Shown piece by piece: positions 1 to 46,598 of a DNA stretch of 46,598 bases; positions within the stretch are counted from its first letter, which is position 1, and each line of letters opens with the position of its first letter. The notes under the pieces were generated by a model. It ran no database searches, was not told the origin of the DNA, and was given only the letters and a program-made list of their open reading frames with translations. Source of the stretch: Candidatus Nanohaloarchaea archaeon (lineage in GTDB: Archaea > Nanohalarchaeota > Nanosalinia > Nanosalinales > Nanosalinaceae); contig JBDGSE010000030.1 of NCBI GenBank assembly GCA_042217695.1, positions 1 to 46,598 of the forward strand, in the 5' to 3' direction. A program made the position numbers and the translations under genes.

Positions 1-53
1 TCCTCCAGGGAGTGTTCAAAAGTCTCCGCTATCTCGTCAAGTTGATCTACCAT
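1..53 (-). CDS. 5' end of a hypothetical protein running off the window (MVDQLDEIAETFEHSLE...)
   Basis: ATG at 53-51, open to the window edge, acidic, TATAAAAA-like box about 23 nt upstream. Confidence 0.6.
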   Translation of the reverse strand, partial: MVDQLDEIAETFEHSLE

Positions 54-124
54 GTAGTCAAATTGTCTCTGGAACTTTTTATAGCCGGGAATGATTTTTA
101 TTCCGGAGCCGAGAAGGGTTCTGT

Positions 125-979
125 ATGCTCCGCGCAGAGAACCTTTCGAAAAGCTATGGTTCGGATACCGCGGTGAAAGATTTGAGTTTTGAACTGGAGA
201 AAGGAGAAATACTGGGTCTCATCGGCCCGAACGGCGCCGGCAAGTCCACCACGATGGAGATGTGTGCGGGACTCCTGAAGCCGGACTCCGGCCAGGTATC
301 CACGGAGTATTCTTTGAGGGAGAACGTCGGCATCGTTTTCCAGAACCTTGAGGTCAGGGCCAAGGTAACGGTTAGAGAGTTCTTGACGTTGATGGAGAGG
401 TTAAACGGTTCTTCTGGAGACGTTGAACAGGTTCTGGACGCCGTGGGTTTGAACGCGGCGGATTCATGGGCCGAGGAAATCTCGGGAGGTCAGAAAAAGA
501 AGTTGAACATAGCCTCGGCACTTGTCAAAAACCCGGAGTATCTGTTGCTGGATGAATCAGCTGCAGGACTCGATGTCCAGAGCAGGACCGCGCTTGAAGA
601 TATAATCGCAAAGCTGGGGGAAGACCACGGCGTACTTCTCAGCACTCACTCCATGGATATAGCAGAAAGACTCTGCGACCGGGTCATAATAATCGAGGAC
701 GGGGAGAAAGTGATAGAGGGTGAACTGGACGAACTCCTGAACGATATAGAGTCCCAGTATATAATAAGAGGTCGCGGCCCGGTACCGGAAACCTACCGCG
801 GCGAGGCCCGGGTGGACGGAGAGTTCTTCGAGATATTCTGCGACCAGCCCCACGAAGTACTCAGGGACCTGGTTGACTCGGGTGCGATGGCCGAACTGGA
901 CGAGATCACGGTCGACAAACCAGGCCTTGAAGAAGTCTATCTGGAGGCAACAGGTGAGAGGTATGAGGAAGATAGCTGA
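125..979 (+). CDS. ABC transporter ATP-binding protein (ABC-2 exporter type)
   Basis: Walker A GPNGAGKST, signature ISGGQ, Walker B LLLDE, H-loop LSTH. Confidence 0.95.
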   Translation: MLRAENLSKSYGSDTAVKDLSFELEKGEILGLIGPNGAGKSTTMEMCAGLLKPDSGQVSTEYSLRENVGIVFQNLEVRAKVTVREFLTLMERLNGSSGDVEQVLDAVGLNAADSWAEEISGGQKKKLNIASALVKNPEYLLLDESAAGLDVQSRTALEDIIAKLGEDHGVLLSTHSMDIAERLCDRVIIIEDGEKVIEGELDELLNDIESQYIIRGRGPVPETYRGEARVDGEFFEIFCDQPHEVLRDLVDSGAMAELDEITVDKPGLEEVYLEATGERYEEDS

Positions 980-1700
980 ACTGCTGCGGATCTACTTCCT
1001 TGACAAAATCCGTAGACCGATGATGGTGGCGATGTCCCTCCTGTTCGGCCTCGGGTTTTTCGTGTTCCTCTATCTCGTGTTCCGTACAGGCGGATTAAGC
1101 TTCGGCAGTAGAGAGAGCTTCGGACCCATGTTCGCGGCATCCTACCTGGTATTCATACCCGCGTACATAGCGGTATACGGCGTTCTGAACGGTTTGCTGG
1201 AGGACTCGGAGAAGGGAGTGTTGAAGGCCTACCGCGGTTCTCGGCTCACCAAGGCCGAGTATTTCACGGCGAAAATCACAACAGCGTTGATCTCCAGCGC
1301 GTTCATCGCGGCCGGTACCTTGGTGATGACCTACTTGTTCACAGGAGTATTACTTAACCCGGCGCTGGTGTCTCTCGCGGTTTTGATGACTGTTGTATCT
1401 CACTCAGGGATAGCGTTTATAGCAGCCTCCCGCGCCACGGACCGGCAGGAATCCCAGATGGCGATGCAGCTTTTCGCCATAGTACTGATCTTCGGCACCC
1501 CGGTCTTTTATCCTGAAACCCTTCTGCCAGAGTCGGTCCGGACGCTTCAGCAGCTTATGCCTCTTACGCACAGTATAGATCTGGTGCGGGCGATAATCCA
1601 GGAGTCAGTGACCGCCGGGCTCGTAATCAAGAAGACAGGCATCCTTGCCGTGTTCTCAGCGGTGTTGCTGGGCGCAGGATACAGAGAGTTCCAGTTCTAG
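963..1700 (+). CDS. ABC-2 type permease
   Basis: About 6 TM segments, FYPETLLP...MPLTH motif; ATG at 963 overlaps the ATPase end. Confidence 0.9.
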   Translation: MRKIAELLRIYFLDKIRRPMMVAMSLLFGLGFFVFLYLVFRTGGLSFGSRESFGPMFAASYLVFIPAYIAVYGVLNGLLEDSEKGVLKAYRGSRLTKAEYFTAKITTALISSAFIAAGTLVMTYLFTGVLLNPALVSLAVLMTVVSHSGIAFIAASRATDRQESQMAMQLFAIVLIFGTPVFYPETLLPESVRTLQQLMPLTHSIDLVRAIIQESVTAGLVIKKTGILAVFSAVLLGAGYREFQF

Positions 1701-3115
1701 CCCTTTATATTCACTATGGGGCGCATCCTGGCGACTTTCTTCCCTATACCCAGCTCGTCGCTCACCTTTATCACATCGTCTATGTCCTTGTAGGAGCCGG
1801 GCGCTTCTTCTGCTATCGTTGAACCGGAGGCGGCCTTAACGTAGATTCCTTCACGTTCCAGTTCTTTCTGGACGTCGCCGCCCCAGTAGTCGTTCTTGGC
1901 CTGCGTCCGCGACTTGAGGCGGCCGGCGCCGTGGGCAGTGGATCCGAACGACAGTTCCAGCGATTTTTCTCCGCCGGAGAGTATGTAGCTGGACGTCCCC
2001 ATGCTTCCAGGTATCAGGACGGGCTGGCCCACGTCCGAGTAGACCTCCGGAACCTCTTCTCTGCCGGACGGCATCGCTCTTGTTGCGCCTTTCCTGTGTA
2101 CGAGTAGATCCTTCTCTTCTCCGTCGACTTCGTGGGTCTCCTCCTTTGCGATGTTGTGGCAGACGTCGTAGACCATCTCCACTTCTGGCTCGTCGAATAT
2201 CCTTTCCAGAGAGTCCCGGACCCCTTTCGTTATCGCCTGCCGGTTGGCCCAGGCGAAGTTGGCGGCGGCGTACATCGCCTCCCGGTAGTCCTCCGCCACC
2301 GGATCCTCGATGGGGGCGTAGATAAGTTCTTTGTCGGGTATCTCGTCAACTATCTCCGGGTGTTCTCGCTCAAATTTTCTGAGGTACTCCGTGCAGGTCT
2401 GGTGCCCCAGTCCGCGGGAGCCCGAGTGTATCATCACCACGACCTGGTCCTCCTCGAGCCCGTAGGCCTCCGCTTTGTCCCGGGTATAGATGTCCGAGAC
2501 GCGCTGGACTTCCAGGAAGTGGTTGCCGGAGCCGAGCGAACCCAGCTGTTTCAGTCCCCGCTGTTTCGCCTCTTCCGGTACTTTCTCGGGGTTGCCGGGA
2601 AGCTTCCCGTTCTCTTCGGTATGTTCCAGGTCCTCCTCCGTTGCATAACCGTTCTCCAGCATCCACTCCATCCCGTTTTCAAGTATACTGTCCAGGTCGT
2701 CTCTATCTATATCTATGTAGCCTCCTTTGCCGAGCCCGACAGGTATCTTGCTGAAGAGTATGTTGACCAGCTGCTGTTCTCTGCCCTTCACCTGTTCATA
2801 TGTCAGAGAGGTTCTCAGGACCCTCACCCCGCAGTTTATGTCGTAGCCGATTCCGCCGGGACTGATGACGCCGTCCTCCATGTCGACCGCGGCGACACCG
2901 CCTATCGGGAATCCGTAGCCCTGATGGCCGTCCGGCATCACTATCGAGTATTTCTGGATGCCGGGCAGTGTCGCAACGTTCCTCACCTGTTCCAGGGTTT
3001 TGTCTCCCTTTATCTCCTCCAGGAGCTCCTCGTTGGCGTAAACCCTGGCAGGGACTTTCATGTCTTCTGTCTGCGGTATCTCGTAGATATTTTCCGATAC
3101 TTTTTCTAGCTCCAT
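1697..3115 (-). CDS. rtcB: RNA-splicing/repair ligase RtcB
   Basis: MPDGHQGYGFPIGG, GYDINCG, GSGNHFLE, HSGSRG, HRKGAT, HGAGR motifs. Confidence 0.98.
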   Translation of the reverse strand: MELEKVSENIYEIPQTEDMKVPARVYANEELLEEIKGDKTLEQVRNVATLPGIQKYSIVMPDGHQGYGFPIGGVAAVDMEDGVISPGGIGYDINCGVRVLRTSLTYEQVKGREQQLVNILFSKIPVGLGKGGYIDIDRDDLDSILENGMEWMLENGYATEEDLEHTEENGKLPGNPEKVPEEAKQRGLKQLGSLGSGNHFLEVQRVSDIYTRDKAEAYGLEEDQVVVMIHSGSRGLGHQTCTEYLRKFEREHPEIVDEIPDKELIYAPIEDPVAEDYREAMYAAANFAWANRQAITKGVRDSLERIFDEPEVEMVYDVCHNIAKEETHEVDGEEKDLLVHRKGATRAMPSGREEVPEVYSDVGQPVLIPGSMGTSSYILSGGEKSLELSFGSTAHGAGRLKSRTQAKNDYWGGDVQKELEREGIYVKAASGSTIAEEAPGSYKDIDDVIKVSDELGIGKKVARMRPIVNIKG

Positions 3116-3154
3116 GGTAACCGGTGAGGGCTGAAGATTTAGAAATACACCGGT

Positions 3155-3574
3155 TCAGATATCCAGGACCGCTTCAAGGATCCAGCGACCGTCTTCGTGA
3201 TCCACCTTCATCTCGCTGTAGGTCGGCGCCTTGATGTCGAGGTAGGAGCCCCCTGCATCGAGTGTGTCCACGAGAACTGTTGCCGTCAGCGAGAACCCGT
3301 CGTCTATCTCGCCAACCTCCTCTATCTCGATCTCCTCCAGGTGCGACACCGCCACTCCCTCAGTGTCCTGTAAAAATATCAGCCGGTCCAGGAAGTCGAA
3401 AAGCAGCGCCTCCAGGTTCTCCGATTCGATCTCGATATCGTGGCTGTACATGCCCTCTCCGCCGCCGACTATCTCCGAGAGCGCCCTTGTGGCCTCTGAA
3501 AACGCTTCTTCAAGCGTGCCTCCTGTGGCGCGAAACTTTTCATCCGCGGTGTGTTCAAGTATCTCGTAGCTCAT
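3155..3574 (-). CDS. Archease (RtcB cofactor)
   Basis: EHTAD N-terminus, IKAPTY, C-terminal LDI; adjacent to rtcB. Confidence 0.95.
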   Translation of the reverse strand: MSYEILEHTADEKFRATGGTLEEAFSEATRALSEIVGGGEGMYSHDIEIESENLEALLFDFLDRLIFLQDTEGVAVSHLEEIEIEEVGEIDDGFSLTATVLVDTLDAGGSYLDIKAPTYSEMKVDHEDGRWILEAVLDI

Positions 3575-4149
3575 CCTACCCTCTCCGGGAACCTTTTCTC
3601 CAGCACCTTTTTCACAAGTCTCCTTTGTTCCTCCACCCCTAAATCAGTGTTGTCTATCACCAGGTCGTATATGTCCCGCCGAGAGATATCGATGCCGTAG
3701 TACTTCCGGTAACGTTCGCGGTTCGCCTCGTCCCTCTCTACAATGTTTTCACGGGCCTCCTCTTCAGGGATACCCTCGCGTTCCGCGACCCTTCGTGCCC
3801 TTTCATCCAGGTCTGCCTCCAGGTATATCTTCAGGTCGGAGTAGTCGCCGAGCACCCAGGAGGATATCCGCGAATCGATGACCGAATCCTCGGCGAGTGC
3901 CTTTTCCAGTATCCTTCTGTCCACTTCGAGGTCCACATCCCGGTCCGCCTCTTTCGAAAGTTCGAGTACGGTCATACCTTTCTCCCTGGCTATCCTGCGG
4001 AACACTCCGCCTGTGGAGAGATGATTTACGTCCAGCAGTTCCGAGATATGGTCTGCCAGTGTCCCCTTGCCAGCGCCGGAGAGGCCGTCTATCGTCACCA
4101 CTACCTCGGATTGTTTTTCTCCCTCGAATCCATCGATATAGCTCCGCAT
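3571..4149 (-). CDS. cmk: Archaeal cytidylate kinase
   Basis: P-loop IDGLSGAGKGT, STGGVFR, RYRKYYGID...YDLVID; ATGA overlap with archease. Confidence 0.92.
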   Translation of the reverse strand: MRSYIDGFEGEKQSEVVVTIDGLSGAGKGTLADHISELLDVNHLSTGGVFRRIAREKGMTVLELSKEADRDVDLEVDRRILEKALAEDSVIDSRISSWVLGDYSDLKIYLEADLDERARRVAEREGIPEEEARENIVERDEANRERYRKYYGIDISRRDIYDLVIDNTDLGVEEQRRLVKKVLEKRFPERVG

Positions 4150-4247
4150 GGTTTCTTATTCTGTCTAGAAACTTTATGGTTTACCGGTAACGGAACTGGA
4201 GGAACTGCCACGGAACGGCTTTTCAACCTCAAGTTAAATCCGGGGAT

Positions 4248-5330
4248 ATGGCGAAGAGCGGTACTGCAGATCTTCCACTTCACACCGGCAAAGCCCCGAG
4301 ATGGCTGTTCGACAGGATGGAGGAGCTTGGCGGAAAAATTTCCGAGGTCATAATAGAGGAGCACGGCCAGGAGGTTTTGCTGGAGAGACTGGCAGATCCC
4401 TACTGGTTCCAGGCGTTCGGCTGCGTACTCGGGTTCGACTGGCACTCCTCGGGTCTCACCACTACCACCATGGGCGCCTTAAAGCAGGCGCTGGAGCCTG
4501 AAGAACACGGCTTGAAGGTCGTGGGCGGGAAGGGTTCGGCCTCGAGGAACACCCCGGAGGAGATAGCCGGGAACGAGTTCAACCTTTCAACATCCGCCGT
4601 GGAGAGACTCCAGGATATCAGCCGGAAGAGCGCCGCCGTCGACAACTCCACGGTCCAGGATTCCTACACCCTGTACCACCACACGATGGTTGTCTCCGAG
4701 GAAGGAGACTGGGTGGTTGTACAGCAGGGCATGAACGACAGTTACGCCCGGCGGTACCACTGGCTGTCCTCGGAGACGGAGGGTCTCCTGGAAGACCCGC
4801 AGGCTGCCGTCGCATCCCAGCGGAAGAGGGATGAAACACTGAACCTTTCCTCCTCGCGATCGGGAGAGACCCGGGAGATATCCGTGGACCTGGTCAACGA
4901 CAACCCCTCGCATCTCATGAAGTATGTGAACGGCCAGCACTCGCTGGACGATTTCTCCCGGAACAGGAAACTGGATATGCCGCAACACCACATACTGAGA
5001 GATTCCGACCTGTCCGAGAAATCCATAGAACAGTTACAAGAGGCGTACGAGGTGCAACCCGCGGACTACGAGGAACTGCTCTCGGTGAAAGGCGTGGGGA
5101 AGAAGTCGCTGCGGGCCCTCGCCCTGATATCCGAACTGGTCTATGGATCAGAAAGCTCCTGGGACGACCCGGCGAAGTACTCCTACGCCCACGGTGGGAA
5201 GGACGGAACGCCTTACCCCGTGGACCGTGAAAAGTACGATGAATCCATCGAACACCTTGAACACGCCCTGGAGAAAACTGAAGACGGCAAACATAAGCGG
5301 AAGGCCATGAAAAGACTCAGCAGGTTCTAG
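4248..5330 (+). CDS. DUF763 domain protein
   Basis: LPLHTGKAPRWL, FQAFGCVLGFDWHSSG, YAHGGKDGTPYPV; HhH-like LLSVKGVGKK. Confidence 0.9.
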   Translation: MAKSGTADLPLHTGKAPRWLFDRMEELGGKISEVIIEEHGQEVLLERLADPYWFQAFGCVLGFDWHSSGLTTTTMGALKQALEPEEHGLKVVGGKGSASRNTPEEIAGNEFNLSTSAVERLQDISRKSAAVDNSTVQDSYTLYHHTMVVSEEGDWVVVQQGMNDSYARRYHWLSSETEGLLEDPQAAVASQRKRDETLNLSSSRSGETREISVDLVNDNPSHLMKYVNGQHSLDDFSRNRKLDMPQHHILRDSDLSEKSIEQLQEAYEVQPADYEELLSVKGVGKKSLRALALISELVYGSESSWDDPAKYSYAHGGKDGTPYPVDREKYDESIEHLEHALEKTEDGKHKRKAMKRLSRF

Positions 5331-5887
5331 CGGGAGACGTGCGGGTTCCCGGACTCGTAGAACCTTAGCTCCAGGTCCTCTCCCTGCGATACACCTATCC
5401 TCGTGTCCTTTTCTATCTCCCCGGCCTCTCCGGTTTCAAGCCTGAGGTCTCCCTCTGTTACATCCATGTCGTTCTGTTCCTTTGTTATACCGTATGCCTC
5501 GCACAGCTTTCCCGGACCGCTGCAGAGTTCTTCCCGGGAATCGACGCCGCGGTTCTGGAACATGGTTTCGGCGCCTTCAAGCGGTTCGATCGCCCGTATA
5601 AGCACCGCGCCGGGTTCGCCTTCCTGGCTCGCGGAGATGTTCAGCATGTTGTGGATTCCGTAGCAGACGTAGACGTATGTTTTACCGGGAGGACCGAACA
5701 TCACCTGGTTTCTCTCCGTCTTCCCAGTGAACGCGTGGGAGGCCGGGTCCTTCACATCTCTGTTGCCGTAGTAGGCCTCGGTCTCAACGATTCTTCCCTT
5801 CAGGCCCTTGCTCTCCCATACAAGTTTCGCGCCGACCAGATCCTTCGCGACCTCCGCCGGGTCGCGCCTGAAGAAACCACGCTCCAT
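5327..5887 (-). CDS. mpg: DNA-3-methyladenine glycosylase (MPG/AAG family)
   Basis: GRIVETEAY, YVYVCYGIH, AVLIRA, SGPGKLC, RIG. Confidence 0.95.
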   Translation of the reverse strand: MERGFFRRDPAEVAKDLVGAKLVWESKGLKGRIVETEAYYGNRDVKDPASHAFTGKTERNQVMFGPPGKTYVYVCYGIHNMLNISASQEGEPGAVLIRAIEPLEGAETMFQNRGVDSREELCSGPGKLCEAYGITKEQNDMDVTEGDLRLETGEAGEIEKDTRIGVSQGEDLELRFYESGNPHVSR

Positions 5888-5997
5888 GCATCCAGGTATT
5901 GCAACACAGCTTATTGAACTTTACGAGCAGACCAGAAAAAAGTTCCTGAAGTACCTTTCACTTCGGAAGGCTCTATGTTGATCACCTGACAGCAGGT

Positions 5998-6021
5998 CGC
6001 GGAACACAGGATTCGAACCCG
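5998..6021 (-). repeat. Degenerate direct copy of the tRNA-Asp T-arm/acceptor 3' end
   Basis: cgcggaacacaggattcgaacccg vs tRNA 6055-6078 cgcggagcccgggatttgaacccg, 20/24 identical. Confidence 0.7.
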
Positions 6022-6054
6022 AATCCTGTTCGAGCACTCTTTCATGCAAAAGAG

Positions 6055-6129
6055 CGCGGAGCCCGGGATTTGAACCCGGGTCTTCACCGTGACAGGGTGA
6101 AATGATGGGCCAGACTACACCAGCTCCGC
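6055..6129 (-). tRNA. tRNA-Asp(GUC)
   Basis: Acceptor GCGGAGC/GCTCCGC, anticodon arm TCACC-CTGTCAC-GGTGA, T arm CCGGG-TTCAAAT-CCCGG, discriminator G, CCA not encoded. Confidence 0.97.
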
Positions 6130-6213
6130 AGGTATATTTCTTGGTGCACGTGAAGTCTTTTAAACTATCCACCTTTCCCGGGGTATAAAACTGTTCGGCG
6201 GCGAGAATCCACC

Positions 6214-7431
6214 ATGAGCCGGCAGTACCTGGTGATAGGTAACGGGAACGCGGGCGCCACCGCGGCAGAGAAACTCCGGGAGGAAGACGGGGACGCCGAT
6301 ATAACAGTGGTCACTGATGACTCCGAGGCGCTCTACAACCGGATAATGCTTAAGAACTACATGAAGGGCACGCTCCCGCTGCAGTACAGCCGTGTCCACG
6401 ACCGGAAATGGTACGAGAAAAGAGGCATCGAGCTCCACCTCGAGACAAGGATAGAGGAGGTGGACCTTGAGGACCAGGTCGCGGTCTCCTCCTCGGGGGA
6501 AAGCTTCTCCTACGACAGCTTGCTGGTTGCGACCGGCGGCTCTCCGAGAGAGCACCCTGAAGATGAAGGATACGAGAACGTGCACTACATGTGGACCATG
6601 GCCGATGCAGAGGAGGTGAGAGCCGACGCGGAGTCCGCCAGGAAAGCTGTGGTGATAGGTGGCGGGCTTCTGGGTATAGACCTGGCCCTGGCATACGCGG
6701 AAAACGGGGCTGAAACATACTACCTTGTACGCGCCGACAACTGGTGGCACCGCGGACTGGATGATCCGGGCGCTGAGATCATACACCGAAAGCTGGAGGA
6801 GAAAGGGGTCAACGTGTTTACAGGCACGGAGGTCCGAGAACTTGTATCACGCAACGGAGAGGTTGTGAAGGTAACCGCCGACGACAGAGAATTCGAATGC
6901 GACACGGTTGCGGTCGCGATAGGCCAGGAGCCGAACTCGGATTTCATCGATGTGGAGAAGAATGACAGAGGTATGATAAAGACGGACGAAACCCTTGAGA
7001 CCTCTGAAAAAGGAGTCTACGCTGCCGGGAACATGGTGGAGTACTACTCGCCAGTATTCGAGAAACGCGTCGAGAAAGGTTCCTGGGACCACTCCGAGGC
7101 GATGGGTGAGACCGCCGCCAGGAATATGATGGATGCAGATCTCTCCGGGGATAACCGTGGCGGCGCCGACCAGGAGTTCCGGTACGTGAATACCTATGGG
7201 GTCGGACATTTCGACGTCCAGTTCCTGGCCATCGGAGACTGGGACGCCGAGGCCGTACAGAAAAAGTACTCGGAGGACGAGTACCGACGCCTCTTCTTCG
7301 ACGGGAAAAGACTGGTGGGCGCGGTTATGATAGGGTACACGAAGGGCCAGGAGCAGATAAGGAACTGGATCAAGGAGAAGAGAGAATTTTCCGACAGGGA
7401 GAGGTTGCTGGAGAAAAGTTTCTGGGAGTAA
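6214..7431 (+). CDS. NAD(P)/FAD-dependent oxidoreductase (rubredoxin/ferredoxin reductase-like)
   Basis: IGNGNAG, ATGG, IGGGLLG, VYAAG motifs. Confidence 0.9.
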   Translation: MSRQYLVIGNGNAGATAAEKLREEDGDADITVVTDDSEALYNRIMLKNYMKGTLPLQYSRVHDRKWYEKRGIELHLETRIEEVDLEDQVAVSSSGESFSYDSLLVATGGSPREHPEDEGYENVHYMWTMADAEEVRADAESARKAVVIGGGLLGIDLALAYAENGAETYYLVRADNWWHRGLDDPGAEIIHRKLEEKGVNVFTGTEVRELVSRNGEVVKVTADDREFECDTVAVAIGQEPNSDFIDVEKNDRGMIKTDETLETSEKGVYAAGNMVEYYSPVFEKRVEKGSWDHSEAMGETAARNMMDADLSGDNRGGADQEFRYVNTYGVGHFDVQFLAIGDWDAEAVQKKYSEDEYRRLFFDGKRLVGAVMIGYTKGQEQIRNWIKEKREFSDRERLLEKSFWE

Positions 7432-7470
7432 CCGGACAGATTTTAATATCTCCGTCTCCGATGCTTCCAC

Positions 7471-7926
7471 ATGCAAGGCAAAATAGAGGGACGCATAGTT
7501 GGAATCGAGGACGAGGTCGATTACCGCGGCACCACCCAGAAAGTGGTTGAGGTGGAGGTCAGCGACGGAAACACGATAAAAGTCTTCGACGAGACCGGCT
7601 CCCTGGGGGAAGACATGGTCGGGGAGTCCCGGCAGATGTCGCTGATGTTCCTTGTGGAAAGCGCGGAGGCGCACAGCCTGGAGAGAGCTATCGATCCCGA
7701 GGAAGGATCGGAACCTTATTACTGTCTTGTAAGCGGTGAAGTCCAGGAGAAAGGTCTCCGGGAACACGAGAACAGTGTACTGAATCTTTTAAGCCTTGAC
7801 GTAGGCCAGGGAACTGTCCTGGTAAAATTCGACGAGACAAACGGGATATGGACAGATATAAGCGAAGGAGACACTATAAGAGTACTTGCAAACAAGATAG
7901 TGCTCCTTGACCTTGTTTCAAACTAG
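7471..7926 (+). CDS. Hypothetical beta-rich protein, possibly tandem OB-fold
   Basis: Acidic ORF with TATA-like box at 7441-7448; two similar halves. Confidence 0.75.
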   Translation: MQGKIEGRIVGIEDEVDYRGTTQKVVEVEVSDGNTIKVFDETGSLGEDMVGESRQMSLMFLVESAEAHSLERAIDPEEGSEPYYCLVSGEVQEKGLREHENSVLNLLSLDVGQGTVLVKFDETNGIWTDISEGDTIRVLANKIVLLDLVSN

Positions 7927-8909
7927 TCGTGGTTTATCTCCACTTCATCAAGCACGTCAAGAGCCTTTGTAGATACGAAGGCCATATCCTGCCAGTCCTT
8001 TGTCATCCGGGGACACGCACAGTTGACATATATGTCGATGCCGTAACCCTTGTAATCTGACTCGAATATACGGTCTTCCACGAACACGTAGACGTCTTTA
8101 CCGTGTTTTTCAAGCTTCTCCTTTGCTATCTCCACTGCGCGTTGATAGTTCTGACCTTTCTTTGAAGAGGTGATTATACCCCATTTCTTGTCGTCCTTGT
8201 GGTTTATCACCCGGGCGTACTCGGCCTGGAGTTCGTCCTCCAGGGAGTCTGGTTCCTCTATCCAGATGTGGCGTTCATAGGGATCGACCACGTACACCTT
8301 TTTCCCGGTCTCGGATACCTGTGACGGGTGGAACTCTCCCGAACCCAGGAACACGAAAGCATCGACTTTGTGCGCGATGTTGTGTGCCGCCCCTGCGTCA
8401 CACCCCAGGACCTGGCCGGGTTCAGTCGTCCTCAGACCGGTCTTGCCATCCACGACCTCGAAGCCTTTGTCCTCCAGGAACTCCCGGACCTGGTCTGCCC
8501 GGTCCATGTACTGTGTGACTCCTACCAGTCCGACAGTTTCCTCCTCTATCTTCTCGTACTCCTCCTCCAGGACCCCCATAAGATCTCTATCCTCCCTGTA
8601 AGGCAGGTAGTAGACATCCTGGTCCTCCATGTCGGCTCCTTCCGGGTGCAGGAAACGGGTGTGTCCGACATGTATCAGGGCATCGGCCCCCATGCTCTCC
8701 ACCTTCTCATCAGCTATACCGCAGGCCCCGAAAGACGAGGACCCGACGAGGACTGTCTCGTACCCCTCTTCTCTCAGGCGGTCCGAGAACTCTATCAGCT
8801 GGGGTTTGATGCCGTCAGGACCCTGTATGCCTATCTTGTCGTACTCATCCGGCAGGTCAGATATTATCCCGTCCAGGGACTCGTAGTTCCATTTTTCGCG
8901 TTCAGTCAT
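7923..8909 (-). CDS. dph2: Diphthamide biosynthesis enzyme Dph2
   Basis: IQGPDG, FGAC, HVGH, GQVLGC, KKGQ, ACPR (three Fe-S cysteines). Confidence 0.93.
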   Translation of the reverse strand: MTEREKWNYESLDGIISDLPDEYDKIGIQGPDGIKPQLIEFSDRLREEGYETVLVGSSSFGACGIADEKVESMGADALIHVGHTRFLHPEGADMEDQDVYYLPYREDRDLMGVLEEEYEKIEEETVGLVGVTQYMDRADQVREFLEDKGFEVVDGKTGLRTTEPGQVLGCDAGAAHNIAHKVDAFVFLGSGEFHPSQVSETGKKVYVVDPYERHIWIEEPDSLEDELQAEYARVINHKDDKKWGIITSSKKGQNYQRAVEIAKEKLEKHGKDVYVFVEDRIFESDYKGYGIDIYVNCACPRMTKDWQDMAFVSTKALDVLDEVEINHD

Positions 8910-8943
8910 ACCCCATTATTCAGGGCGAAATCTTTTCAATACG

Positions 8944-10464
8944 TCACAGCTCCCGTAGCTTTTCCATGATGAACCGGCGTTCCTCTCGCTCCACCACCTT
9001 CTGGGCGTCTTCCACACCGCGTGAGACCGCCAGGACGTCAAAACCTTCCTCGACCGCTTTCCTCACTGTCTCGCGATGCGGATAATCGATCACCAGTACC
9101 TGCAGGCCTCCCTCCAGGTATTCCAGGGCTCCTGGAAGCGCCTCGGGGTCAAGCCTTCTGCCGTCGAGCACGAACCTGTCGCCGTCGAAACGGAACACGT
9201 CTGCATAGCTCTCAAGGTGGTTGCCGGGAGGTATCCTTTCGGCCCGGACCGGCCTGTCGGTGACGGCGTAGCCCGTGGAGAAAGGAGGGGAAAGGTTTAC
9301 TGCCCGTCCCTGTGCGTTCAGGGGGAGAACCTCGAGGGCGGTCACCCCTTCTGCCGGAGATACCTGCTTATTCCTCCTGTCCTTCTGTTCCGCCGTTGCC
9401 TCTACCTCGTCCGGGGCTATCGAGACCCGGTCTCCGGCAGACACATCTCCGTCGAAAGCGAACAGCGCAGGTTTGTCCTTCGCGCGGGCTCTCTGTGCGT
9501 CAGCCGAGGTGTAGCCTCCTTTCCGGGCGATGATGGCGTTATCGTAGCGGTCGGGCGGCAGGGTCTCGTCCGTCAGGGTTACGTCCTCCCCCACCACTCC
9601 GTCTATCTCGCCGGGACTGGCACGGACTCCCTGGAGGCTGGCTGCCGGACTGGAGAAGGGGTTGAAGGAATCTGTTTCAAAGGCGTCCACCACATAGAAA
9701 GTACCTCTCTTGTGTACGAATTTCAGTCCCAGGTCATGGGACTCCGCTTTCTGCAGTATGTCCTGGATGTCGGAGTCGCTGAATGAAGGTCCTTCCCGTC
9801 TCACGGTCTTTCTCTGGTGGCCTCCGTTCATCGGATGCCTGGTGACCTTCACCTGTTCTCCCGGCACCTTTCTCTCGACCATGGACCTGTCCTCGACGAG
9901 GTACAGTTCCGGAGCGGTTATACCTTCCTCCAGGGATATACCCAGGCCGTTCACCGATTCCACGAGCCCAAAACTTCCAAGGTAACCCGGGACCACGGCA
10001 CCGGTCTGGTCCGGCTCCACCATCTTCTGTACTATGACCGCGGGAGGTTCATCATGGCCCCGGCGGTAGAATGAAGCTATGACCTGTTTAACGGCGTTTT
10101 CCAGGCTTGAGGAGCCCACGTTCAGCTTGTAGTCGTAGAGACCTTTCTCTCCACCAGAAACCCGGATGGAAACCCTTTGAGTATCTCTCTGGCCTCCTAC
10201 AAGCTCTTTCGCACGGTCAGAGGATTCGCGGACCTCGGAACTCATCCCGACCTCGCGGTAGGCGTCCTCGATCTCCTGGCGTACATCTCCCGGTATCTCG
10301 GAGTTGACTATCTCTTCAGGGGTTTCCGCGCCCTCAACTATCCTGCCGGCCTCTTCGCGGGTGATAACGAAGAAGTTGGGTACCTGTAAATCCTGCAGAG
10401 AATCGAGGAGCGCGGCCTTTTCGCCGGACCGGGACTCATCTATCTCTCCTTTCCATTCAACCAT
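8944..10464 (-). CDS. PEP synthase/PPDK-like protein, degenerate
   Basis: GEKAA, VPNFFVIT, AVIVQKMV, GLG..L.EG...P, ASPG, GGYTS motifs; catalytic His absent. Confidence 0.8.
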   Translation of the reverse strand: MVEWKGEIDESRSGEKAALLDSLQDLQVPNFFVITREEAGRIVEGAETPEEIVNSEIPGDVRQEIEDAYREVGMSSEVRESSDRAKELVGGQRDTQRVSIRVSGGEKGLYDYKLNVGSSSLENAVKQVIASFYRRGHDEPPAVIVQKMVEPDQTGAVVPGYLGSFGLVESVNGLGISLEEGITAPELYLVEDRSMVERKVPGEQVKVTRHPMNGGHQRKTVRREGPSFSDSDIQDILQKAESHDLGLKFVHKRGTFYVVDAFETDSFNPFSSPAASLQGVRASPGEIDGVVGEDVTLTDETLPPDRYDNAIIARKGGYTSADAQRARAKDKPALFAFDGDVSAGDRVSIAPDEVEATAEQKDRRNKQVSPAEGVTALEVLPLNAQGRAVNLSPPFSTGYAVTDRPVRAERIPPGNHLESYADVFRFDGDRFVLDGRRLDPEALPGALEYLEGGLQVLVIDYPHRETVRKAVEEGFDVLAVSRGVEDAQKVVEREERRFIMEKLREL

Positions 10465-10511
10465 GGGAAAAAATAGGGTCTCAAGGGATTAATATTTTCC
10501 CTTCAACTGTT

Positions 10512-11033
10512 TCAGCGCTGCAGTTTTACGCGGGCAGATACAGGTAGCTTGTGCGCGGCTCTTTCCAGCGCCTTTCTGGCCTCGGAGACGTCTTCCTCGT
10601 CAACATCGACCCGGAAAATCTCCTGGTTGTCGTCCACAAGTGCTGCGCGGCCGATCGGTCTCCCGAACGGTTTACGCATACCCTCGTAGTACCGGTCTGC
10701 CTGGGCGATCCCTGCCAGCGGATGGTATCTCAGAACGTGGTGGGGATACGGCAGGATCTTCATGAAGTATTCCTCCTCGGGATCTAGAACCTTGCTGAGG
10801 TAGGAGTTGGCTGCCACTCGTCCTGCTTCAAGGGCTTCCGAACGGATCGAGCATCCTTCCTCCACCCTGAGGACTACAGAGTTGGAGAACTCCTCTTTCT
10901 TGGCACCCATCTCGTACTGTATGACTCTGGGTTCCGGAGCTCCCTTTACGTAGTTGTCCGACTTCTTCTGGGACTGCCTGGTGTAGGGCTGCCCAGGTTT
11001 CTCCCTGTAGATACTTGCAGGTCTGTCTCCCAC
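10512..11033 (-). CDS. rpl10e: 50S ribosomal protein uL16 (L10e)
   Basis: ALEAGRVAAN, PYPHHVLR, ADR...GMRKPFGRPIGRAA, AAHKLP; GTG start with GAGGTG SD. Confidence 0.97.
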   Translation of the reverse strand: MGDRPASIYREKPGQPYTRQSQKKSDNYVKGAPEPRVIQYEMGAKKEEFSNSVVLRVEEGCSIRSEALEAGRVAANSYLSKVLDPEEEYFMKILPYPHHVLRYHPLAGIAQADRYYEGMRKPFGRPIGRAALVDDNQEIFRVDVDEEDVSEARKALERAAHKLPVSARVKLQR

Positions 11034-11134
11034 TCAAAACCACCTCTTGGTTTCTGCGTGAACAGGATACTGTTGGTCTTCGCCCATTTTAGAACCTCTA
11101 AGTTGGGGTATCCTTTAAGTTTTAAATAGGTGGT

Positions 11135-11584
11135 CTAAACCCGGTACTGGTTCAGCACCAGATCCATCAGCAGGGCTTCACGGTCGTAACCCTCTTTTCT
11201 CCATTCATCGATAACTTCTTCAGCCTGCTCGTATTCGCTGGCGTCGGCGTAAAGAACGACGTCCTCCATCGCATCCACGAAATCGGTATCTGCTCCGAAT
11301 TCAGAGATATCGGCGTCAACACCATAGTTTTCATCCACGAACTCGTCCAGATCTTCGACCTCTCCAGCGTTCAGCTGCACAAGCAGAGCCTGGTAGGCCT
11401 CGTCAACTTCACTCCTGTCCACCTGGTAGCCGTCCCCGGTCTCGGATACGCCGAGAGAAAGCTGGTCCAGATGCGTCCGCTGTATTTCGGTCAGGGAGGT
11501 CTCGATCTCCTCCGCGAAGTCCTTCAGGAAGTCGTACTTGAACTCCTCTATCCGTGTGGAGAGAGTCTTGTCCTTGCCAGCCAT
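11135..11584 (-). CDS. Hypothetical acidic protein with possible N-terminal ribbon-helix-helix
   Basis: KTLSTRIEEFKYDFLKDFAEE...SLTEI pattern. Confidence 0.7.
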   Translation of the reverse strand: MAGKDKTLSTRIEEFKYDFLKDFAEEIETSLTEIQRTHLDQLSLGVSETGDGYQVDRSEVDEAYQALLVQLNAGEVEDLDEFVDENYGVDADISEFGADTDFVDAMEDVVLYADASEYEQAEEVIDEWRKEGYDREALLMDLVLNQYRV

Positions 11585-11664
11585 ATTTACCTGTTAGTAA
11601 CAAAAAGCTTAAATCTGTTGTACTGTCGGGAGCATTTTTTAGTCAGCGCTTACAAACCCTGTAC

Positions 11665-12936
11665 ATGAGCGAGTTAAAAGTATACCAGATAGGTCTCGGG
11701 AGCTTCGGTCGCTACGGTTTCGAGAAACTCGTGGAGCTCCAGAAACACTTCGACAGGGTAGATGTCACGCTTAAGGGTGTCTGCGACCCGGACCCGGAAA
11801 GGCTGGAACGCGCGGAGAAGTTCGGCGAAAGGAACGATGTAGAGTTCGAGACGTTCCGGCGGGCCGAGGAACTCTACGGACACGCAGAGAACGAGGAAGG
11901 GAACATAATGGTCTACGACGCCGGCCCCACGGAGACACATCCACGGTTCATCAAGGAATCGCTGAGACACGGTTTCTTCCACCTTGCGGAGAAGCCGCCG
12001 TCGCTCGAAAGAGAAAAGCACCTCGCGGAGAAAAAACTGGCAGAGCAGAACAACGTGATGTGGAAGGTCGACTTCATAGAACGAGAGAACCCTGTGGTCC
12101 AGAAGACCCTGGAGATATTGAAGGACGAGCGTATAGATTCCATCGAGGTCTTCCGGGAGAGCTCGGTCGGGGTGCAGAAACTGCTGGATCCCGTGACACG
12201 ATCGGGAGTGAAGGGCGGCGACATACTGGACAAGATGGTCCACGAGGTCTATGTACTTGACTTCCTGGAGGAGGTCGGCGAAAACATGGAGATGGAACTG
12301 GAATCAGCGGAGGCCAGATACTTCATGCCTCGTGGTTTCAACACCGACAAACTGATGTCCGTAGACGGTGGACCGAAGAAAGAGATAGACGGGAAAACCG
12401 CGACAGCCCGCACCTCCGCCACCTTCACCGCAGGGGATGCCGAGATAAGACTGAACTCCAGCTGGATAGGACTCTCCGAGAGAGCCCGGATAGAGTCCTC
12501 GAAGATCAGACAGCTGTTCGACGAATCGCTGCTGGACAGAGGCTACCAGTCCATAGATGAAAAAGCGTTCCTCTACGAGGAGAGCCGGTTCTTTGTCATA
12601 AACGGGTCGCGGGACCTGGTCGGCGACATGCTCCACCAGAAACTCTACGACCTTGACGCCGGGGAAGAGATAGAGGTGCCCGGTCTTCTACACGACCAGC
12701 TTTACCGTGTCATCGAGAACGCTGTCCTCAACGCGGCCGGGAAAAAATCCGAGACCCTGAGCCGTAAAGAGACCGACATCTTCATGAACGCGATATTCGA
12801 CGTGAAGGATGCGGTGGTCGATTCCGCGGGCGATTTCTACGACGAACTGGACTCCGCGAGACAGGAACTAGGGGAACTGGTGATCGAGGACAACAAGATA
12901 CTTGAACCTGAGGAAAGTGAAACGATAGCAGGCTGA
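11665..12936 (+). CDS. Gfo/Idh/MocA-family oxidoreductase
   Basis: IGLGSFG Rossmann motif, AEKP, FIERENP, GGDILDKMVH; ATG at 11665. Confidence 0.8.
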   Translation: MSELKVYQIGLGSFGRYGFEKLVELQKHFDRVDVTLKGVCDPDPERLERAEKFGERNDVEFETFRRAEELYGHAENEEGNIMVYDAGPTETHPRFIKESLRHGFFHLAEKPPSLEREKHLAEKKLAEQNNVMWKVDFIERENPVVQKTLEILKDERIDSIEVFRESSVGVQKLLDPVTRSGVKGGDILDKMVHEVYVLDFLEEVGENMEMELESAEARYFMPRGFNTDKLMSVDGGPKKEIDGKTATARTSATFTAGDAEIRLNSSWIGLSERARIESSKIRQLFDESLLDRGYQSIDEKAFLYEESRFFVINGSRDLVGDMLHQKLYDLDAGEEIEVPGLLHDQLYRVIENAVLNAAGKKSETLSRKETDIFMNAIFDVKDAVVDSAGDFYDELDSARQELGELVIEDNKILEPEESETIAG

Positions 12937-12940
12937 ACCC

Positions 12941-14038
12941 ATGAAAGCTGTGATACCCTGCGCGAAGAAGAAGGAAGACATGTTCCCGTTCTCCGAAACT
13001 AAGCCGACCGCACTGATGCCGGCCATGGACCGTCCTGTCGTGGAACAACTCGTCAGCAACCTGCAGAGCATCGGAGTCGACGAGATATACCTGGTGACCA
13101 ACCACCTCGAAGAACAGTTCGAGGACCTATCTGGCGAGTACACAAACGTCAGTACAGTACACCAGGAAGAACTGAACGGGACTGGAGGCGCAGTGGAGAC
13201 CTGTGATTTCATCGAGGAGGATTTCTTCGTGGTGAACGGCGACGTTATGGTATCCGAAAACGACCTTGATAACCTGAAAGAGAGCCACGAAAACGGTTCG
13301 TCCCCGGTCACCCTCCTCGCGGAGAAAGGGGACAGACCGGAAAAGTTCGGAGTCCTCAGCATAACCAACGACCGGGTCGACTCCCTGGAGGAAAAACCGG
13401 AGAAACCGGACAACGCGCTGGTCAACACAGGCATATACATGTTCAGCCCGGAGGTCTTCTCCGCACTCCAAGAACTGGAGGGGGAGAAAGAACTGACTGA
13501 CGCGGTAAAGAATATGATAGACCGGGAGGACGCCCGGTTCGAGCTCATAGAGGACTACTGGCTGGACATCGGAGACCCGAAAAAGCTGTGGAGCGCCGAT
13601 CGCACCCTCCGGGACAGAATAGATGGGACCTCCATACACGAGGACGCAGAGGTGCATGAAAACGTGGAGATAACAGGCGACGCCGTAATCGATGAGGGTG
13701 CAGTCCTGAAGCCTGGAGCCGTACTCGAGGGCAAGGTCTATATAGGAGAGAACGCCGAGATAGGGCCGAACACCGTTGTCAGGGACTCCACCATCTCCCA
13801 GGGCTCAGTCGTCAGGGACGCCTCGATCGAGGACGCACTCCTGTTCGAGGATAACATCGTCGACCCTCACGTGCACCTGGAGAACTGTATTATAGGCGAG
13901 GAATGCGACGTGAAGTCCGGCACCGTCATCCGTGAATCGTTCATCGGGGCACGGAGCTTCATAGAGATGAACAACTCGATCTACGGCACCAAGTTCGTAC
14001 CGGACGCGAGAACCGACCTCTCAGAGATGAGCAAGTAG
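12941..14038 (+). CDS. Sugar-phosphate nucleotidyltransferase with left-handed beta-helix (GlmU-like, divergent active-site motif)
   Basis: MKAVI, GTGGAV, VNGD, EKP, NTGIY, hexapeptide repeats. Confidence 0.88.
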   Translation: MKAVIPCAKKKEDMFPFSETKPTALMPAMDRPVVEQLVSNLQSIGVDEIYLVTNHLEEQFEDLSGEYTNVSTVHQEELNGTGGAVETCDFIEEDFFVVNGDVMVSENDLDNLKESHENGSSPVTLLAEKGDRPEKFGVLSITNDRVDSLEEKPEKPDNALVNTGIYMFSPEVFSALQELEGEKELTDAVKNMIDREDARFELIEDYWLDIGDPKKLWSADRTLRDRIDGTSIHEDAEVHENVEITGDAVIDEGAVLKPGAVLEGKVYIGENAEIGPNTVVRDSTISQGSVVRDASIEDALLFEDNIVDPHVHLENCIIGEECDVKSGTVIRESFIGARSFIEMNNSIYGTKFVPDARTDLSEMSK

Positions 14039-14088
14039 ACGGGGTCAGAGTTAAACCAGTTAAGGAAAACTCTTTCTACAGGGTAAAG

Positions 14089-15354
14089 ATGAAAGCCGTG
14101 ATACTGGCGGCGGGCGAATCCAGCAGGTTCAGACCGTTGAGCGACAGGAGACACAAGGGTCTTACAGAGGTCCTTGGCAAACCTATAATAGAGCACACCG
14201 TAGAGGAGCTCCAGGACGCTGGCGTTGACGAGATAATAGTGGTGCAGGGCCCGGAAGAGGAGATAGAAAGAGAGCTGGGGGATAAAGCCGACCACTATGT
14301 TATTCAGGAAGACCCTCGAGGCATGGGTCACGCCCTGGAACAGGCAGAAAACCTTCTGGAAGGGAAGTTCTTCGTCCTCACACCTTACCGCGCGAACGCA
14401 GCACAGTTCTTCGAACCGATGATGGAGCTTGCGGAGAAGGAAAACTCCGGCATCGTTTTCGTTTCCACGCCGACCGACGAACCTGAAAAATACGGCATAC
14501 TTGAGATGGAAGATGGAAGGGCGGTGGACATCGTGGAGAAACCGGCGCCCGGCGAAGAACCCAGCGACCAGAAAGTGGTGGGCATGTACCTCCTGGACGA
14601 GAAGTTCTTCGACTACCTTGAACAGGTCGAGACATGGGAGTACCAGTACGAAGACGCGTTAAGCGGCTACATGCAGGATGAACCTGCCTCCGTCCTGAAA
14701 ATCGGGGAGAAGACCAACTCGATAAAATACCCGTGGGACCTTTTCTCCGTGGTGAGAGAACTTCTGGAAAAACATGAGAGAGATATATCGGAGGACGCAG
14801 AGATCGCGGACTCCGCCGAGTTGAAGGGCGACGTGATAGTCGAACCTGGCGCCCGTATATTCGAGAACGCGGTCGTGAAAGGTCCGGCATACATCGGGAA
14901 GGACGCGGTCGTGGGCAACAACGCGCTTGTCCGGGATTACTCCGCGCTGGAACGCGGTTCGACGGTCGGCGCGAACTGCGAGGCGAAGAACACGGTCTTC
15001 CAGCCGAACAGTTCTATGCACTCCCAGTTCATAGGCGACTCTGTAGTGGGCAGAAACTCGAAGATCGGTGCAGGAACAGTGGTGGCGAACCGCAGGTTCC
15101 GTTCAGACGGGGAGAGACCGGAGATAGAGAGCGACCTCATCGGTAAAGAACACAGTAAAGAGTCAGGGAGAGACTCGCTCGGCGCCTTTATAGGCGAGGA
15201 CGTGGATATAGGCGTCAACGTCTCCATAATGCCGGGCGTCCAGATCGGAAGCGATGCAAGGATAGGGCCCGGCACGACGGTACACGAAAATGTCGGGGAA
15301 GGAGAGACCGTCTACGTCCATCAAGAGGTGAAGCGGAGTGATAGTGGGGATTGA
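14089..15354 (+). CDS. Bifunctional sugar-1-phosphate nucleotidyl/acetyltransferase (archaeal GlmU-like)
   Basis: MKAVILAAGESSRFRPL, VEKP, YPWDL, long hexapeptide repeat, IGDS, GAGT. Confidence 0.92.
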   Translation: MKAVILAAGESSRFRPLSDRRHKGLTEVLGKPIIEHTVEELQDAGVDEIIVVQGPEEEIERELGDKADHYVIQEDPRGMGHALEQAENLLEGKFFVLTPYRANAAQFFEPMMELAEKENSGIVFVSTPTDEPEKYGILEMEDGRAVDIVEKPAPGEEPSDQKVVGMYLLDEKFFDYLEQVETWEYQYEDALSGYMQDEPASVLKIGEKTNSIKYPWDLFSVVRELLEKHERDISEDAEIADSAELKGDVIVEPGARIFENAVVKGPAYIGKDAVVGNNALVRDYSALERGSTVGANCEAKNTVFQPNSSMHSQFIGDSVVGRNSKIGAGTVVANRRFRSDGERPEIESDLIGKEHSKESGRDSLGAFIGEDVDIGVNVSIMPGVQIGSDARIGPGTTVHENVGEGETVYVHQEVKRSDSGD

Positions 15355-15820
15355 TTTTGACCGCGTGCTGTTCGACACCGACTCGTTCAACAAATACCTG
15401 GAGGATGAAACAGGGTTACACCACGTTGAGGGAGACGTACACGACAAGAACGGCAACTACGACCCCGGGAAACACGCGGAACTGTGCGGTATCGACGTAG
15501 AAGAAATCTACAGCGCCATGGAGGACCTGGAAAGATTCCTCTACGACGACGTGGAGAAACTTCAGCAGCTTGACAGCGCAGTCATAGTCACACGGGGCGC
15601 GAAAAAGTTCCAGGAACGGAAGATAGAGAGCTCCGGAGTTCTCAAATACGTCCCGGAGTACATAATCGTGGAGTCAGGCTCGAAAGATGTCGGCATCGAC
15701 TTCCTCGTGGACGACTGGGAGAAGGAGATCGAACGCGCAGGGGTCCCCGGCATGCTGTTCGACCGGGAGAAACACGATATGAGGGACGTGATAGAGAGAG
15801 TCCAGCAGGAGAAAGAATAA
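15338..15820 (+). CDS. HAD-superfamily hydrolase-like protein
   Basis: DFDRVLFDT motif I, VTRG, LVDD motif IV; overlaps upstream gene. Confidence 0.75.
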   Translation: MIVGIDFDRVLFDTDSFNKYLEDETGLHHVEGDVHDKNGNYDPGKHAELCGIDVEEIYSAMEDLERFLYDDVEKLQQLDSAVIVTRGAKKFQERKIESSGVLKYVPEYIIVESGSKDVGIDFLVDDWEKEIERAGVPGMLFDREKHDMRDVIERVQQEKE

Positions 15821-15845
15821 AATCCTCCGCTCCGAACATCTCTAC

Positions 15846-16061
15846 ATGTCAGAGACTCTACACAGCTTCAAGGAAGGACCCCACGAGGTACTTGAATACG
15901 CGGTAAAGACCAGCGACGGCAAAGCGGTTATCGAACTGAACGACGGCGACCTGGGACGTCTACCTATCGAAGACCTGGAGACCGTCGATGAACTCAGGGA
16001 GGCGCTGGACAAGGTCGAGGTACATCTTAAAGAAGCTGCCCGCAGGAAAGAGGAACTCTAG
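15846..16061 (+). CDS. Small hypothetical protein
   Basis: 71-aa acidic ORF with AT-rich box upstream. Confidence 0.7.
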   Translation: MSETLHSFKEGPHEVLEYAVKTSDGKAVIELNDGDLGRLPIEDLETVDELREALDKVEVHLKEAARRKEEL

Positions 16062-16078
16062 TACCCCGCTCCCCCGGT

Positions 16079-16094
16079 TAAACAAAAAGAAAAA
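16079..16094 (-). terminator. Oligo-T tract downstream of histone gene
   Basis: Plus-strand aaacaaaaagaaaaa gives a U-rich tract on the minus-strand transcript. Confidence 0.5.
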
Positions 16095-16123
16095 GGGAAC
16101 AGTTTTTCAAGGCTGCCAGACGT

Positions 16124-16291
16124 TTACACGTCTCGGGCCTTGATGGTCTTTCTGTTGTTGGCCTGAGCTCTTTCTACGGCCCTGTCGATGAGACTCTTGA
16201 CTTCATCGTCCAGAGCATCGTAGAAATCTGCGCCAACGTTGACGCCGGAAGCTGCCTCCCGAACGCCGTTCTTCTTGAGTACGTCTACCAT
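16124..16291 (-). CDS. Short histone-fold protein (DUF1931-like), 55 aa, absent from the ORF track
   Basis: Manual translation MVDVLKKNGVREAASGVNVGADFYDALDDEVKSLIDRAVERAQANNRKTIKARDV; RA...RKTI..RD signature; GGTGA SD and TATAAAA upstream. Confidence 0.92.
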   Translation of the reverse strand: MVDVLKKNGVREAASGVNVGADFYDALDDEVKSLIDRAVERAQANNRKTIKARDV

Positions 16292-16430
16292 ATCAAATCA
16301 CCAATTAGGTATTGTAAAGCCTCTTTTTTATAGGTACGGGATTTTATCCCGGAAAATCAGGTCGTCCGTGTCTAAAAACCAGTTTTTGTTATCGTGACCC
16401 GGTGAAAATCAGGAAAGAAGAAACCTGTCT

Positions 16431-17267
16431 CTAGCTCCTTATCCTGCGTTTCAAGCCATAAACAAGGGCTGCGAGGATGGCGAAAGGCAGCAGTTTTCCA
16501 GCACCCACGATTATCAGGTTCAAACTGGCGAATATTCCCCGGTAAGCATCGGCGAAAGACTCTCTGAGGTCGAACTCGGCTGTAAGCGGTTCAGGCTCGC
16601 TGAATTCTATACTTACTCTGGTGTACTCTATCCTGCGGTCCAGATCCTCGAGCCTGGACTCCAGGTACTGTATCCGCGACCGGAGTTCAGACATCCTTTC
16701 CTGTATCTTTATCAGCGAATCAACATCTGAAGTCCTGTTCAGGAGCTCTTCCAGTCTCTGCAGTTCCTGTCTCCTGTTCCTGAGCTCCAGTCTGAGCTGG
16801 GTGTATGTCTCGGTAACATCATCCACCTCCCTGCTGCTTGACTCGAGAGTCCACCGCGACTCAAGCTCCTCCACAAACGCCGAGGCGTTCTGCTCAGGGA
16901 TCCTTACAGTCATGCTGCCGGACTCACCGTAGCTTCTGCTGTAACGGCTTGACTCAACGAAACCCGCGTATTCATCAACGAGGTCTCGTGTCTCGGACTG
17001 GGCCTCCTGTATCTCCGGTACCTCGAGTTCGACGGAGTAACGGGTCACCTTCTTCCTTTCCCCGACAGCCACTGCAGACTGTTTATACCCGGAAGAAGAC
17101 TGTGACGTTGGAACCCCCATGTCGTAATCCGCGGTCCTCTGCGGCGCCGCACTGAAACCGACCGGAGTTAACTGTGTGAGCCCTCCTACCAGAAGCGAGA
17201 GCAACAGAAAGGCCGCGACCCCAGCCACCAGGACATTATCGCGGTCGAGGTATTTTTCCAGCTCCAT
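16431..17267 (-). CDS. DUF4349 domain membrane protein
   Basis: N-terminal TM, GFVESS, TVRIP, DVTETY, coiled coil, C-terminal TM; start at MELEKY (17267). Confidence 0.85.
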   Translation of the reverse strand: MELEKYLDRDNVLVAGVAAFLLLSLLVGGLTQLTPVGFSAAPQRTADYDMGVPTSQSSSGYKQSAVAVGERKKVTRYSVELEVPEIQEAQSETRDLVDEYAGFVESSRYSRSYGESGSMTVRIPEQNASAFVEELESRWTLESSSREVDDVTETYTQLRLELRNRRQELQRLEELLNRTSDVDSLIKIQERMSELRSRIQYLESRLEDLDRRIEYTRVSIEFSEPEPLTAEFDLRESFADAYRGIFASLNLIIVGAGKLLPFAILAALVYGLKRRIRS

Positions 17268-17308
17268 GGAGATGTGAAGACCACGCTGGTTTTTATAGCC
17301 TCTGCGAG

Positions 17309-17330
17309 TTGTTCGGGAGACAGCGAACAA
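17309..17330. promoter_or_regulatory. Palindromic operator candidate TTGTTCG-N8-CGAACAA
   Basis: Perfect 7-bp inverted repeat between the divergent TATA boxes of the DUF4349 and ArsR genes. Confidence 0.55.
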
Positions 17331-17371
17331 TCGGAAGCTAAAATAAAAGTGCTGCGGCACATTCAAACATT

Positions 17372-17881
17372 ATGGAGCTCGACTTCGACTCTGTCCGGGC
17401 CCTTTCCTCACCGACAAGGATACAGATACTCAGAGAGGTACTGGACCAAGAGGCGACCACCACCGACCTCAGCCGGGAGCTGGAGAAGAGCAAGTCCACG
17501 ATATCCTCACACCTCAAGACCCTGAAGTCGGCGGGCCTGATAGAGAAGGACAAGAAAGACGGACGGAAGCGAGTCATATACCGGCCGACAAGGAAGGCAG
17601 AGGCGATAGTTAAGGGGAAGGAGCGAAAGGTGAAGTTCTCTGTGGCATCCACGGTCTTCACCGGTCTGCTGGGCGCCGTCTCGGTGGCCAGATGGCTGCC
17701 GGAACCCTCAAGACAGGCTCAGCCCTCCGCATCAGCAGCCATGATAGCGGATGCCGGACAGACCGCGTCGAACACGGGCTCGGAGCCGGGAACTGTTTTC
17801 CTTGCCGCAGGGATAGTTTTCCTGGGGATCGCGATTATATCGCTGCTTTACGGGCTTGTGATGCACGAACTCGGCGACTGA
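17372..17881 (+). CDS. ArsR-family winged-HTH regulator with two C-terminal TM helices
   Basis: ALSSPTRIQIL...KSTISSHLKTLKSAGLI...YRPT followed by two hydrophobic segments. Confidence 0.88.
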   Translation: MELDFDSVRALSSPTRIQILREVLDQEATTTDLSRELEKSKSTISSHLKTLKSAGLIEKDKKDGRKRVIYRPTRKAEAIVKGKERKVKFSVASTVFTGLLGAVSVARWLPEPSRQAQPSASAAMIADAGQTASNTGSEPGTVFLAAGIVFLGIAIISLLYGLVMHELGD

Positions 17882-17954
17882 ATCCGAAGATATTAAACAG
17901 TGATACTTCAATACTCCAGTGGAAAACACACGACCTGTACTTTCTGTGAAGAAT

Positions 17955-18395
17955 ATGCCATGCGAACTATGCGGATCAGAGACCGATTCTCTCAACAAGG
18001 TTAAAATCGAAGGTGCCGTCCTCAAGGTCTGCGACAGCTGCGCCGATATGGGCAACGAGGTCAAAACCTCCACCACTCGAAAAAAGAAGAAAAAGAAGTC
18101 CTCCCGGCCCCGGGACGAAAAGGTCCTGGTGGACGACTACGGCGACCGTATCAAGGAGGAAAGAGAGGACCGCGAGATGACCATGCAGGAACTCGCGGAC
18201 GAGCTAAAGGAAAAGACCTCCGTAGTGAAGAAGATAGAGAACCAGCAGTTGAAGCCGGACAAGACCCTGGCCAAGAAGTTCTCACGGGAACTAGACCTCG
18301 AGCTCTACACGGTTCCCGAGGCCTGGGACCAGGAGACAGGATCCGGCGATTCCCGGAAGGCCACTCTCGGAGATGTGGCGGACATCAAGGACTAG
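17955..18395 (+). CDS. mbf1: Archaeal multiprotein bridging factor aMBF1
   Basis: CELCG...IEGAVLKVCDSC zinc ribbon, HTH, C-terminal TLGD. Confidence 0.93.
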   Translation: MPCELCGSETDSLNKVKIEGAVLKVCDSCADMGNEVKTSTTRKKKKKKSSRPRDEKVLVDDYGDRIKEEREDREMTMQELADELKEKTSVVKKIENQQLKPDKTLAKKFSRELDLELYTVPEAWDQETGSGDSRKATLGDVADIKD

Positions 18396-18862
18396 TCGAA
18401 CTTGAACTCTCCGTCAAGCAGGAGATGTGAGGCAAGACCTATCCCCGCTGCAAGCCCTGGAACCGGTGTGAAAAGAGTGTAGGCGCTCCCAAGCACCAGC
18501 ACCGCCGTCACCATAAGACCGAAAGTTATGGAATGAGCGAAACCTCTGTGCCTCAGCCTCAGATGTGAAAAGGTGACGTAGACCAGAAGGAAAACAGCTG
18601 CAGCGGCCGAGAACCTGAGATGGATGGGCAATGGGGCGAAAAGTATCACGGACAGCGCAGTTCCAAGGCTGAGAAACGCCTTCGCCGCCCTGTGGACGTA
18701 GGAATTCTTGTGGTCTATATCCGGCAGGACGGAGCCCACTACCAGGGCTATCGATGAGGCCACCATCTCGTACACCCTGAAGTCCAGCAGACCTCTCGAA
18801 AAATAGGAGACTATCGCAGCTGCCAGGAAACCGAAAAGCACGTGTTCCGTGAAGTCACCCAT
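18392..18862 (-). CDS. Membrane metal-dependent hydrolase (YdjM-like)
   Basis: EH, GSVLPDID, HRGFAHS, SHLLLD motifs. Confidence 0.88.
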   Translation of the reverse strand: MGDFTEHVLFGFLAAAIVSYFSRGLLDFRVYEMVASSIALVVGSVLPDIDHKNSYVHRAAKAFLSLGTALSVILFAPLPIHLRFSAAAAVFLLVYVTFSHLRLRHRGFAHSITFGLMVTAVLVLGSAYTLFTPVPGLAAGIGLASHLLLDGEFKFD

Positions 18863-18885
18863 AAGAAAAGAACCGGGCCAAGAGG

Positions 18886-19176
18886 TTAAATTTGCCGGTA
18901 CTGTTCCAGGGTTTCATCGCTGAAACCGGCGGCTTCGTCCATAAGAAACCTTTCGATATCCCGGACGGCCTGGCCGGAGTCCTCGGCATACCCGGAACCC
19001 TCATCCGACTCGTAAACTATTACACCAGACCCATCACGCCTATAAGTTCTGAAACTGTACTCTCCAACAGACGCAACAAATTCAATCCGCTCAAAACTGT
19101 TTTCAAGGTCTGAAACCGGTCCAGAATTGAAATCGATGTTGTACCTGGATTTTAGCTCTTCCAGAACATCCTCCAT
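18886..19176 (-). CDS. Hypothetical protein
   Basis: Acidic ORF from MEDVLEEL (19176), TTTAAA box about 24 nt upstream. Confidence 0.7.
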   Translation of the reverse strand: MEDVLEELKSRYNIDFNSGPVSDLENSFERIEFVASVGEYSFRTYRRDGSGVIVYESDEGSGYAEDSGQAVRDIERFLMDEAAGFSDETLEQYRQI

Positions 19177-19250
19177 ACAGACTTCTTCACACCCGAGGAA
19201 TTTAAACCTGTTTCCGGGTTTCTGCCGGCCTCCATAAGCTCTCCAGACAG

Positions 19251-19631
19251 TCAGAGCTCCAGCCCGTACGCCAGCAATACAGCCGTGACGCCGCTCGCGG
19301 CCGCTGACGGTATTCCCAGCGTGGAAGGGAAAAGCGTGGGGTCTCCGAACAGCCACTGGGTGGACGCCTTCACAAGAGAGATGGAAACCGCCACGACCAG
19401 GACAAGGGCCAGCGGAGTATGTTCGTCCACCTCCTCGAGGAAATAGCTGCCGCTGAAAGCCGTGAAGAACACCACGAGTGCGGAAGCGTAGGCCCCTGCA
19501 CTTGCCAGCTGCGTTATGGAGGCGCCTGAAAACAGCTGGAGCGTGAGAGGGACACCCATGACCCACAGAGAGAACACAAGATGCGGTCTGTCCCTGTAGG
19601 CCTTGGATGAAAACTCCAGTTCCAGCGGCAT
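19251..19631 (-). CDS. Hypothetical membrane protein (about 4 TM)
   Basis: Hydrophobic segments; AT-rich box upstream. Confidence 0.7.
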   Translation of the reverse strand: MPLELEFSSKAYRDRPHLVFSLWVMGVPLTLQLFSGASITQLASAGAYASALVVFFTAFSGSYFLEEVDEHTPLALVLVVAVSISLVKASTQWLFGDPTLFPSTLGIPSAAASGVTAVLLAYGLEL

Positions 19632-19779
19632 AACTAGATTTGGTGGCCGGAATAAAAATAGACCGGCCTATATCCGGGATTCCAGGTCTTCCCTCCTGTT
19701 GCTGGCACCGGGAAAAGAAGGCACTCCCATCGTTTAACAGTAAACCCTGGCAGTTCCGGGGAAAAAAGAAGGAGAAGAT

Positions 19780-20994
19780 TTAACGGAGATGCCGCTCCAG
19801 TTCTTCCTCTTCCACCTCCCTGGTGTCGCCGGAGCGGTCCTCGAGTTCTATCTCGCCGGTCTCCAGGTAGCGGTTGCCTATCACGAGCTTTCTCCCTATC
19901 CCCAGGAGGTCGGACTCGGCGAACTGTTCCCCCACCGACATCTGGTCGTAGAGCAGCACGTCGAACTCCCCGGAAAGCCTGTCGTAGAGCTGTTCCGCTT
20001 TCTCTCTAGCGCGGTCCTCGTGCCGGGCCACGACTATGGATACCTCAAAGGCGGATACCTCCTGATTCCAGGTTATCCCCCGGGAATCATGGTTCTGCTC
20101 TATGATGGCCGCGATAAGCCGGGTGACTCCTATACCGTAGGAGGCCATCAGGACGTTCTCCTGTTCGCCGTCCGCGGTGGCAAAATCCAGGTCCATGGCC
20201 TCGCTGTAACGCGTGCCGAGTTCGAACAGGTGGCCTATCTCTATGCCACTGACCTCTTCAAGCTCTGAACCGCAGGACTCGCAACGGGAGGCTTCGAGCT
20301 CCCTGGTGCCGTACTCACACCTCCTGCATTTCATGTAGCTGTCGCTCCCGGCTTCCGATTCCGCCAGGAACTCGTGTGAACGGGATCCTCCCATCGAGCC
20401 GTTGTCCGCCTCCACGACCGAGTAATCCAGCCCCAGCCTGTCGAAGATGTTTCTGTAGACGGAGAGGAATTCGTCGTACTTTTCCCTCAGCGAGTCCCTG
20501 TCTTCGTGGAAGCTGTATGCATCCTTCATCAGGAACTCTTTCGTCCTTAAAAGGCCTTTCCTGGCGCGGTCGTCCCGGAACTTCTTCCCTATCTGGTAGA
20601 AGACCAGGTCCAGGTCGCGATAGGAACGGATGTAGTCCCTGGCGAGTTCCACCGCGGCCTCTTCATGGGTCGCTGCTATCGTGAACTGTTTTCCGTCCCT
20701 GTTCTCCAGGTGGAAGAACTCATCGCCCTCGAAGTTCTTCCAGCGACCGCTCTTCCGCCATATATCGCTGTTCTGCAGCACGTTCATCCTGACCTCCTGC
20801 GCGATGTCATCGATCTCTTCATGTATGACGGACTCGATGTTTTCCAGGACGCGGTGGCCCATGTGGGAGAACGCAAACGTGCCGGAGCCGTAGCTGTGGA
20901 CCAGCCCGGCGCGGAGCGCAAGCTCCTCGCTTTTACAGCTCGTGTCGGCCCGGGACTGCTTGGACGAGGTCACGAACAGCTCGCTGCGCCTCAC
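19780..20994 (-). CDS. proS: Proline--tRNA ligase, bacterial type, no INS editing domain, proline-free sequence
   Basis: W..SGRW, THEE, SYRDL, YQI..KFRD...GLLR..EF.MKDAYSFH, GIEIGH.F.LG..YS, YGIGVTR, anticodon-binding domain; GTG start with GAGGTG SD. Confidence 0.95.
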   Translation of the reverse strand: MRRSELFVTSSKQSRADTSCKSEELALRAGLVHSYGSGTFAFSHMGHRVLENIESVIHEEIDDIAQEVRMNVLQNSDIWRKSGRWKNFEGDEFFHLENRDGKQFTIAATHEEAAVELARDYIRSYRDLDLVFYQIGKKFRDDRARKGLLRTKEFLMKDAYSFHEDRDSLREKYDEFLSVYRNIFDRLGLDYSVVEADNGSMGGSRSHEFLAESEAGSDSYMKCRRCEYGTRELEASRCESCGSELEEVSGIEIGHLFELGTRYSEAMDLDFATADGEQENVLMASYGIGVTRLIAAIIEQNHDSRGITWNQEVSAFEVSIVVARHEDRAREKAEQLYDRLSGEFDVLLYDQMSVGEQFAESDLLGIGRKLVIGNRYLETGEIELEDRSGDTREVEEEELERHLR

Positions 20995-21270
20995 CCGAAG
21001 ACACCTCGACGAGTTCTAGAAAGGTTTTGCGTTGTTTGCAAAAGCTCCGTGATGTGGTACGCCCTCTTTTGAAACGCATCCTTCTCCGAAGAGAAGGTGT
21101 GCTCAAACTGTAACCTGTGCAGGGTACAGCGGAACGCGCCCACCTCTAGCTGTCGAATCCATAGAAATCACATCGATATGCCAACGGCTCATCAAACTGT
21201 CAAGTTCATATACGCGGAACACATTCACCGTCAAGCATAGATTAAATAATTAGTTACGCTGATACTTAAA
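20995..21270 (-). promoter_or_regulatory. proS promoter and ~245-nt structured 5' leader with uORFs
   Basis: TTTAAGTA at 21270-21263; uORFs 21238-21206, 21209-21192 and 21192-21103; C(UUCG)G hairpin 21097-21080; SD 21007-21002. Confidence 0.65.
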
Positions 21271-21353
21271 ACTTGTCATACATCCAAGACCCTCCAGAGA
21301 GTTCAATCCAGATGAACAGCTTGGTGCACGGGTTCAAGCTACGGAACTCCTTC

Positions 21354-21458
21354 TTACCCAGGGTGCCGCCTCCCGATCAGCTCAGCGGTTTTACCGGAGA
21401 ACATGCACCCGATCACGACCGCGCAGGAAAAACTGTGGAAGACGCCAGGCCCGAACAC
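21354..21458 (-). pseudogene. tdk: Thymidine kinase N-terminal remnant
   Basis: Manual translation ...AVVIGCMFSGKTAELIGRRHPG* matches the TK1 P-loop G.MFSGKT.EL; stop follows. Confidence 0.7.
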
Positions 21459-21484
21459 CTTAATTTACCGGCCTTGACGTGAAG

Positions 21485-21570
21485 CGTCGGGGGCGGGATT
21501 TGAACCCGCGTGGGCTTATCGCCCAGTAGCTTAGCAAGCTACCGCAATGACCAGGCTATGCGACCCCGAC
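21485..21570 (-). tRNA. tRNA-Ser(GCU)
   Basis: Acceptor GTCGGGG/CCCCGAC, anticodon arm GTAGC-TTGCTAA-GCTAC, long variable arm TGGGC-GATAA-GCCCA, T arm GCGGG-TTCAAAT-CCCGC. Confidence 0.97.
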
Positions 21571-21607
21571 ACGGTTACAGGTTGTCAGGCAAAAGTTTAA
21601 AATCTGC

Positions 21608-22018
21608 TCAGCTGTACCGGATCCCGGACAGCGTGTATCTGGCTTTCACCAGAGGTATCTTCAGCAGAAACCCTATAGTGGAGCGGTTGCTTTCCATGAA
21701 CGCTTCCTCCAGGGCGTCCTCGTGCCGGTTCCTGTAGTCGGTGTAGAGCGAGAGAGCCTCTTCCTTGGTGCAGCCCTCTTTTTTTTCTTCGCGGTCGCTC
21801 CTTATCTCTTCCTCCAGATCTTTCCTGTCGTCTATGAATTCTTCAGCGGTTATTTCTCCGTTCTGGTATGCTTCGGCCAGCTCGTTGAGCTCTTCCGATA
21901 CCTGGCTCCACTCTGAAGAAGTTATACGGCCTGTGCGTAGAAGAAGTATTACCAGGCGCTGTTCAGTCCTCATATAGGAGTCGACAAATCCTTTCACTAT
22001 TCTCTCTCGCAGTCTCAT
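21608..22018 (-). CDS. Hypothetical helical protein
   Basis: 136-aa ORF, SHOCT-like LAEAYQNGEITAEEF. Confidence 0.7.
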   Translation of the reverse strand: MRLRERIVKGFVDSYMRTEQRLVILLLRTGRITSSEWSQVSEELNELAEAYQNGEITAEEFIDDRKDLEEEIRSDREEKKEGCTKEEALSLYTDYRNRHEDALEEAFMESNRSTIGFLLKIPLVKARYTLSGIRYS

Positions 22019-22118
22019 CTAAAACAGTTTTAATCGAGAAAAACTTAAAATCTGCGGGTCTTTTGGCAAATTATTTAAGTTTCTGAGGAACTATTTGAGT
22101 TGTAGGAGTGGTAAATAG

Positions 22119-22391
22119 ATGGCAGAAAACATCCTCGACTTTTCTGATGTGAAGAACAAGGACGTCTTCACAGAGAAAGGGTCGTACTGCGGTAAGCTGA
22201 GAGACGTTGAAATCAACCTTGGAAAGTTTGCGGTAAGGGCTGTGGTTGTAGCGGCCGAGAAAGGTTCCTACCTGGCCCAGAAGGTCGGTGGAGCCAAGAA
22301 CGTCGTCATCCCGTACCATATGGTGGAGTCCGTGGATGATGTCATCATGATCAAGGACTTCCAGACATCGGAAGTGGATGAAGGCGAGTAA
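22119..22391 (+). CDS. PRC-barrel protein (CdpB-like)
   Basis: KDVFTEKGSYCGKLRDVEI...VVIPY..V.SV.DVIMI; GGAG SD-like upstream. Confidence 0.88.
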   Translation: MAENILDFSDVKNKDVFTEKGSYCGKLRDVEINLGKFAVRAVVVAAEKGSYLAQKVGGAKNVVIPYHMVESVDDVIMIKDFQTSEVDEGE

Positions 22392-22400
22392 TCCGGGAGC

Positions 22401-22700
22401 ATGTTTCTAGAAGCACTGCTTGGTACGGGCAGAGAAGTTGTGAGCAAGTCCTGGACTGCTGCAACTGTTCTATCCAAGTACATAGTTCTGCTGGTGGGTG
22501 CCAGGCTGGCATACGAAAGACGTCTTGATGTCGAGGACTTTCGAGAGGAGCTGCTGAAGCACTCGCGTCCCGCCATATATCTTTTCCTGGCGGCCGGGGC
22601 CGGGCTCGCCCTGACCGGCGTAACGGTTGAGCCTTTCCTGCTGTTCTTCAGTCAGCTGGCGGCACTCGGTTTTCTGGCATTCCTTTTCTGGAGTTACTGA
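22401..22700 (+). CDS. Small membrane protein
   Basis: Three hydrophobic segments, GGGAG upstream. Confidence 0.7.
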   Translation: MFLEALLGTGREVVSKSWTAATVLSKYIVLLVGARLAYERRLDVEDFREELLKHSRPAIYLFLAAGAGLALTGVTVEPFLLFFSQLAALGFLAFLFWSY

Positions 22701-23023
22701 TCCAGTCTTTTCTGGACTTCCTCGTACCAGCTGTCGAGCGCCTGGCTTGCGATCTCTCTAAGTTCGTCGATGGGGAGCGTGGTGTAAACGTAGTAAACTG
22801 TTTTATCGGTCTTGCCCTCCCGCATCACAAGGTCCTTGTCCAGCATGTCTTGCAGGGCTCTCTGGACCGTGGAACGGTTCCTGTCGACCTGGTCCGCGAG
22901 CTCCTGAACCGTCAACTGGCTGTCACGCAGTTCCTCGAAGACATCTTTTTGCAGCGAGTTAAGGTCAAAAACATCGAAAATTATCTCTCTGTCCTCCTTC
23001 CCCTCCAGATCCAAAAACTCCAT
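22694..23023 (-). CDS. TrmB-like HTH transcriptional regulator
   Basis: LTVQELADQVDRNRSTVQRALQDMLDKDLV...YYVY. Confidence 0.88.
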   Translation of the reverse strand: MEFLDLEGKEDREIIFDVFDLNSLQKDVFEELRDSQLTVQELADQVDRNRSTVQRALQDMLDKDLVMREGKTDKTVYYVYTTLPIDELREIASQALDSWYEEVQKRLDQ

Positions 23024-23054
23024 ATCTACCCTTTGGCGGATTTAATAATAAAAA

Positions 23055-23264
23055 TTAGCCCCCGGCGATAACATCGAAAACCCTTATCCTGTCGCCGTTC
23101 TCCAGTTCGTGTCTGTCCGATACTATGGTGCCGTCCTTCGACACCAGCACCTCCTGGACAGGCACGCCTTCGGATTCAAGCAGTTCTCCGACACTGGAAC
23201 CCTCGAACTCCACCTTTCTCTCCTTCCGGGAGTCCAGATCGTCTCTCACCAGCGTGACCTTCAT
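23055..23264 (-). CDS. MoaD/ThiS ubiquitin-like protein (SAMP-like)
   Basis: 69 aa beta-grasp pattern, C-terminal VIAGG. Confidence 0.9.
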   Translation of the reverse strand: MKVTLVRDDLDSRKERKVEFEGSSVGELLESEGVPVQEVLVSKDGTIVSDRHELENGDRIRVFDVIAGG

Positions 23265-24115
23265 ACTTCGAGCACACCTGTCCTTGCGGCGTGAAAGATA
23301 TATTCCTGTGCGTAGCCCGCGTCCTTTCCGAACCGGGCGCGAAAGTTTTTTGACAGCTCAGCGTAGCTGTCCGAGTATAAATCGGGGTAGTGCGCCTTCA
23401 CGGCTTTCATGGCCCAGGTATCGAAGGGTGCGGCCTCGTGGAAACCCTGGGAGAACAGCAGTACGCAGTCCGCCACCTTGTTGCCCACGCCGTAAAGCCG
23501 TTTCATCTCCTCCCGTGCGGCCTCGTAGTCTTTCTCTTGTAGTTCCTCCAGGCTGAAATCTTCCAGCCGGTCGAGCGTCTCGACTATGTACTTCGCGCGA
23601 TATCCGACGCCGAGGTCTCTCAATTCGTCCTCGGTCGCATCCGAGAGCTCCTCCTGCGTGGGGAAGCGCTGGAGTCTCCGGCCCTCCACCTCCACTTCTT
23701 CCCCATAATTCTTCGCGATGGCGTCGTACATCTGTTTTATGCGGGGGATACTCATCTGCGGGGACAGGAGGTACGACATGAGCGTGGGGAAGAACTCGTC
23801 TTTCAGAACTCTGAGCCCCCAGAGTTCTTTTCTAGCGGCCTCTAGTTTCTCATCCTCGGGAAAACCCGCGAAGACCTCCTCCAGGTCTCTGTGAAGGCCA
23901 AGGGCCTCGACCACCTCTTCCCGCGGAAGCGAGGTCTTGACTTCCAGGCCGTTGTCCTCCTCCACTATCAGCGGTTCCCCTCTGCGGAAAGTGTAAAACC
24001 TGGAGGGTCCCTCTCCGTACAGATCTCCGTTAAAACGGTTCCAAGTGAACGTCTGGCCGCAGGTCATGGTCTGCTCCAGATCAAAGTTTTCCGGCTCAAG
24101 TTTGAACTCTCTCAT
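23261..24115 (-). CDS. 8-oxoguanine DNA glycosylase (OGG1-like, HhH-GPD)
   Basis: CGQTFTW, FPT, LGVGYRAKYI, GVGNKVADCVLLF, PFDTW, AGYAQEYIF. Confidence 0.92.
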   Translation of the reverse strand: MREFKLEPENFDLEQTMTCGQTFTWNRFNGDLYGEGPSRFYTFRRGEPLIVEEDNGLEVKTSLPREEVVEALGLHRDLEEVFAGFPEDEKLEAARKELWGLRVLKDEFFPTLMSYLLSPQMSIPRIKQMYDAIAKNYGEEVEVEGRRLQRFPTQEELSDATEDELRDLGVGYRAKYIVETLDRLEDFSLEELQEKDYEAAREEMKRLYGVGNKVADCVLLFSQGFHEAAPFDTWAMKAVKAHYPDLYSDSYAELSKNFRARFGKDAGYAQEYIFHAARTGVLEV

Positions 24116-24141
24116 GGAGAAAGTTGTAGAGAAAAACTATT

Positions 24142-24318
24142 TCAGTCCTTGCGGGTGTACCTGAAGAAGCCCGTCTTCTCATCGTCGTCCGGAGTCTTCT
24201 TCCGGAAGGTCTTCGCCTTGGAACGCTTGTAGCTGCGACCGCATCTGTGACACTTTATCCGTTTCTCGGCCTCAGATTTCTGCTTGAAGCCGCAATCAGG
24301 GCACTGGTAGTAGACCAT
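24142..24318 (-). CDS. Small basic zinc-ribbon protein (58 aa)
   Basis: CPDCG...CHRCG; start at MVYYQ (24318). Confidence 0.75.
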   Translation of the reverse strand: MVYYQCPDCGFKQKSEAEKRIKCHRCGRSYKRSKAKTFRKKTPDDDEKTGFFRYTRKD

Positions 24319-24334
24319 GTAAATGTTTTCTCGT

Positions 24335-24694
24335 TCAACGTGAAAAACTCTTTGGGACGTGGAACAGATGGGAACCACAGGCGCAGTCACTGGCGCCGAA
24401 ACCGTCTACCGGCCGGGCGAACCGGGAAAATATGTCGGCCAGGACGCACTCGTGTTCCGAGGTCTCCGGCAGTATGAAGTGATCGAACGCCTCCGCTTCT
24501 TCCGAAAAGTAGTCGATATGCCAGTGTCTGTTCTCTGTCCGGGAGTAGTGCCTTTCAAGCCTTCTCTCCACCGAGTTCATAGCCGATCCGACGTAGATGT
24601 ACGTGCCCGGGGAAAACTTTTTGCGGCCGAGAGCACCTATAGTTATTTCCCTGCCCTGTTCCAGCTCCAGGAAGACCGCGTAGACCGCTTTCAT
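24335..24694 (-). CDS. GIY-YIG nuclease (DUF123)
   Basis: YIYVGSA, RLERH, HWHIDY, EC, FGASDC.CGSHL. Confidence 0.92.
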   Translation of the reverse strand: MKAVYAVFLELEQGREITIGALGRKKFSPGTYIYVGSAMNSVERRLERHYSRTENRHWHIDYFSEEAEAFDHFILPETSEHECVLADIFSRFARPVDGFGASDCACGSHLFHVPKSFSR

Positions 24695-24745
24695 ACTCAG
24701 GGTTTCGAGGAAAAGCTTTTAGTCGGCACTCCCCAGTATATCTTC

Positions 24746-25039
24746 ATGAAGGAAAAGGTGAAAAAGGGCGTTTTAACAGGTCTGGGTTTTTCAGGGCTCG
24801 CCTTCCTCACCGTGAAGCTCCTGGGATTCAACAGGAAAAGTTTCATGGTTCTTTCGTATCTCTACGTCGCCTCGGGAGTCGTAATAACCATCATACACGA
24901 GAAAACATTCTTGAAAGGCTTCCTGGAACGGCTGGCCGGCAACATAGTCATTGTTGAGGAAGGAGAAGAGGTGGTTTTACGAAGGATATTCACCGGTGAA
25001 AAATATGAAATAAAGGGGAGCCTGGAGAAGGTTCAGTAG
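24746..25039 (+). CDS. Small membrane protein
   Basis: ATG 24746, two TM segments. Confidence 0.6.
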   Translation: MKEKVKKGVLTGLGFSGLAFLTVKLLGFNRKSFMVLSYLYVASGVVITIIHEKTFLKGFLERLAGNIVIVEEGEEVVLRRIFTGEKYEIKGSLEKVQ

Positions 25040-25872
25040 CTCTCCCTGGCGATCCTGTCTCCGCTGGAGTCGTAGAGCGTGGCAGTGTCCCCGCCGTTGT
25101 TCCAGACGGTGCTTGTGCCCCAGTAGAGCTCTGAGCCAGTGTCCTCTCCATCCCCCGTGTACAAGACGAGTTCCTCTCCCGGCGAGAGTTTGACGGCCGG
25201 GAAAGTGTAGGCGGCGTCCTCTGCATCCTCTATCCTCCACCCGTCCAGGTTAACTTCCCTGGTCCCGGAGTTAGTTAGCCGTACCTTCTCCGGTCCGTCG
25301 GGAGTCACCTCGAGCGCGATATCGGGTCTGAGCTGTGCCCTTGCATCCTGGTTGAGTTCATCGATCCGCGATTTTTTCTGCCTCATGAGTTCTCTGAGTT
25401 CCCGTGCGGCTTCCTCAACTTTTTCCCTGTCAGTGCCCGTGAAACTCTCGGTTATCGCACCACCCTGCTTTTCCCGGATAAGAGTTCCTGAGGGAGTGGT
25501 CACTGTTTCACGGACTCCTGCAGGAGACCTCTCTATAACGAGTTCTCCCGAGGGAGAGGTAAGGGTGTAGACCGTGCCCGACGGCTTCCTCTCTATCGAA
25601 AGTCGGGCCCCGGGCGTTTCAAGCGAAACGTTCGTACTCCCTGGCGACACCTCCTCCACGAACTGCCGGAAAGCGTTGCCCGCGGTGTGTACGAACCGGG
25701 ACTGTGTCAGCTCCGTCGACTCCGAGGCAGGCATTTCAGCACCAGAAATACGACTTACAGGTGCGGAAAAGTTTGCTGCATCGTTTAAACTCGATGAAGC
25801 TGCAGGAATAGATACAAGACCAACTATGATTGACGCCATAGCCATTGCTTCAGATATAGTGGCCATACTCAC
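25033..25872 (-). CDS. Secreted/surface protein with beta-hairpin repeats, coiled coil and lamin-tail domain
   Basis: Hydrophobic N-terminus; C-terminal E.V.L.N.G...VNLDGW.I.D...YTFP...WNNGGDTATLYD. Confidence 0.88.
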   Translation of the reverse strand: MSMATISEAMAMASIIVGLVSIPAASSSLNDAANFSAPVSRISGAEMPASESTELTQSRFVHTAGNAFRQFVEEVSPGSTNVSLETPGARLSIERKPSGTVYTLTSPSGELVIERSPAGVRETVTTPSGTLIREKQGGAITESFTGTDREKVEEAARELRELMRQKKSRIDELNQDARAQLRPDIALEVTPDGPEKVRLTNSGTREVNLDGWRIEDAEDAAYTFPAVKLSPGEELVLYTGDGEDTGSELYWGTSTVWNNGGDTATLYDSSGDRIARESY

Positions 25873-25898
25873 TCATATGTGGAGAGGGTTTATATATC

Positions 25899-26891
25899 TT
25901 AGTAGTGGTTTTTGAAGACCGCAAGTGCTGATTTAAGAACTCCTAGAAGTATGGGTCCTATAAACAGTCCTGGAGCGCCGAAAAGAATAACGCCGCCCAG
26001 AACACCTATTATTATGGTTGCAGGATGCAATTCTGCTCTTTTATCCACCAGCAAAGGGCGGAGGAAGTTGTCGGTCAGGCCCACGACCACCACGCCGTAG
26101 ACCAGGAGGAAGATCGCGGCGGCCGCCTGGTTCATAAGGAAGAGGTACAGTGCGGCAGGCCCCCAGACCAGGAAAGAACCTATAACCGGGACGAAGGACA
26201 GCATGAGCATTATGAAGGTCCAGAAGATGTAGTTGGGGACTCCTGCGAGGTACAGACCGAGGCCCGCCACCAACCCCTGTACCAGAGCGACCAGTACGTG
26301 TCCCTTGATGACCGCCCAGGTGGTGAACCTCACCTTCTCGTAAAGCGTGTCCTGGAGATCCAGGGGCAACGGAACCACCGATTTGAACCATGAAAGGAAG
26401 GTCTCACCGTCCTTGATGAAGTAGTACATCAGGAAAAGCATGAGAGGGACGCCGATGGCGAGACCTGTGAAGATGTTCAGTATCTCGGAGAAACTTCCGA
26501 AAACAAGGGCGGTGAACTCCTTAAGTGCGTTCCTGAGCCTGGGCTCTATATCCACCTGCTGACCGGTGTACCTCTCGATCTTCTGCTCTATCTCCGTGAG
26601 ATTAACTGCCTCCAGGTCTCCTATCTGTCTGTTGAGGTCGCGTGCATCGTCCAGAACGGCAGCCCCTGTCAGAAACACCGGCACCACCACCATGAAAATC
26701 GAGAAGACCACGAGCAGGAAAGAAGACACTCTTTCGCCGGTGTATGGACGCAGACGCCTGTGTAAAGGCATGAGTATGAATGCCAGCAGTACAGCCCCCA
26801 TCACGTAGGCCGCGAACGGCTTGAGCATCAGGAACCCGATAACTCCCAGCAGGAGTATCACTCCTGCGAGAAAGGTTTTTTCCTCATCCAT
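25899..26891 (-). CDS. AI-2E family transporter
   Basis: Multi-TM, FVPVIG, DNFLRP, HP...GVLGG...FG..GLFIGP; start at MDEEK. Confidence 0.92.
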   Translation of the reverse strand: MDEEKTFLAGVILLLGVIGFLMLKPFAAYVMGAVLLAFILMPLHRRLRPYTGERVSSFLLVVFSIFMVVVPVFLTGAAVLDDARDLNRQIGDLEAVNLTEIEQKIERYTGQQVDIEPRLRNALKEFTALVFGSFSEILNIFTGLAIGVPLMLFLMYYFIKDGETFLSWFKSVVPLPLDLQDTLYEKVRFTTWAVIKGHVLVALVQGLVAGLGLYLAGVPNYIFWTFIMLMLSFVPVIGSFLVWGPAALYLFLMNQAAAAIFLLVYGVVVVGLTDNFLRPLLVDKRAELHPATIIIGVLGGVILFGAPGLFIGPILLGVLKSALAVFKNHY

Positions 26892-26911
26892 AGGAGAATC
26901 TTCACGTCGAA

Positions 26912-28096
26912 TCAAATAAAAATGCCGGTGGAGGAGAGCATGACCGGGACTATAAGGACCGCCATGCAGTTGGCCCTGTGGCCCGAGACCAGTGCCGCCA
27001 CCCCTATCGCAGTCGAGGTTCCCAGCACCAGGACACCTCGCAGCCCGGTAAGGAACAGCGTCGCGGCCAGGACGAACATGCCGACGGAAAGCAGCACCTT
27101 CTGCAGGTTCCACCGGTCGAGGAGGTCCAGAAAGTAGCGGGAAGTTACTACCGCAAGAACCGAGGACACAGATACCGCCAGAAGGGCTGCACCAGCCATG
27201 AGAATCATGAGATCGGGCCCTAGGCGTTGGATCGAGAGCGCGGCCACAGCGGCACCGGACCTTGCCCTTCCTATGATGTAGACCGTCAGGAAGGAGACCA
27301 GTATGTCTGAGGTGTTTACACCTCCGAGGGCTGCGATGAATTCCTCCTCCCTGTCCAGCAGAGGGCTGAGGAAAGTGGTTGCTATGGCTCCTCCGATACC
27401 GGGGACTGTCCCGGCTATCAACCCTGCCATCGAACCTGTTAATCCTCCCTTCACGGCCTTCCCCTCCCTGACACGTGGAGGTTTCTGTCCGGGTATATCG
27501 AAGTCCGTGCGGTAGGCGTGCAGTATGCTCGGGACGGCGAACAGTCCGGTGAAGACAGGCACAAGCACATAGTGCTGGTTTATGGGGAGATCAAAGGACA
27601 GGATGCCGAGCAGGGAGGCAAGGGCCGCCACTGTAAAGCTCTCCACGAGTTTCTCGGAGCGGAAGACTATGAGGCTCAGGAAGAAAAGAAGCGCATACGG
27701 GAGAAGACCTGAAAACCTGGCGTAGAACGGTTCCAGACCTGCCAGCAACACAGGGGACAGAACAGTGAGGACAAGCACGGAGTAGACCCCTCCATGGACG
27801 CTGTAGTGAAACGCCTTCGGACCTTCACCCCGGGCAGCCAGTCTTCCGCCGGGAAGGGTCGAAAGCGCGGTTTCTGCCTCCGGAGCTCCAAGGTATATGG
27901 CCGGCAGAAAGTCGTGGAAAGTGTGGGAAACCGACATACCTATGACAAACAGTATGTAGTTCTGGAAAAACATGTTTGAGGACAGATAGAACGGCAGAGA
28001 GCCAAAAATCACAGTGTTAGGGTGTAAACCGGGAAGAAGGCCTGTAAATACTCCGAGAAGTATTCCCGCGCCCAGAAACACCGCAGATTCTATCAT
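26912..28096 (-). CDS. TctA-family (DUF112) transporter permease
   Basis: GLLPGLHPNT, HTFHDFLPAIYLGAP, LPG, ARSG. Confidence 0.88.
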   Translation of the reverse strand: MIESAVFLGAGILLGVFTGLLPGLHPNTVIFGSLPFYLSSNMFFQNYILFVIGMSVSHTFHDFLPAIYLGAPEAETALSTLPGGRLAARGEGPKAFHYSVHGGVYSVLVLTVLSPVLLAGLEPFYARFSGLLPYALLFFLSLIVFRSEKLVESFTVAALASLLGILSFDLPINQHYVLVPVFTGLFAVPSILHAYRTDFDIPGQKPPRVREGKAVKGGLTGSMAGLIAGTVPGIGGAIATTFLSPLLDREEEFIAALGGVNTSDILVSFLTVYIIGRARSGAAVAALSIQRLGPDLMILMAGAALLAVSVSSVLAVVTSRYFLDLLDRWNLQKVLLSVGMFVLAATLFLTGLRGVLVLGTSTAIGVAALVSGHRANCMAVLIVPVMLSSTGIFI

Positions 28097-28118
28097 ATTT
28101 ACGGGAGGACATCACGGA

Positions 28119-28126
28119 TTTAAAAA
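28119..28126. promoter_or_regulatory. Shared bidirectional TATA box
   Basis: TTTAAAAA lies 21-23 nt from both divergent ATGs (28096 and 28147). Confidence 0.55.
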
Positions 28127-28146
28127 GTGAGGTACAATTACCGGGT

Positions 28147-28461
28147 ATGTTTCCAGGAAGAGGAGGCGACATGCAGAAGATGATGAAGCAGATGGGCATC
28201 GACATGGAAGAGATCGATGCCGATCGCGTGGAAGTCCACATAGGCGAGAAGAAAATGGTATTCGAGAACCCGCAGCTGTCCAAGGTAGACGGCCAGGGCA
28301 TGGAGATGTTCCAGCTCCAGGGCGACTACCACGAGGAGACAGAGGTCAGCCAGGACGATATCGAACTGGTGAAGGAGAAGACAGGGGCATCAGAAGAAGA
28401 GGCCAGAGAAGCCCTGCAGGACGCAGATGACGTTGCGGAAGCGGTAATGGATCTGCAGTAA
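28147..28461 (+). CDS. nac: Nascent polypeptide-associated complex protein
   Basis: MQKMMKQMGI, FENPQ, FQLQG, C-terminal UBA DIELV...A..AL. Confidence 0.95.
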   Translation: MFPGRGGDMQKMMKQMGIDMEEIDADRVEVHIGEKKMVFENPQLSKVDGQGMEMFQLQGDYHEETEVSQDDIELVKEKTGASEEEAREALQDADDVAEAVMDLQ

Positions 28462-29232
28462 TCAGAACTTCTCCACGAGCCGGTCTCTCACACTGTCTGG
28501 CAGTAATGCGACCAGTTTTATCGCCGCCCAGGTCTTCAGCGTGGGCGTGTAACGAGCTTTCGGGTTACCTGTTTCTACGGCTTCAACTACGGTTTCAGCG
28601 GCCTCCTCCGGCTCCAGACCATCCATTCCGCCATCCTCCAGCTTTTCGCGGTAACGTTGCTCGTAGGCTGTCGCTGACAGATACTTTTTCAGGGCCATCC
28701 GGGCACGCTCGTTGAAACCGGTGTCCACCGGCCCTGGCTCTACAACGACCACGTCGACATCGAAAGGTTCTGCCTCCAGCCTCAGGGCGTCGCTTATGGC
28801 CTCGACCGAGTGCTTGGTGGCGGAGTAAACGCCGAAGAACGGGGCGGAGACCTTCCCTGCCAGCGAGGACATGTTGACTATCCTCCCGGAGTTATCCCTC
28901 AGCATGGGCATTGCAGCACGGACAACGTTCAGCAGGCCAAAGACGTTAGCGTTGAAATGTGCCTCAACCGTCTCCGCATTTACGTCCTCGAGGGCTCCCA
29001 GTTCATAGTATGCCGCGGAGTTGACCAGGACCTCGAACTCCTCTCTATCCACCACCTCCTTCACGCGGGATTCGTTGTAGACATCCCCCTGGTAACAGGT
29101 GATACCGTCAGGCAGTGTTGCCAGGGCTTCGCCATCGATGTCAAATACGGTTACCTTGTGGCCTCTCTCCAGCAGTTTTTCCGCGGTGGCCCTCCCTATA
29201 CCGTTGGCGCCGCCGGTTATGAAGACCCTCAT
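28462..29232 (-). CDS. Short-chain dehydrogenase/reductase
   Basis: TGGANGIG, YSATK, EPG. Confidence 0.93.
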   Translation of the reverse strand: MRVFITGGANGIGRATAEKLLERGHKVTVFDIDGEALATLPDGITCYQGDVYNESRVKEVVDREEFEVLVNSAAYYELGALEDVNAETVEAHFNANVFGLLNVVRAAMPMLRDNSGRIVNMSSLAGKVSAPFFGVYSATKHSVEAISDALRLEAEPFDVDVVVVEPGPVDTGFNERARMALKKYLSATAYEQRYREKLEDGGMDGLEPEEAAETVVEAVETGNPKARYTPTLKTWAAIKLVALLPDSVRDRLVEKF

Positions 29233-29265
29233 GCAGAAGTTTTTGGTCGCGCCGCCTAAAACTGT

Positions 29266-30885
29266 TTACCGGTTCATGTACTCCAGGACTGTGGCGTAGG
29301 CAGGCCGGGTGATGGAGATACCTATCAGTATGCCGAGGATTGTGGTAGATGCAAACCCGTGGATCGACTGGAGTGCTGCGCCAGAGGGACTGAACATCCC
29401 GGTTGCAACTGAAACCGCGATCGCCAGGCTTCCGATAACCAGATAATGCGGGTTCGTTCCTTTGGTGTAAATCGTGTAGGCTACCAGGGTGACGCCAGAG
29501 AAACCTATGAGCAGGCTGACCAGGCTCGGCATCAGGATGGGGGCCATGGCGCCTATCGTGGATGCTGCAGAGGTAAAAATCACGAAGAACGCTCTACTCA
29601 TCCGCTGGCTCCACTGAGCCGCCTTTTCCTGTCCGGACTCGTCAGTTATGATTATCTGATCGTCAACTCCTGTTCCTACGGCAGCGATTATACCGGCCAC
29701 TGCAGCCAGGCTCAAACTACCCAGGGGGGTGAACCAGCTCCAGAAACCGAGGAGGATGTAGACCTCGCTCGCACCGGTGAGCACTATCGGTATGACCAGC
29801 CACGGATCTCTGTACCGGAGGAACACCAGGAAACCGACTGCCACGAGAGACCCGAGTATGGATAGCACGGAGGCAACCATGAAATGTTCCCCGAGGGACG
29901 AGGACAGCGTGGATACGCTTTCTATCTTTACAGGGGCGGGAAGCTGCCCGGACTGCAGTATGGCCTGTAACTTTTTCATGGCGTCCCTGGCCGCGGCCTC
30001 CGTCTCTCCCCCGGTCTGGATCGACGGCTGGGTCACTATCTCGCGGGCGAACACCGAACCCACGTTAAGCGCGTTTTCAAGGTTGCCGTCGACGTAGAAC
30101 CTGAGCTTGGCCACCGACCCATCGTCGTGGGTCAGGTACTCGCCAAGACTGTTGTAGTTGGAAGCTATCTGTTTAACGTCTCTCGCCGCCTCCATCGATA
30201 TCAGCACCTGGAAGCTGGCGGAGTAACCGCCGGGGCCGCCACGGATTATCGACTGCGAGGTCAGGACCTCCTTTATGTCCTCTCCCGAGTAGGCCACTAT
30301 CTCCAGGTTCGCGTAGCTGTCAGTATTGTTCAGGTAGTATACGGTCTGGTTGCCAAGCTGGAAACGGTCTCCCGGCTGGAACGTCCCCCGTCGTCCGGAG
30401 GGGCCTGTAACGATTATGGACGAGTTCTGCCTGTTGAGCCGGTACTCGTTCTCCAGGGAAAAGTTTTTCGCATCATAAACCCGGATGGGCATGCGGGCCT
30501 GGAAACTGCCCTGCTGTGATATCAGTTTCCTTATCCTGGTCTGGTTTGCCTCCGGCACCTGCACCTGTATCTTGTATTCATCGCCTATCCTCACGGTGCG
30601 TATAGTGGCGTCTCCGAGCCCGAAGTTCGACACCCTTATCTGCAGGACGTCGCGGACCTGGCGTGCAAGTTTTCTTTCCTCTTGGCCTGTGGCGTTGGTC
30701 TGTACATCGAGCAGCAGACGTGTTCCCCCGGAGAAGTCGATGCCTGTACGGTCCTCCAGCGCAGTGGTGATGACTACCTCTCCGTTCCTCTGCTCGTAGC
30801 CTGGCGAGATCCAGATGGTGGAGAGCAGTAACGCCACCAGGAGCACCCAGATCCTCCACTCCTTCATCAGGCCTTTCACGTCCAT
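29266..30885 (-). CDS. secD: Protein translocase subunit SecD
   Basis: GIDFSGG, LQSGQLP, GTGVDDQIIITDE, ITRPAY; start at MDVKG. Confidence 0.93.
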   Translation of the reverse strand: MDVKGLMKEWRIWVLLVALLLSTIWISPGYEQRNGEVVITTALEDRTGIDFSGGTRLLLDVQTNATGQEERKLARQVRDVLQIRVSNFGLGDATIRTVRIGDEYKIQVQVPEANQTRIRKLISQQGSFQARMPIRVYDAKNFSLENEYRLNRQNSSIIVTGPSGRRGTFQPGDRFQLGNQTVYYLNNTDSYANLEIVAYSGEDIKEVLTSQSIIRGGPGGYSASFQVLISMEAARDVKQIASNYNSLGEYLTHDDGSVAKLRFYVDGNLENALNVGSVFAREIVTQPSIQTGGETEAAARDAMKKLQAILQSGQLPAPVKIESVSTLSSSLGEHFMVASVLSILGSLVAVGFLVFLRYRDPWLVIPIVLTGASEVYILLGFWSWFTPLGSLSLAAVAGIIAAVGTGVDDQIIITDESGQEKAAQWSQRMSRAFFVIFTSAASTIGAMAPILMPSLVSLLIGFSGVTLVAYTIYTKGTNPHYLVIGSLAIAVSVATGMFSPSGAALQSIHGFASTTILGILIGISITRPAYATVLEYMNR

Positions 30886-31799
30886 GGAACCACCTCGAGG
30901 ACTTTCTCCACAGGTATCTCTCCGTGGACGTGTTTCTTGAGTATGACCGCGTTGCCGAACCAGGTGAAGGGGATGTCCGCGAGAAGCCCTATAACCATCA
31001 CTGCAGATATGGTTGAGAGCTCGGACGGACCCACTATGGCGTAGGAAACCAGGTAGAGCAGGGTGAATCCTGCTATACCTCCCGAACTCATCGTTACACC
31101 GGTCTTCACCGAGCTCCATATCCTTTCTTTGAGCGTGCCACGGTCCTGTTTAAGGACACGGGAGGAGAGCACTATGTCGGTGTCAACAGAGTAACCTATA
31201 AGCATCAGAAGCGCGGCCATCGATCCCAGCGTCAGGGGTATGTCAAACAGCGCCATCATAGCCCCGGCAAATACGAGGTCTCCGGTCGCGGCGAATATGA
31301 CTGCCAGCGAGGGGATGATGTCCTTGAACGCCACGAATATAACCAGGCTCATGACCGTGAACGCCAGCACGAACGCCATCTGGGCCTGGAAGAAGAATGC
31401 CTGCGAGACCGATGCCGAGATGGAGTTGAAACCCTTCACGGTCACGTTGTATCCTGCCTCCTCCAGGAACTGTTCGGCTTCGGCCGTGCTGTTGATATTA
31501 GGCGGGGGTATCTGCACCAGGAGAGTTGTATCTCCTCCGGATGTCTGCTTGAGCGCGGTCACGCCGGGTCTTCCCTGCCTTGCAAACACGTTCTCTATCT
31601 CGGTCGTGGTGAACTCCTGCTGGAGGGAGTATTTTACCTCTGTACCCCCGGAGAAGTCCGGCCCTTTCTGGAAGAACTTCCCTGTCTGGACGTACTGCAC
31701 ACCAAGAATTCCGAGAGACAGGACCAGCAGGGCGACCGGCACAGCCAGGTAACGGTCGTATTCCTCGTAGATTTTATCGAAATATCTTTCCAAATCCAC
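30876..31799 (-). CDS. secF: Protein translocase subunit SecF
   Basis: DFSGGT, IGYSVDTDI, GLLAD...N; GTG start 24 nt from TTTAAAA. Confidence 0.93.
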   Translation of the reverse strand: MDLERYFDKIYEEYDRYLAVPVALLVLSLGILGVQYVQTGKFFQKGPDFSGGTEVKYSLQQEFTTTEIENVFARQGRPGVTALKQTSGGDTTLLVQIPPPNINSTAEAEQFLEEAGYNVTVKGFNSISASVSQAFFFQAQMAFVLAFTVMSLVIFVAFKDIIPSLAVIFAATGDLVFAGAMMALFDIPLTLGSMAALLMLIGYSVDTDIVLSSRVLKQDRGTLKERIWSSVKTGVTMSSGGIAGFTLLYLVSYAIVGPSELSTISAVMVIGLLADIPFTWFGNAVILKKHVHGEIPVEKVLEVVPWT

Positions 31800-31884
31800 G
31801 GAACAGTTGTCTCTGTGAATCCTTTTAAACGCATCCCTGCTCATGCAAGAGAATAAAAAAACTGTATCCGCAGGTGTTTTACAT

Positions 31885-34506
31885 ATGTCTGCGATTCAAA
31901 AGGTCGACGACTTCTTTACGGTGGAGGGCCTTAAGGAGAACTGGTCTCTCCTGGCGATAACCGGCGTGTTCCTACTGGCTCTCTGGCTCAGGTTCATGCC
32001 TGCAAACGGGATGAAGTACCTGCAGGCGCTGGACCCGTACATGATATACAGGATGTCGCAACACGTCGCGCTCTCGGGCAACCTTCCGCAGCTCGACTTC
32101 ATGCGCTACTTCCCCTACGCCACACCGACCTACCTGCTGAACCAGGGCGATATCCTGATACCTGCTCTTCTCTGGTGGATGGGGCCCTTCCTGGTCTTCA
32201 ACAACTACATGGCGTGGGCGCAGTTCTACCCTGCGCTGATGGGTGCGCTGGGAGTCGTATTCGCCTATCTTCTGGGAAGAGAGATGTTCGATAAAACCAC
32301 GGGCGTGTTCTCGGCGTTCTTCCTGGCCACCATCCCGGGTGTGATGCACAGGACCTCCGCAGGTTTCTTCGAGAAAGAACCGCTGGGAACCGCATTGATG
32401 CTTTTATCCATGTTCCTTTTCGTGCGGTCCTGGAAGCGTGAGGACTACCTCTCCGGTATCGGGGCCGGAATCACCCTGGGGCTCTTCAGCATCTCGTGGG
32501 GCGGCTCCAAGATGCTCTGGCTCCTGTACCCGATGGTTGTCGGTCTGGTGATGCTTCTGGACGAGGACATCGAGAAGCTGGTGACCGCCTACACGCCCAC
32601 TGTCCTGATAGCTGCCGGGGTCGCTGCCTCCCTGAACCAGGCAAGGTTCTGGTTCACTGACACCGAGTTCCTGGTCAACCTCGGGATGCTGGGCTTCCTG
32701 TGGAGCCGCTACCTGGTCGAGAAGTTCGAGGTTCTTCCGGACAGACAGCTCCCCTACTACGTCCCCGGGATGTCGCTCCTGGGCGGTCTGGCTCTCCTGT
32801 TATCGCCTCTCTACTCCGACTACATCGCCAGCAGAGTTATGCGGCTGAAGACCATGGCGACCCAGCAGGACGCCGGACACGTTATCGCCAAGACCGTGGC
32901 AGAGAACACCGAGGCCTCCCTGGGGCAGCTGCTCTCCGAGACCGGGGCTTACAGCGCGGCAGCGGTGAACCCGGCACTCGGCGCACTTGCAAGCATACTT
33001 GGTTCGTGGCCGCTGTCGTTCCTCGGGATAGGTTTGCTGGCTTCCTACCTGATGCTGATGCTTCTGAGAAAGTACGGGATGATAGAGGAGACGGTCTCCA
33101 GCAGGATATACTTTTCATCTTTCATGGCCGTGATGGTGGCGTGGACGGCGGCTTTCATGCTGTACTTCGAACAGCTGGCTATCGCCGGTTTCGGGGTCGC
33201 CCTGCTGACGCTCGCGGTCTTTGTGGCGATGCTGTCCGAACTTGAGGAGGAGGCGGTCTTCAACATAACGGCCCTGGGACTACTTTTCCTCGGCGTACTG
33301 CAGGTGGTCGCCTTCTTCGGAGGTTACAACTCCGCCCTGGCTACTTCGGCGCCCGTGGCGCTCGCGATCGCCGGACTGACACTTTTCTACATGACCGAGA
33401 GCCGTGGAGAACGCAGCATAGAGTTCAGGTGGTACTACATGCTGCCGGTGGCCTGGTTCCTGACAAATGTCCTGGCAGGGGTGGCGAAATCCCGGCTGCT
33501 GACACTCTCCGCTTTCCCCGTGGCTTTCATCGCCGGCTATACCTTTGCGACGCTGGTCAAGAAGGTAAAAAGCTACGACTTCGGGACTGTCTTCGAGGAG
33601 CTTGACGGCGGACAGGTCAAGGCCGGGGTTCTCACGGCAGTGATCGGGCTTGCCCTGCTGGTGAACGGTGCAGCCGGCTATGTCTCCGTTCAGAGGGTGT
33701 CCGGCTCGCCCAGCCCTGTATGGTATGACAGCCTGAACTACATGCAGAAACAGACCGATCCTGGAGACGTCGTGATGTCCTGGTGGGACTACGGCTACTG
33801 GTTCGAATCGATCGGTAGAAGGGCCGCGGTGGCCGACGGGGGAAACATGGGATACTACACCCCGAACCCTCTGGGAAAGGTGAACTACCCGCTGGCCGAC
33901 TTCTTCACCACGTCCAACCCTGCTAACTACACCTGGTTCCTGGAGAAGCATTCCGTGGACTACATACTGCTCGACCACTCGATGATAGGGAAGTACGCCG
34001 CGGTCAGCCAGATATCCCACAAGTCCGCCACGCAGTACAGTTCGATGCTCACGATCTCCACAGCCCAGGACATACGAAAGTCTCTCAGCCAGGGCGGCAA
34101 CCAGACGGTTGTGGAGTTCTCAGGAAGAGGGCTCAAGATATACGCACCCATATCCCGTAAAGGACAGGACATCGTCATCTCCGGGCCTCCAACGTTCCAG
34201 ACCTCCCAGGGTCGTTTGAAGATAAACTGCGTGCTGACGGACAGCGGCCGTAAAACGTTCAACTCCTCCCAGGAATCGCAGTTCTGCGTCTCGGAGGACC
34301 CGTTCTACAGCCTTGAAAGCGCCTTTGCATCCCTGAACACTCAGAACCCTCGTCCGGCCAGCATAGTGCTGGTGCCGCAGAAGATCTCCCGGAGCACCCT
34401 GGTACGGCTCTACCTGCAGGATGGCTACGGTGTCGAGCTCGCGGAGAAGATCCCCGAGGCTTCAAACGGCTACGTAAAGATATGGAAAGTCAAGGACCTA
34501 AAATGA
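31885..34506 (+). CDS. aglB: Oligosaccharyltransferase AglB (STT3)
   Basis: DPY, RTSAGFFEKE, TVAEN, WWDYG motifs; many TMs; AGGTG SD. Confidence 0.95.
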   Translation: MSAIQKVDDFFTVEGLKENWSLLAITGVFLLALWLRFMPANGMKYLQALDPYMIYRMSQHVALSGNLPQLDFMRYFPYATPTYLLNQGDILIPALLWWMGPFLVFNNYMAWAQFYPALMGALGVVFAYLLGREMFDKTTGVFSAFFLATIPGVMHRTSAGFFEKEPLGTALMLLSMFLFVRSWKREDYLSGIGAGITLGLFSISWGGSKMLWLLYPMVVGLVMLLDEDIEKLVTAYTPTVLIAAGVAASLNQARFWFTDTEFLVNLGMLGFLWSRYLVEKFEVLPDRQLPYYVPGMSLLGGLALLLSPLYSDYIASRVMRLKTMATQQDAGHVIAKTVAENTEASLGQLLSETGAYSAAAVNPALGALASILGSWPLSFLGIGLLASYLMLMLLRKYGMIEETVSSRIYFSSFMAVMVAWTAAFMLYFEQLAIAGFGVALLTLAVFVAMLSELEEEAVFNITALGLLFLGVLQVVAFFGGYNSALATSAPVALAIAGLTLFYMTESRGERSIEFRWYYMLPVAWFLTNVLAGVAKSRLLTLSAFPVAFIAGYTFATLVKKVKSYDFGTVFEELDGGQVKAGVLTAVIGLALLVNGAAGYVSVQRVSGSPSPVWYDSLNYMQKQTDPGDVVMSWWDYGYWFESIGRRAAVADGGNMGYYTPNPLGKVNYPLADFFTTSNPANYTWFLEKHSVDYILLDHSMIGKYAAVSQISHKSATQYSSMLTISTAQDIRKSLSQGGNQTVVEFSGRGLKIYAPISRKGQDIVISGPPTFQTSQGRLKINCVLTDSGRKTFNSSQESQFCVSEDPFYSLESAFASLNTQNPRPASIVLVPQKISRSTLVRLYLQDGYGVELAEKIPEASNGYVKIWKVKDLK

Positions 34507-35582
34507 CCTACCTCGTGATATCTGCTCTGTTAGGTTTTGTAGCAGCCTTTTTCGGGACACCGTATGCGAGACGTTACCTGCGGAGCTCGGGTATCTACGG
34601 CGTGGACCAGCAGAAGACGGACAGGCCGCGGATACCTACCTCGGGAGGGATAGTCGTTTTCTTCGGGACTCTTGCATCTATAACATCCTATCTTGGATTC
34701 GTGGCCTTTCTCGGAGCTCCTTCAGGCAATATACCGGCCCTGCTCGCCGCACTGAGCTCCATAAACATAATAACACTTATAGGACTTATAGACGACATAC
34801 ACATCTCCGAAGAAGTGGGGGAAAAAGAGGAACTGCCCACAGACAGGATCTGGAACCGGCTGGTAAGTGTCTTCGGCGGAGAGATCGACAGATCCGGCGA
34901 AATCCACCGCAAGGGAATAAGCCAGATGCCGAAAATGCTTTTCGTTCTCCCCGCTGCACTTCCCTTGATAGCGGTCGGGGCCGGTTCCTGGACCATGAAC
35001 TTCCCTCTCATAGGAACGGTTAACTGGGGTGTGCTCTACCCTCTCGTGCTTTTACCGGTAGGGCTTCTGTTCGTCTCAAACGTGGTGAACATGCTTGCAG
35101 GGACCAACGGGCTTTCAGGAGGGATGAGTTTTGTCGCGGCGATGGGTCTGGGGACGTTCGCCTTCATCAACGGTGCGACCGCGGCCGCAGTCATCGCTTT
35201 CGGGCTCGGTGCATCGCTGCTCGGGTTCCTGTACTACAACTTCTATCCCGCTTCCATCCTCCCGGGAGACTCGCTGACCTATCTCAGCGGGGCAGCCCTG
35301 TTCTCGGCGATAGTCATCGGGAACATGGAGAAGTTCGGGGTATTCATCTTCACTCCCTGGTTCCTGGAGTTCTTCCTGAAGCTCCGGAGCGGTTTCAAGG
35401 CCCACTCCTGGGGTGAGCTGCAGGACGACGGCACCTTAAAACCCCTGCACGACAGGAACTACTCCCTCACACATCCGTTGATGCGGAGAGGCTACACCGA
35501 GAAACAGATAACGCTGGTGCTCGCGGGCTTCGAAACTTTAATCTGTGTCCTCGGACTAGTGGTATTCACGACGGTGCTGTAA
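34503..35582 (+). CDS. aglH: UDP-GlcNAc:dolichyl-phosphate GlcNAc-1-P transferase (MraY/GT4 family, AglH-like)
   Basis: PTSGG, GLIDD, NMLAGTNGL, YNFYPASILPGDS. Confidence 0.85.
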   Translation: MTYLVISALLGFVAAFFGTPYARRYLRSSGIYGVDQQKTDRPRIPTSGGIVVFFGTLASITSYLGFVAFLGAPSGNIPALLAALSSINIITLIGLIDDIHISEEVGEKEELPTDRIWNRLVSVFGGEIDRSGEIHRKGISQMPKMLFVLPAALPLIAVGAGSWTMNFPLIGTVNWGVLYPLVLLPVGLLFVSNVVNMLAGTNGLSGGMSFVAAMGLGTFAFINGATAAAVIAFGLGASLLGFLYYNFYPASILPGDSLTYLSGAALFSAIVIGNMEKFGVFIFTPWFLEFFLKLRSGFKAHSWGELQDDGTLKPLHDRNYSLTHPLMRRGYTEKQITLVLAGFETLICVLGLVVFTTVL

Positions 35583-35583
35583 C

Positions 35584-37374
35584 ATGGACCTGCGCGAAAA
35601 GGTAAGAAAAGTGGAATGGAGGGAACTGGTCCTTGACAGGTATTTCCTGGCGCTGGCCGCTTTAACGGTTTTCAGCGCAGTCATAAGGTTCAAGTACGCT
35701 TTTTTCCAGGGTATGTGGGTCGACGAGGGCCGTTACTCCCGGATAGGTATAGAGGTAGCGAGCCACCTCCTGGACTACTCTGTTGTCTGGCTCGGGGATA
35801 TAACGGCTTACCCGCCGCTTTACCCCTACCTGATATCCATCTCCTCCCTGATTTTCGGAAAGACCGAGTTCGCGGTGCGGATAGTCACCCCTCTGATCAG
35901 CACACTGGGCGTCCCCGTGACCTACCTGCTGGGCCGTGAGATGAAGAACAGGAAGGTGGGGCTGGCTGCGGCCGCCCTGCTGTCGGTGAACTTCCTCTAC
36001 TGGTTCCTCAGCACCCGTATACTTGTCGGAGCCACTCTGACCGTTATCTACACCGCGGCCGTTTTCGCCCTCTACTACGGAATGGAGGATAAAAAATACT
36101 CGCGGTACGCCCTGTGGGCCCTGGGCCCGATAACAGCGCTTGCAGTCCTGACGAAGCAGCCGGCCTACACCCTGGGGTTGCTGGTGCCGGGCTACTTCCT
36201 CTACCGGAAGAGGGACGAGATCATGGAGCTTGTCCGGGAACGCGACCTCCGTTCCAGCAGGTTCTACAGGGACACGCTGACAGACAGGGATTACTACATA
36301 GGCGCAGGTCTGGGCGTTATCACGCTCGCGCCCTGGCTCGTCAGGAACCTGACCACATGCGGCTCCATACTCTGTGGCACGAGCAGGGCGATACATTTCG
36401 CAGTGGCGAAAAGCCAGCCTGCATGGGAGAGCACCGGAGGCCCGTTCTACTACTTTTTCAACATGCCTGCCATCATAACCCCCTACGCCGCGGCCCTGCT
36501 CGCAGGAGTCGTTGCATACTACGCCTTCAGAGCCTGGAACTCCAGCCCCGACCTGGTGGTGAAGAAGACCGTGGCAGCCCTGGCGGTGAACGCCCTCGCA
36601 TACTTCACACTCCCACGACTCATACCAGGGCTCCTCCTTGCCTCGGTTATGCTCTACGCCCCCAACAGGGAGGAGAAACTGCTCTGGGGCTGGATCGCGC
36701 TTGGGATAGGGATAATGTCGATACCCGACATCAAGGTCAACCGCTACATAGTGTTCACGATACCGGCCCTGCTGACCGTGCTATCCATCAACTTTTACCG
36801 TTTGAGCGGTACGCTGGCCTCCTTCAAGGGCTTCAGCGACTACGACAGGGAGAAGACGGTGGCGGCGCTCATGGTGGTGCTCGTGGCGCCTGTACTGGCT
36901 CTATCGTTCGCGCAGGGCGTATCACAGCTCGGGCATCACAGCTTCAAGAAGATAGAACCGGCGGGCGAGTGGATCGATGCTCACGTGCCGGAAGACCAGA
37001 ACATTGCGGCCTCATCACCGGCAGCGAGCCGTTTCTATGTCTACCCGCGGATGGCCTACAGGCTGCCGGAGAACCAGTCCGACTTCAAACAGTTCATACT
37101 TGAAAACGACATACACTACGTGGAGATAGACGTCTACGAGAGAGCGCAGCCCTACTGGGCGCAGACCGGTTTGCCGCCCTACCGGCTCCCGGTCAAGACC
37201 GTGCAGGCACTGAGGCAGGGCCAGATATCTCCGCAGAAAGTGGTCAAAAGCTACGGGAGGATACCTGACTATCTGATTCCCGTGAAGTCGTTCGGCAGGA
37301 CCACGGTGCCGCTGACAGACTCCAAACAGCCCAAACTCATAATCTACCGGGTGAACAGGTCATCTCTGAGATAG
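35584..37374 (+). CDS. ArnT/PMT-like (GT-C) membrane glycosyltransferase
   Basis: WVDE, YPPLY, FG..EFAVR, LTK, RY motifs. Confidence 0.9.
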   Translation: MDLREKVRKVEWRELVLDRYFLALAALTVFSAVIRFKYAFFQGMWVDEGRYSRIGIEVASHLLDYSVVWLGDITAYPPLYPYLISISSLIFGKTEFAVRIVTPLISTLGVPVTYLLGREMKNRKVGLAAAALLSVNFLYWFLSTRILVGATLTVIYTAAVFALYYGMEDKKYSRYALWALGPITALAVLTKQPAYTLGLLVPGYFLYRKRDEIMELVRERDLRSSRFYRDTLTDRDYYIGAGLGVITLAPWLVRNLTTCGSILCGTSRAIHFAVAKSQPAWESTGGPFYYFFNMPAIITPYAAALLAGVVAYYAFRAWNSSPDLVVKKTVAALAVNALAYFTLPRLIPGLLLASVMLYAPNREEKLLWGWIALGIGIMSIPDIKVNRYIVFTIPALLTVLSINFYRLSGTLASFKGFSDYDREKTVAALMVVLVAPVLALSFAQGVSQLGHHSFKKIEPAGEWIDAHVPEDQNIAASSPAASRFYVYPRMAYRLPENQSDFKQFILENDIHYVEIDVYERAQPYWAQTGLPPYRLPVKTVQALRQGQISPQKVVKSYGRIPDYLIPVKSFGRTTVPLTDSKQPKLIIYRVNRSSLR

Positions 37375-38261
37375 CGGTCGTGATACCTGTACTGAACGAG
37401 GAGGAGGCCGTCGAAGAGGTGGTCCAGGGATTCCCGGAGGAGTACCGGGGCCGGGAACTGGACATCTTTGTCATAGATGGCGGATCCACCGACAGCACTG
37501 TAGAGAAGGCCGAGGATGCAGGAGCCACAGTCCTGGAGCAGAGACTTTCCGGCGGAAAAGGTAACGGTGTCAAGGAGGCGCTTGCGGAGGTTGAGGCCGA
37601 TATCTACGTTATGATAGACGGCGACGGCACGTACGACCCGGGAGAGGTCGGCAGGCTCCTCGACCCGTTGATAGACGGTGAGGCGGAACATGTCGTGGGG
37701 CGCCGCGTGGAGAGAGATCCTGGCTCGATACCCCGGCTGAATAGAGTCGGTAACTCGCTGTTCAACTGGGTGACAAGGCTCTCCACCGGGAAGGAGATAC
37801 ACGACATGCTGTCCGGTTACAGGGCTTTTACCCGCTACTCGCTGGATTTCACGGATTTGACCAGGCCTGGTTTCGGTATAGAGACGGAGATGACCTTCAG
37901 CGCAGTGGAGAACCACGTCCCGATCAGAGAGGTCGAGATAAGCTACAGGGAACGCGAGGGCGAAAGCAAGCTACATCCTCTGAGCGATGGCTGGAGGATA
38001 ATAAACACGATAATCTGGAGTATCCGGGATATGAACCCCCTGAAGTTTTTCTCCACCGCCTCCATAGTATTCTTTCTTCTCGCCGTCTATCCCCTCTATC
38101 TCACCGCGCACCAGTACCTGATCTACGGCCGTATACAGGATACTGCGCCCGGGCTCCTGGCAGGGGTGCTCGTGATAATAGGTATCCAGCTCATGATACT
38201 GGGGATGCTCTCCGACCAGGTGAAAAGTCTTGAGAAACGTCTGAAGGAACAGGAACGATGA
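37362..38261 (+). CDS. GT2 glycosyltransferase (dolichol-P glycosyltransferase-like); start probably ATC at 37362, otherwise GTG at 37380
   Basis: AVVIPVLNE, DGGSTD, GKG, DGD, DMLSGYRAF, FGIETE; two C-terminal TMs. Confidence 0.9.
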   Translation: MSEIAVVIPVLNEEEAVEEVVQGFPEEYRGRELDIFVIDGGSTDSTVEKAEDAGATVLEQRLSGGKGNGVKEALAEVEADIYVMIDGDGTYDPGEVGRLLDPLIDGEAEHVVGRRVERDPGSIPRLNRVGNSLFNWVTRLSTGKEIHDMLSGYRAFTRYSLDFTDLTRPGFGIETEMTFSAVENHVPIREVEISYREREGESKLHPLSDGWRIINTIIWSIRDMNPLKFFSTASIVFFLLAVYPLYLTAHQYLIYGRIQDTAPGLLAGVLVIIGIQLMILGMLSDQVKSLEKRLKEQER

Positions 38262-39199
38262 GAGGACGTGCCTGGAACCTGCTCAGGGCGGTGGTCGCCG
38301 TCTCCCTGTTCGCCGCAATACTTTACCTGGGGGACATGGAGAAGATACTCTCTGAGCTCCGGTCAGTGAGACCCGGGCTCTACCTCTCCGCTGCAGCCCT
38401 GTTCCTTCTGACCTACATCCCCTCCGGCCTGAGATGGCAGAAGCTCTCCGGTTCACTGGGCTACGAGATGGGGCTGCGAGAGTCCATGAAGCTGATGGCG
38501 ATGGCATACAGCTTCAACAAGTTGCTGCCCGGCAACGCCGGCGATCTCACGCGTTCAAAGATCGCGGAACGCTACACCCCGGTCGAGAAGCACGCGGAAA
38601 TCCTGGGCGTGGTGGCGCTCGAGAGAGTGCTGGACCTGGTGACAGTCCTGACCATAATACTGGTTACCGCGACACTGATCGGGGCCCGTTACCTGGAGTT
38701 CCTTGCCTGGCTGCTTGTCCCTGCGTTCGCGGTGGTGCTGCTGTTCGTCCTGACCATACGTTTCCGGAGCGAGTTACTGCTCGACTACGTATCGTTCATA
38801 CCTGGAAGGGTCGAATCCTTCCTTATGGATGTCTTAAACGGTTACCGGGCGGTGGGCCGGGACGAGCTGTTGATATCCGCTGGCTACTCCGGGATGAAAT
38901 GGGGGCTGGAGGTCCTGGTGTTCTATCTGCTGGCGCAGTCGATAGGTGCGCCGGCGGGGCTGCTCCTGGCAGGTCTTGTGACCTCCACGATGAGCCTGGT
39001 GGCGGCAGCGCCCATCACACCTGCGGGCCTGGGACCTGTAGACGCCATAGCCACCTCTCTACTGGCAATATCTGGAATGAGTGTCTCGATGAGCGTCTCG
39101 CTGGTGCTGCTGCAGAGAAGTATAGGTTTCGTCCTGATGGGAGCTTTAGGCACCTTCGTGTACTTTTTCGAGAACGCCTACTCCCGTTCCTCTTCGTAG
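38258..39199 (+). CDS. Lysylphosphatidylglycerol-synthase TM/flippase-like protein
   Basis: RW, N.LLP..GD..R, ERVLD, P.TPAGLG motifs. Confidence 0.88.
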   Translation: MRGRAWNLLRAVVAVSLFAAILYLGDMEKILSELRSVRPGLYLSAAALFLLTYIPSGLRWQKLSGSLGYEMGLRESMKLMAMAYSFNKLLPGNAGDLTRSKIAERYTPVEKHAEILGVVALERVLDLVTVLTIILVTATLIGARYLEFLAWLLVPAFAVVLLFVLTIRFRSELLLDYVSFIPGRVESFLMDVLNGYRAVGRDELLISAGYSGMKWGLEVLVFYLLAQSIGAPAGLLLAGLVTSTMSLVAAAPITPAGLGPVDAIATSLLAISGMSVSMSVSLVLLQRSIGFVLMGALGTFVYFFENAYSRSSS

Positions 39200-39543
39200 G
39201 GATCCTCTACACGTTCGATGTCCTCCGGTCTGTAGGGGAAGGATATCTCGAGGACCTCCGCCACTTCTGTATCTATGTTCTGCAGCTGGTGTTTCTCTCC
39301 CGGCCTTATAACGAGCGCCTCTCCTTTCTCTAGGTCCTTCATCCCGTCCTCCGTTCTCAAAACAACGTTCCCTTCCTCGAGGTAGATTATGTCAGACTGT
39401 TCCTCGTGCAGGGCGTAAGAAGTCATCTCTTCGGCGTTGATAACGAGCCTTCTTATGCCGAGCATGCCTGTCCTGTCGCCGATATCCATCTGGGTCATCA
39501 GGACCTGGGCCTCGTAGCCCCACGGTTTATCTATGCGCCCCAT
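39178..39543 (-). CDS. Cupin (type II mannose-6-phosphate isomerase-like)
   Basis: KPWG, H...S, PGEKHQLQN, LEIS, DIERVEDPY. Confidence 0.85.
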   Translation of the reverse strand: MGRIDKPWGYEAQVLMTQMDIGDRTGMLGIRRLVINAEEMTSYALHEEQSDIIYLEEGNVVLRTEDGMKDLEKGEALVIRPGEKHQLQNIDTEVAEVLEISFPYRPEDIERVEDPYEEERE

Positions 39544-39568
39544 AGATTCGACAGGTCGTTAAATCTTC

Positions 39569-40507
39569 TTATACGTGTTCTTTGTAGTAGTCGTAGGTCG
39601 CCTTTAAACCTTCCTCGAAGCTGTACTCAGGTTCGTAACCAAGCTTCTCTCTTGCCCGGGAGTAGTCGGCGAGCGTGGTCATAACCGGGTTGTCTCTCGG
39701 ATGCTCGATATGTTCTGGCTCGATGTCTTTTCCTGTTACGTCCTTCAGCTTCTCAACAAGATCGTTGAACGAGACATCACGTCCCGTCCCGATGTTGAAG
39801 TACTCGCCGTTCAGTTCCTCTTTTCTCTTTGCGGCGAGCAGGTTCGCGCGGGCGATGTCCTTCACGTAGGTGAAGTCCCTGCTCTGGGTTCCGTCGCCCC
39901 ATATAACCGGTTTTTCGCCATCCATCAGCTTCCACATGAACTGGGTCAGGACGTTGGCGTACTTTCCTTTCGCCTTTTCGTGGGGTCCGTAGACGGAAAA
40001 GTAGCGGAGACCGGTGAAATGGATATCGGTCTGCTGGGAGTATACCTTTGCGTAGAGCTCCCGTGACATCTTCGAGGCGGTGTAGAGGTTGGTCGGGTAT
40101 TCCCCCATGTCCTCTCTGTGTGGAGGCTCCACGCTGCCGTACATCGAGCTCGTCGAGGCGTAGACAATTTTCTCGACGTCGGCCTCCTTTGCGGCCTCTA
40201 TAGTGTTGACGAAGCCCTCTACGTTTACCCTGGCGCCCTCCTGGGGGTCATCCTTGTGCATCGGGCTGGAGGAACGCGCGGCCTGGTGGAAGACTGTGTC
40301 GCATCCTTCAACTGCTGTCTCCACTTTTTCATCGTCGAGCACAGAGCCTTCAACAAATTTCACGTCGCCACGTACGTCTTCGAGGTTGTCCTCGCTTCCA
40401 AGGTACAGGTCGTCAAGTACAACGACCTCCACTCCCTCTTTCACAAGTTCCTCAACTATGTTTGAGCCGATGAATCCTGCTCCGCCGGTTACAAGCGCCT
40501 TCTTCAT
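39569..40507 (-). CDS. NAD-dependent nucleotide-sugar epimerase/dehydratase
   Basis: TGGAGFIGS, YTASK, RYFSVYGP, GDGTQSRDFTYV. Confidence 0.95.
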   Translation of the reverse strand: MKKALVTGGAGFIGSNIVEELVKEGVEVVVLDDLYLGSEDNLEDVRGDVKFVEGSVLDDEKVETAVEGCDTVFHQAARSSSPMHKDDPQEGARVNVEGFVNTIEAAKEADVEKIVYASTSSMYGSVEPPHREDMGEYPTNLYTASKMSRELYAKVYSQQTDIHFTGLRYFSVYGPHEKAKGKYANVLTQFMWKLMDGEKPVIWGDGTQSRDFTYVKDIARANLLAAKRKEELNGEYFNIGTGRDVSFNDLVEKLKDVTGKDIEPEHIEHPRDNPVMTTLADYSRAREKLGYEPEYSFEEGLKATYDYYKEHV

Positions 40508-40532
40508 AATATCAAAACTCTGGTGAACGTTT

Positions 40533-41228
40533 TTATTCTAACGCCTCCGGATAGGTCCGTAGATCTATATCTCCCCCCATATCTTCCGGGTAGACGGGTT
40601 CTCCTTTAAGGTCGTATTTTGCCACCTCGTCATCGCCGTAACGGGTTATCACGTGGTCAGGGTTTCTCTCCTGTTCCTCGACCCTGTGAGGTACTCCCGG
40701 CGGCACATGTACCGGATCTCCGTCCTCCAGGCCCAGGTAACGGATGTCTCCGCGCCAGTCCCATGAATCTGTCCGGGTCTCCGTGAAATCGTAGTCCTCT
40801 CCGGCCACCGCCAGGACGCCCTCGCCTCCGACAAAGGTGTAGACCTCCCAGGAGTTGTGGACGTGGGGAGTTTCGTGTTCAAGGCCGTAGTCCTCGTCCC
40901 ACTTGAACTCAAACCGGGGAACGCCGGAGAACCGTCCAACGTAGAAGCTGGCGTCGTTCCTGTCCCCCGGACCCAGCGTGTGGCTGCCCATCACCTCGGG
41001 CACGTCATCCACGATATCCGGGTGGAACAGAAGATACTTTCCACGTACCTCGTCGATCGCTCCGACGTGGAACACCTTGTCGTCAAAGCTCTCTACAGAA
41101 CCATTCTTTATCTCGGTGCCGGGAGACAGTGACACGACCCCCACATCCTCTCTTCCACCTTCAAGTATCTCGTTCACCGGCTGCCATTCGTCAGCCTCTC
41201 CCGCGACCACCTGTTTGCCAGAGTACAT
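40533..41228 (-). CDS. Cupin-domain protein
   Basis: PHVH..WE and PGVPH metal-binding motifs. Confidence 0.75.
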   Translation of the reverse strand: MYSGKQVVAGEADEWQPVNEILEGGREDVGVVSLSPGTEIKNGSVESFDDKVFHVGAIDEVRGKYLLFHPDIVDDVPEVMGSHTLGPGDRNDASFYVGRFSGVPRFEFKWDEDYGLEHETPHVHNSWEVYTFVGGEGVLAVAGEDYDFTETRTDSWDWRGDIRYLGLEDGDPVHVPPGVPHRVEEQERNPDHVITRYGDDEVAKYDLKGEPVYPEDMGGDIDLRTYPEALE

Positions 41229-41268
41229 GTATTACGATGTATTACAACAGTGGTTTATAAAACCTGGC

Positions 41269-42018
41269 TCACTCGGAGATATCGACCCACTGGCCGCCGT
41301 AGATGTAACCGGAGAGCTGGCTGTCGCGGGCCAGCCGTTCAAACGAACGCTCCAGGCTGTCGTGCTCAAGGTGAGAGAATATCTCCGGGTCAAAGATGTA
41401 CGTCCCGGCGTTTATCAGCCTGGAGGGCTCCTCACCTGGCTCGGGTTTCTCCTCGAACCCCAGGATGCGTCTGCCTTTCAGCCGGGCAACACCGTAGTTC
41501 GACGGCTCCTCCACAGTGGTAAGCGCCATGGTGGCCACAGTGTTCTCGTCGTGGTGGACCTCGCTCATGTCCTGCAGGTCCACATCAGTTATAACGTGGC
41601 CGTTCACCGCAACAAAACTCCTGTCGATACGGCCCTCGACCTTTTTCAGCGCGGCAGCGGTTCCGCGGGGCTCGTCCTCGGAGACGTATTCCAGCGCCAC
41701 GCCTTCGTGGGTGGAGCCGAACTCGGACTCTATCTCGGACCGGTTCTGCCCCACGAGAAGTATCGCCCGGGAAACTCCCTGTCCCGAGAGATGTGAGAGC
41801 ACATGAGAGAGCACCGGCTCGCCCTCGTACTCCTGCAGAGTTCTTGTATCGTTGTCTCCACAGAATACAACCGCGGTGTCAAGTCCCCGGCCCCTGAAAT
41901 AGCTCCTGACCGTCTCCTCAACCATCTGGGATCTGTTCACGTTTTCCCTCTCAGCCTCGGAGTCTATACGGTCCACGAGATCTTCATCGAGAGTAAGTGA
42001 GACCCTTTTCTTGGACAT
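41269..42018 (-). CDS. CopG/RHH-nucleotidyltransferase fusion
   Basis: KRVSLTLDEDLVDRID...NRSQMVEE followed by NTP-transferase motifs RGTAAAL, EEKP, INAGTY; start at MSKKR. Confidence 0.88.
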   Translation of the reverse strand: MSKKRVSLTLDEDLVDRIDSEAERENVNRSQMVEETVRSYFRGRGLDTAVVFCGDNDTRTLQEYEGEPVLSHVLSHLSGQGVSRAILLVGQNRSEIESEFGSTHEGVALEYVSEDEPRGTAAALKKVEGRIDRSFVAVNGHVITDVDLQDMSEVHHDENTVATMALTTVEEPSNYGVARLKGRRILGFEEKPEPGEEPSRLINAGTYIFDPEIFSHLEHDSLERSFERLARDSQLSGYIYGGQWVDISE

Positions 42019-42070
42019 GTAAACAATTAGAGACTCGATATTTTTAATTGAACCCTCATAAACACGGTAC

Positions 42071-42952
42071 ATGAGGATAGCAGTAACTGGTGGCGCAGGT
42101 TTCATCGGCTCCCGCCTGACAGAAAGCCTCCTGGACGAACACGAGGTAGTTATAATAGACAACCTGTCCTCGGGGAGAAGGGAAAACGTTCCGGGCCGCG
42201 CCGAACTGGTTGAAACGGACATCAAGAAGGGTCTCCACCTGGAAGATGTCGACGCGGTTTTCCACCTTGCAGCAAACCCAAAGGTGAACACGTTCCCCGA
42301 CGATCGGGAAACGGATTTTGATGAAAACCTTGTCGGCACCAAGAAGGTGCTTGAAGCGGCCGTTGAAGCCGATATCGAGAGCCTGGTGTTCGCGTCCTCC
42401 TCGGTGGTCTACGGTGAAAACGCCGAGATCCCCACGCCAGAGTCACACGAAAAAGAACCGATCTCGATGTACGGCGCCACAAAGGTGGGCGGGGAACAGA
42501 TGTGCCGGGTCTACGCCCACACCTTTGACTTCGAGCTCTCGATAGTCCGACTGGCGAACATAGTCGGTGAGAGAAACAGGAAAGGCGTGATATACGACTT
42601 CGTGAACAAGCTGAAGGAGGACCCGGAAGAGCTCGAGATACTTGGGAACGGGAAGCAGAGGAAATCATACCTGCATGTGGACGACACTGTAGAGGGCATA
42701 CTCGCTGCGTGGAAGAACCCTGGAGTCTACAACATCGGCAACGAGGACTCCACCTCGGTGGACGAGATAGCAGACATCGTCTCCGAGGAGATGGGTCTTT
42801 CCCCGGAATACAGCTACACCGGCGGGGAAAAGGGATGGACCGGTGACGTGCCCGAGATGCGGCTGGAGATAGAGAAGCTGAAAAACACGGGATGGACACC
42901 CTCGATAGGTTCAAACGAGGCCGTGAGAAAGACCGTGAGAGAGCTACTCTAG
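42071..42952 (+). CDS. NAD-dependent epimerase (GalE-like)
   Basis: TGGAGFIGS, SSSVVYG, YGATK, GNGKQRKSY. Confidence 0.95.
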   Translation: MRIAVTGGAGFIGSRLTESLLDEHEVVIIDNLSSGRRENVPGRAELVETDIKKGLHLEDVDAVFHLAANPKVNTFPDDRETDFDENLVGTKKVLEAAVEADIESLVFASSSVVYGENAEIPTPESHEKEPISMYGATKVGGEQMCRVYAHTFDFELSIVRLANIVGERNRKGVIYDFVNKLKEDPEELEILGNGKQRKSYLHVDDTVEGILAAWKNPGVYNIGNEDSTSVDEIADIVSEEMGLSPEYSYTGGEKGWTGDVPEMRLEIEKLKNTGWTPSIGSNEAVRKTVRELL

Positions 42953-43728
42953 ACCTGGAGAGACATCAGGTCTTCCGCCTCCACGACTTTTCCAGAGAAC
43001 GTTTTCGATGCCTTCGAAACGATATCGTAACCGTCCGTCTCCGGGTACAGGTGGGAGAGCAGCAACGTGTCGACCTCTCCCCGGGAGGCAACCTTTGCGG
43101 ACTCGGTCGGGGTCATATGGCCCTCAGCCTTCAGTTCATCCGGCTTTGAACAGTCCGTCACCAGCAGGTCCGCGTCTTCCGCGAACTCGCCCAGTTCTTC
43201 AAAGTAGTCCGTGTCCCCTGTAAAAACTATGGTCCTATCCGGACCCTCTATCCTTAGTGACAGGCATTTGAAACCCTCCGGCCCGTGTTCGGCCTCTAAA
43301 GTTTTCATAACAGTGTTATCGGAAAGTTCTATCCTGCCTCCCATCTCCACTATCTCAAAGCCGAATCCGAACTTCTCCTCGATATCGCCGGGCATGTCCA
43401 CCATCTCGTGTTTCATCCTGTCCTCCAGGTACTGGATGTGCCCCTCCGGCCCGTAGAGCGTTATCGCGGGCTCCTCCTGAGCAAAAGACCGGACGACCTT
43501 GTCCTGCACAACCGGAACCAGGTCGGAGATGTGGTCAGGGTGTCGATGCGTGTTTATCACCGCGTCGATATCGTCGACAGTTAGACCCAGTTCGGGCAGG
43601 TTCCTGGTTACCCCTGTCCCGGTGTCAACCAGAAAGTTTTTTCCATCCACCTGGAGCAGGTATCCCGAGGGCGTCCTGTCCTGCTGGTCCACCATGCAGG
43701 AACCAGAGCCGAGTACGTGTAGCTTCAT
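42949..43728 (-). CDS. MBL-fold hydrolase (RNase Z-like)
   Basis: LGSG, THRHPDH, TGDT, HMTP, LSHLYP. Confidence 0.92.
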   Translation of the reverse strand: MKLHVLGSGSCMVDQQDRTPSGYLLQVDGKNFLVDTGTGVTRNLPELGLTVDDIDAVINTHRHPDHISDLVPVVQDKVVRSFAQEEPAITLYGPEGHIQYLEDRMKHEMVDMPGDIEEKFGFGFEIVEMGGRIELSDNTVMKTLEAEHGPEGFKCLSLRIEGPDRTIVFTGDTDYFEELGEFAEDADLLVTDCSKPDELKAEGHMTPTESAKVASRGEVDTLLLSHLYPETDGYDIVSKASKTFSGKVVEAEDLMSLQV

Positions 43729-43758
43729 GTATCCGTTTTATTTGCGGGACATTTATCT

Positions 43759-44142
43759 CTACTCTTCTGACTCTTCTTCCTCTTCTGCCTCTTCTTCCAG
43801 ATCTTCCATCCTGTGCAGGAAGTCGTAGAAAACGTAGACCGTGCCCGCCATCACCACTGCGGAGAGTATGAAGGATACCCGCATCAGAACCACGAACATC
43901 GAGCTGGTCTGGACGCTGGCGATGTACCACATGTAGTGACCCATTCCAAGCAGGACCGCCAGCACGACCACCAGATAGGTGAAACGGCTGAGAAACTTCC
44001 GGAAATCGTCCTTTCTCAGGAACACCCTGCTGGCCAGCACCTCCATGTCGCTCCTGTAAACCTCCCTGAGTATGAGGGAGGACAGGGCCAGTATAACTAC
44101 GGACGCCGCGAGAGGTATCAGAAGAGGTACTGGAACGTTCAT
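43759..44142 (-). CDS. Hypothetical membrane protein (3 TM, acidic tail)
   Basis: Hydrophobic segments, TTTATTA upstream. Confidence 0.75.
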   Translation of the reverse strand: MNVPVPLLIPLAASVVILALSSLILREVYRSDMEVLASRVFLRKDDFRKFLSRFTYLVVVLAVLLGMGHYMWYIASVQTSSMFVVLMRVSFILSAVVMAGTVYVFYDFLHRMEDLEEEAEEEEESEE

Positions 44143-44180
44143 GAGTTAGTTAGTAATTGCCTCTAATAAATAATCCGGGG

Positions 44181-44840
44181 TCACATGTACCCCAGTTTCT
44201 TCAGTTTGTCCATGACCTCTTTCTCGTTTCCATCCGGCTCATCCGCATCCCGGAGCCAGGCCGGGTTGCCCTCCCTGAACGCCTCCCAGTACTCGGGGGA
44301 TAGAGGCAGGTCCTCGATCCTGGCATCTCCAGACAGGTCTTCAGGGCTCTCAGGAAGTTCATCGACCTCGAGACCTGTCACATCAGGTATCATGTGAATC
44401 CATGTGGCCTTCCATGCATCCTCGCCGTGGAACTGGAGGACCGGATGTGCCTTCACCGGATCGTCTCCGGAGTAAAAACCTGTGTCCTGCGTTCCCCAGC
44501 TGGCGCCATCGATAACCGCGTCGAACTCTTCGGGTTCCGTGTCCTCCAGGACATCGAACCCCCATTCGTCCGCAACACCCTGGACGTGCTCCTGTATCGC
44601 CCTGTCCTCTGTTCCCGGGAAAAGGACATCGGGTTTCTCGAAACCGTTCTCCTCGCATACCCTGCGGACCAGCCACAGGGCGAGAGTGGAGTCTCTGCCG
44701 CCGGCGAACACCACGCCGGTGCGGGAAGGATTTTCCTCCAGCAGGCGTTTCACGACTTCTTCCCCGGCCCTTATCTTGGCTTTTATCGGCGCGTTCTCTA
44801 TCTCGTCTCGTGTTACTGGTGGTTCAGGCATCGGCATCAC
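44181..44840 (-). CDS. Degenerate PAPS reductase-family protein
   Basis: FAGGRDSTL PP-loop variant, HPVLQF...W, haloarchaeal-type C-terminus MDKLKKLGYM. Confidence 0.75.
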   Translation of the reverse strand: MMPMPEPPVTRDEIENAPIKAKIRAGEEVVKRLLEENPSRTGVVFAGGRDSTLALWLVRRVCEENGFEKPDVLFPGTEDRAIQEHVQGVADEWGFDVLEDTEPEEFDAVIDGASWGTQDTGFYSGDDPVKAHPVLQFHGEDAWKATWIHMIPDVTGLEVDELPESPEDLSGDARIEDLPLSPEYWEAFREGNPAWLRDADEPDGNEKEVMDKLKKLGYM

Positions 44841-44881
44841 GTTACAGTATTCGGTTCATCCGGTATATGGTTTTGGATTCC

Positions 44882-46294
44882 TCAGAAATCAAGGTCTATA
44901 TCCTCCCTTTCCCTCACCTGTTTATTCACGAATCCGGGAACCTCTCCCTCCATCTCGGGCAGGGGCTCGTCGAGCAGCGCGTAAATCAGCGCGGCCACGT
45001 CGTATATCTCCATCTCCTCCTCTGTTCCCGTGATATCAGGTCCGGTCGCGAAGAACACGCCGTTCTCATCGTGCGTGAACGTCCCGGTGTTCGAGAACAG
45101 TTTTGACTCCGGGGCGGTCTCCACTATGTAGTCCTCCGTGGTGCGGAAAGCCAGCATCGAGTCTCTGCCGTAGAGTTCTTCGCCTCTCCAGACCTCTTTA
45201 ACCACTTTTTCACCGTTTCTCTCCAGCGAGCGCAGTTTTCCCTCCAGTTCCTCCAGTATCTCCCGTTCTTCATCTTCACCCACCGTTCCGTGCGGCATGT
45301 CTTCGGTGTGAACTTTCAGCACCGCGTCTCTTCCCAGGCCGAAGTGCTGCGGCAGTACACGGGAGGACTTCTCTATGGAGGAAAGCACGTCGTTCGGCCT
45401 GCCGGAGAGGTCCTTGCCAGTCTTCTGCCGGAGGAACTCGTGGGCGTACTTCAGGTATTTTTTCAGTGGTGTGTCCAGTAACGGTTCTGCGATCCTGTAA
45501 AGCAGGGATTCGTGGCCCGAGGTCTCCAGGTATCCCTCGTTCTCGAGGAGACGTGTGATGTTGAATTTCTTCTCGGCATGCAGGAAACCGTGATCCGATA
45601 CAACGAGAAGGTTTGCATCCTCTCTTTCTGCCCGGTCCAGGTATTTCTCTATCTCTCCATCGACCTTTTCGTAGGCGTCGAGCACCTGTTCCTCTTTCTC
45701 CGCGAAGTGCGACACCTGGTCTGTCATCCGTATCACGGACACGAAAACCTCGAAATCTTCCTCCAGGAACCTGTCCGCTATCCTTCTCTCCGTCTCGTAG
45801 TTCCGGTACTCGGCGTCTATCTTCGCCTTTGCCGTGGTGTATGAATGCGAGTTTTCACGTTCCAGTTCCCCGAATTCCTCCTCCAGGTCGGGATGAAAAC
45901 CGAAGTCGTCCGGCGACGGGAATCCTTCACGCATCCAGCCGTTGACCTCGTACGCTGGAGAAGTCCCGGGAACGTAATGGAGCCCTACCGAGGCGTCTAT
46001 CCGGTCCCAGAAGAACCTGCCCCGGAATTTTTCCGAACTTGGGAGTTCAAGCTCCCAGGAGTCGAAGTCGGCCTGTGAAAGATGGAACGCATCGAGCTCT
46101 CCCGGGTTCAACCCGGAGAACATCGACACCCACGCGGGTATCGTGACCGCGGGAACCGTGGAGGGCAACTCCGTGTAGAACGCCTTTTCTTCCAAACGTT
46201 CCCATCCCGGCACCTCCCGTTTTTCGACAGTCTTTTCCAGGTATTCCGGGTCAACGCCGTCGACACCCAGGATCAGGAGCTCCACGTCAATCAC
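44882..46294 (-). CDS. Alkaline phosphatase superfamily (type I phosphodiesterase/NPP)
   Basis: ILGVDG, STVPAVTIPAW, D..SH, VVSDHGF, TH...GVF. Confidence 0.9.
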   Translation of the reverse strand: MIDVELLILGVDGVDPEYLEKTVEKREVPGWERLEEKAFYTELPSTVPAVTIPAWVSMFSGLNPGELDAFHLSQADFDSWELELPSSEKFRGRFFWDRIDASVGLHYVPGTSPAYEVNGWMREGFPSPDDFGFHPDLEEEFGELERENSHSYTTAKAKIDAEYRNYETERRIADRFLEEDFEVFVSVIRMTDQVSHFAEKEEQVLDAYEKVDGEIEKYLDRAEREDANLLVVSDHGFLHAEKKFNITRLLENEGYLETSGHESLLYRIAEPLLDTPLKKYLKYAHEFLRQKTGKDLSGRPNDVLSSIEKSSRVLPQHFGLGRDAVLKVHTEDMPHGTVGEDEEREILEELEGKLRSLERNGEKVVKEVWRGEELYGRDSMLAFRTTEDYIVETAPESKLFSNTGTFTHDENGVFFATGPDITGTEEEMEIYDVAALIYALLDEPLPEMEGEVPGFVNKQVREREDIDLDF

Positions 46295-46598
46295 CGTAGT
46301 ATTCCAGGACGTACTTGCCGACGTCTTCCGGCTGGTCTATCTCGTAGTCGACGTTTTTCGTTATCAGCACGGCGTCCTCGTGGTGGTCTCCCTCCAGGGT
46401 TCCATGCGGCGTTTCCTCCGGTAAAGTCTGTACCCTGCCTTCGCCGAACTCCGCGAAACCGTGGTCGGAGAGAACGATCAGAGGCTCGTCGCTCGAGAAA
46501 TCGTAGTAATCCAGCAGTTCGCCGAGAACTTCGTCCATCTTCCTGTACCATTCAAGGATTAACTCGCGGTCGTTCCAGTAGAAGTGGGATACGCGGTC
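46287..46598 (-). CDS. 3' part of a second alkaline phosphatase superfamily protein (partial)
   Basis: VLSDHGF, GDHH; frame is open to the window edge. Confidence 0.85.
   Translation of the reverse strand, partial: DRVSHFYWNDRELILEWYRKMDEVLGELLDYYDFSSDEPLIVLSDHGFAEFGEGRVQTLPEETPHGTLEGDHHEDAVLITKNVDYEIDQPEDVGKYVLEYYGD

Follow-up and report, generated by a model that had tools for sequence, protein, structure and literature searches.

A proline-free prolyl-tRNA synthetase paralogue of nanohaloarchaea and the conserved leader, with candidate proline-codon uORFs, that precedes it

Introduction

The synthesis of an aminoacyl-tRNA synthetase (aaRS) requires the product of that same enzyme, a circular dependence that is usually ignored. 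Ribosome-mediated attenuation through leader peptides is represented by trpL, hisL, and pheL, and leaders with proline codons are represented by mgtL and mgtP of Salmonella. A cognate bias of amino-acid biosynthetic enzymes was reportedly described by Alves and Savageau in 2005. Such bias is also treated in PMC4209129, in the available part of which the term "synthetases" does not occur. Condition-specific aaRS duplicates, as presented in the available part of PMC9437257, include LysU (stress), ThrRS T2 (low zinc), and the drug-resistant SerRS2, and the same part presents ProRSx/tRNAProA of Streptomyces, a duplicate of the bacterial prolyl-tRNA synthetase (ProRS) whose gene is linked to a tRNA gene.

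An initial annotation of 46,598 nucleotides of DNA (contig JBDGSE010000030.1, assembly GCA_042217695.1; hereafter the window) had pointed to a ProRS gene whose translation contains no proline, and had proposed that the cognate amino acid was purged so that the enzyme can be translated when Pro-tRNAPro is scarce. The carrier, a Candidatus Nanohaloarchaea archaeon, is a tiny salt-loving archaeon. Here we describe the gene, its homologues, and a conserved leader that precedes it.

Results

Composition. Retranslation of the ORF (Table 1) agrees with the initial annotation in giving 404 residues and no proline. In the genome of the same organism (757,484 bp, 44 contigs), the 608 non-overlapping ORFs of at least 150 aa contain 4.0% proline on average, and against this background the binomial probability of a 404-aa ORF without proline is 6.6e-8, the original estimate having been about 1e-7 at an assumed 4%. 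A globally proline-poor proteome, considered from the outset as a possible cause, is ruled out by this mean. No other ORF among the 608 is free of proline, the runner-up having a single proline in 180 aa. In 15,120 ORF-by-amino-acid tests the ORF takes rank 18, and 15 of the 17 tests ranked above it concern Glu-poor ORFs. Counted by frame, the dinucleotide CC never falls on codon positions 1-2, whereas positions 2-3 and positions 3-1 have it 39 times each; its avoidance is thus frame-specific, and avoidance at the level of DNA is ruled out by these counts. As many as 144 of the 404 codons are one step away from CCN.

Enzyme type. The protein scores 404 bits against TIGR00409 (proS_fam_II), above the cut-off of 306.7, and falls below the cut-offs of PRK09194 (433.8 versus 558) and PRK12325 (363.2 versus 550). 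The replacements of proline-bearing motifs listed in the initial annotation are visible in an alignment to the ProRS of P. aeruginosa (5ucm/8w8j), where WLPMG is replaced by FSHMG, LMPAVQP by RMNVLQN, VGPTHEE by IAATHEE, YKQLP by YRDLD, IRPRFG by RARKG, ILWPSALAPF by ITWNQEVSAF, and GIPHR by GIGRK. Motif 2 (FRDD..R..G..R..EF.MKDAYSF) and motif 3 (YGIGVTR) are retained, as had been noted originally, and conserved columns agree with this; the segments THEE and GH.F.LGT.YS of the proline/ATP pocket and the anticodon-binding domain are likewise present. The proline of class II motif 1, otherwise near-invariant across class II enzymes, is absent, its place being taken by N71, a change that may bear on catalysis and dimerisation; at this site 56 of 63 nanohaloarchaeal sequences have N and the other 7 have H, while P is found in 48 of 49 haloarchaeal homologues. 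Matches to PDB and NCBIfam entries split around residues ~231-250, the site of the INS domain, and a short insert with four cysteines (Table 1), each at least 90% conserved in the 71 sequences of alignment A2, stands in its position. An AF2 model (pLDDT 94.2), which draws on proline-containing homologues, finds its best PDB matches among bacterial ProRS, with a TM-score of 0.96 (on query) and an rmsd of 1.9 A for R. palustris ProRS 2i4n_B. Profiles, alignment, and model together identify the protein as a bacterial-type ProRS that lacks the INS domain; it is a second copy in its genome, and aminoacylation of tRNAPro by it is predicted.

Distribution and neighbourhood. An archaeal-type housekeeping ProRS, the possible presence of which had been raised with the initial annotation, is encoded in the same genome (C2:9497-10942; 490 aa, 24 prolines; 587 bits against a profile cut-off of 437). 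Across the phylum, the archaeal type is found in 57 of 70 genomes (27 of the 28 of high quality), and the proline-free proS in 14 (7 of the 28), unevenly inside genera. It is missing from the other 56, six single-contig genomes included, and is therefore dispensable. A proC gene scoring above cut-off is present in 2 of the 70 genomes and in none of the 28. At 4 of 12 genome loci and 4 of 9 metagenome loci, a tRNA-Pro gene (CGG or UGG) follows the proline-free proS on the same strand at a distance of 24-77 nt, and these adjoining tRNAs carry G1:C72 and A73, an archaeal-type acceptor stem; archaeal tRNAPro of this kind is what a bacterial-type ProRS would be predicted to have to recognise. The archaeal proS lies directly downstream in two genomes (G045, G054) and within 2 kb in two others (G053, G043). 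Gene neighbours vary from locus to locus, and among them no resistance or biosynthetic cluster was found. No relative was found in viral contigs, and the phage-collection matches that were inspected, two ProRS with 24 and 25 prolines located by ftsH/lepA or mdtC and one ThrRS, are cellular-looking records or another aaRS, ruling out virus carriage. A plasmid search for the haloarchaeal homologue loci returned bacterial matches only.

Proline loss across homologues. Among the best 120 homologues, 64 have no proline, 7 have 1-2, and 49, all haloarchaeal, have 9-17. The 63 nanohaloarchaeal homologues (55-84% identity) have 4 prolines in 25,268 residues, confined to 3 alignment columns, so a normal proline content of the nearest relatives, another early concern, is excluded; the 49 haloarchaeal sister proteins have 666 in 20,469 residues, spread over 58 columns (8 conserved, 48 sporadic). 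Proline is absent from all 12 full copies in representative genomes, from 8 metagenome copies (5 full-length, 3 partial at contig ends), and from the homologue P0014 of Candidatus Nanohalobium constans, an organism that can be grown in co-culture. In a comparison limited to columns that reach 85% conservation among 136 ordinary bacterial-type ProRS, the nanohaloarchaeal and haloarchaeal consensus sequences each keep 62 of the 75 that are not proline, whereas the six proline columns are all kept in haloarchaea and all lost in the nanohaloarchaeal clade, a pattern indicative of selective loss. The dN/dS values of the proline-free proS, 0.04-0.09 in four unsaturated pairs and 0.13 in a fifth, point to purifying selection, and the basal members P0032 and P0044, in which the proline of PTHEE is still present, suggest that the loss was stepwise. 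For an origin by chance, by drift in composition, or by avoidance of CC in the DNA itself (restriction sites, for instance), the small sample of a single gene is all that can be cited, and with the codon-position counts, the 4% proline of the proteome, the spread of 64 zero-proline homologues over deep divergence, and dN/dS of at most 0.13 against it, its probability is negligible.

A similar purge is seen in a bacterial family (P0150, one member of which is named Gemmatimonadaceae), whose short forms have 0-11 prolines, with 41 of the 120 proteins listed having none, and whose INS-bearing relatives have 18-38. Monophyly of the full set of proline-free sequences is rejected by the AU test (delta lnL 272.5, p 1e-56, for a group defined only after inspection of the tree), and the purge thus appears to be convergent in this family and the nanohaloarchaea. 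The initial annotation had considered that such an enzyme would suit a host-dependent, probably proline-auxotrophic symbiont; the near absence of proC agrees with this, but the rationale is too narrow, because the bacterial family shows an equal purge.

ProRS without the INS domain are not poor in proline by nature, this being ruled out by 71 metagenome loci with 11-23 prolines and 80 genome loci, mostly alphaproteobacterial, with 12-35. These numbers also bear on the proposition that an enzyme without INS mischarges tRNAPro with Ala or Cys, and shuns proline codons for its own protection. The missing INS domain would fit, as would a phage ThrRS with one Thr that likewise has no editing domain; however, both the housekeeping enzymes just counted and the haloarchaeal sisters (9-17 prolines) lack INS and contain proline normally, and the proline-codon leader would be left unexplained, making such self-protection very improbable.

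Could the protein be a paralogue with a new function, charging another acceptor or tRNA or acting as a regulator, and lacking proline due to a structural or other constraint? Several members carry the NCBI name "aminoacyl--tRNA ligase-related protein," two of the three ProRS equivalogs score below cut-off, the motif 1 proline is gone, and ProRSx is a known case of a ProRS paralogue paired with a new tRNA (available part of PMC9437257). On the other hand, the TIGR00409 score exceeds its cut-off, conserved ProRS columns are retained to the same extent as in the proline-containing sisters, the anticodon-binding domain is retained, and the adjoining tRNAs, reading CGG or UGG, offer no new anticodon. 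We consider this reading improbable.

The leader. In 13 aligned leaders (alignment A1), the region upstream of proS points to a conserved order of promoter, uORF-A, helix P1, and uORF-B, with uORF-A probably leaderless (Table 1). TATA-like hexamers peak 21-30 nt ahead of start codons in this genome. A regular expression finds uORF-A, of 9-13 codons, in 13 of 15 loci, and uORF-B is present at all 17 loci that have upstream sequence, its strict core motif having a single occurrence in the genome. Variation in uORF-B is synonymous at Pro (CCA/CCG/CCT) and Gly (GGA/GGG/GGC), and third-position changes keep Gly, Val, and Pro. Each uORF has an invariant proline codon, with 1-2 proline codons per uORF and no run. 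From in-frame conservation and from SD or promoter spacing, both uORFs are predicted to be translated. The pairing of P1 is kept in 92.3% of alignment cells versus 77.5% in shuffles, a level reached by 0 of 500, and 4 of the 8 pairs show two-sided changes; P1 is seen again, with other sequences, in three further leaders, and its duplex in the window itself is weak (-13.8 kcal/mol, z -1.9). In most of the 13 leaders, the proS start is preceded at 6-8 nt by a GGTGA-type motif.

Table 1. Features of the proline-free proS and its leader in the window
Feature	Position	Strand	Basis or remarks
Proline-free, INS-less bacterial-type ProRS paralogue (predicted)	19780..20994	-	404 aa, GTG start, TIGR00409, AF2
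Cys4 mini-insert (C223, C226, C238, C241), at the position of the INS editing domain of long ProRS	20272..20328	-	alignment A2
SD-like GAGGTG, 7-nt spacer, proS GTG start	20992..21007	-	aligned leaders
Box conserved between uORF-B and proS, consensus YTCAAAAYCY	21019..21031	-	invariant AAAA.C columns, A1
Hairpin right after uORF-B stop	21080..21097	-	in many leaders, not all; sequence variable
uORF-B, MDSTARGGRVPLYPAQVTV then stop	21103..21162	-	consensus ..ST.GG[R/Y/C][V/I]P.., invariant Pro codon
GTGATTTCT, SD-like plus spacer abutting uORF-B ATG	21163..21171	-	near-invariant in A1
P1 3' arm, spacer segment	21180..21187	-	A1 columns 129-136
uORF-A, MLDGECVPRI then stop, probably leaderless	21206..21238	-	consensus M-[STN]-G-[DEG]-x-[VI]-P
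P1 5' arm (uORF-A codons 2-4)	21225-21232	-	covariation
TATA-like box, leader promoter, ~28 nt before uORF-A ATG	21261..21272	-	A/T-rich block, A1 columns 8-20

Several possible elements of a switch were considered. In thermodynamic modelling of the 13 leaders, with a ribosome masking either leader proline codon, accessibility of the proS SD did not change consistently, and a stall in uORF-A lowered it, the wrong direction, in 5 of the 13, which speaks against an unmasking of the ermC kind by a paused ribosome. RNAalifold with the uORFs masked revealed no convincing alternative helix, the leader analyses revealed neither a terminator/antiterminator pair nor an SD-masking helix, and cmscan of positions 18000-23000 at E up to 1 matched tRNA-Ser only, with no T-box or other Rfam leader element. 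A hairpin internal to uORF-B (GGUGGA/UCCACC) was rejected as a conserved structure, since among 17 distinct sequences none of its pairs changes on both sides. A proline-free ORF of 102 aa between leader and proS at one locus (L021) was set aside, having no counterpart at other loci.

A search of the 70 phylum genomes with a leader pattern that covers the SD-like segment before uORF-B (GTGATTTCT) gave 13 matches in 12 genomes, and the reversed pattern, used as a control, gave none. Eleven of the matches precede a proline-free proS, one precedes an archaeal proS (G038), and one, in G051, precedes proCB, a proC-proB fusion (6 prolines, 517 aa), and a proA-like ORF. In G037 a variant leader is followed by proCB, proA, a 134-aa ORF, and archaeal proS. 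These are the two genomes with a leader-headed proCB, and the former has 7% contamination. The proCB and proA genes under the leader are themselves proline-poor (6/517, 7/501, and 7/439). The position of the leader before proline-biosynthesis operons implies induction at low proline.

The same association weighs on another explanation, in which the gene encodes an inducible spare ProRS, insensitive to a natural inhibitor or a proline analogue produced by a host or a competing organism. It would be free of proline because its induction has to take place under blockage of the housekeeping ProRS; the translational logic would be equal, and the trigger would differ. Natural toxins do hit ProRS, and resistant aaRS paralogues do spread horizontally, as far as the available part of PMC5388404 goes, and the accessory, patchy distribution, the foreign (bacterial) type of the enzyme, and the differing neighbours would all fit. 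However, proline supply fits better with the biosynthetic operons under the same leader, the habitat is one without any known ProRS inhibitor, and the examined loci have no resistance or biosynthetic cluster nearby, so we regard this explanation as unlikely, if less so than the others.

Discussion

We consider it probable that the gene encodes a backup ProRS that, with a proline-sensing leader, is made when Pro-tRNAPro is scarce. In this model, an accessory bacterial-type ProRS, in which a Cys4 mini-insert replaces INS, would stand beside the housekeeping archaeal-type enzyme, and selection would have stripped it of proline; because every proline has been removed, its synthesis would need no Pro-tRNAPro. 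From the promoter, transcription would lead to uORF-A, probably leaderless, and further on to the SD-led uORF-B, each with its invariant proline codon. At scarcity of Pro-tRNAPro, ribosomes would pause at these codons, and pausing may hold helix P1 open, turning the downstream gene on. The proline-free enzyme would then be made while proline codons stay unreadable, and would recharge tRNAPro, encoded directly downstream in many relatives, so that proline-containing proteins, the housekeeping ProRS among them, could be translated again. The leader with its candidate proline-codon uORFs, found also before proline-biosynthesis operons, supports the original proposal of a purge for translation at scarce Pro-tRNAPro.

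The conserved proline-codon leader before the proline-free proS, as recognised by comparison of loci, appears to be a new finding. The initial annotation knew of no described proline-free ProRS, and a literature search, with most subscription journals outside its coverage, found no description of one, nor of an archaeal proline-codon leader. More tentatively, and with somewhat less than even confidence, we suggest that synthetases free of their cognate residue have evolved repeatedly as a general "bootstrap" that restarts decoding of one amino acid from zero charged tRNA in cells and giant phages, the nanohaloarchaeal version being wired to what is possibly the first archaeal leader-peptide sensor over a proline regulon (proline-free proS, archaeal proS, proCB-proA, tRNAPro). 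A synthetase stripped of proline would mean that selection acts on the self-dependence loop of aaRS, even at the cost of the motif 1 proline, and it offers a natural test of which prolines, though regarded as "essential," are expendable in a class II synthetase. The leader is a candidate archaeal counterpart to bacterial leader-peptide attenuation, and the whole may guide the design of translation parts that are starvation-proof or orthogonal.

As to known systems, the INS-less ProRS of R. palustris (PDB 2i4l/2i4n) is alike in fold and in domain order, a class IIa core with an HGTP anticodon domain. However, enzymes of that type are the sole housekeeping ProRS, of normal proline content (12-35 in the 80 loci), whereas the nanohaloarchaeal protein is a second copy, has no proline, has lost the motif 1 proline, and has gained the Cys4 insert. 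LysU, ThrRS T2, and SerRS2 likewise are extra aaRS kept beside a housekeeping copy for a special condition, but neither a cognate-free composition nor a cognate-codon leader is described for them in the available part of PMC9437257. ProRSx/tRNAProA, on the same source, shares the genetic linkage of a ProRS duplicate to a tRNA gene; the tRNAs linked here, in contrast, have the ordinary CGG or UGG and an archaeal-type acceptor stem, and recoding is not indicated. With the leader-peptide attenuators (trpL, hisL, pheL, mgtL) the locus shares short, here candidate, ORFs with cognate codons before genes for that amino acid, and a conserved helix that overlaps the leader ORF. It differs in its archaeal host, in having tandem uORFs with one invariant proline codon each, the first probably leaderless, in that the leader analyses showed neither a terminator/antiterminator pair nor an SD-masking helix, and in preceding an aaRS gene as well as biosynthesis genes. 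Finally, as in cognate bias, enzymes that must work at low supply of an amino acid are poor in that residue, here proCB and proA included; but while that bias is a statistical depletion in biosynthetic enzymes, here a tRNA synthetase has had its cognate residue eradicated in full, across a clade.

The Proline-Free Synthetase and Its Genome Background

As to the absence of proline from the ORF at 19780-20994, noted in the initial annotation, it is confirmed by translation, with no proline among 404 residues (GTG start, minus strand) and a binomial probability of 6.6e-8. The source genome (757 kb, 44 contigs, 54.7% G+C, acidic proteome) is not globally proline-poor, proline making up 4.0% of the background of 608 non-overlapping ORFs of at least 150 aa, and among the 608 this ORF alone has none, the runner-up having 1 proline in 180 aa. 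Among 15,120 ORF-by-residue tests the absence ranks 18th, 15 of the 17 ranked higher being Glu-poor ORFs. In the ORF the dinucleotide CC is never seen at codon positions 1-2, against 39 occurrences each at positions 2-3 and 3-1, and 144 of the 404 codons are one step from a proline codon. The avoidance of CC is tied to the reading frame, and the absence of proline is genuine, far exceeding what chance would give.

Score, fold and motifs all assign the protein to the bacterial-type ProRS; it lacks both the motif-1 proline and the editing domain (INS). Pfam recognizes a class II core, tRNA-synt_2b, followed by an HGTP anticodon domain, and the NCBIfam model for bacterial-type ProRS, TIGR00409, matches at 404 bits (cut-off 306.7), the match being split in two stretches because INS is missing. 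The nearest solved structures are bacterial ProRS (5ucm/8w8j, E 5e-90). The alignment to the Pseudomonas aeruginosa enzyme bears out both the recognizable catalytic motifs and the listed proline replacements of the initial annotation: motif 2, THEE, GH.F.LGT.YS and motif 3 are retained, and the P. aeruginosa prolines at conserved aligned sites are all replaced. The place of INS is occupied by C223, C226, C238 and C241, with conservation of 90% or more across an alignment of 71 sequences. An AlphaFold model from this alignment (pLDDT 94.2), which leans on proline-containing homologues and is thus no proof of stability, superimposes on the INS-less ProRS of R. palustris (TM 0.96, rmsd 1.9 A).

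Loss of Proline Across the Nanohaloarchaeal Clade

Proline content in the close homologues is not normal either: the best 120 include 64 with no proline, 7 with 1-2 and 49 with 9-17, the first two groups including proteins named Nanohaloarchaea, Nanosalina and Nanohalobium constans by their sources, and the named members of the last being Halobacteria. The full-length nanohaloarchaeal proteins (n=63) contain 4 prolines in 25,268 residues, in 3 alignment columns, and the full-length haloarchaeal proteins (n=49) contain 666 in 20,469, in 58 columns (8 conserved, 48 sporadic). When columns conserved at 85% or more in 136 ordinary bacterial-type ProRS representatives are considered, both consensus sequences keep 62 of the 75 non-proline columns, and the proline columns are kept in 0 of 6 cases by the nanohaloarchaeal and in 6 of 6 by the haloarchaeal consensus. 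All 12 full copies from representative genomes are free of proline, as are 8 copies from metagenomes, of which 5 are full-length. The dN/dS values are 0.04-0.09 in four unsaturated pairs and 0.13 in a fifth, four more pairs being saturated. Judged from these comparisons, the purge is clade-wide and selective. In the trees, the nanohaloarchaeal clade is sister to the haloarchaeal one, and its basal members P0032 and P0044 retain the proline of PTHEE, suggesting a stepwise loss. The absence of INS as the cause of the purge is ruled out by other INS-less ProRS, of which 71 from metagenomes possess 11-23 prolines and 80 from genome contigs possess 12-35.

A search of 50%-identity representatives returned further Pro-free ProRS (P0126, P0150, P0197, and P0215). 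P0126 groups with the nanohaloarchaeal clade on a long branch, and the other three are placed among bacterial sequences. In the P0150 family (P0270-P0348; one member named Gemmatimonadaceae), INS-less short forms have 0-11 prolines, with none in 41 of 120 among the matches listed and several subclades at zero, and INS-bearing relatives have 18-38. A single clade of all Pro-free sequences, a group defined after the tree had been seen, is rejected by the AU test (delta lnL 272.5, p 1e-56). One cognate-poor synthetase is of another specificity: the uncultured phage LR756504.1 (636 kb) encodes a ThrRS (L195 538-1698; TIGR00418, 476.5 bits, cut-off 383.65) that is missing its N-terminal editing region and has a single Thr among 386 residues.

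A Second ProRS Gene of Patchy Distribution

The Pro-free proS is the second ProRS gene of its genome, which also encodes an archaeal-type ProRS at C2:9497-10942 (587 bits, cut-off 437; 24 prolines in 490 residues), a gene that the initial annotation had proposed to look for. The archaeal-type enzyme is encoded in 57 of the 70 phylum genomes examined (27 of 28 high-quality ones), and the Pro-free enzyme in 14 (7 of 28), all 14 carriers belonging to one family-level group, with patchy presence within genera; six single-contig genomes among the 70 lack it. Fragments, split genes or extra partial copies are found in G047:C47:119-376, G061:C3 (three pieces), G055:C7 and G041:C23, and genome G048 possesses two full copies, 96% identical, each with a tRNA-Pro(CGG) downstream. 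Such fragments and duplicates point to turnover of the gene. The archaeal-type proS directly follows the Pro-free one in two genomes (G045, G054) and lies within 2 kb of it in two more (G053, G043).

A Leader with Proline Codons

Upstream of the Pro-free proS we find a new element, a leader of about 250 nt with Pro-codon uORFs, common to the relatives (alignment A1, 13 sequences).

Features of the leader and its surroundings
Feature	Position	Strand
tRNA-Ser(GCT), just upstream of the leader promoter	21484-21570	minus
TATA-like box	21261-21272	minus
uORF-A, MLDGECVPRI	21206-21238	minus
Helix P1 arms	21225-21232 + 21180-21187	minus
GTGATTTCT, directly before uORF-B ATG	21163-21171	minus
uORF-B, MDSTARGGRVPLYPAQVTV	21103-21162	minus
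Variable hairpin	21080-21097	minus
Conserved box YTCAAAAYCY	21019-21031	minus
SD + proS start	20992-21007	minus
tRNA-Asp(GTC), elsewhere in the window	6054-6129	minus

About 28 nt separate the TATA-like box from uORF-A, and TATA-like hexamers in this genome peak at the same spacing before ordinary start codons; uORF-A is therefore probably leaderless. Its consensus, M-[STN]-G-[DEG]-x-[VI]-P with 2-10 variable codons after it, is matched in 13 of 15 loci by regular expression, with a near variant in L017. Codons 2-4 pair with a spacer segment to form helix P1, whose cells are paired in 92.3% of cases against 77.5% in shuffles, with a covariation score of 0.558 against 0.30 (0 of 500 shuffles reaching either value), both sides changed in 4 of 8 pairs, and slid controls paired at 22-62%. 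The second uORF begins with a near-invariant GTGATTTCT-ATG and has the consensus ..ST.GG[R/Y/C][V/I]P.. in 17 of 17 loci. Its third positions vary while the residues stay constant (Gly GGA/GGG/GGC, Pro CCA/CCG/CCT), which points to coding constraint, and a small hairpin inside it has no covariation. In the genome, the strict core of uORF-B has a single occurrence, as does the SD-ATG motif. Between uORF-B and the proS start stand the variable hairpin, the conserved box and an SD. SD-like stretches (GGTGA or GGTGG[A/G]) stand 6-7 nt before each leader proline codon, for example at 21132-21144 and 21218-21229, and might hold the ribosome there. At one locus (L021 of genome G067, 1196-1504 in the oriented copy) the leader and proS are separated by a 102-aa ORF, itself without proline, that overlaps the start of the latter; no counterpart of it turned up in the other loci.

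The uORF-B-region pattern has 13 matches in 12 of the 70 genomes (reversed control pattern, 0), of which 11 are, by coordinates, just upstream of the Pro-free proS, the copy in G047 being a fragment. In G038 (L196, G038:C6) the leader precedes an archaeal-type proS (490 aa, 21 prolines), and the stretch between them is similar to the Pro-free gene around its SD and start, as though that gene had been deleted. In G051 (L197 779-2332) it precedes a proC-proB fusion (517 aa, 6 prolines; proC 239.6 bits and proB 250.2 bits, both over cut-offs) and then a proA-like ORF, and in G037 (L198) a variant leader is followed by proCB (3621-5126 minus, 501 aa, 7 prolines), proA (439 aa, 7 prolines, 491 bits), a 134-aa ORF and an archaeal-type proS. 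The P1 helices in G038, G051 and G037 differ in sequence and have energies of -19.0, -19.2 and -21.0 kcal/mol. By these gene neighborhoods, the leader appears as the mark of a proline regulon. The fusions occur in a phylum otherwise mostly without proC, where the gene scores over cut-off in 2 of 70 genomes and in none of the 28 of high quality. The source genome (82.7% complete) shows neither proC nor an ornithine cyclodeaminase, and its sole trace of proB is a 24-bit proB-like stretch. Of the loci with the Pro-free proS, 4 of 12 from genomes and 4 of 9 from metagenomes have a same-strand tRNA-Pro gene (CGG or UGG) 24-77 nt downstream of it, these adjoining genes having G1:C72 and A73. In the source assembly as a whole ARAGORN detects no more than 11 tRNAs, none of them tRNA-Pro, and the tRNA set of the assembly is therefore incomplete.

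Proposed Control

A leader with cognate codons before biosynthetic genes is a classical sign, in bacteria, of induction by shortage of the charged tRNA, and because of this precedent we infer induction, rather than repression, for the leader described here. At low Pro-tRNAPro, ribosomes would pause at the leader proline codons, a ribosome paused on uORF-A would cover the 5' arm of P1, and the paused state would switch the downstream gene on; the Pro-free enzyme, needing no Pro-tRNAPro, would then restore charging. The pause may be passed on from uORF-A by way of P1 to uORF-B or, alternatively, take effect through protection of the mRNA 5' end by the paused ribosome. Across 13 leaders, a ribosome footprint on either proline codon had no consistent effect on how accessible the proS SD is predicted to be (in 5, a uORF-A stall made it less accessible), and constrained consensus folding did not yield a convincing alternative helix. 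Overall, the comparative evidence, along with the Pro-codon leader, argues for the original reading that proline was purged to keep the enzyme translatable when Pro-tRNAPro is scarce.

Comparison with Known Systems

No Pro-free ProRS and no archaeal Pro-codon leader was found in the literature searched, most subscription journals being outside its scope, and ProRS or Nanohaloarchaeota are mentioned only in passing in PMC9258230 and bioRxiv 10.1101/2025.02.15.638363. The Pro-free enzyme could be a spare, insensitive to a ProRS inhibitor, as natural toxins that target ProRS, along with resistant paralogues, are on record in PMC5388404; we consider this unlikely. Duplicated synthetases are known, including LysU, ThrRS T2, SerRS2, and ProRSx, with loss of the cognate residue not mentioned in the accessible portion of that account (PMC9437257). 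A parallel by subject is the cognate bias in biosynthetic enzymes (PMC4209129).

Follow-up and report, generated by a model that had tools for sequence, protein, structure and literature searches.

Leader-peptide attenuators of the his, trp and pheM type read charged tRNA through cognate codons in a short leader. The T-box riboswitch uses one scaffold with a swappable specifier codon to control synthetase and biosynthesis genes for many amino acids. In Salmonella, the short mgtL leader senses charged tRNA via cognate codons, as parts of PMC12856214 describe. Frame changes are also put to regulatory use. According to sections of PMC5009743, prfB undergoes a +1 shift at CUU_U with a Shine-Dalgarno (SD) sequence 3 nt upstream, and slow A-site codons favor +1 shifts; the same sections describe how, in the telithromycin-induced frameshift of the ermC leader and in the pheL frameshift, a change of frame within the leader ORF lets ribosomes run on and activates the downstream gene. 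In Haloferax, PMC6728339 reports strict coupling for nine of nine gene pairs, with no de novo SD initiation.

Here we describe the leader of a second prolyl-tRNA synthetase (ProRS) gene in a nanohaloarchaeon. The window, the whole 46,598-nt stretch of DNA analyzed, is contig C24 of a 757-kb MAG, and all features given below by position lie on its minus strand. Judging from the sequence, the leader is very probably a sensor of Pro-tRNA that controls a proline-free proS. We consider it distinctly probable that it works as a tandem +1 programmed-frameshift sensor of Pro-tRNA shortage, with its output passed on by translational coupling.

Such a device would resemble prfB, as outlined in sections of PMC5009743, in having an internal SD-like motif just upstream of a slippery P-site codon, a slow A-site, a +1 shift and feedback on a translation component. 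Unlike in prfB, the A-site codon would be a sense codon that senses aminoacyl-tRNA rather than a stop codon, the site is in a uORF and not in the regulated gene, the output would be coupling and not a fusion, the copies are in tandem, the SD spacing is 4 nt instead of 3 and the host is an archaeon. Neither ermC nor pheL has a conserved cassette with a swappable cognate codon. Compared with leader-peptide attenuators, each uORF has a single cognate codon in a fixed place, the shifted frame is conserved, and no terminator was found. Compared with the T-box, the codon would be read by the ribosome, and the leader has no Rfam T-box match.

Results

A second prolyl-tRNA synthetase without proline

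The gene at 20994-19780 is a second ProRS gene of the bacterial type. It encodes a short form of 404 residues whose TIGR00409 score, 404 bits, is above the cut-off of 306.7, and charging of tRNA-Pro is its predicted activity. The canonical archaeal ProRS is encoded on contig C2 of the same genome. A previous reading of the window, made from its letters alone (the sequence-only reading), had called the product proline-free; there are indeed 0 prolines in 404 residues. It is the only proline-free member of a filtered set of 367 ORFs (200 aa or longer; mean proline content 3.8%).

This property belongs to a clade. Among the 120 homologues listed, 71 are of the proline-free type, with 8 prolines in 27,468 residues and none at all in 64 of the 71. 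The remaining 49, haloarchaeal bacterial-type ProRS among them, have a mean of 13.6 prolines. In the clade, replacements are found at sites that are proline in 72–100% of bacterial-type relatives, including the motif-1 proline, which is changed to Asn or His. The class II motifs are kept: THEE, FRD, KDAYSF and YGIG align with solved ProRS. Across 70 genomes of the phylum, a match at E 1e-20 was found in 14 and canonical ProRS in 57. A ProRS without proline could be made during proline shortage.

The enzyme resembles the INS-less bacterial-type ProRS of R. palustris (PDB 2i4l), a TIGR00409 member with a class II core, an anticodon-binding domain and no editing insertion. It differs from that enzyme in being purged of all proline and in co-existing with a canonical archaeal ProRS. 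A duplicated synthetase is also known in Streptomyces, where ProRSx mistranslates Ala codons according to parts of PMC9437257; nothing at the proline-free ProRS hints at similar behavior.

Several loci are noted for their arrangement. In L107, L112 and L114, the canonical proS follows the proline-free one in the same orientation, within about 2 kb. Two copies with near-identical leaders (L001 and L002) are present in one MAG, and a single base has cost one of them the exact start overlap described below. Locus L006, from a record titled Colwellia polaris, is nanohaloarchaeal and has a leader identical to that of L088; the record is probably mislabeled.

The promoter and uORFs of the leader

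A TATA box, TTTAAGTA, is located at 21270-21263, and 24 nt separate it from the ATG at 21238. The sequence-only reading had paired this box with a leaderless start, and the pairing stands: with a matrix derived from 99 promoter-like sites in this genome, whose median score is 10.9, the box reaches 13.5, and its spacing to the ATG falls in the genome-wide peak of -31 to -27. Based on the position of the box, the transcript probably starts leaderless at this ATG. Inside the window leader, the best rival TATA box scores only 3.3. An internal promoter beside the proS start was considered and rejected for the window, with the score of 3.3; scores of 8.3–9.5 in two homologues mean that a weak second promoter is possible in those two. 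A tRNA-Ser(GCT) gene lies at 21570-21484, about 210 nt upstream of the leader promoter.

The first ORF, the leaderless uORF-A (21238-21206), encodes MLDGECVPRI. The motif M-x-G-[DEG]-x-[VI]-P is present in 13 of 14 leaders compared, and the fourteenth has an assembly gap there. Within uORF-A, cassette A (21229-21215) consists of an SD-like GGTGA, the P-site codon GTT at 21220-21218 and the Pro codon CCG at 21217-21215. uORF-B (21162-21103) encodes MDSTARGGRVPLYPAQVTV, with GTGATTTCTATG nearly invariant and an SD-like GTGAT at 21171-21167. Its cassette B (21144-21130), made up of GGTGG, the P-site codon GTT at 21135-21133 and the Pro codon CCG at 21132-21130, can fold into a 6-bp hairpin. Both cassettes show codon-level constraint (GGT, NTT, never CCC). 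A +1 linker (21219-21163) is open, proline-free and in the frame of uORF-B, the frame as a whole extending from 21219 to 21103. The +1 frame of cassette B (21134-20991) contains 47 proline-free codons, and its TGA overlaps the GTG of proS as GTGA. The SD-like GAGGTG of proS is at 21007-21002; the genome-wide SD peak is -14 to -11.

The sequence-only reading had arranged this region as three coupled uORFs with three Pro codons. All letters of the chain are present, including its ATGA and TGATG overlaps, but it amounts to no more than chance. Nor is it conserved: only 4 of 13 leaders have a start codon over the uORF1 stop, an ORF overlapping that stop in the uORF-B frame occurs in none of the leaders, and the full chain is confined to the window. 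The short uORF2 (21209-21192), encoding MNLTV, is unconserved and probably incidental. The third uORF had been started at ATG 21192 (29 codons to 21103), for which few leaders have an in-frame counterpart, whereas the SD and ATG at 21171-21160 are nearly invariant; the true start is most likely ATG 21162. The Pro codons CCG, CCG and CCT are all there, the two CCG in fixed conserved cassettes and the CCT unconserved. The placing of the two CCG codons and the layout of reading frames around them go beyond chance. At homologous proline-free proS genes, where the same reading had proposed to look for conservation, the leader and two Pro codons are kept but uORF2 and the third Pro codon are not.

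Past the uORF-B stop, in the uORF-B frame, a degenerate third V-P motif lies at 21066-21055. It is also seen in L005, L221 and L276, is not accompanied by GGTG and is perhaps a relic of duplication.

Conservation of the cassette and its +1 frame

We compared 14 distinct leaders of the proline-free gene (proS2), dropping seven duplicate loci and four without an N-terminus. These were chosen by position only, and the canonical proS leaders and blind loci described below by nucleotide pattern. Because the leaders are related, the counts are not independent. Within the short uORFs of each of the 14 is the conserved unit GGT GRN YNY NTT CCD, which joins an SD-like motif, a slippery P-site codon and one Pro codon. 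There is one conserved Pro per uORF, with no tandem cognate codons. The GGTGR motif is 4 nt from the P-site codon and matches the SD motif of the genome; the 16S 3' end was not found in this assembly.

The reading frames follow a single layout. Cassettes A and B are spaced 1 mod 3 apart in 12 of 12 two-cassette leaders, at six different lengths and with the +1 frame open. A further leader carries three cassettes, each shifted +1 relative to the one before it, and the middle unit has no ATG; another shows a single cassette beside an assembly gap. In 14 of 14 leaders the +1 frame opened by the final cassette is proline-free, and in 13 it ends as NTGA over the start codon, at 12 different lengths of 60–297 nt. 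In the exception, L001, the +1 stop comes 9 nt too early. L288 departs from the layout in that its cassette A +1 frame ends as ATGA on the uORF-B start rather than fusing with uORF-B. The shifted paths of the 14 leaders contain 0 Pro in 1009 codons, where about 54 would be expected from C content; at the other two offsets, CC occurs 34 and 84 times.

Constraint extends to the choice of codon. A search at the peptide level gave 49 motifs, from which two far upstream in neighboring genes were dropped. Of the 47 Pro cassettes left, which include those of pattern-picked canonical proS leaders, 45 have GGT, 46 have NTT in the P-site and none has CCC, against baselines in proS genes of 19% for GGT, 20% for GTT and 12% for CCC. 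After a slip, CCC would yield Pro again.

The sequence-only reading had ribosomes stall at leader prolines to control proS, as in mgtL. Sensing of Pro-tRNA is backed by conservation, the TATA box and the proline-gene context. The plain stall is unsupported, because it predicts neither a +1 frame change at each Pro codon nor a proline-free shifted frame that ends on the start.

In L229, L224 and L288, the +1 frame of cassette B holds a proline-free acidic ORF of about 70 aa, with 41% identity between two copies and no Met in that of L224. No Pfam or Atlas match was found for it.

RNA structure of the leader

In hairpin P1, the first ~12 nt of the mRNA (21238-21227) pair with a strand in the linker (21188-21178). 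Across 15 leaders, 88.7% of cells are paired, with 20 two-sided changes; this is reached by 0 of 500 shuffles, and slid controls give 23–53%. In the window alone, the stability of P1 is not above that of shuffles (z 0.73). P1 and the cassette B hairpin both conceal an SD-like motif, and P1 may have a role in the leader. The UUCG-loop hairpin that had been pointed out after the third uORF is present at 21097-21080, 3' of the uORF-B stop (z -4.15), and several homologues have hairpins of other sequence at this place. We found no intrinsic or U-tail terminator in the leader. An Rfam scan of 20800-21700, with E up to 10, returned the tRNA and one chance match only, and a T-box or other known RNA was rejected as a candidate. 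Long-range sequestering of the proS SD, spotted by eye, was also rejected, as the pairing is not above shuffles.

These data allow the stall to be considered in a fuller form, in which a paused ribosome, its frame unchanged, switches the RNA between P1 and pairing of the proS SD, or blocks termination. In its favor, covariation shows P1 to be conserved, there are hairpins beyond the uORF-B stop, and with the 5' end blocked the 3' strand of P1 is able to pair with the SD of proS in about half of the leaders. Against this, the mean modeled pairing of the proS SD is 0.63–0.65 at every ribosome position, no terminator of the bacterial type is seen, and frame conservation, the NTGA overlaps and the proline-free +1 path are not predicted. 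We regard attenuation by stalling alone as quite unlikely.

The cassette ahead of other proline genes

The two-cassette pattern occurs in 11 of 70 genomes of the phylum and 0 times in the control. In two genomes a proC-proB fusion is located behind the leader, and these are the only proB-bearing genomes of the 70; the +1 frame ends as GTGA on the start in L226 and is broken by an assembly gap in L221. Canonical proS has a cassette within 450 nt at 11 of 56 loci, where about 2 are expected for the loose pattern used, and the +1 stop is at -15 to +5 in all 11. Four loci led by nif3 carry a Pro cassette whose +1 frame stops at +1 or +5, and three of them continue to proS. Of 15 extra pattern matches, about ten have the look of chance matches, whereas the ones ahead of nif3 or at the end of a contig fit. 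The nif3 (DUF34) product at L261, L281, L303 and L304, where the gene heads proS operons right behind the Pro cassette, has itself 0–2 Pro in about 250 aa.

In another DPANN phylum, the strict pattern was found in 1 of 401 genomes, ahead of a ProB-like gene. ProB-like matches occur in 39 genomes there; 30 loci were retrieved and 28 examined, of which 7 have a related uORF. Two of these seven leaders end the +1 frame at the start and five end it 43–127 nt upstream. The ProB-like proteins score below the proB cut-off. A narrow proS pattern gave no match in 301 genomes of this phylum, the pattern being too narrow to inform. In five leaders of this phylum (L336, L337, L341, L343 and L345), the +1 frame encodes the peptide K-x-G-C-S-L-x(4)-P, which is conserved through synonymous changes and lies at five different distances. 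At L338:1235-1489, a 79-codon +1 frame crosses a tRNA-Pro-like sequence (seen by eye; no ARAGORN call) and ends 7 nt before a ProB-like gene, which is followed by proS.

A metagenome scan yielded 1 close locus among 80 kept, and a scan of viral sequences for a close locus none. In viral contigs the two-cassette pattern matched 14 loci, mostly repeats and none with 1 mod 3 spacing. A related strain spans 20950-21279 in contigs of three DNA runs from one study.

Archaeal termination of the FttA/aCPSF1 type is the basis for a different view of the output. The frameshift would be real, and shifted ribosomes would cover the leader and prevent polar termination, perhaps together with coupling. This would suit the scatter of the +1 stop from -15 to +11 in canonical proS and other leaders, the U-rich stretches ahead of many starts and the five other-phylum leaders whose +1 frame ends well before the start. 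The NTGA overlap in 13 of 14 proS2 leaders, on the other hand, is tighter than coverage alone requires, and a part of PMC6728339 reports that coupling in Haloferax tolerates a 10-nt gap. A transcriptional output is very unlikely in our estimate.

Codon-swapped cassettes ahead of other genes

We scanned the genome of the window with the A-site codon left free. Cassettes with the cognate codon were found before thrS, hisS, leuS, serS and tyrS, and two more before an operon with trpS as its last gene; other matches look like chance. In a survey of 30 thrS loci, of which 28 have upstream DNA, a cassette is present at 20 of 28; the A-site codon is a Thr codon in 20 of 20, and the +1 stop falls between -3 and +10. 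Of the leuS loci, 1 of 30 has a cognate cassette, and 3 distant matches are non-cognate.

With a pattern cut off ahead of the P-site, we obtained 123 matches in 55 of 70 genomes, compared with 15 control matches. Leaving out 4 loci of our own genome, 31 beside thrS, 2 for Pro and 6 others gave a blind set of 80 loci, for 74 of which the genes were run against NCBIfam. Where the gene behind was recognized as a synthetase or biosynthesis gene, the A-site codon is cognate in 63 of 63 cases (serS 26, glyS 15, tyrS 11, cysS 3, hisS 2, valS 2, and trpS, hisD, leuA and ilvA; some second in order), and in 20000 label shuffles at most 29 matches were cognate. As for the remainder, one locus lies inside a long frame before sucC, no family was assigned to 10 at E 1e-28, and the other 6 lie outside the 74. 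In 61 of the 63 leaders the +1 frame is the longest, and in 61 of 63 cassettes the P-site codon is TTT or GTT. Shifted frames of amino acids other than Pro are depleted of their own amino acid, not free of it (Ser 46 versus 117 expected, Thr 13 versus 48, Gly 19 versus 28); depletion is not seen for Leu, Ile or Trp, each represented by one leader. That the arrangement is a relic or a chance product with no function is extremely improbable: uORF2 and the third Pro codon are incidental, but this leaves the 63 of 63 codon-gene matches, the 20 of 20 Thr codons and the 123 matches against 15 in the control.

Some shifted frames are long enough to encode proteins. Two Trp cassettes at L351 (G000 C8:3100-1) precede the operon ending in trpS, and the +1 frame of the second is an acetyltransferase-like ORF of 230 codons whose first ATG comes no earlier than codon ~100, so that its product may depend entirely on frameshifting; a similar ORF precedes trpS at L482. 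The +1 frame of a His leader (L349, G000 C29:2771-4453) encodes an AbrB-like domain and ends as ATGA on hisS. Elsewhere, His leaders (L435, L445, L449 and L459) precede similar AbrB-like ORFs and genes without identity. Leu cassettes at L450 and L456 precede genes with no NCBIfam family at E 1e-28, which are candidates for leucine-related functions.

The P-site codon and the next base

The P-site codon covaries with the first base of the A-site codon. GTT is present in 47 of 52 cassettes and TTT in none when this base is C, and GTT in 0 of 38 when it is A or G. Over all 134 cassettes, GTT stands ahead of C, and TTT or CTT ahead of A and G; one cassette outside the tally, at L459, has TTT ahead of C. 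This covariation is what re-pairing of the P-site tRNA in the +1 frame would predict. Re-pairing from GTT to TTC covers only two of three positions, and some sites re-pair weakly: GTC CCT (L090), GAT CAC (before hisS) and GCG TCT (L461).

The same output could arise by restart instead of a slip, and this is the main rival. A stalled ribosome would drop its short peptidyl-tRNA and reinitiate at the GTG inside GGTG, a +1 start 8 nt upstream of the P-site codon. That GTG is invariant, and first-codon variants retain NTG in the +1 frame (TGT GAC in L005, GAT GAG in L276, CTG and TTG in two other-phylum leaders); reinitiation is common in haloarchaea according to parts of PMC6728339. Restart leaves the slippery P-site codon and its covariation with the next base unexplained. 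There is no SD upstream of the internal GTG, and the variants also keep SD-like pairing (GGAGATGA in L276). Restart is in our view unlikely, and we infer that the ribosome slips.

Discussion

The proposed mechanism can be followed through the window. The ribosome would begin leaderless at ATG 21238. When Pro-tRNA is ample, it would read GTT CCG and stop at 21206, and proS would not be reached. With a hungry Pro codon in the A-site, the SD-like GGTGR inside the cassette would pair with 16S rRNA while the peptidyl-tRNA re-pairs from GTT to TTC. The slipped ribosome would then cross the proline-free linker into uORF-B and meet the same test at cassette B. After a second slip, it would translate 47 proline-free codons, terminate at the TGA on the proS start and presumably reinitiate there. 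Two serial gates should sharpen the response. If strict coupling of the Haloferax type extends to nanohaloarchaea, as we infer, cassette A would be a true gate for uORF-B; conversely, the conserved SD and ATG of uORF-B itself could allow cassette A to be bypassed.

The locus is best read as one member of a phylum-wide module in which the A-site codon names the amino acid of the following gene. More broadly, it is reasonably likely that in nanohaloarchaea, and with variations in at least one further DPANN phylum, an amino-acid regulon is built on codon-programmable +1 frameshift uORFs. Each would measure the charging of one tRNA and hand the ribosome to a synthetase or biosynthesis gene, as a functional counterpart of the T-box; stacked cassettes would sharpen the response, some genes without a start of their own would be expressed only as trans-frame products, and the proline rescue enzyme would have been purged of its own amino acid. 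We could not place the module in any described family. In Creative Commons PMC and bioRxiv, to which our search was confined, we found no prior description of such a leader or module by title or abstract opening, and no work on archaeal synthetase levels matched to tRNA charging by this route; given that scope, the negative is no proof of absence.

If this reading is true, hungry-codon frameshifting, which is usually deemed an error, serves as a general programmable sensor, and internal anti-SD pairing acts during archaeal elongation. A 15-nt cassette with one swappable codon can be tested directly in Haloferax and would make a compact biosensor for any aminoacyl-tRNA. The locus would also be an example of regulation in archaea that are reduced and depend on a host, and its ProRS fold is stripped of every proline.
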